From positions 1 through 23,138 of the forward strand of contig JAPDJY010000014.1 in NCBI GenBank assembly GCA_029258835.1: a DNA stretch of 23,138 bases. Direction: 5' to 3'. Of the stretch, positions 1 to 23,138 are shown piece by piece (positions within the stretch are counted from its first letter, which is position 1; each line of letters starts with the position of its first letter). A program made the position numbers and the translations under genes. The notes beneath the pieces are model-generated. The model ran no database searches, was not told the DNA's origin, and saw nothing but the letters and a program-made list of their open reading frames with translations. The DNA comes from Thermoproteota archaeon. GTDB lineage: Archaea; Asgardarchaeota; Jordiarchaeia; Jordiarchaeales; Freyrarchaeaceae.

Positions 1-175
1 ACAGACCTAGGTGAAGACCGGGTGTTAGAAGCCAGCTTGGCGGCGTGTTCACCCTTACAGTTACCCTACAAAGTTACCCTACATATGTTTAGGGGGATGG
101 GAGAGGGCGAAGGGAGGCTTCTTGGAGGCGGAACCTGACTGAGGCTCGGCAAGGTGCTTGGATGGGTAGCGTACG

Positions 176-871
176 TTATTTTTCAGCGGGCTGCCTAGGC
201 TGTTTCTCCCTCCACTTTTTTAATGCTTTTTCAGCTAGTAGCTCTGAGTACTTCTCCCACCGGGACTCTTCTCCCTTTTTCTTTCTCCATATCCTGAAGC
301 GGCAGGTTTCCGCCCCTGCTGGTATGGTCCACTTGAACTCGACGTCAAATTCTAACTTACTCTTCTCCCTGAGGTACCTTAACACCCCCTCCACCAAGTA
401 CCTTTGGATTCTGCAGTCGAAGGGCTTGTATATGTCTTGGTGGGGGCACCAGAGTATGTCGAAGATCGCCTCGTCCTCGCTCAGTATCTCGGGCTTCTCT
501 ATGGACGTCCACAGGATGGTGTTGACCGCCGTGGCGCAGAAGCTGGCTTTCTCGATGTCGCTCGTCCCCTCAGGGAAAACCGCGTCCTCGAACATCTGCC
601 TCGCAGCGTCGTACCCGACCTTCCTCAGGGATTCGTTGACAACCCTCTGTCCCTCAGGCCCAAAGTTCTCCTCAACGTCCTCCATCACTTGGAGCAGAGC
701 TTTGGCCATGAAAGCCCCCCAGATGAAGAGGGTTGCCGGGTCAAAGTCTGGCCTCCCCATCACTTCACGCCTAAACCTCTCAACGGCCTCGGCATAGGGA
801 ACACCAAACCTCGTCCCCTTCCAGTTCTCCTCTTTACGCTCACCCCTAGCGAGGATTCCCTCCTTAATCAA
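176..871 (-). CDS. L-2-amino-thiazoline-4-carboxylic acid hydrolase-like (V4R-like fold) protein
   Basis: 231 aa. Cys pattern WCPH..DC..TIPAGAETCRF resembles the ATC-hydrolase/V4R-like families. TTG start preceded by GGTGG. Confidence 0.65.
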   Translation of the reverse strand: MIKEGILARGERKEENWKGTRFGVPYAEAVERFRREVMGRPDFDPATLFIWGAFMAKALLQVMEDVEENFGPEGQRVVNESLRKVGYDAARQMFEDAVFPEGTSDIEKASFCATAVNTILWTSIEKPEILSEDEAIFDILWCPHQDIYKPFDCRIQRYLVEGVLRYLREKSKLEFDVEFKWTIPAGAETCRFRIWRKKKGEESRWEKYSELLAEKALKKWREKQPRQPAEK

Positions 872-904
872 GCAACCACCCGGAAATAAGAGGCAGAGAA
901 ACAG

Positions 905-920
905 CCTTTAAATGTTTCTG
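905..920 (-). promoter_or_regulatory. Putative archaeal BRE/TATA promoter of the 176-871 gene
   Basis: Minus strand reads CAGAAACATTTAAAG about 35-50 nt upstream of the TTG. Confidence 0.5.
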
Positions 921-1159
921 CCAGGCAGCTTCCCGGTGCTCCCCCATTTACTCAGATGAGGGCGCCGCACCAACCGCGCTGCCTCTCCACACCCGTCACA
1001 CCAGCCAAGAACGTTGAGAGACAAAAAGAGATAGAAATGTGGATTCCCTTTAAAGAGGGGGATGATTTAAGCGGTGTTTCCTTGCCACCGTGCTTCCGTT
1101 ACTAGGGCGCCTAGGCATGTCTTGCACATGCACTGAAGCATCTTAACTCGTTGGTTTGG

Positions 1160-2695
1160 TTACTTCTGTAGCTGCTTTATGCTTTGAAGCTCTGAGAAAA
1201 CGTCTTTAAGCCCTTCATAAACCTTCCGGTAGACCTCGTAAACCTTCAAGTACACTTTGTGGCTTTCCCTTTTCGGTTCTAGGCGTTCAGATACCTCGAC
1301 CATGGAAGCCGCCTGCTCGGCGCTGTACAGGCCCGACCCCACTCCGGCGAGTAAGGCGTCTCCAAACACCGTCGTCTCTGTTACCTTAGGAAGAAGGATC
1401 TTCCTTCCGGTGATGTCTGCTCTTATCTCCCTCCATATTCTGCTGTTAGCCACTCCCCCTGAAACCTTTAACTCGTCCACGTCAATTTTAAGTTCCTCTT
1501 TGACAAAGTCAAGTATTTCCTTGAGCTCGAAGGCCGTCCCCTCGATGAGAGCCCTTATAAAGTCGCTTCTGGTATGGTCGAAGTCGAGGCCGAAGACAAC
1601 GGCTTTCGCCGACGGGTTGATTTCAGAGGTCACCTTCCCTACGAACAGGGGGAGAGCGAGGAGCCCGTTGGATCCTGGAGGGCTCTTCTCAGCCTCTAAG
1701 TCCATGATCTTATACGGGCTGACACCTATAACCTTGGAGGCTTCCTCTTCGAACCTTCCGAAGTTGCTTTTAAGCCACTGGAACATCTGCCCACTAGGAG
1801 GCGGGTAGAGCTCCATGATCCATAAGTCCCGGTATGGATGGCAGAAAACCGTTGCTCTGAAGTCGAAGACCGGCTTGCTAAGCACTATGTTTAGCACGCT
1901 GGCCGTTCCAGCGGACTCTAGTGCTTCCCCTGCCCTAACCGCTCCAGCCCCAACCACGCCGCCTTCCTGGTCGCCCGCGCCGGCAATAACCTTTGTTCCA
2001 CGGCTGAGCCCTAACTCCGTTGCAGCCTCGCCTGTTAGTTCTCCTATCACCTCTGTGGACTCCTTAACCTCAGGCCATTTGTCTGGTGATATTCCATGCT
2101 GCTCCATTAACTCCTCAGACCACTTCCTTCTCACTATGTCAAACAGCTGGGTGTGGCCGGCTATCGACCAGTCGGTCGTGTACTCCCCTGTAAGCTTAAA
2201 GTTTATGAAGTCCTTGGGCTGCATGAACTTGTACGTTCTCTCGTATACTTCAGGGTGATGCTGTTTAAGCCAGAGAACCTTCTCAGCGGACCAAAGGTAG
2301 GTTATGGGTAAGCCGGTGATCTTTAAAACCGTGAAGAAGTCCACGTGTTCTAGGACCCACGCCTCCTGCTCCTTAGTCCTAGTATCCTGCCAGATCATAC
2401 AGTTATAGAGCGGCTCCCCGTCCTTGTCTAGGGGGACCACCCCCTCCTCCATGCTGCTCACACCTATCGCTTCAATGTCCTCGGGGTTTACCCCTGAAGA
2501 CGCGATAACCTCCCTGACAACCCTCTTCACGGCGTGCCACCAGTCCCTCGGGTTCTCCTCTGCCCACCCTGGCTTAGGCCTTATCACGCTGTACTCCTCA
2601 GAGCTATGGAATGCTTTAACTTTCCCCTCATCGTCGACGAGGATGGCTTTACAGTTTGTGGTTCCTATGTCTAAGCCAAGAGTGTAGACGGTCAC
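1160..2695 (-). CDS. FGGY-family carbohydrate kinase (xylulokinase-like)
   Basis: Motifs LGLDIGTT, IWQDTR, GAGDQ, SAGTA, SGGVANS. The likely start is GTG at 2695, which overlaps the upstream stop (GTGA) and follows GGAGGGTGG, rather than 2782. Confidence 0.9.
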   Translation of the reverse strand: MTVYTLGLDIGTTNCKAILVDDEGKVKAFHSSEEYSVIRPKPGWAEENPRDWWHAVKRVVREVIASSGVNPEDIEAIGVSSMEEGVVPLDKDGEPLYNCMIWQDTRTKEQEAWVLEHVDFFTVLKITGLPITYLWSAEKVLWLKQHHPEVYERTYKFMQPKDFINFKLTGEYTTDWSIAGHTQLFDIVRRKWSEELMEQHGISPDKWPEVKESTEVIGELTGEAATELGLSRGTKVIAGAGDQEGGVVGAGAVRAGEALESAGTASVLNIVLSKPVFDFRATVFCHPYRDLWIMELYPPPSGQMFQWLKSNFGRFEEEASKVIGVSPYKIMDLEAEKSPPGSNGLLALPLFVGKVTSEINPSAKAVVFGLDFDHTRSDFIRALIEGTAFELKEILDFVKEELKIDVDELKVSGGVANSRIWREIRADITGRKILLPKVTETTVFGDALLAGVGSGLYSAEQAASMVEVSERLEPKRESHKVYLKVYEVYRKVYEGLKDVFSELQSIKQLQK

Positions 2696-3936
2696 GTTCC
2701 ACCCTCCTTGAAAGCCCTCACAACCTTTCTCGTAGCAGCCACTATGTCGTCTAGGTCTTTCCTTGAGAGGGTGGGGCTGCAACCACTAATAGCCACATAC
2801 CTCTCAATCACCTTTTCGGCGTTAGGGCACATTTTCCCGTAATCTATTGGCCGCCCGTACAGGGGGCATTCGAAGGGGCACTTTGTTTCACCATAAACGC
2901 TCTTCTTCAGGTAAAACTCTTGGAGGTTGTCAGGCACGTCGAAGTACCCGGAGGCTATCCCCTCAGCCCAGAGGGCGAAGACGAACGTTTTCCTGTCTAC
3001 TTTAAGGGAGTCCTCAAGCCTCACCGTGTAGAGCCACCAGACGCTCCTCCCCCAAGGGGGCTCCTTGGTGATGGTTATGCCGTCGCCGTCCAGGTCGCTT
3101 AGCTCCTTGGTAAGGTACTCCGCGTTCTCCCTGCGCTTCTTGATGAACTGGTCTATTTTCCTGAGCTGCATTAGCCCTATGGCGGCAGCCACTTCACTCA
3201 TCCTATAGTTATATCCCATGTAAACATACCTGTAGGCGTGGGGCTCATTAACAGGCCTGCCAAAGTTCGCTATGGAGAAGATCTTCTCTGCTAGCTCATC
3301 ATCATTAGTAAGGACGAAGCCCCCCTCACCTGTAGTTATAACCTTACTTTGATGAAGGCTGAAGCATCCGACGTCGCCTATCGTCCCAACCCTCCGACCC
3401 TTATACTCTGCCCCTATGGCCTGAGCCGCATCCTCCACCAGGAAGATCCCCTTCTCCTCGGCTACCTCCCTTATGGGGTCCAAGTCGGCTGGGTGACCTG
3501 CTAAGTGTATGGGTATCACCGCCTTCGTCCTGTCTGTCACCTTACGCTTAACATCATCCGGGTCCATCATGCCCGTATCCGGGTCGACGTCCGCGAAGAC
3601 GGGTATGGCATTCTGGTAGAGCACGCAGGTCGTCGCGGTGATGAAGCCTATGGGTGAAACTATGACTTCGTCCCCGGGCCCTATCCCGAGCGCTGCCAGG
3701 GCGGCGTGCAACGCGCTGGTCCCGGTGTTCGTCGCTATGGCATGCTTTACGCCGAAGTACCTCGCCAGCTCCCTCTCAAACGTCAGCGTCTCCTCCCCGT
3801 ACGTTCTCACCAAGATCCTAGACCTTAAAACCTTAACCACCTCGTTTATCTCCTCCTCCCCTATGGCGGGAACGTGGATCGGTAAAACTTCCTTTCTCAC
3901 GGGGGTTCCACCCTCTAAGGCAAGCCTTTCACCCAT
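2692..3936 (-). CDS. DegT/DnrJ/EryC1/StrS-family PLP-dependent aminotransferase
   Basis: Motifs GTSALH, EDAAQA, FSLHQSKVITTGEGG (PLP lysine), GYNYRM. Confidence 0.92.
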   Translation of the reverse strand: MGERLALEGGTPVRKEVLPIHVPAIGEEEINEVVKVLRSRILVRTYGEETLTFERELARYFGVKHAIATNTGTSALHAALAALGIGPGDEVIVSPIGFITATTCVLYQNAIPVFADVDPDTGMMDPDDVKRKVTDRTKAVIPIHLAGHPADLDPIREVAEEKGIFLVEDAAQAIGAEYKGRRVGTIGDVGCFSLHQSKVITTGEGGFVLTNDDELAEKIFSIANFGRPVNEPHAYRYVYMGYNYRMSEVAAAIGLMQLRKIDQFIKKRRENAEYLTKELSDLDGDGITITKEPPWGRSVWWLYTVRLEDSLKVDRKTFVFALWAEGIASGYFDVPDNLQEFYLKKSVYGETKCPFECPLYGRPIDYGKMCPNAEKVIERYVAISGCSPTLSRKDLDDIVAATRKVVRAFKEGGT

Positions 3937-3948
3937 AATGCACCACCT

Positions 3949-5631
3949 CTACTGCCTTGCAACCTCCCTCCTTAGAGCCTCCCTCAACACCCAGGGCGAT
4001 ATCTCACCCGAGTCATCAAAAACAACGTCTACAACGGCTGGCTTACCGGCTTCAAAAGCCCTTTCCAGGGCGCCGTGGACGTCGCCCGGCTTCTCAACCC
4101 TCTCCCCGTAAGCTCTAAACCCCTTAGCCACCTGGGAGAAGTCTACGTCTAAGTAGTCGACTCCTATGTACCTTTCAGAGTGCTTCACCTGCTGGATCTG
4201 CTTGATCTCGGCAGTCCCCCTGTTGTTCATGACGACCACCACAACGTTTATCCCGTGTCTGACGGCGGTCTCAAGCTCCTGTATCATGGCGGCGAACCCT
4301 CCATCCCCGGTCAGGCAAACCACGCGTTTCTCGGGGGCTGCAAGCTTGGCTCCGAGGGACGCCGGGAAGCCGAAGCCAACCGTCCCGAACCCGACGGGCG
4401 TGATGAACTCGACTCCCTCCCCGGCTTGAATGTACTTTATCGACCAGAGCTGGTTGTTTCCCACGTCCGTTACAACCACGCATTCACCCTTCAGGAACGC
4501 CTTCACCTCGTCCATCAAAGCCTTCGGCGTCACACGCCCACCCTTAACAGCCCCCTTCAGCAACTCCCCCCAGAACTCCTCCCTCACCTCCCTGAGCTCC
4601 CTCAGCCTTTTCTCCCTGCCAACGGGGGGACGCCTCCCTTTAATGGACGTGATCATTTCCTCCAGGACCGCCTTGGCGTCCCCCACTATTCCAACCCTTA
4701 CAGGGTAGTTTTTACCTATCTCACACGGGTCCACGTCTACGTGAATAAGGTTTCTCGGCACCGGCAGATGCCAGTCAACCGTCGATATGCCAGAGAACCT
4801 GCACCCCACTGCTAGCATGACGTCGCATCCGCTAATAAGCCTCCACCCGCTTTCCGTTAAGAGTGCTGCCGGGGCTACACCCAGCACTAGGGGGTTGTCC
4901 TCGGGCACCACCCCCTTACCGGTCAGGGTGGTTAGCACGGGTGCACCTAGAAGGCTCGCCAGCTCCAAAACTTCAGAGGATGCCTGCGACCACTTTACCC
5001 CTCCACCGGCGAGGATCACAGGTTTTTCAGCGCTTAAAAGTAGCTCCACAGCCTCCTCCACCTTCCCACGGTCCCCTCTCACCCTTCCCTCAGGCCTGTA
5101 GCGCTGAGGCGCGACGTCCTCGAACTCCACGTCCTCTAGCAGCACGTCCCTAGGCAGGTCCAGGTGCGCCGGCCCATACCTTCCACTCAGAGCAACCCTG
5201 AAAGCAGTCCTTAGGAGCTCGGGAACCCTGCCGCCGCTGGGAGCCCTGCAACTCCACTTAGTGAAGTGTCTGAAAACCGCGACCGTGTCGAACTCTTGGA
5301 TTGCACCTTTATAGAGCTCTGTGGTTCTAACCTGACCTGTTAAGACGATGAGGGGGGAGGAGCTTGCGTAGGCCTCGGCGACGCCGGTCACCATGTTTGT
5401 AGCCCCAGGGCCGGCTGTCCCCAAGCACACTCCCGGGCGTCCTTTAACCCTGGCGTAGCCGTCCGCCATGTGTGCGGCAGCCTCCTCGTGCCTAACCGAG
5501 ATGAGCTCCACTTCGTCCTCGTCGTAGATTGCATCGTATATGGGCTGAATGTGTCCTCCTGGAAGAGAGAAAACGTAGGGGACAGCCTCCCCCCTTAGAA
5601 CTCCAACTATGGCTTTGCTTACGCTAACCAC
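3949..5631 (-). CDS. Thiamine pyrophosphate-binding enzyme (acetolactate synthase large subunit-like)
   Basis: RHEEAAAHMADGYAR (catalytic Glu), GPGATN, and the GDGG...NN TPP motif. No ALS regulatory subunit is present in the window. Confidence 0.9.
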   Translation of the reverse strand: MVSVSKAIVGVLRGEAVPYVFSLPGGHIQPIYDAIYDEDEVELISVRHEEAAAHMADGYARVKGRPGVCLGTAGPGATNMVTGVAEAYASSSPLIVLTGQVRTTELYKGAIQEFDTVAVFRHFTKWSCRAPSGGRVPELLRTAFRVALSGRYGPAHLDLPRDVLLEDVEFEDVAPQRYRPEGRVRGDRGKVEEAVELLLSAEKPVILAGGGVKWSQASSEVLELASLLGAPVLTTLTGKGVVPEDNPLVLGVAPAALLTESGWRLISGCDVMLAVGCRFSGISTVDWHLPVPRNLIHVDVDPCEIGKNYPVRVGIVGDAKAVLEEMITSIKGRRPPVGREKRLRELREVREEFWGELLKGAVKGGRVTPKALMDEVKAFLKGECVVVTDVGNNQLWSIKYIQAGEGVEFITPVGFGTVGFGFPASLGAKLAAPEKRVVCLTGDGGFAAMIQELETAVRHGINVVVVVMNNRGTAEIKQIQQVKHSERYIGVDYLDVDFSQVAKGFRAYGERVEKPGDVHGALERAFEAGKPAVVDVVFDDSGEISPWVLREALRREVARQ

Positions 5632-5669
5632 GTTAACCCCTCTTCACGCCACCCGTTGACCTCTCCTCT

Positions 5670-5987
5670 TTACACGCCTTCACACCAGAGGTCTCTGATA
5701 ACCCTGTCCTTTCTGATCGGCTCAACCACTATGTCACCGTTTACCTCCGTTGTGCATGCAAGGCACGGCTTCCCGTTCACTCTAACCATGCACCTCTTGC
5801 AGAAGCCCAGATGGCAGTTGACGATGAACGCGAGGCTTGGATCCAGCTTCTCCCTAATGTAGAGCAGGCAGTTCATCACGCTCATAGCCCCCTCTAAAGG
5901 AACCTCGTATGTTTCGTAGCGCGGCTCCTCGTCCTCTTCAGGGTTAAACCTGAAGCATTTAACCTTCACAACCTTCACGCCGCCCAA
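5670..5987 (-). CDS. Stand-alone 2Fe-2S protein homologous to the SdhB/FrdB N-terminal domain
   Basis: RFNPEED..YEVP, LDPSLAF, and C-x4-C-x2-C-x11-C. It lacks the C-terminal 4Fe-4S/3Fe-4S domain. Confidence 0.85.
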   Translation of the reverse strand: MGGVKVVKVKCFRFNPEEDEEPRYETYEVPLEGAMSVMNCLLYIREKLDPSLAFIVNCHLGFCKRCMVRVNGKPCLACTTEVNGDIVVEPIRKDRVIRDLWCEGV

Positions 5988-6003
5988 AGAGCCCCTCCTC
6001 CAC

Positions 6004-7824
6004 CTAGTCCCTTTTCAGCGAGGCCGTCGCCACGCCTATAGCCTCCTGATACGTCAGCCTCCCGCTGGGAAGCGGAACCCTGGTGACAACCGGCTTCTCA
6101 AACCATACTTCACACTCGCCATCCCTCATCCTCACAACGATGTTCTTAAGCCAGTTATCGTTGTCCGTGTAGGGGCAGTCCCTACGGTAAAACTCCCCTC
6201 TACTCTCCTCACGGATAAGCGACGACCTGGCCGAGAGGTAAAGGCATGTCAGCATGTTCCTCAACTCAAGCGACCTAGCCCATTCATAGTTCAGCACCCG
6301 GGTCTTCGTGGATGAAACATAGAGCTCCTCCACGTCGCGTTTAAGCATCCTTTCCAGCTCGGAGACGGCCTCCCTCAAGGCGGCGCCATCCTTAATCACG
6401 CCAAGCTTCCCCCCTGAAACAGCGTGCATCCTGCCTTGAAGCTCGTTCGGCGTAACCCCTCCACCCCTCTCGAGGGGCTTAAACACGCGCTTCAGGATGG
6501 CTTCCACCTGCCCTGCGTCCACGTCGGCGTAGTCCACCTTCTCCACGTACTCCGATGCAACCTCCCCTGCAAGCTTACCCTGGGCTCCAGCCTCGGTGCA
6601 CGCCGACGCCACCCGGGCTGCACCCCAGAGGCCGCCCGAGCACTCGCCTGCCGCGAAAAGCCCTGGTATGCTCGTCTCCGTCCTCTCGTTAACCTTAATC
6701 CCCCCACACATGTAGTGGGCTGCGTTGCCAACCTCGATATCCTCCGTTTTACACCTCTCAAGTAGCTGGGGGAGTAGCGTGGTGAACTCGTAGCGCGTCT
6801 CCCTCAGCTCCTCCCTAACCCTCTTCTTAACCGCTTGAACTATGAAGTCTATTGTTTCAGCGCCGAGATGCCTTAGGGAGAAGAACACTCCCCCATGCGG
6901 CCCACCCCTCCCAGCCTCAACCTCAAGCTCCGAGGCTATGGAAACTATCTCCTTAGTGCTCTGCTCAAGGTTCCTTGGGTCATACCTCTCCATGAACCGT
7001 TCACCCTTACTGTTCAGGAGCCGGATCACCCGTCCAACCTCGAGGCTGCTGAAGACGTAGAGGCAGATGCTCCCCCGATCCTTAGGAGGCCACACGAGGG
7101 TTAAGGGGCAGAACTGAACCATCTCCATCGATATGAGCTCTGCACCAGCCCGGTAGGCCATCGCCACCCCGTCACCCGTCAGGTCACTGGGGGCCGTGTT
7201 GAACGGGTATGCAGCCTGCCACCCTCCGGTTGCAAGGATTACAGCCTTACTCCTGATCAGAACCGTTTCACCCTTCTTCATATCCAGCGCCACCGCGCCG
7301 GCCACCCGCCCGCCACTAGTCAGCAGGTCGACGACCATCGTATCCTCCATTACAGGTATCCCCAGCTCCCTAACCCTCCTCCTTATGGCCTTAACCCACA
7401 GCACCCCTGAAGTCGTCACCCCCCGCGCCATTTCCTCGGCGTGAGCGGACTCATACCCGTAAACCCTCATACCCCAGTCCAAAAGGTCCTTGAGGCTTTT
7501 CGGAGCGTACTCCACGTATTTCTCAACCATCTTCTGGTTGCTGAGGTAGAGCCCCTCCCTAACTATGTCCTCGACGAACCTTTCAGGGCTGTCCCTGTCG
7601 TCCCCGGGGAAGCCGAGCGCCTTAGCGCTCTGCCCGTCAACGTTGAAGTCAGCCCCAGCCATCTGGGAGGCGCCGCACTGGCTGATCCTACCCTTCGCCA
7701 CCACCAGGACGTCGACGCCGCGGCTTCGGGCCTCGACCGCCGCGTGCCCCCCAGCCCCCTCGCTTCCAACAACCAGCAAGTCGACCTTCAGAGACCTGTC
7801 ACACATCCCTTCAGCTTCACCCAT
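6004..7824 (-). CDS. SdhA/FrdA/NadB-family FAD-dependent oxidoreductase, substrate unknown
   Basis: Motifs VVGSEGAG, ILATGG, TGDG, HYMCGGI, LFAAGE, REESRG. Dicarboxylate-site residues are altered (QFCP, STKE). Confidence 0.85.
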   Translation of the reverse strand: MGEAEGMCDRSLKVDLLVVGSEGAGGHAAVEARSRGVDVLVVAKGRISQCGASQMAGADFNVDGQSAKALGFPGDDRDSPERFVEDIVREGLYLSNQKMVEKYVEYAPKSLKDLLDWGMRVYGYESAHAEEMARGVTTSGVLWVKAIRRRVRELGIPVMEDTMVVDLLTSGGRVAGAVALDMKKGETVLIRSKAVILATGGWQAAYPFNTAPSDLTGDGVAMAYRAGAELISMEMVQFCPLTLVWPPKDRGSICLYVFSSLEVGRVIRLLNSKGERFMERYDPRNLEQSTKEIVSIASELEVEAGRGGPHGGVFFSLRHLGAETIDFIVQAVKKRVREELRETRYEFTTLLPQLLERCKTEDIEVGNAAHYMCGGIKVNERTETSIPGLFAAGECSGGLWGAARVASACTEAGAQGKLAGEVASEYVEKVDYADVDAGQVEAILKRVFKPLERGGGVTPNELQGRMHAVSGGKLGVIKDGAALREAVSELERMLKRDVEELYVSSTKTRVLNYEWARSLELRNMLTCLYLSARSSLIREESRGEFYRRDCPYTDNDNWLKNIVVRMRDGECEVWFEKPVVTRVPLPSGRLTYQEAIGVATASLKRD

Positions 7825-7840
7825 TAAACCACCCCGACGG

Positions 7841-8401
7841 CTACCCGGGCTGCTTCCCGGGGGCTAGGTACCTGAGGAGGCAGCGCTTATCCCCCTTAGT
7901 CATGTTTTCAGGCACCTCCAGCACCAGGCTTGGATTGTACCCTCTCAGGACGGCTTTGTCTATGTGCTCGCAGTATATGCTCCCGTACTCCTCCTTCCCC
8001 CAGTCGCGGCACCCCTTGGCGAAGGGGCACTCCGTCACCGTTATCTCAACATCCCCGTCCACTATGTTCACCGAGTAGGTGAGGTTGCCTCTGCTGTCGA
8101 AGTCGCTGTAGATGAAGAAGTTTTTCAGGTCTAACGGCTTGCCGAGCGACTTCACCAGCTCGGCGATCCTCCTCCCTCTCTCCTCGCCGAACCGCTTCAC
8201 AGCTTCGGCGACGGCGTCTCTCCCCTCGTCTCCAAACCTCGATATGACCTCCTCAGCTAGGGTGCAGAACATCTGGGCGAAGAGGGAGAAGAGGTGCGTC
8301 TTGTACCGGTTTCCAACCTCCTCCATCTTCTTAGCTACTTCAAGAAGGTCGTTTAAAGTAAATTTTTCCTCTCCCGTTTCCACCACCTCTCCTCCTAGCA
8401 T
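7841..8401 (-). CDS. L-2-amino-thiazoline-4-carboxylic acid hydrolase-family protein
   Basis: AVKRFGEERGRR, ECPFA..W, YCEHID, GYNP, MTKGDKRC. An alternative GTG start near 8386 is possible. Confidence 0.75.
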   Translation of the reverse strand: MLGGEVVETGEEKFTLNDLLEVAKKMEEVGNRYKTHLFSLFAQMFCTLAEEVISRFGDEGRDAVAEAVKRFGEERGRRIAELVKSLGKPLDLKNFFIYSDFDSRGNLTYSVNIVDGDVEITVTECPFAKGCRDWGKEEYGSIYCEHIDKAVLRGYNPSLVLEVPENMTKGDKRCLLRYLAPGKQPG

Positions 8402-8430
8402 TAAACAAGGTAACCATAGGGCACCCCCAC

Positions 8431-8445
8431 TTATTTAACCTTCGA
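8431..8445 (-). promoter_or_regulatory. Putative BRE/TATA promoter of the six-gene operon
   Basis: Minus strand reads CGAAGGTTAAATAA about 30 nt upstream of ATG 8401. Confidence 0.55.
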
Positions 8446-8895
8446 TTTAGCCTTCACACAGCCAACGTGAAAGGTAGGTTAAGGCACGTGGCAGCAGAGC
8501 ATTCCGCTGGCTCTACTTGCCCTAAATGCGGCGTAAACCGCGCTTACGCTTGAAAAATAACCAACCCCAACTCGACAAGGCATCAACACCCAACACGGGG
8601 AACAGCCGGCAAACCCACACTAACCCTCCCAACCACCCTCACCAGCACAACCACCACACGCCACAAGCCGCACATCACCATCTCCATTTCCATTCAAATT
8701 TTGTTTACCAACTTAACATAGCCCCACAGCCAAGGAGGAGCCTAATAAGCCCTTGCCGTTCCCTTTCCATCAGGTTTTACTTATTTTCTGAAGGAAAAGC
8801 AAAAACTCTCTTGAAAAAGTCCTCGATGAAGGTTGCCGCTCCCTCTTCATCGGGTTTTGTTTGTTTTCCGGGTTGCTTTTGCTTTTTTGGTTTTT

Positions 8896-8919
8896 GGTTC
8901 TGTTAACTTATTATTGGTG
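8896..8919 (+). repeat. Left terminal inverted repeat
   Basis: GGTTCTGTTAACTTATTATTGGTG. It begins GGTTCTGTT, as the ends of IS6-family IS257/IS1216 do. Confidence 0.65.
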
Positions 8920-8995
8920 TAACGTTCCGGTGGATGAACGAAGTTGCCGAACGCAATTTGGGGGAATCTTTGATCCCTTTTATCCGCTGTTAGGC
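8917..8995 (-). other. attC-like recombination site (79 bp)
   Basis: Minus strand: R'' GCCTAAC, then AGCGGATAAAAG ... CGTTCATCCACCGGAAC, then R' GTTACAC. It forms an imperfect hairpin with two sub-hairpins and lies downstream of the last cassette gene. Confidence 0.65.
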
Positions 8996-9074
8996 GTCCG
9001 AAGGGCAAATTTCTTTGAAAGAAATTTCGAGTTTTCGAGGGTTCGCGAAATTTTACATGTTTAGTGCAGCGAAA

Positions 9075-9719
9075 TCACTTTCCGGCCTTGCAATATCTTT
9101 TGATCGGGCACTCTTCGCATTTGGGATTCTGCGACCTGCAAATTCGTCTTCCAAATTCTATCAGTATCAGATGGGTTTTCGTTCTTTGTTCTGGTGGTAT
9201 CTCGGATTCAAGTTTCGCTCTCAAATTCTCGTAGTCATCTTTTTCATCGGCTACCCCCAACCTTTTCATTATTCTGAAAATGTGAACGTCAACTGGTAGA
9301 ACTTGTTCTCCCCTGACCGCCATTAGGAAGACATCCGCGGTTTTCGGCCCAATACCCTTTATTGCTATCAGTTTTTTCTTTGCCTCGTCATAGGGAAGAT
9401 TCAATATTTTGTTTAGGTTTCCACCGTATTTTTCAACCAAATCTTTGGCGATATTTTTGATTCTTCCGGCTCTGACCCTATATAAACCCGCCGGTTTAAT
9501 AACTTCTTCGATCTCTTTCGAGCTTGCCTTTGCCACATCTTCGATGCTATTAAACCTCTCAGCAAATCTTTCGGTGGCAGTTTTCACATTTTTCCAGTAC
9601 GTTCGCTGGGAAAGGATTATGCCAACCAGCGTTTCGAATGGAGTATACCTTTCCCACCACTCGTTAATTTCGTATTTCTCCGATAGAATCTCCACTATTT
9701 TTCGAAGTTTTGCCTTCAT
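9075..9719 (-). CDS. nth: Endonuclease III-family HhH-GPD DNA glycosylase with 4Fe-4S cluster
   Basis: ILSQRT, HhH motif KGIGPKTA, LPVDVH, and C-x6-C-x2-C-x5-C. Confidence 0.9.
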   Translation of the reverse strand: MKAKLRKIVEILSEKYEINEWWERYTPFETLVGIILSQRTYWKNVKTATERFAERFNSIEDVAKASSKEIEEVIKPAGLYRVRAGRIKNIAKDLVEKYGGNLNKILNLPYDEAKKKLIAIKGIGPKTADVFLMAVRGEQVLPVDVHIFRIMKRLGVADEKDDYENLRAKLESEIPPEQRTKTHLILIEFGRRICRSQNPKCEECPIKRYCKAGK

Positions 9720-9757
9720 GGCTCATCACTCGGCAACGCTTACTTTGCAAATGTATC

Positions 9758-10252
9758 TCATTTTACATTGCGCGCACCCCTTTTTTCCCCGAACTGGTTC
9801 ACAACCATTATCGCCAGGAAGCCGGTTAGACCTATTCCGCCGAGCACTAAAAATTCCCAGTGCAGAAACGTCGCAATGGGAATGGCAACGGTTGGAATAA
9901 CTGTCAATAAACCCCAAGTTAAGCCAGCAAGTTTCATTCCGAGTTCGTAATTGCCCGACTCCCCCTTGAACAGATGCGAACTCAATTTACCCCAGCCCGT
10001 GCCACATAACTTGTTGTAGTAATAGCAATGCGTGCATAGATGTTTCCTCAAAACGAATCCCAACATTATGACGGCAAATGGCGGATAAACAATGGAAATT
10101 ACCGGTAATCCGGCAAATCTCGATGCAGACATACCGTAAGCGGCGAATCCAAACCAGAGCAGTAGCAGAACATTTGTTAAAACAATTGCTGCCTTTGGAT
10201 AATTCTCCAACCCCTTTTTCGTATAATCTTTGTTTTTCCACGCTTCACACAT
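9758..10252 (-). CDS. Four-TM hypothetical membrane protein with CxxC-x6-C; C-terminus probably frameshifted (would otherwise end at 9726)
   Basis: Hydrophobic helices and LCTHCYYYNKLC. ATG 10252 overlaps the alkA end. The -1 frame continues KKGCAQCKMRYIC. Confidence 0.7.
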   Translation of the reverse strand: MCEAWKNKDYTKKGLENYPKAAIVLTNVLLLLWFGFAAYGMSASRFAGLPVISIVYPPFAVIMLGFVLRKHLCTHCYYYNKLCGTGWGKLSSHLFKGESGNYELGMKLAGLTWGLLTVIPTVAIPIATFLHWEFLVLGGIGLTGFLAIMVVNQFGEKRGARNVK

Positions 10253-11165
10253 CCTTCCTCTCTTCCATATTATAAGCACATATTAAATAATAAATTATCC
10301 AACCCTTGAACTCCCCCCATCTTTCCGTGAATTTTCTAACGGTGTCTCCGGATTGAAGTTTTCCGTCAAAGTAGAAATATGAAACCGCTTTTCTGGCTCC
10401 GAGGTCGTCGGGAACGCAGAGATCCATTCTTCCCAACGTCGTTATCAATATCAGCTCGGCAGTCCACCTTCCAATTCCCTTAAACTTCATCAACTCTTCA
10501 ATAGCTTCTTCGTTGTTCATCTTCCTGATTTTCTCCAAATCGTATCCATCGGCAACTTTCAGCGCGAGTTCTTTAATGTATCTGGATTTCTGACGGGACA
10601 ACTTACACTTTCTCAATTCGTTCTCATCCGCACTTGCCAATGCTCGTGGTGAAGGAAAATCATAATATGGTTCGCCATTAATTTCTATTTTCTCTCCAAA
10701 TCTCCTGACCAATGCCCCGGTTATGACATAGGCAACTTGCAAAGAAATCTGCTGCTGGATTATTACTCTAATCGCTCCCTCAAATATGCTCGCCCCGATT
10801 CCCGGAGGCCTCAAACCGTAAAGTTCGTTCTTCACCCTATGAAGTATTTTGTCTTGATCCATGAAATTATATAATCTACCAAGATCATCCCTTAGTCTAA
10901 AAATATCCGCTATTTTATCCGACAGATATCTCTTCTCTTTCGCATCGAGTTTGGAGGATGCGTTAACCCGCAACTTTGGCTTTTCTACGGTGCCAACGGA
11001 AGTGATCTTTACCGGAACCAATCTATCTCCAATTTTGAAAACCCTTCTCCAGATGCCATCTTTATAGATTTCTGGCTGCGGGTCCCTGGACGAAGAATAA
11101 AATTTCCATTGCAGATCAAAATTATAAGGTGGGGTTGGTAGGAGTTCGAATGAAGCTTTATCCAT
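10245..11165 (-). CDS. alkA: AlkA-like DNA-3-methyladenine glycosylase (HhH-GPD)
   Basis: IIQQQIS, FPSPRALA, KGIGRWTAE, PDDLG. ATG 11165 is preferred over GTG 11174 from TATA spacing. Confidence 0.85.
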   Translation of the reverse strand: MDKASFELLPTPPYNFDLQWKFYSSSRDPQPEIYKDGIWRRVFKIGDRLVPVKITSVGTVEKPKLRVNASSKLDAKEKRYLSDKIADIFRLRDDLGRLYNFMDQDKILHRVKNELYGLRPPGIGASIFEGAIRVIIQQQISLQVAYVITGALVRRFGEKIEINGEPYYDFPSPRALASADENELRKCKLSRQKSRYIKELALKVADGYDLEKIRKMNNEEAIEELMKFKGIGRWTAELILITTLGRMDLCVPDDLGARKAVSYFYFDGKLQSGDTVRKFTERWGEFKGWIIYYLICAYNMEERKDV

Positions 11166-11185
11166 GATGACCACTTAAATTCAAT

Positions 11186-11204
11186 TTATTTAATAATTTT
11201 TTCA
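11186..11204 (-). promoter_or_regulatory. Cassette-internal BRE/TATA promoter (leaderless alkA)
   Basis: Minus strand reads TGAAAAAATTATTAAATAA about 25 nt upstream of ATG 11165. Confidence 0.55.
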
Positions 11205-11254
11205 CACACCGCGTCAAATCAAAGTTTGAAAATAGCGAACCCTCGAAAAACTAC

Positions 11255-11290
11255 GCCTAACGCGTATTCCACGCACTTTTATTCGTATAA
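11255..11290 (-). other. attI-like site with core G|TTAGGC
   Basis: GTTRRRY core at 11261-11255, between the recombinase start and the cassette. It is complementary to the cassette's own R'' (ACGCCTAAC). Confidence 0.55.
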
Positions 11291-11310
11291 TCTCTCAAAT
11301 GGGAGTTAAA

Positions 11311-11326
11311 ACGAAATTTTATAAAG
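11311..11326 (+). promoter_or_regulatory. Putative BRE/TATA promoter of the recombinase gene
   Basis: ACGAAATTTTATAAAG about 25 nt upstream of ATG 11348. Confidence 0.5.
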
Positions 11327-11347
11327 CCAAAATTCATACGACTCCCT

Positions 11348-11958
11348 ATGGACTTGAATGTTAAAAGCTTACGCCGCAGGAACGATATGAGTTGATAGGA
11401 AGCTCATAGGAGAAATAAAGCTGAGGAGGTGTTCTCAGCAATTAGGCAAAGCTTACATCCCGGTTGTGGAAGGGTTTAAAATCTGGGAAAACGCCGAGAG
11501 AATTCTTGCTTTCTTATCAAAGCAGATCAGCCGTGAGAGGTGCTTACTTTGCTTTGAAGCCCTTCTATGAAAACGTGCTTAATGAGAAATTCGATGTGAA
11601 GCCGCCATTGGCTAGGAAGAGCCTGAGGCTACCATTGGTATTAAGCATATGAAATGTGCAGAATGGTTGAAGTAGCTACAGACATTAAGGTACAAGCTTG
11701 TTTGATGTTTCTTCGCTACGCCGGCCTCCGCTTGGATGAGGTTAGAAATCTGAAATGGCGGGACATAGACTAGAACTAGATTTATAGGGTATCATTCATG
11801 TTAAAACAGCTAAAGGGGAAAGGAGAAGGTTGTGCTCCTAATTCCAAAATAAAGACTAAACTAAATTTATGGTGCTAATGAAAAGGTCTGGTTTTCACGT
11901 CACGAAGAGGTAGAAAATACAAAGTAAGAGGACAATTCAGCAAATAGTGGAGAAATAG
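11348..11958 (+). pseudogene. Decayed, truncated tyrosine recombinase (IntI/Xer-like)
   Basis: Fragments read across frameshifts: EIKLRRCSQQLGKAY, ALKPFYENVL, RLPLVLS, YAGLRLDEVRNLKWRDID, IHVKTAKG, LVFTSRRG, RTIQQIVEK. The HxxR and catalytic Tyr region is missing. Confidence 0.85.
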
Positions 11959-11970
11959 CCAAGATATGCA

Positions 11971-12130
11971 GATGGTTGGTTCGTTTACTATAACTTCTTG
12001 AGGCCTCATCTGGGCAAGGTAAAACACCCGCTGAAGCTTGCGGAATTGATTTGAACATAGGAAAATGGTTGGGAAGATCTGATAAGAGAGGCTACTTATT
12101 ATCAAACCAAGTTGGACAGGGATTGTTTCC
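11971..12130 (+). pseudogene. C-terminal remnant of a DDE transposase (archaeal IS6-like)
   Basis: DGWFVYYNFLRPHLG, frameshift, GKTPAEACGIDL, frameshift, WEDLIREA. Confidence 0.7.
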
Positions 12131-12174
12131 ACGGAGGCGGGAATGCAAGTTCAATGATTTTTATTTTTCATCTT

Positions 12175-12199
12175 CACCAACGACAAGTTAACAGAGACC
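12175..12199 (-). repeat. Right terminal inverted repeat
   Basis: Reverse complement is GGTCTCTGTTAACTTGTCGTTGGTG. The inner 21 nt match the left repeat at 18 positions, with an 11-bp perfect core. Confidence 0.65.
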
Positions 12200-12507
12200 T
12201 TTTTCTGTTTTCTTTTGGGTGTTTTCGGTGTTTTTTCGACGTTTGTCGAGCTCTGAAAGGTATATATGTGATTGTTGTTTTCGCAATGGACGGGAGGTGT
12301 GATAAGAGTTTATTTCTGTTTTCCTTTTCTCGGTTTTATGAGGGTTTGTTTTTCTTTTTAGTTATTTTCTTCCTTGCTTGCATAATTTGTGCAGTGCGTG
12401 ATAGGATGAATGTTTCCTTGTTTCCGTGGTTGATTTTTGGTTGGTTTAGGGTTTAGAAGGTAGTAATGTTTTTATATTACTGGTTGGTATTACCACTGGG
12501 TGGTTAC

Positions 12508-12735
12508 ATGGGTTATGTTACCGTTTCGGCTAAGATTGATAGGGAGCTTTATGAGAAGGTGAAGAGGTTGGGGGTTCCTGTCAGTAGGGTTATTAGGAGG
12601 GCGTTGGAGGAGGAGGTTAGGGTGAGGGAGGAGGAGGAAGTTAGGGGGGCGTTGGGTAGGGCGCAGGAGATCTTGAGGAAGATTCCTTCTGAGGAGATGG
12701 TTGGCGTTGTGAGGGCTGGACGTGAGGAGAGATGA
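12508..12735 (+). CDS. vapB: Ribbon-helix-helix (CcdA/VapB-like) antitoxin
   Basis: MGYVTVSAKIDRELYEK..VSRVIRRALEEEV. ATGA overlap with the PIN gene. TATA-like TTTTATAT near 12470. Confidence 0.8.
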   Translation: MGYVTVSAKIDRELYEKVKRLGVPVSRVIRRALEEEVRVREEEEVRGALGRAQEILRKIPSEEMVGVVRAGREER

Positions 12736-13196
12736 GGCTGGTTTTTGACACTTCAGCGCTGTTGAACATGGTTAGGTTTCTCGGTTCAGACGCTGTGGAC
12801 TACCTTAGAGGAGGCTATATTCTGACGCTTACTCCCTACGAGGTCGGCAACGCGTTATGGAAGGAGGCGGCACTGCTGGGCAGGATATCCGTTGAGGAAG
12901 CGTTATCGCTGCTGGACTACGTCGCCAGCGTATATAAGCTTTTGAGCATTACCGCTCCACGCGACGCCTTGTTAACCTTAAAGCTGGCTTACGAGCTGAA
13001 CGTAACGTACTATGACGCCTCATACATAGTTGCGTCGCATGAGTTAAACGTTGGGCTGGTAACCGACGACGAGAAGCTGAAAAGAAAAATTCATGAGAAG
13101 ATGGGGGTTCTCACCAGAGTCCTCGGTAAAAGCGTAACCGTATACTCGACGAGGGAGCTAATAGAAAGCTATGGGCAGCCAGGCAGCACCTGCTAA
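12732..13196 (+). CDS. vapC: PIN-domain VapC toxin
   Basis: VFDTSAL, YEVGNALWK, TYYDASY, VTDD. Confidence 0.88.
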   Translation: MRLVFDTSALLNMVRFLGSDAVDYLRGGYILTLTPYEVGNALWKEAALLGRISVEEALSLLDYVASVYKLLSITAPRDALLTLKLAYELNVTYYDASYIVASHELNVGLVTDDEKLKRKIHEKMGVLTRVLGKSVTVYSTRELIESYGQPGSTC

Positions 13197-13433
13197 GCTA
13201 CTGCTCGACGAGGCGCTAAAAACGTTAGGAGTTAACTGGTGAAATGCTTAAGCTGATTGATTGTTTTCGGTGCTTAGTGGTGGCTGCCTCCTTCGCTTTG
13301 AAGAGGGGTTCAAGCGGTGGGATGCTGCTTGAGCCCGGGAGGGGCGGCTTTTTAAGGGGGGCTTTGGTGGGTGTGTGGTTGGCGTTGGGTGGACGGTAAC
13401 CTTTAAATTCTCGCCTTTACGCTTCGTTTTCTG

Positions 13434-13754
13434 GTGGTTTGGTTGGCTAGGTTTCTTGTTGTGAATAGGAAGGATAATGTTGCCGTCGCCGTTTCGGATA
13501 TACCGGCGGGGACTAAGGTTACTGTTGACGTTGGCGAGGGGAGCGTGGAGGTTGAGGTTAAGGATGACATACCCTTCGGGCACAAGTTTGCCCTTAGGGA
13601 CATAAACGTTGGGGAGGCTGTCGTCAAGTATGGGGAGGTCATCGGCGTGGCGAGCAAGCCTATAAAGGCGGGGGAACACGTGCACGTGCACAACGTGGTT
13701 AGCACCTTCGTCTGGAAGTCCATGAAGGAGGGTGGAAGGGTTGAGCGAGCTTGA
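13434..13754 (+). CDS. UxaA-family dehydratase small (SAF) subunit
   Basis: DNVAVA, IPFGHKFAL, KYGEVIG, GEHVHVHNV. The start may be TTG 13443. Confidence 0.85.
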   Translation: MVWLARFLVVNRKDNVAVAVSDIPAGTKVTVDVGEGSVEVEVKDDIPFGHKFALRDINVGEAVVKYGEVIGVASKPIKAGEHVHVHNVVSTFVWKSMKEGGRVERA

Positions 13755-14910
13755 GTTTATGGGTTACAGGAGGAGGGATGGAAGCGTCGGCGTGAGGAAC
13801 CACCTGCTCGTTGTTTCAACGGTTGCCTGCGCTAACCACGTTGCTAGGAGGATTGCCGAGCAGGTTGAGGGGGCTGTTTCCGTCACCCACCCCTACGGCT
13901 GTGGACACATAGGCGAGGACTTCTTAAGGGTTTTGGGGGTTCTCTCGGGTTTGGGCAGAAACCCTAATGTTTCAGGGGTTCTCGTCGTGGGGTTAGGGTG
14001 CGAGAACATGTCGGCGAGCATAGTTGCCGGTGAAATCGCTAAGTCAGGTAAACCAGTAGAGCAAATCAACATTCAAGATGAGGGAGGAAGCCTGAAGGCG
14101 ATCCAGAGGGGAGGAGAAATACTCCTTGACATGGCTGACGAGCTGCTGAGCGTGGAAAGGGAGCCGTGCGGCCTGAGCGAGCTGGTGCTTGGAACAGAGT
14201 GCGGCGGCTCCGACGCCACCTCAGGGCTAGCCTCAAACCCGGCCGTAGGGGTTGTAGCGGACATGGTTGTTGACGCCGGCGGAACGGTAATTCTCCCGGA
14301 GTCCTCCGAGTGGATAGGGGCTGAGCACATCCTGGCCTCACGGGCTGTTAACGATGACGTGGCGAGGAAATGCTACGAGGTCGTGGATTACTATGTTAAG
14401 AGGGCGATGGAGATGGGCATAGACTTCCGGGGTGCTCAGCCTACACCGGGTAACATCGCAGGGGGGATAACAACCATAGAGGAGAAGTCCCTCGGAGCCA
14501 TCTGTAAGGCTGGAAGCAGGCCTGTGCAGGGCGTCCTCGGCTACGGTGAGAAGCCGAAGGGGAAGGGGCTGCACCTTATGGATGAGCCGGGCTTCGACGT
14601 CGAATCCATAACGGGCCTCGCCGCGGCGGGGTGCCAGCTGATCCTCTTCACCACCGGTAGGGGGACGCCCGTCGGGAGCCCGGTGTCACCCGTCATAAAG
14701 GTGACAGCTAACAGGGAGACCTTCAACAAGATGCGCTGCGACATAGACGTGGACGTGAGCTCCATACTCGAAGGCGAAGAAACGATAGAGGAAGCTGGAA
14801 GGAGGATCCTGAGAGAGCTCTTAATGGTTGCGTCGGGTAAACCCACGAAGTCAGAGCTCATAGGAAACAGGGAGGTCGCAATATTAAGGGTGGCGAAGCG
14901 CATGTTCTAG
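13741..14910 (+). CDS. UxaA/GarD/SuyB-family dehydratase large subunit
   Basis: GYRRRDGSVGVRN, HPYGC, GLGCE, ECGGSD, PGNIAGGITTIEEKSLG, FTTGRG. TTG start after GGAGGGTGG. Confidence 0.9.
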   Translation: MSELEFMGYRRRDGSVGVRNHLLVVSTVACANHVARRIAEQVEGAVSVTHPYGCGHIGEDFLRVLGVLSGLGRNPNVSGVLVVGLGCENMSASIVAGEIAKSGKPVEQINIQDEGGSLKAIQRGGEILLDMADELLSVEREPCGLSELVLGTECGGSDATSGLASNPAVGVVADMVVDAGGTVILPESSEWIGAEHILASRAVNDDVARKCYEVVDYYVKRAMEMGIDFRGAQPTPGNIAGGITTIEEKSLGAICKAGSRPVQGVLGYGEKPKGKGLHLMDEPGFDVESITGLAAAGCQLILFTTGRGTPVGSPVSPVIKVTANRETFNKMRCDIDVDVSSILEGEETIEEAGRRILRELLMVASGKPTKSELIGNREVAILRVAKRMF

Positions 14911-15514
14911 GAAGCCGCAAGGGAGAAGCTGGTGAACGCGGCGTTGCAGCGTGGCGACGACTGGCTTCTTAAGGTGGGAGGCGGCTAAGCGTAAGTTAAG
15001 CAGGATGGTGGAGGATTCCTCCACTTAATCCCTCATGCAGGACCACGGAAAACTCCGAGAAGGCTGGTCGAAGCATCGTTCCCCCGCCATCGATGAAACC
15101 GGGAGGAGAAAACGTGCAGTCTTGACGTTATCCGCCGTTCAAGTAGTTGTAGATCTTTTAACTCTAACTTTCAACCTGCATGCTTCAGGCGCATAGTCGG
15201 CTTCAAAACCAGCATCAAGCCTCCTCCAGTACTTTTTTGATCGGTGACGCATGCAAATGTAAACGTCGATGGTCAACCCTACCGTGGAGCCAGGAAACAG
15301 TTAACGACTTAGCCAGTCCATTCATTATTCCTTCACTTATTCTCCAACTAGCAAGTAGTTTTGAATGGGGTTGAAATGCTAAGTCAGTCTACGCCTCGCC
15401 AACCATCGTTTTCTTCGTCTCTGCTGGGGAAGCTTACATATTCGCATCATCTTATGCGTGCGGGTTGGAAAGCCTTTTAACCCTTCATTTTCATGGTATT
15501 TTCCTGGGGTTCCG

Positions 15515-16264
15515 TTGAAGTGGCGTAGTCACATTGCGATAGCTAAAGCCCTGGCGGATAGGCTTGGCTTGGACGAGCGCTCGGGTAAGGCTTTGTCTGA
15601 TGGCTCAATAGACCCTGACAGGTACCCTGACTCCATTATTCGGGTTGGCAGAAGAGGGAGAGTCTACGCGTCCCGCGCCCCCCACCATAATCCGAGCATT
15701 AGGATAGTTATGAGGCACGTTTGGAATGCGAGGATGGCGTATTTAAAGGGGGATCGTGTCCGTGCGGCGAGAAGCCTGGGAAGGGCCCTCCACTACGTTC
15801 AAGACAAGAGCCTGTCTAAGGGATTCCTGGGGTTATCCCACGGCTCAAGGGAGGACGAAGTCGCCCTTCAAAAGGTTCCCCTTGAAGCAATCGATGACGG
15901 GATTTCATCGGCAGTCTGCTCCCCCCACTACGTTGAAAAAGTTATCAGGGAGGTTAAGCCTCAGAAGGAGGTAAGGGAGGTTATGAGGGAGGCATGCTGG
16001 GCGTCGGCCGCAATAGCTAAGGCTGTGCTTGGAATGAGAGATCCTCCCAAGGAGCTGCCATCCGCGTTGAGACACGCCAAAGAGAGATATTGGAAAAGAA
16101 CGATTCCTCTAGCCGCTACGGCGTCAATGGCATTCCTGCTGGCGGCGGCCATAACACGAAACCTCCTCCTAGCTCTAGGAGTCCTGTCAGGATACGTAAT
16201 CCAGCTACTAGACAGAAAATACCATTACTTAAAGAAGGAAGCTAAATGGTTCGGCATCAGCTAA
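15515..16264 (+). CDS. Zinc-dependent phospholipase C-like protein with C-terminal membrane segment
   Basis: N-terminal MKWRSH (TTG 15515), GSIDPD, PHH, LGRALHYVQD, H-x3-ED, and a hydrophobic tail. Confidence 0.7.
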   Translation: MKWRSHIAIAKALADRLGLDERSGKALSDGSIDPDRYPDSIIRVGRRGRVYASRAPHHNPSIRIVMRHVWNARMAYLKGDRVRAARSLGRALHYVQDKSLSKGFLGLSHGSREDEVALQKVPLEAIDDGISSAVCSPHYVEKVIREVKPQKEVREVMREACWASAAIAKAVLGMRDPPKELPSALRHAKERYWKRTIPLAATASMAFLLAAAITRNLLLALGVLSGYVIQLLDRKYHYLKKEAKWFGIS

Positions 16265-17278
16265 AGCATGCATCGCGGAGGGAAACGCCACACGCGAAAG
16301 AAGGAAGAGAAAACCCTCAATCCACCCTCCACGGTGAGAACAACATTCTCATCAGCCGCTCACCCAGAGATCAACCATGAAACATTAAGGGTAAACCAAC
16401 ACATCCTCCACCCGGCATCCACCATTCCACGCCGGGAAACAACCCCCACATCACTGGAAACACTACAAGACGTAGCCCTCCGGACGCCAGCAGTTACAAG
16501 CAACCACGAAGCCCCACCCAAGCCTCCCAACACCCATCCCCCCACCAACGTTACCCATACACTTCACGCAAAACGGTGAAGGAAGCGTGCAGGATCATAC
16601 ACGTGTAAAAAGATTTCCCCGGCTTCAACCGCGTCACCGCTACAAACTCTGGAGGAATATAGAGAAATATTGTGGGGTGGTTTGGGTGGAGTTCTCTTTT
16701 AGGGGGATGCCTTAAGGTGGGTTATGAGGGTTGTGGCTAGGAGGGGGTTAAACGGGGAGGGTGGTTTTTCGTTTGGATGTGTTAAACTGTGAGCGGTTTG
16801 ATTTCTTGGGGGTGTTGGGCTTGTCTGGCTTCGGCGTCTGTGTACGCTGCCAGTAAATGAGAGCTGGTGTTCATGTTCTGGCTGGGAGTCTTCGTGGGCT
16901 TTGGCGCTTGCACTTAGGTTGCACTTGCCACTGCGTGCTCCACTTTAGAGTGGTTGTATCGTATTTCTGCCATTGTTGAAGCCTTTAGTATGAAGGGTTT
17001 TTCATGGTTTCGCTGGTTTTAACTTCACGGGGGCTTGGAGGCCGGTTTCCCTCCATGTACGTTTAAGCGGGAGGGCCTTCTCACCTGATTTAAATTACGC
17101 AAAAGGCATGGTGTACTTTTGCATGTCTGATATCGTAGCCTTAAAACCTCGTAGAGGGAGAGGCTTGTTATTCTACATGTCTTAAAACGTGGAGGCTTTA
17201 ATAGAAAAATATTAAATGGTTTGTTTGACTATAAAGAATATAAATGTGTGAATTGGAGTAGCTTTTCATAACGGAGAG

Positions 17279-20062
17279 ATGGGATGGGAAAACATGAGGG
17301 GTAGGCTGATGCTGGCGGTCGTTACGGTGCTGCTTCTAGTAGCGCCACTCGCGCTCGTAAGCGTTAACTCCTCCCTCACTTCACCCTTCGCCGCCTCGAC
17401 CTGGACGGAGAGATCGCCGGCCACCGCTCAGGACGATGGTAACGGAGGGGGAGAAAACTATGTTTCCTTTGCAAGCCTGCACGTTTACCCGTCAGCCATA
17501 GAGAATAAGACAACGGTTGTGTACTCGGAGAACTTCGAGGGCTTCCCGCTGGGAGAAGTCTCAAACATCACCAAGGATTGTGGTTGGGCTTCACTAAGGC
17601 TCTCGATCCACTCGATGAAGGAAGGGTTAAACGCGTCCGCCCCAAGCTACCTGTCGACGTTCCTAGCTAACCCGATCAGGGGGCCAATACCAGGACACCC
17701 AGACCATATAAAAGGGCCGCCGGACGTCTACTACTACTCATTCTTCTACCAGTTCTCGCAGATGCTGGTTAACATGATTTCCCCCCACTTTAACACTAGT
17801 TCTGGGATTATCATAGTAGGCCACCCCTCCGACTCAAACTGGTGTAACGAGACTGCAAGGGGGATCTTTGAAAACGTTTCAGCGGGGGCGAGGGATGCAG
17901 GCATACTCCTTGAGATAGTTGACAGCGATGTCCTCACGTTCACGGACGCGAAGGGAGGAACCCAGGTCCTGAGCTACGTGATCTTCACAGCCTTCAACGA
18001 CTCGGAGACGATAATAGACGTTATGTCACAGCAGTGGGAAGAGGGACCACCAGATAAAGTGCTTCAAGCCAAGGAGAAGTACCTCATGATAAGCAGCGAG
18101 TGGCATGGAAAGTGGGAGTCGTCAGGCGAGATGGGAGCGGTGATCGAGGGGGGTGTGAAGCGGTACGGAGACCTCTACACGGTTAGCTTAAGGGACATCA
18201 TTGGAGCGCCGTCGGATGCTCAAAACTTAGAGTTCGAGTATGAAACATACGTGGTCTTCCACCTCCCCATGAACGTTAAGGAAATAAGCTACACACCCCC
18301 GGAAAGGCAGTCGTGGCTCTACCCCTACCTCCTGGTGATAAACGCCACGGAGCCAGCCTCAGACTACGCTGTAACGTACACGGTCTCAGCCGGGAACCCG
18401 CTCATAGTCGTAGATTATGACATGACGAACTGGAATATGACTGCTGGCGAGACGGAGAACATAACGTTAACCGTGAGAAACGTTGGGGATGCCACAGCCT
18501 ACAACGTGTGCCTGTACCTTGAAAGCCAGAACGACACGGCTGTGTACTTCACGGACGGGCCACCGGACGAAAAATACCACTTCAACACCACGATAGGTAA
18601 CATGAACGCTGGCAGCAGCGTCACAGTAGAGGTGAACGTTACGGCGAACAACACCGGGATGAGCCACATACTAGTGGTCTCCGCCTACGCGTCATCAGAC
18701 AAAGACAACGCAACACCATACCTTTCAGCGGTGTACTTCCCATGCTGGGTTGAGGCAGGAGACGTGCCGCTCCTAGTGATCACAGCAAACTTCTCAGACT
18801 GGATCCTAGACGCTGGCCAAGAGTTCACGGTCAGGTACACGGTGAGGAACGTCGGCGACTACGACGCGTCCAACGTGACCGTCTCACCAACCCCATTCGG
18901 CCCAGTCACCTCGTGCAACGTAACCCTAGGATCATACGATGAGCCATTAAAGCTAATGCTGGGCGACATAGCGGCGCATGGAAGCGTCACGGCTGAAGTC
19001 AACATGACGCTTGAGACGATAGTCGCCGAGCGGGGGACGCCGGTCACCCCAGCCGTAATCCTCTTCACAGGCGACGGTAAGATAACGGACCCCAACCCTC
19101 AGGGAGAGGGGCTTGGGCCAATATCCCGGATCCTGCAGAGCGCTTACTGTCCACCCATGCCCAGACCCAGCACGTCCCTGTTCCTAGAAGTTGAAAGGTG
19201 GCCTAAAGCGTTCACGGTACCTGCAGGAGGGGAAGTGCTTATAGGGGTTAAGGTTAGGAATAGGGGCACTACCACGGTTAACGTGTCGGTTCTAGACATG
19301 TTCCCAGGTGAGGCGTTCACCCTTGTCGAGGGGGACTACGAAGCAAACCTAACGCTGGCCAGCGGCTCGTCGACAGCTATAGTTTACGTAGTCAAGGCGA
19401 AGAGGGACGTGTCGATAAGGCTGCCTGTGGCAACGGTCTCGGTAAGCTACTACAGGTACCCGTACACGTCCGTCATCCTCATAGGTGCACCTGTTGAGCC
19501 TCCCTCAGGCATGAGCGTCGAGCTCCCCGCAGGAAACAACACGGTAGACGCAAGCACCGAGGCAGGGGTCTCGATAAACATTCAAACATCTAAACCCGTC
19601 AAGGTGACCATAGAAGGACTGGAGGAGAACCCTGGAGGACCTCCTCCAGAGGGATTCCAGATAATCGGGAGAGTGATATCCATAGAGGTTGACGACCCCA
19701 GCGCCGTCGAGCTAGTGGTAGTGTTCATAAAGTATAATCAGACGTACCTTGACGAGCACGGCATAGACGAGCACTCGCTCAAGGTGAGCTTCTGGAACGA
19801 GACAAGCCAGCAATGGGAGTTCCTGGACACCGCGATAGACGCTGAGAACGACGTGGCAATAGGCTACTCAGGCCACCTCACCTACTTCGCCATAATAGGA
19901 TCGGTCAGGCAGCCATCCTACCTCCCCCTCGTACTACTAGCATATCTCTACACGTCCCAGAGCCAGACGGGCATCCTAATGATTGGAGGAGCCATAGCCC
20001 TAGTGGTGGCAGCAGGCGGAGCGACTGTGTGGATAAGGAGAAGGCGCAGCCAGCAAGTATAA
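17279..20062 (+). CDS. Large cell-surface glycoprotein with CARDB/Ig-like repeats and C-terminal membrane anchor
   Basis: Signal peptide; three T/K-VRN-x-G beta-sandwich repeats; many NxS/T sequons; a FWNETSQQW..HLTYFAI domain; TM segment plus RRRR. The start may be ATG 17294. Confidence 0.8.
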   Translation: MGWENMRGRLMLAVVTVLLLVAPLALVSVNSSLTSPFAASTWTERSPATAQDDGNGGGENYVSFASLHVYPSAIENKTTVVYSENFEGFPLGEVSNITKDCGWASLRLSIHSMKEGLNASAPSYLSTFLANPIRGPIPGHPDHIKGPPDVYYYSFFYQFSQMLVNMISPHFNTSSGIIIVGHPSDSNWCNETARGIFENVSAGARDAGILLEIVDSDVLTFTDAKGGTQVLSYVIFTAFNDSETIIDVMSQQWEEGPPDKVLQAKEKYLMISSEWHGKWESSGEMGAVIEGGVKRYGDLYTVSLRDIIGAPSDAQNLEFEYETYVVFHLPMNVKEISYTPPERQSWLYPYLLVINATEPASDYAVTYTVSAGNPLIVVDYDMTNWNMTAGETENITLTVRNVGDATAYNVCLYLESQNDTAVYFTDGPPDEKYHFNTTIGNMNAGSSVTVEVNVTANNTGMSHILVVSAYASSDKDNATPYLSAVYFPCWVEAGDVPLLVITANFSDWILDAGQEFTVRYTVRNVGDYDASNVTVSPTPFGPVTSCNVTLGSYDEPLKLMLGDIAAHGSVTAEVNMTLETIVAERGTPVTPAVILFTGDGKITDPNPQGEGLGPISRILQSAYCPPMPRPSTSLFLEVERWPKAFTVPAGGEVLIGVKVRNRGTTTVNVSVLDMFPGEAFTLVEGDYEANLTLASGSSTAIVYVVKAKRDVSIRLPVATVSVSYYRYPYTSVILIGAPVEPPSGMSVELPAGNNTVDASTEAGVSINIQTSKPVKVTIEGLEENPGGPPPEGFQIIGRVISIEVDDPSAVELVVVFIKYNQTYLDEHGIDEHSLKVSFWNETSQQWEFLDTAIDAENDVAIGYSGHLTYFAIIGSVRQPSYLPLVLLAYLYTSQSQTGILMIGGAIALVVAAGGATVWIRRRRSQQV

Positions 20063-20147
20063 CCCATCCACTCCTCTCTTTTTCCCCTCCATCCACGCGT
20101 CCTGTAGCCATGTTAAGATCCCGGTGAGTGTGAAGGAGAGTTGACGT

Positions 20148-20963
20148 ATGAAGGATAGGAGGAAGGTTGCAGCTGCCATCCTCATAGTCCTAGCAGCTTC
20201 CCTGGGGCTGATTTTTGCCGTCCAGGCGAAGATAGCCAATGAGAGAGTTGAATGGCTCATGCAGCTCCTAGCCCTGTCCACTTCCGGGCGGGAGGAAGGC
20301 GGCGAGTACTGGCTTAGCATGTCAGACGAGGAGCTTAACTCAATCCTCACGGTGAAGTACGTTGACGAGGCTGACTGGACGGAGGAGGAAACACCCGAGG
20401 AGCTTAAGGAGCCAAGGGTGAACCTTCCCTCAACGAACATCACATCCATCAGCCTGGGGGTTAAGGGAGAGTACCTCTACATCAAGGTTGAATTCGAAGG
20501 GGTGATACCGGGGCAGCCTCCAAAAACGGAGGAGGGAGGCTACGTTCTAACGTGGACGTTCACCATACTGATGGACGTCGACAACGACACCAGCACGGGG
20601 TGGCATGGCATAGACGTGCTGGTTGGAGCCGTTAAAAGGTACAACAGCGATGAGGGGTTCGGCCACGGAATGGTCTACAACGTGCCGAGCATACCCGACG
20701 AGGAGGAAGCAATGCAGCAAGCTGACGAGCTGCTCCTCCGCTACAAGGGCGGGCTAGGATACAACTACGTCGTCCTCGAAGTCCCCATGGAGAAGGCCGG
20801 CCTACAGCCAGGCCAGACGGTGATAGTGGACATCCACGCCGAAGCCGAAAGCGAAGAGTTCCACCACTACACGTTCGACGCCTTAACAGCACACAACGCA
20901 ACCTACAGCGGCCCTGACCACCCAGCAGGCTACGTCCAGCAAATAGTAATACCAACAGGATAA
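20148..20963 (+). CDS. Acidic exported or membrane-anchored hypothetical protein
   Basis: N-terminal basic and hydrophobic segment, YLYIKVEF, a DVDNDTSTG loop and VVLEVP. Confidence 0.7.
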   Translation: MKDRRKVAAAILIVLAASLGLIFAVQAKIANERVEWLMQLLALSTSGREEGGEYWLSMSDEELNSILTVKYVDEADWTEEETPEELKEPRVNLPSTNITSISLGVKGEYLYIKVEFEGVIPGQPPKTEEGGYVLTWTFTILMDVDNDTSTGWHGIDVLVGAVKRYNSDEGFGHGMVYNVPSIPDEEEAMQQADELLLRYKGGLGYNYVVLEVPMEKAGLQPGQTVIVDIHAEAESEEFHHYTFDALTAHNATYSGPDHPAGYVQQIVIPTG

Positions 20964-21148
20964 CATTAGGATGGCAGGCATTCACCCTCCACCCTTTTTT
21001 ACTCTTTTTACTGGTTCCCCCTCGTCCGGCTCTGTGTTGCAAATAGAAACAAAAATATACTGCCTCGTAAAAATTATCAGTGAACTTTTTATGTGGGGTG
21101 GCCGTGTTGACGGAGGCGTCGGCTAAGCCTGCTAGGAGGAACGCTGGC

Positions 21149-21496
21149 ATGGCAGGCCGACGCCCGCTACTTCTCAAGCCCTCGAGGGCCCTTATCGCGG
21201 GGGTTCTGCTCGAGGGGCCACTCCACGTGCGGGGGATAGCAAGGCTGACCGGGTTAAACCCCTCAACGATTTCGAGAATCCTGAGGAAGATGGAGGGTGA
21301 GGGGCTGGTGGTCAGCCGGGTGGAGGGTAAGCGTCGGGTTTACGAGATGAGTGATGAAGGGAGACGCGAGCTCGCATTTGCCGTTTACGAGCTCGACCTG
21401 GCATTTTCCATTCAGGGAACGGTTAGGAGCGTTCTCGGCGTTCCCAAGAACACTTTGCCCGCCGGCTGCCTGCAGGTGGTTGAAGCCGGGTGGTAG
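21149..21496 (+). CDS. ArsR-like winged helix-turn-helix regulator
   Basis: GPLHVRGIARLTGLNPSTISRILRKMEGEGLV..GKRRVYEM. ATG 21149 follows AGGAGG; the start is uncertain. Confidence 0.75.
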   Translation: MAGRRPLLLKPSRALIAGVLLEGPLHVRGIARLTGLNPSTISRILRKMEGEGLVVSRVEGKRRVYEMSDEGRRELAFAVYELDLAFSIQGTVRSVLGVPKNTLPAGCLQVVEAGW

Positions 21497-21498
21497 CC

Positions 21499-22338
21499 TT
21501 GTGCGACCTTTTAGCGATATGTTTCAGTAAGCCTGTGACCGCTTCCTTCTCCCTCACGGGGTTCAGGGCGAGAAGTGAACATAACTGGGATGGGTGGGGT
21601 GTTGCATGGTACCCTGACAGGGCGGTTCAGGTCATCAAGGAGCCAGTTAGCGCCGGTGAAAGCAGGCTTTTTTCAGCCTTACTAGGGGATGTGGAGGTGA
21701 GGTCTGAGATCTTCATCGCGCACGTCCGCCGCGCCTCAAACCCTAGGCTGGCGCCCCCATCCTACAGGAACACTCACCCGTTCTGGAGGGAGCTGAACGG
21801 CAAGGCGTACGTTTTCGCGCATAACGGGTCTCTTAAGCCGGGTGTTGGAAGCCTCGACTTCAAGGCGAGGTTTCCGCTTGGAAGGTTCAGGCCGGTCGGC
21901 GGAACAGGGTCGGAGTACGTCTTCTGCCACATGCTGGCGTGCATCGAGGAGAACGTTGAGGAGTGGGGGGCTGACGAGTTCAGGTGGCTCTCCGAGAAGC
22001 TGGCTGAGGTAAACGAGTACTTCACGTTCAACTGCGCCATGAGCGACGGGGAACACCTCTTCATCTACCACGACTCCGGGGGGCACAACGGGATGGCTTT
22101 CACCTTTAGACGGGCTCCTTTCCCGACAATACGGTTGAGGGACATGGACGAAGAAGTGGTCTTGCAGGAGGTTAAGGAAGACGGGCTTCAAGGATTCGTG
22201 GTAACAACGCTGTCGAAGCAGTACGTAGGGAGGCCGGTTTACCTCACAAATGAGAAGTGGACGCCGGTTAAGCCGGGAGAGCTAATGGTCATTAAAAAGG
22301 GAAGACTGATCTACTCAAACAGGGGGAGAACGGTTTAA
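21499..22338 (+). CDS. Class II glutamine amidotransferase (YafJ/EgtC-like Ntn hydrolase)
   Basis: TTG 21499 gives M-C-D-L-L with the N-terminal nucleophile Cys. Motifs DGWG, AHVRRAS, NTHPF, FAHNG. Confidence 0.88.
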   Translation: MCDLLAICFSKPVTASFSLTGFRARSEHNWDGWGVAWYPDRAVQVIKEPVSAGESRLFSALLGDVEVRSEIFIAHVRRASNPRLAPPSYRNTHPFWRELNGKAYVFAHNGSLKPGVGSLDFKARFPLGRFRPVGGTGSEYVFCHMLACIEENVEEWGADEFRWLSEKLAEVNEYFTFNCAMSDGEHLFIYHDSGGHNGMAFTFRRAPFPTIRLRDMDEEVVLQEVKEDGLQGFVVTTLSKQYVGRPVYLTNEKWTPVKPGELMVIKKGRLIYSNRGRTV

Positions 22339-22598
22339 GTTCAACGCTGAACCGTGAAAACACCCTCCGAAAGGCGTAAACGCCGAAAACACTAAGAATG
22401 CTAAAGAAGACGTCAATGACGCCTCCCATAGTAGAACCTCACCTCTAATGCGCCGTGAATTACCTTCCAAGAGCTTCTGGAAAGCTGGATCCATCTTCAG
22501 CCAGCCTTTCCACGTCTCCACCGGTGTTAAATCGTGAAGGCGGAGGGCTCACGGAGCAAGCGACAGGGAAGCCACGCACTCCCTTTCCGTTTCACCTT

Positions 22599-23048
22599 TC
22601 ACGGAATCTTTTTAGGGAAACGTGGAATCAGAAATAGCGTTTCTCCCCCTGTACTCCTTGTGTTCTTTCCCGAGCCCAGCCTCGAGCTCCCTCTCTTCAA
22701 CGAGCTTCACGTACACTGCACCACACAGCAGAAACAATGCAGTTAGCGTTGCAGCGTACGGAGAATTAATCCAGAATTAATCAGAAGCTAATTCCCAAGC
22801 AGTAGATTACTGTTCCCTGAAGATGGGGTTTCTGCAGAGCGCGTATGACCGGCTACCACTAACCTCTGTGTTGGCACTACCGGAACCTGTGCTCCTCCGC
22901 CAACACTTAATCTGGGCGAGAGCGCCCACGCTGCGAGTGAGAGGTCGAGCACGGTGAGAGCCGGCGAAACAGTACGCCACCCATCACGGGGGCGGCTGTG
23001 ATGGCGCAGAGCAGCACGAACGTTGAAGCACACTTTAACGGAGACCAC
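22599..23048 (-). pseudogene. Frameshifted isoprenylcysteine carboxyl methyltransferase/PEMT-family gene
   Basis: Fragments VPTQRLVVAG, YALCRNPI, VKLVEERELEAGLGKEHKEY and FLIPRF, separated by frameshifts. The 5' boundary is approximate. Confidence 0.65.
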
Positions 23049-23138
23049 CCTTCCCGGTAAATGCTCTCGGTAGTGTAGGGGCGGATGGGTGTTTAAAGGT
23101 TTTTGAAGGGGTCACTCGCCTTTTAGGGCTCTGTTTAT

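Follow-up and report, generated by a model that had tools for sequence, protein, structure and literature searches.

The window analysed here, a 23,138-nt stretch of DNA from an Asgard archaeon, contains a 3.3-kb element (8896-12199) that lies between inverted repeats of 24 and 25 nt of the IS6 type. The left repeat (IRL, 8896-8919, plus strand) has the GG tip and the CTGTT motif, both features of IS6-family repeats (PMC7986276), and pairs with the right repeat (IRR, 12175-12199, minus strand) over a core of 21 nt, beginning GG..CTGTT, that is 86% complementary. A search of the genome with the terminal-repeat pattern gave nine matches and the reversed control none. In addition, IRL is 96% identical to the left repeat of an intact 3.8-kb IS6 element (L068), which possesses the same repeats, a target duplication (7/8) and restriction-modification genes as passengers, without an attC-like site. 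At the edges of the element in the window no 8-bp target duplication was found, the flanks having only TTTTT in common, within a T-rich tract. GC content is 0.39-0.47 inside the element and 0.50-0.63 in the coding flanks; both the terminal repeats and this relative AT-richness had been named in the original prediction, made from the letters alone, and both are upheld. Across the whole window, neither Rfam at gathering thresholds nor a tRNA scan gave a match.

The target locus is a CRISPR leader. Just outside the element, an orphan mini-array (8752-8868, plus strand) consists of a degenerate repeat (8752-8788, six mismatches), one spacer and a second repeat (8832-8868, two mismatches), and its 37-nt repeat matches arrays on three other contigs of the same genome (C48, C49 and C59). 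Insertion took place about 27 bp from the nearest repeat, the first of this small array, and left a severed, repeat-proximal piece of leader at 8869-8895 and a distal piece with a conserved TATA-like box at 12200-12300 (minus strand). When 8832-8895 is spliced to 12200-12500, the composite is colinear in alignment with the array leaders on C49 and C48, so that the two flanking tracts, earlier suspected to be a single interrupted intergenic region, can be identified as one leader. The distal leader and its box are now 3.3 kb from the repeats, and the insertion appears to have separated the leader promoter from them, which would be an example of a CRISPR array put out of action by a mobile element that split its leader. 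No cas genes were found within the whole window. The empty site (8895 joined to 12200), for which a search had been recommended, was absent among 40 relatives searched by DNA, and the contigs of four sequencing runs contained the occupied site only, with no 8895-12200 join and no joint of a circle or an empty site, a result that shows nothing about absence because contigs can drop rare variants. The sole stand-ins for the empty site are the paralogous leaders. Whether the element favours CRISPR leaders was also considered; the left flank of the C59 copy is leader-like by eye, and BLAST gave no support. The genomes are metagenome-assembled (MAGs; this one is 94.7% complete with 6% contamination) and mis-binning of the contig is therefore possible; the CRISPR repeat links it to four other contigs of the same bin.

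The right-hand part of the element is made up of two broken genes. The first is a XerA-like tyrosine recombinase pseudogene (11349-11952, plus strand) corresponding to residues 1-204 of an intact 269-aa relative; the pseudogene runs through three frames, is interrupted by about ten stops and lacks both the RHSFATH box and the tyrosine nucleophile. The second, at 11946-12174 (plus strand), is the broken 3' remnant of an IS6-family DDE transposase followed by conserved sub-terminal sequence. This remnant, recognised as such in the original prediction, aligns from about 11946 to 12120 with approximately residues 142-201 of a 212-aa IS6 transposase; it keeps the last ~70 codons and none of the catalytic residues, and is 62% identical to an intact PF13610 protein. 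Its DNA is 76-81% identical to remnants or copies on C14, G014, G146, G045 and L068, and the C14 sister copy has a PF13610 match at 2.4e-11. A single deletion near 11955 (near 11960 in the first reading) took away the C-terminus of the recombinase together with the bulk of the transposase, joining recombinase codon ~204 to transposase codon ~142, with stops in both remnants. Metagenome relatives retain the undeleted order of recombinase, transposase and right repeat (L144, L161); in L083 and L085 an intact recombinase is followed by the right repeat, and L156 has undergone a deletion of the same kind. Every mobility function of the copy in the window is dead, and alone it is no longer able to move or to exchange cassettes.

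The left-hand part is occupied by three minus-strand genes, as had been proposed. An endonuclease III-like HhH-GPD DNA glycosylase of 214 aa with a 4Fe-4S loop (9075-9719) is intact and matches PF00730 (1.5e-25), PF10576 and, below the cut-off of that model, TIGR01083 (3.1e-40); it also matches the PADLOC model of a type II nicking endonuclease (3.2e-18), and the other two of the three cargo proteins have no PADLOC match. A predicted membrane protein of 173 aa (9758-10279) matches no known family, and its gene is mostly deleted in the G014 copy. The third gene, likewise intact, encodes an AlkA/Ogg-like HhH-GPD DNA glycosylase of 309 aa (10245-11174; PF00730 at 4e-17, AlkA_N), which occurs with 80-90% identity in 11 MAGs from many archaeal phyla. 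All three cargo genes have kept their reading frames, and their expression probably continues from the upstream region of the cassette itself.

Between this cargo and the recombinase lies an attI-like junction, GTTAGGCGT (11253-11261, minus strand), which together with the recombinase upstream region forms a conserved stretch (11253-11348) with a BRE/TATA-like box near 11313-11328. The motif GTTAGGC occurs as ACGCCTAAC at 11253-11261 and in reverse complement at 8989-8997; the former confirms the GTTAGGC core that had been noticed beside a divergent tyrosine recombinase pseudogene. In L054 and L065 this upstream region is found ahead of intact recombinase genes, and relics of it are present on C60 and in G014. 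A junction in the position of an integron attI, directly upstream of the recombinase gene and with the array divergent from it, occurs in the window (11253-11348), on C59 (6043-6070) and in 22 of 23 metagenome loci. A repeat of about 170 nt (11265-11435, also on C60 and twice in G014) was considered as an attC site, a small RNA or a MITE and has no consensus fold; it corresponds to the upstream region and first codons of the recombinase gene.

At the opposite end of the cargo, an attC-like site (8908-9005, minus strand) was recovered by a covariance model, R2, from which all sites of this genome had been left out (43.1 bits, E = 5.5e-8, the sole match in the window); an attC-like hairpin had been listed in the original prediction. 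The site comprises an inner core ACGCCTAAC (present at 8989-8997 as its reverse complement), a short L stem of only 6 bp with one mismatch, a CCAAATT centre and a 5-nt bulge, and its outer core GTTACAC (8917-8923) overlaps the inner end of IRL. It is homologous to a site in L028 (9078-9146); a stem scan places the inner core of another L028 site at 5838. Our own scan for an AAC-stem-GTT grammar was too permissive at eight pairs, and only its top matches are usable. Within the site family, an 11-bp stem shows 34 compensatory cells and is 95.8% paired, as opposed to 23-49% with slid partners, with none of 500 shuffles pairing as highly, values to be read with the bias that the alignment was partly assembled from matches to a first model of the same structure. 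Folding of 8908-9005 alone is no better than that of shuffles (z = -0.55). The family has the cores and a covarying L stem, and its spacers of 1 nt versus 5 nt and conserved centre are unlike those of canonical attC sites.

The cargo forms, together with this site, a 2.34-kb gene cassette (8923-11260, minus strand), delimited by homology breaks and by a 9-mer rule. Cassette DNA is 80-87% identical across 12 loci in MAGs of many archaeal phyla; its homology begins exactly at GTTAGGCG (GTTAGGC) in four different upstream contexts, and ends with the GTTA of the outer core. The first nine bases of the cassette are the reverse complement of the inner-core 9-mer of its own end site, and in five of six platform loci a single copy of this reverse-complement 9-mer, and no more, lies beyond the divergent genes (about 0.02 per locus expected by chance). 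The boundary thus falls at G|TT and the cassette start completes the core of its own end site, as in an integron-type unit; the cargo can be read as one site-specific cassette ending in an attC-like site, whose boundaries and whose start-to-core rule we regard as demonstrated by these alignments. A perfect hairpin (9005-9030) and a 15-nt arm (9032-9046), which pairs perfectly with 11235-11249, are retained in cassette copies and represent a separate 3' feature of the cassette, not the attC-like site. A 412-aa gene upstream of the cassette in L034 was checked as a possible relative of the recombinase and is unrelated.

The original prediction also called for copies of the backbone with other cassettes, and such copies exist: the IS6 backbone recurs with different cassettes on three further contigs here (C59, C60 and C14) and in metagenomes. 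C59 has two single-gene cassettes and a full-length pseudogene, and on C60 and C14 an attC-like site lies immediately inside IRL, an arrangement seen in four elements of this genome. Comparison of these copies establishes that the same backbone position holds different cassettes. Among 80 metagenome recombinase loci, 23 contain sites; these lie upstream of the recombinase in 22 of the 23, mostly without IS6 ends, and all 35 metagenome sites are on the strand opposite the recombinase gene (expected fraction for upstream and opposite strand 0.19, binomial p = 3e-15). In the five platform loci, of six, where the first cassette could be placed, it begins no more than about 100 nt from the start codon of the recombinase. 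Sequence comparison thus shows a linkage of the attC-like sites to the XerA-like recombinase family, and of both to IS6 ends. Some cassettes contain several genes or genes in reverse orientation, unlike typical integron cassettes. No copy among the 80 metagenome loci combines an intact recombinase, an intact transposase and both repeats.

Taken together, 8896-12199 is in our judgement probably the corpse of a transposon-borne, integron-like gene-capture element. In the ancestor, at least one cassette, closed by its folded attC-like site, would have followed the left IS6 repeat. Next would have come an attI-like GTT junction and, divergent from the cassettes, a XerA-type tyrosine recombinase gene, with the gene of an IS6 DDE transposase and the right IS6 repeat at the far end. 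By analogy with integrons, from which all activity is inferred, the recombinase would release a cassette as a circle through an exchange at G|TT between two outer cores and would insert circles at the junction beside its own gene, while an IS6 transposase, whether acting in cis or supplied by a different copy, may have carried the whole platform between replicons.

The integron named in the original prediction survives as a layout and not in the strict sense, given XerA-like relatives devoid of the IntI domain, searches of this genome and four other cassette-bearing genomes that gave no IntI above the cut-off, and a site geometry of its own. The intact relatives of the recombinase score 188-193 bits, in two stretches, against TIGR02249 (cut-off 265), and 207.7-222.9 bits against the archaeal XerA model NF040815, with one of four above its cut-off of 220. 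Their alignment with P. abyssi XerA (PDB 4A8E) is contiguous over residues 10-264 (E = 2e-39); by contrast, in the alignment with VchIntIA (2A3V), no more than 22 residues of P0001 stand opposite residues 174-241. The family lacks the IntI-specific domain around patch III, which is held necessary for the recombination of folded attC sites, and the window pseudogene, which spans this region, leaves no space for it. Because its recombinase family is XerA-like and without this domain, the element is not a canonical integron. Elsewhere in this genome, on C50, there is another tyrosine recombinase gene.

The same data could be read as ordinary CALIN-type cassettes served in trans by a canonical IntI, the XerA-like neighbour being a cointegrate resolvase or a chromosomal Xer. 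Most published archaeal integrons are attC clusters without an integrase (PMC9668308), IS6 transposition proceeds via cointegrates that need resolution (PMC7986276), and the recombinase scores at the XerA cut-off, all of which fit. Yet searches of this genome and of four others with the cassette gave no protein exceeding the integron-integrase cut-off, and neither the upstream, divergent position of the sites in 22 of 23 loci, mostly without IS6 ends, nor the closeness of the first cassette to the recombinase gene (within about 100 nt of its start codon in the five platform loci, of six, where the cassette could be placed) is what it predicts. Moreover, the recombinases are 72-88% identical between distant phyla, which points to horizontal spread and is ill-suited to the vertical inheritance of a chromosomal Xer. 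We therefore consider this reading unlikely.

Considerably less probable is that the 2.3-kb module is a small transposon with its own repeats (GTTAGGCGT and the 15-nt arm) or the cargo of a single-strand transposase of the IS200/IS605/IS607 type. Perfect inverted repeats of 9 nt and 15 nt do flank the three genes, and a related 14-mer stands beside an IS607-like element on C64, but no transposase accompanies the module in 12 loci, and homology to L028 extends 68 nt past the left repeat, through the attC-like site, to GTTA, so that the unit is asymmetric and cassette-like. Slightly less probable still are the remains of a plain IS6 transporter or composite transposon that acquired its passengers by illegitimate recombination and its GTTAGGC and hairpin motifs by chance: L068, with its restriction-modification passengers and no attC-like site, and the unremarkable fold of 8908-9005 would suit it, but the match of the leave-out model, the homology breaks exactly at the cores in several genomes, the 9-mer rule and the attC-like site immediately inside IRL in four elements of this genome all speak against it.

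A transposon-borne, integron-like element invites comparison with mobile integrons. Class 1 integrons are carried in Tn402/Tn21 and are often flanked by IS26 (IS6 family), and attC is an imperfect palindrome with an inverse core RYYYAAC, paired L boxes and a core GTTRRRY. The likeness extends to a divergent tyrosine recombinase beside a GTT insertion junction, a cassette ending in a folded site (RYYYAAC ... GTTRRRY) with its boundary at G|TT, and a constant backbone with variable cassettes inside transposon ends, in which decay of the transposition genes is common. The differences are a recombinase that lacks the IntI-specific domain and scores as XerA, sites with an asymmetric 1-nt/5-nt spacer, a conserved CCAAATT centre and two inner hairpins, cassettes that may have several genes and their own promoter, and a platform within a single IS6-type element, not beside IS26 copies, in an archaeal host. 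Archaeal integrons and CALINs are known as attC-like cassette arrays in MAGs, enriched in Asgard archaea, patchy and mostly without a nearby IntI (PMC9668308), all of which applies here; unlike them, the present arrays are headed by a XerA-like gene and IS6 ends bound the platform. Ghaly et al. 2022 counted only IntI-domain proteins as integrases (six) and reported no transposon-borne case (PMC9668308). With the IS6 family the elements share the GG tip, CTGTT, a transposase of the IS240/IS26 type (PF13610) that is reduced in the window to its 3' remnant, the 8-bp duplication of L068 (7/8) and the existence of non-autonomous derivatives, whereas they are 3.3-3.8 kb rather than 0.7-0.9 kb long, have no duplication in the window and hold their cargo between the left repeat and the transposase; a review of the family lists a single member with a passenger gene (PMC7986276). 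The recombinase has the fold and length class of the archaeal XerA/dif system (P. abyssi XerA, PDB 4A8E), but its gene sits on mobile backbones beside variable cassettes, with its high identity across phyla. Aloposons were examined as a match for the platform and are unrelated.

In the literature we found no Xer-type integron-like platform, no IS6-borne integron in Archaea and no mobile archaeal form, nor any paper combining a transposon, an integron-like platform and a XerA-type recombinase. Integrons are the textbook bacterial route for the collection and spread of genes, with mobile integrons driving the spread of resistance. From Archaea, to our knowledge, few integrases have been reported, and mostly orphan cassette arrays. 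We tentatively propose, as an idea somewhat likelier to fail than to hold, that the 266-269-aa XerA-like proteins are the working integrases of a large share of the integrase-less archaeal arrays, recombining folded sites without an IntI domain, and that the platform is borne by IS6 elements in hydrothermal-sediment communities. The locus and its relatives unite on one DNA a cross-phylum cassette, a transposon backbone and a candidate integrase of another type, and both the identity of the enzyme serving archaeal arrays and the passage of cassettes between phyla in vent sediments therefore become testable. If the proposal is true, Archaea would hold true mobile integron-like elements, and such elements would spread cassettes, for example the two-glycosylase module, over many archaeal phyla.

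Between positions 8896 and 12199 the window, which belongs to a MAG of 2.72 Mb in 91 contigs (94.7% complete, 6% contamination), carries an element bounded by inverted repeats (8896-8919 and 12175-12199) that start with GG..CTGTT, the repeat form given in a review of IS6 elements (PMC7986276). A 19-nt pattern derived from these repeats gave nine matches in the genome and none with the reversed control, and fragments of an IS6 transposase lie within the element. The IS6-type ends of the original prediction, which had seen here a decayed, transposon-borne integron from sequence alone, are thereby borne out, and the architecture it described was correct in nearly every part. The element is also AT-rich as predicted, with a GC content of 0.39-0.47 inside versus 0.50-0.63 in the coding flanks.

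In the left flank the 37-nt CRISPR repeat of this genome occurs twice, in degenerate form at 8752-8788 and again at 8832-8868; it also makes up the arrays on contigs C48, C49 and C59. When 8832-8895 is joined to 12200-12500, the product can be aligned colinearly with the C49 and C48 array leaders, a conserved TATA-like block included. The flanks are thus one interrupted region, as had been proposed, and the element sits within a CRISPR leader, with some 27 bp separating it from the first repeat. Since the insertion splits off the 12200-12300 part of the leader, the promoter-like block is now 3.3 kb away from the repeats. The two-repeat array (8752-8868) is an orphan without nearby cas genes, and a VapBC-like toxin-antitoxin pair (12466-13196), composed of a ribbon-helix-helix (CcdA/CopG-like) and a PIN-domain gene, is located directly right of the leader. 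The flanks of the element show no 8-bp target duplication. An empty site, with 8895 joined to 12200, was sought in the contigs of four public vent and sediment metagenome runs, where both junctions were bridged and no direct flank-to-flank join was present; the paralogous C49 and C48 leaders are the closest stand-in found.

The cassette (8923-11260) comprises three intact minus-strand genes. Two of their products are HhH-GPD glycosylases, one endonuclease III-like with an Fe-S loop and the other AlkA/Ogg-like; the third is a 173-aa protein without family assignment. Relatives of the AlkA-like protein with 80-90% identity occur in 11 MAGs labelled Thermoplasmatota, Ca. Methanoxibalbensis, Nitrososphaeria, Aenigmatarchaeota, Thermoprotei, Altiarchaeales, Bathyarchaeota and others; across their loci the three-gene module is 80-87% identical at the DNA level, and in a genome of another Asgard family (G014) it lies, at 80%, within the same IS6 ends. 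Upstream (5') of the AlkA-like gene the homology starts exactly at GTTAGGCG, and the preceding sequence differs between the related loci L028, L029 and L032 and the window group; 3' of the endonuclease III-like gene, the homology with L028 spans a 70-80-nt site and ends at GTTA. The cassette opens with the nine bases GTTAGGCGT, whose reverse complement, ACGCCTAAC, stands at the opening of its end site, a complementarity that a circle closed between G and TT would need. This nine-base rule, with a single occurrence of each motif, was found in five of six loci with a related recombinase. A 15-nt perfect inverted repeat (9032-9046 / 11235-11249), kept in several other copies, lies just inside both cassette ends and would, combined with the 9-nt cores, give the closed site a longer stem. 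In metagenome runs X1-X4 the summed depth of contigs covering the cassette (9100-11200) was several-fold to ~25-fold the flank depth, consistent with many other members of these communities carrying the cassette.

The attC-like sites probably constitute a separate family. Their common layout starts with an inner core whose last bases are AAC, followed after a single base by one arm of an 11-bp stem; then come two hairpins with CCAAATT between them, the second stem arm and, five bases further on, GTTRRRY. In 17 sites the stem is paired in 95.8% of cells, versus 23-49% with the partners slid, and 34 cells are changed on both sides, a value reached by none of 500 shuffles; 12 of the 17 rows are matches of a first, identically structured model and bias the covariation toward that structure. 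No structure was imposed on the MAFFT alignment. The window's site (8908-9005, minus strand) was detected at 43.1 bits (E = 5.5e-8), as the sole match in the window, by a model from which all sites of the window's genome and the orthologous site of L028 had been left out; folded alone, it performs no better than shuffles, and its stem is short. Sites are present in 9 of 151 sampled Asgard genomes, and the first model recovered nine in the window's genome and 39, in arrays, in a Methanoxibalbensis MAG. In the latter (G041, Ca. Methanoxibalbensis ujae; contigs C23, C12, C26, C59, C1 and C4) the 39 sites are co-oriented with a spacing of 0.3-3 kb, so that this ANME-1 MAG holds large cassette arrays. 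A 14-mer of the window's site, ACGCCTAACAGCGG, recurs on contig C64 of the window's genome (about 3690-4500), 3' of a PIN gene and beside an IS607-like element with a serine recombinase and a TnpB-like gene; this copy received no call from the site models.

To the right of the cargo follow fragments of a tyrosine recombinase and then those of the IS6 transposase. The recombinase pseudogene spans residues 1-204 of 269, has about ten stops across three frames and retains neither the second catalytic box nor the tyrosine. Its open 68-aa fragment, used as query, led to a family of 266-269-aa proteins with up to 83% identity, hosted by DPANN groups, Altiarchaeales and the cultured methanogen Methermicoccus shengliensis. 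With the archaeal XerA model, whose cut-off is 220 bits, these relatives reach 208-223 bits; the integron integrase model (cut-off 265) gives them 188-193 bits, in two pieces. In an alignment of VchIntIA, of solved structure, with a relative, 67 integrase residues stand opposite 22, and therefore the IntI-specific domain is missing from the family; with P. abyssi XerA the alignment is contiguous. Judged by the defining integrase domain the element is not an integron, and the strict name has to be given up for this reason as well as for the probable separate identity of the sites.

Intact members of this recombinase family have, as their native upstream region, the DNA that here lies between cassette and pseudogene; truncated relics of this region were found on contig C60 and in G014. 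Among 80 metagenome loci encoding recombinase relatives, 23 contain sites, and in 22 of these the sites lie upstream of the recombinase gene (upstream DNA accounts for 38% of the flanks), with all 35 sites on the strand opposite to it. Counted by locus, this association of position and strand has a binomial p = 3e-15, the loci being not fully independent. In one DPANN-like population (L056-L063) the cargo upstream of the same recombinase gene varies by strain, with an N6/N4 methyltransferase block in most, KwaA/KwaB (Kiwa defence) in one, and breaks at a conserved hairpin site.

In the window's genome, all IS6 left repeats (on the window's own contig C44 and on C59, C60 and C14) are directly followed by an attC-like site, of different sequence each time, and the junction falls alike at the GTTA core. 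The expected copies with other cassettes are represented by C59, where the same architecture bears other cargo: a left repeat, two cassettes of one gene each, both ending in a site of their own, an attI-like box pair and a full-length but broken recombinase gene. Metagenome contigs display the order recombinase, transposase, right repeat (L144, L161), an intact recombinase followed by the right repeat (L083, L085) and a deletion resembling that of the window (L156); loose contig ends in other samples show different neighbours for each of the GTTAGGC junction, the outer core and the left repeat. An intact IS6-family element of 3.8 kb (L068, 2877-6680), which shares the repeats, encodes a PF13610 transposase of 212 aa and has a 7/8 target duplication, shows that long IS6 elements of such kind do transpose; its cargo includes restriction-modification genes, a methyltransferase among them, and two small minus-strand genes, and no attC-like site was found in it. 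A miniature element of ~545 bp (L047 of genome G302, 680-1224) has both IS6-type repeats and little beyond one attC-like site. A second IS6-family transposase, only ~30% identical, lies convergent to and directly downstream of recombinase relatives in metagenome loci (L087, L088, L096, L105, L108, L112, L142, L151, L153, L154), and the IS6 association is therefore wider than one lineage.

Archaeal integrons in print comprise six IntI genes and mostly integrase-less arrays, with Asgard archaea enriched (PMC9668308); our literature search found no paper on a Xer-type enzyme heading such arrays or on a transposon-borne form in Archaea. The main rival explanation is that a canonical integrase works in trans and the XerA-like gene does another job, e.g. 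cointegrate resolution; among the proteins of the window's genome and of four other cassette-holding genomes, no integron integrase scored above the cut-off. We regard the element as a decayed representative of an integron-like platform that is carried by a transposon and has a XerA-type recombinase at its service; judging from position, orientation and boundary logic, this enzyme would perform the cassette exchange.

Follow-up and report, generated by a model that had tools for sequence, protein, structure and literature searches.

We identify a unit of about 2.3 kb carrying DNA-repair genes in the genome of an Asgard archaeon, which, by the features of its sequence, is a mobile gene cassette. 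It is docked in integron style next to a dead Xer-type recombinase gene, within a crippled IS6 transposon, and is part of a largely undescribed archaeal gene-capture system. The stretch of DNA that was analysed (henceforth the window) comprises positions 1-23,138 of contig JAPDJY010000014.1 in assembly GCA_029258835.1, deposited as a Thermoproteota archaeon (GTDB Asgardarchaeota; Jordiarchaeia; Jordiarchaeales; Freyrarchaeaceae), and has a length of 23,138 nucleotides. Its segment 8923-11261, read on the minus strand, is probably a gene cassette that belongs to an integron-like system of site-specific recombination. This supports the preliminary description, which had viewed the unit as an integrated circular cassette with matching ends and whose features are all present where it had placed them.

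The cassette codes for three proteins, preceded by a short AT-rich element:

10245-11165, minus strand: cargo gene 1, AlkA-like DNA glycosylase of 306 residues, from an ATG at 11165 (Pfam HhH-GPD, E 4e-17; weak AlkA_N match)
9758-10279, minus strand: cargo gene 2, open reading frame for a predicted membrane protein of 173 residues with a Cys-rich motif; start codon uncertain
9075-9719, minus strand: cargo gene 3, endonuclease III / Nth-like DNA glycosylase of 214 residues (Pfam HhH-GPD, E 1.5e-25; EndIII 4Fe-4S motif present)
11183-11196, minus strand: AT-rich TATA-like element, read from the sequence, ~25 nt ahead of cargo gene 1

All three genes are still intact. The product of the second gave no match in Pfam and was assigned to no family; this gene is kept in three related copies of the cassette (L060, L064 and L065) and deleted in another (G014:C4). 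The TATA-like element is a putative archaeal promoter of the cassette's own, and comparable elements occupy the equivalent place in the cassettes of L025.

Examination of the two ends of the unit revealed the following elements:

11235-11260, minus strand: cassette head, with the R' half-word (11260-11253) and the head arm of an outer stem (11249-11235), complementary to 8997-8990 and 9046-9032 respectively
9007-9046, minus strand: tail arm of the outer stem (9032-9046) and a small palindromic hairpin (~9007-9027), just past the last gene; the arm forms a perfect 15-bp inverted repeat with 11235-11249
8921-8997, minus strand: folded recombination site resembling attC, 3' end of the cassette (covariance model R1, 69.8 bits, E 1e-11)
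Parts of this site, minus strand: R'' 8997-8989; L'' 8987-8977; two small internal hairpins; L' 8940-8930; spacer 8929-8924; G|TT 8923|8922

On the minus strand the cassette opens with a G at 11261 followed by an 8-base start word (11260-11253), and this start (11261-11253) is the exact reverse complement of the first arm R'' (8997-8989). At its other end the cassette stops at the G|TT at 8923|8922, and the word that now lies past this point (8922-8917) is not complementary to R''. Both of these relationships, namely a start that perfectly complements its own R'' and a present R' that does not, had been proposed beforehand and were borne out. Within the 23-kb window the exact 9-mer of the ends is confined to these two places; if one mismatch is tolerated, 8 matches are found where 4.15 would be expected, and therefore the 9-mer by itself is weak evidence. 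Just inside both ends, in nested order, lies the perfect 15-bp inverted repeat 9032-9046/11235-11249, and no shuffle reached the observed inverted-repeat count (a 15-bp block nested inside the ends). The same geometry, with an arm about 34-41 nt ahead of R'', was found again in 5-6 other cassettes with differing sequences; such an outer stem is not universal, and was clear in roughly half of the cassettes that were inspected.

The site at the end of the cassette had previously been described as a 79-bp hairpin; the hairpin is indeed present, with a corrected length of about 75 nt (8997-8923). Its L boxes pair imperfectly, as had been noted (7 of 9 positions paired in the window), and in two near-identical sites (L027 site 3 and L060 site 6) this helix is paired over all of its 11 bp, which indicates that the L box of the window has decayed. 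We then carried out the folding check that had been suggested, and the reconstructed circular junction does fold with its R and L boxes paired. Relative to shuffles, its 83-nt core gives z -3.1 on the antisense strand, and the extended junction of 159 nt forms a long hairpin with z -5.3 on the sense and z -6.1 on the antisense strand; the present arrangement of the ends, at about z -1, has no such fold.

Similar sites, for which the preliminary description had recommended a search, do occur elsewhere, on two other contigs of the same genome and on many metagenomic contigs. Their anatomy and covariation can be read directly. Of 12 related cassettes, which use eight different arm words, 11 have a start complementary to the R'' of the same cassette, the exception being the second cassette of L025 with complementarity over four bases only. 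At the variable positions of the R words own pairs match at 4.5 of 5 positions as against 1.73 of 5 for cross pairs, just 0.9% of which reach 4; the third base of the word also covaries (words of L035 cassette 2 and L060). The L-box helix is 92% paired across 18 sites, with compensatory changes at 7 of its 10 pairs, in an alignment (A2) that was fitted to the model and is hence biased toward the helix; none of 500 shuffles was as good, and slid controls were paired at 32-49%. The antisense strand gives the more stable fold in 17 of the 18 sites. These cassettes show features of integron cassettes: each ends in an imperfect inverted repeat with R''/R' and L''/L' and a predicted single-strand fold, and the crossover lies between the G and TT of R'.

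The three-gene cassette, with the AlkA-like glycosylase, the membrane protein and the EndoIII-like glycosylase, is also present in metagenome-assembled genomes of at least six other archaeal lineages at 81-91% protein identity; the genomes that share it are from Asgard archaea, Thermoplasmatota, methanogen-related lineages, Thermoproteota and DPANN. The boundaries of the cassette and its differing neighbours are directly visible in these comparisons. Nucleotide homology to the window starts exactly at 11262/11261 in L060 and L064; on its upstream side the cassette adjoins an attI-like site in L066 and L072 as in the window, but the site of another cassette in L060, which holds an array of six sites; and the downstream neighbours differ past the G|TT. 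The crossover at G|TT that had been surmised for this unit is thus placed there by comparison. Within the phylum itself, DNA and protein searches of 400 genomes recovered only sparse and mostly decayed copies (G014, G043, G144, G324 and G396).

The whole module (8896-12199) lies between IS6-type inverted repeats, beside a transposase remnant, inside a CRISPR leader:

8896-8919, no strand assigned: left inverted repeat (IR-L) of the IS6-type transposon, a 21-nt, 86% inverted repeat with 12175-12195; abuts the G|TT end of the cassette
12175-12199, no strand assigned: right inverted repeat (IR-R), pairing with IR-L
11965-12120, plus strand: remnant, the last ~53 codons of an IS6-family DDE transposase (TBLASTN, 62% identity to P0123 residues 149-201)

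The inverted repeats and the transposase remnant match intact IS6-family relatives; in two loci (L048 and L051) the same end and subterminal sequences flank intact IS6-family transposases. The transposase is of the DDE (IS240/IS6) type, of which the window holds a remnant only, and the copy C14 keeps its residues 34-212, interrupted by stops. We initially considered 11262-12175 as one IS6 transposase and rejected this, as the region is mostly a tyrosine-recombinase pseudogene and only its last ~150 bases belong to a transposase; likewise, the match of C14 to the right end of the window, taken at one point for a recombinase tail, is the transposase tail. An 8-bp target-site duplication was not found, as the flanks 8888-8895 and 12200-12207 differ and share only a T run; C49, the locus used for comparison, is not an allele but a paralogous CRISPR leader. 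The 400 genomes of the phylum yielded no close IS6 relative, and Rfam and tRNA scans of the window gave no matches.

Between the cassette and the transposase remnant lie the two elements of the putative capture platform:

11261-11349, no strand assigned: attI-like docking site; conserved blocks in a ten-copy alignment, bounded by the crossover G (11261) and by the start of the recombinase
11350-11970, plus strand: XerA-like tyrosine recombinase pseudogene (PF00589, E 6e-5 with 4 stops; TBLASTN, 42% identity to the intact relative P0002)

The ten copies of the docking site come from different genomes, and their conservation reaches the G|TT and then ends; like an integron attI it lies beside a recombinase gene and has had different cassettes inserted at it. 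The pseudogene spans residues 2-209 of about 268, with many stops and frameshifts, and its catalytic C-terminus is lost. Intact platforms (L025, L027, L035 and L038) have the same layout, in which 2-3 or more cassettes accompany the recombinase and the conserved docking site. No cassette-free platform was found among the short contigs, which simply stop at the crossover.

The type of the recombinase is directly apparent from its intact relatives. P0002 aligns in a single stretch with the XerA structures 4a8e and 5hxy, whereas its alignment with VchIntIA (2a3v) breaks into two stretches (49-171 with 48-174 and 190-259 with 239-308) that skip ~46 IntI residues. Its TIGR02249 score is 192 bits (cut-off 265). 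The intact relatives lack the IntI-specific domain (patch III region); their best-scoring family is the archaeal XerA model NF040815 of NCBIfam, with 216.9, 214.6 and 203 bits, just under its cut-off of 220. The identity of 71-89% across phyla and the carriage in a transposon argue that the recombinase would be an element-borne XerA paralogue rather than a housekeeping enzyme. No close relative was found on viral contigs, and the C50 integrase of the same genome is unrelated to it. As the neighbouring enzyme is XerA-like and without the IntI-specific domain, the platform of the window is not a canonical integron, and IntI1 in E. coli, the assay earlier put forward, is not the obvious test enzyme.

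One might still suppose that this is a canonical integron cassette moved by an IntI-type integrase from elsewhere or from a donor cell, with the adjacent Xer-like gene as a bystander. The window's R'' and reconstituted R' do fit the canonical attC consensus with crossover at G|TT, archaeal attC arrays without IntI have been published and are enriched in Asgard archaea, and IntI1 recombined archaeal attCs (PMC9668308). Moreover, the array of L060 has no recombinase in the 8.9 kb examined. However, no IntI-like gene was found in the genome (the best TIGR02249 match, of 18 bits, is to an unrelated integrase), cassettes are accompanied by the Xer-like gene and its conserved docking site on six or more independent contigs and also inside a transposon, and the sites have extra conserved parts not seen in attC, namely the outer stem and the two internal hairpins. 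We therefore regard this alternative as improbable.

A somewhat smaller probability attaches to an Xer/dif-type module like the pdif modules of Acinetobacter, in which inverted dif-like sites recombine as double strands with no folded intermediate. The Xer-like enzyme, the inverted repeats at the module ends and the resemblance of R box, spacer and L box to the arm, central region and arm of dif would all accommodate it; against it, the eight arm words vary between cassettes and yet complement their own partners, which bespeaks base pairing and not a fixed protein-binding sequence, the structured site is found at the 3' end of each cassette only, and the antisense strand is predominantly the more stable one. 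Finally, that the matching ends reflect chance, or structures at the RNA level or of a terminator in an ordinary operon of three genes, with the IS6 transposon as the only mobile unit, is very improbable: on its own, a 9-bp inverted repeat with its arms 2.3 kb apart is not uncommon, a terminator-like palindrome follows the last gene, and the occurrence of the G014:C4 cassette within the same kind of transposon shows transposon and not cassette mobility, but the head arm, being located upstream of the TATA-like element, would fall outside the mRNA, and the reading is already contradicted by the complementarity rule, by the cassette having other neighbours at either end in other genomes, where the breakpoints fall at G|TT, and by the family-wide covariation of the L box.

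Returning to cassette capture, the circular intermediate, the use of a folded single strand and the identity of the acting enzyme are the parts that we infer. In the free circle the two ends of the cassette would join to make one long folded site, consisting of the outer stem, the R-box helix, an unpaired spacer, the L-box helix and the two small hairpins. A tyrosine recombinase would have exchanged strands at G|TT between this folded site and the attI-like docking site (11261-11349), and the exchange would have split the R box such that one half opens the cassette (11260-11253) and the other is retained in the end site (8997-8989). The most likely catalyst would be the recombinase encoded divergently beside the docking site, of a 266-269-residue XerA-like family without the IntI-specific domain. 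Against this proposal, several arrays such as L060 and IS6 elements such as C14 hold sites with no recombinase close by. The IS6-type transposon (8896-12199), inserted into the CRISPR leader, carries recombinase, docking site and cassette jointly as its cargo. The broader proposition, that short XerA-like recombinases without the integron-integrase domain genuinely capture and excise cassettes at large folded sites and that IS6 transposons carry this form between archaeal phyla including Asgard, is tentative, and we would give it slightly less than an even chance. The copy in the window is a fossil, with a truncated recombinase bearing many stops, only the tail of a transposase and a degraded L box; since the recombinase is dead and the L box degraded, this cassette looks immobile.

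Archaeal integrons and integrase-less attC clusters have been reported, with Asgard archaea rich in attC clusters (Ghaly et al. 2022, PMC9668308). Integrons are the textbook bacterial gene-capture device; from archaea, only six integron integrases have been reported against 539 attC sites. The present locus links a well-bounded cassette, a conserved docking site and an Xer-type recombinase in a single transposon; it offers an enzyme and a substrate as concrete, testable candidates for gene exchange between archaeal phyla, and indicates that a repair operon, and not just small accessory genes, can travel as a cassette. If capture by XerA-like enzymes is true, the system would represent an archaeal equivalent of mobile integrons, would account for the published 'integrase-less' archaeal attC clusters, and might point to the origin of integrons from Xer systems.

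In this system, as in integrons, a divergent tyrosine recombinase gene lies by the docking site, beyond which the cassettes follow in one orientation, each closed by an imperfect-hairpin site that has R and L boxes. The G|TT crossover, the cassette start complementing its own R'' and the better-folding bottom strand are likewise common to both. It differs from them in that its sites are larger than attC, with an outer stem and two conserved internal hairpins, and have a strongly asymmetric R-L spacer, and in that each cassette has a promoter-like element of its own and may contain three genes or more. As the IntI domain that reads the extrahelical attC bases is absent, single-strand recognition cannot match that of integrons exactly. 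Val et al. are said to have reported in 2005 that the folded single-stranded genome of phage CTX is integrated by XerCD. There, the substrate of an Xer-type recombinase that lacks the IntI domain is a hairpin whose stem recreates two binding arms around an unpaired centre. The archaeal case would likewise combine an Xer-type enzyme lacking this domain with a hairpin substrate; yet CTX is a phage using the host's chromosomal dif and housekeeping enzymes, whereas here the enzyme is element-encoded, with its own docking site and gene cassettes in arrays. As in class 1 integrons in Tn402-type elements and IS6/IS26 elements with passengers, a cassette-capture module lies within transposon inverted repeats and is moved as cargo. 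In contrast to mobile integrons, the vehicle is an archaeal IS6-family element, the inner margin of IR-L seems to incorporate the right half of the docking site, all copies seen together with the recombinase have either a crippled transposase or none, and a clean 8-bp target duplication is absent here. Finally, the pdif modules of Acinetobacter plasmids are comparable gene modules between inverted Xer-type sites that are exchanged between replicons; however, their arms are fixed protein-binding sequences on double-stranded DNA, while those of the archaeal cassettes vary and yet remain self-complementary.

The unit at 8923-11261 on the minus strand had been read in the preliminary description as a circular cassette integrated at the proposed crossover point G|TT, the features described there are confirmed, and this reading is supported by sequence evidence of three kinds, namely folding, covariation and comparative breakpoints. 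The cassette opens on the minus strand with a G at 11261 followed by an 8-base word at 11260-11253, and, as the preliminary description had it, the opening 9-mer is perfectly complementary to the cassette's own R'' box in the attC-like site at its 3' end (exact reverse complement at 8997-8989), whereas the word after the present G|TT (8923|8922, about 65 bases past R'') is not. An exact search of the window finds the 9-mer of the cassette ends only twice; tolerating one mismatch gives 8 matches against 4.15 expected by chance, a near-chance count that makes the 9-mer alone weak proof. A perfect 15-bp inverted repeat (9032-9046 and 11235-11249) is nested immediately within the two ends, and a further, outermost pair (8899-8919 and 12175-12195; 86% match) surrounds a larger unit of 3.3 kb. 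The genes concerned are:

9075-9719, minus strand, endonuclease III-like glycosylase (family match)
9758-10279, minus strand, 173-aa membrane protein without family match
10245-11165, minus strand, AlkA-like HhH-GPD glycosylase (family match)
11350-11970, opposite strand to the cassette genes and upstream of the cassette, tyrosine-recombinase pseudogene (Pfam PF00589 match with four stops)
11965-12120, just after the recombinase pseudogene, last 53 codons of an IS6-family DDE transposase

To mimic the circular cassette, we joined 9050-8923 to 11260-11230. The resulting 159-nt junction has a folding energy of -35.1 kcal/mol (z -5.3) for the sense strand and -40.1 kcal/mol (z -6.1) for the antisense strand; for its 83-nt core the respective z-scores are -1.2 and -3.1, and both R and L boxes pair on the antisense strand, as anticipated for the reconstructed junction. 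The present integrated arrangement gives a z-score of about -1 and no R-box helix. Of 18 sites of the family, 17 fold more stably as the antisense strand than as the sense strand. The imperfect L-box pairing remarked on earlier amounts to 7 of 9 positions in the window. Two nearly identical sites elsewhere have an unbroken 11-bp helix at this place, so the window copy has accumulated substitutions.

For 12 cassettes with both ends known, we then compared the eight bases that follow the crossover with the R'' of the same cassette. In eleven of them at least 7 of the 8 positions match, and the words involved are of eight kinds. Over the five positions that vary, own pairs average 4.5 matches, against 1.73 for pairs drawn from different cassettes, of which only 0.9% reach 4; in two words the third base of the crossover triplet also varies in step with its partner. 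The L-box inner helix, predicted by RNAalifold from nine sites and then scored on 18, is 92% paired, with compensatory changes in 7 of 10 pairs, values to be read with the alignment having been fitted to the model; none of 500 shuffles reaches them, and in slid controls pairing is 32-49%. About half of the cassettes also have an outer stem of the window geometry, with different sequences.

The same cassette is found in other genomes. In a scan of species-representative genomes, the AlkA-like protein has relatives of 81-91% identity in MAGs of other archaeal lineages, labeled Thermoplasmatota, Candidatus Methanoxibalbensis, Nitrososphaeria, Aenigmatarchaeota, Thermoprotei, Altiarchaeales and Bathyarchaeota, many of them derived from hydrothermal sediments. 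In two comparison loci, L060 and L064, nucleotide homology to the window starts exactly at 11262/11261. The upstream neighbor of the cassette is an attI-like docking site in three cases (the window, L066 and L072) and the last part of a different cassette's site in L060, within an array of six sites; in L061 and L064 it is neither of these. Downstream of G|TT the window has a transposon repeat and L060 the next cassette. The same two boundaries with different neighbors are the signature of a cassette. In G014, a genome from a different family of this phylum, the cassette sits at a different place in the same kind of transposon, with no middle gene and only a minor part of the recombinase left. 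Here (L022 2859-2876 versus window 10216-9740) the AlkA-like frame runs beyond its usual stop where the 173-aa membrane-protein gene is missing, which looks like a 477-bp deletion.

The preliminary description had made its reading depend on similar sites occurring elsewhere; two further strong ones, along with several decayed element ends, are present in the same genome (contigs C60 and C14), and others on L025, L027, L035, L038 and L060. By reading the pseudogene through its stops we recovered intact relatives of 266-269 aa, whose loci (L025, L027, L035, L038) share a layout of recombinase gene, a conserved docking site of ~95 bases, and two, three or more cassettes, each ending in the same kind of site as the window cassette. 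Docking-site conservation runs from the recombinase start to G|TT and ends there. In L025, L035 and L038 the recombinase gene is closely followed by an IS6-type repeat, and L025 has a second one right after its last cassette; L027/L028 lack this repeat and are set among ordinary archaeal genes, including that for the DNA polymerase D large subunit. Many recombinase relatives lie on short contigs ending at or a few bases past G|TT (e.g. L052, L053 and L055; 1.0-1.5 kb), as expected if assemblies break where cassettes vary within the population.

The intact recombinases score best against the archaeal XerA model (216.9 bits; cut-off 220), reach 192 bits with the integron-integrase model, under its cut-off of 265, and can be aligned over their full length with the two solved archaeal XerA structures. 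Their alignment with the Vibrio integron integrase is broken into two stretches, skipping ~46 residues that constitute the IntI-specific domain. The family numbers more than 980 proteins at E 1e-60 or better. Identity is at least 71% throughout the top 120, whose source names include Thermoplasmatota, Altiarchaeales and several lineages of DPANN. This degree of similarity between phyla and the carriage by a transposon speak against a housekeeping role. Ordinary XerA was not seen with the Pfam tyrosine-recombinase model in this 95%-complete MAG, the only gene besides the pseudogenes being an unrelated 423-aa integrase on contig C50.

The window copy is a fossil within a crippled transposon. A tblastn alignment of the pseudogene covers residues 2-209 of the 268 of an intact relative; hence the catalytic tail is missing. 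A reading of 11262-12175 as one transposase was ruled out, as this segment is mostly recombinase pseudogene with only the last ~150 bases being transposase. The outer inverted repeats (8896-8919 and 12175-12199) and subterminal sequence are the same as those following intact IS6-family transposases on L048 and L051, two metagenomic contigs. A CRISPR leader is split by the 3.3-kb unit and resumes as leader-like sequence at 12200, and on contig C49 of the same genome a full array is accompanied by a leader without interruption; no clean 8-bp duplication was found in the unit's flanks. The sequence around the insertion (8745-8885 and 12200-12400) places it ~30 bases from the first repeat, and on the array side just two degenerate 37-nt repeats are left, at about 8753-8868. 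Full arrays with a ~77-bp period are present on contigs C49, C48 and C59, those on C59 flanking another decayed element copy. Just past the leader remnant (12466-13196) is a pair of ribbon-helix-helix antitoxin and PIN-domain toxin genes. The L048 element (2877-6680) shares the ends of the window element, encodes an intact transposase and has different cargo, a DNA methyltransferase and neighboring genes that are probably a restriction-modification system, and neither recombinase nor cassette-family site. A second IS6-type element of the window's genome (C14 52458-53859) retains residues 34-212 of its transposase in decayed form, together with a SAM-methyltransferase gene in reversed orientation and a single strong cassette-family site next to its left inverted repeat, without recombinase or docking site.

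Integrons have been described in 75 archaeal MAGs, with enrichment in Asgard archaea; that survey, which excluded singleton sites, counted six IntIs, all with the specific domain, and 539 attC sites, the majority in clusters without an integrase (Ghaly et al. 2022; PMC9668308). For candidate phyla, Xer-related recombinases have been listed with no description of cassette arrays (Smyshlyaev et al. 2021; PMC8138268), and the literature searched yielded no account of such arrays in archaea being served by a Xer-type recombinase. The present system falls outside the strict integron family because the defining IntI-specific domain is absent from the window-type recombinase; it nevertheless probably works like an integron.
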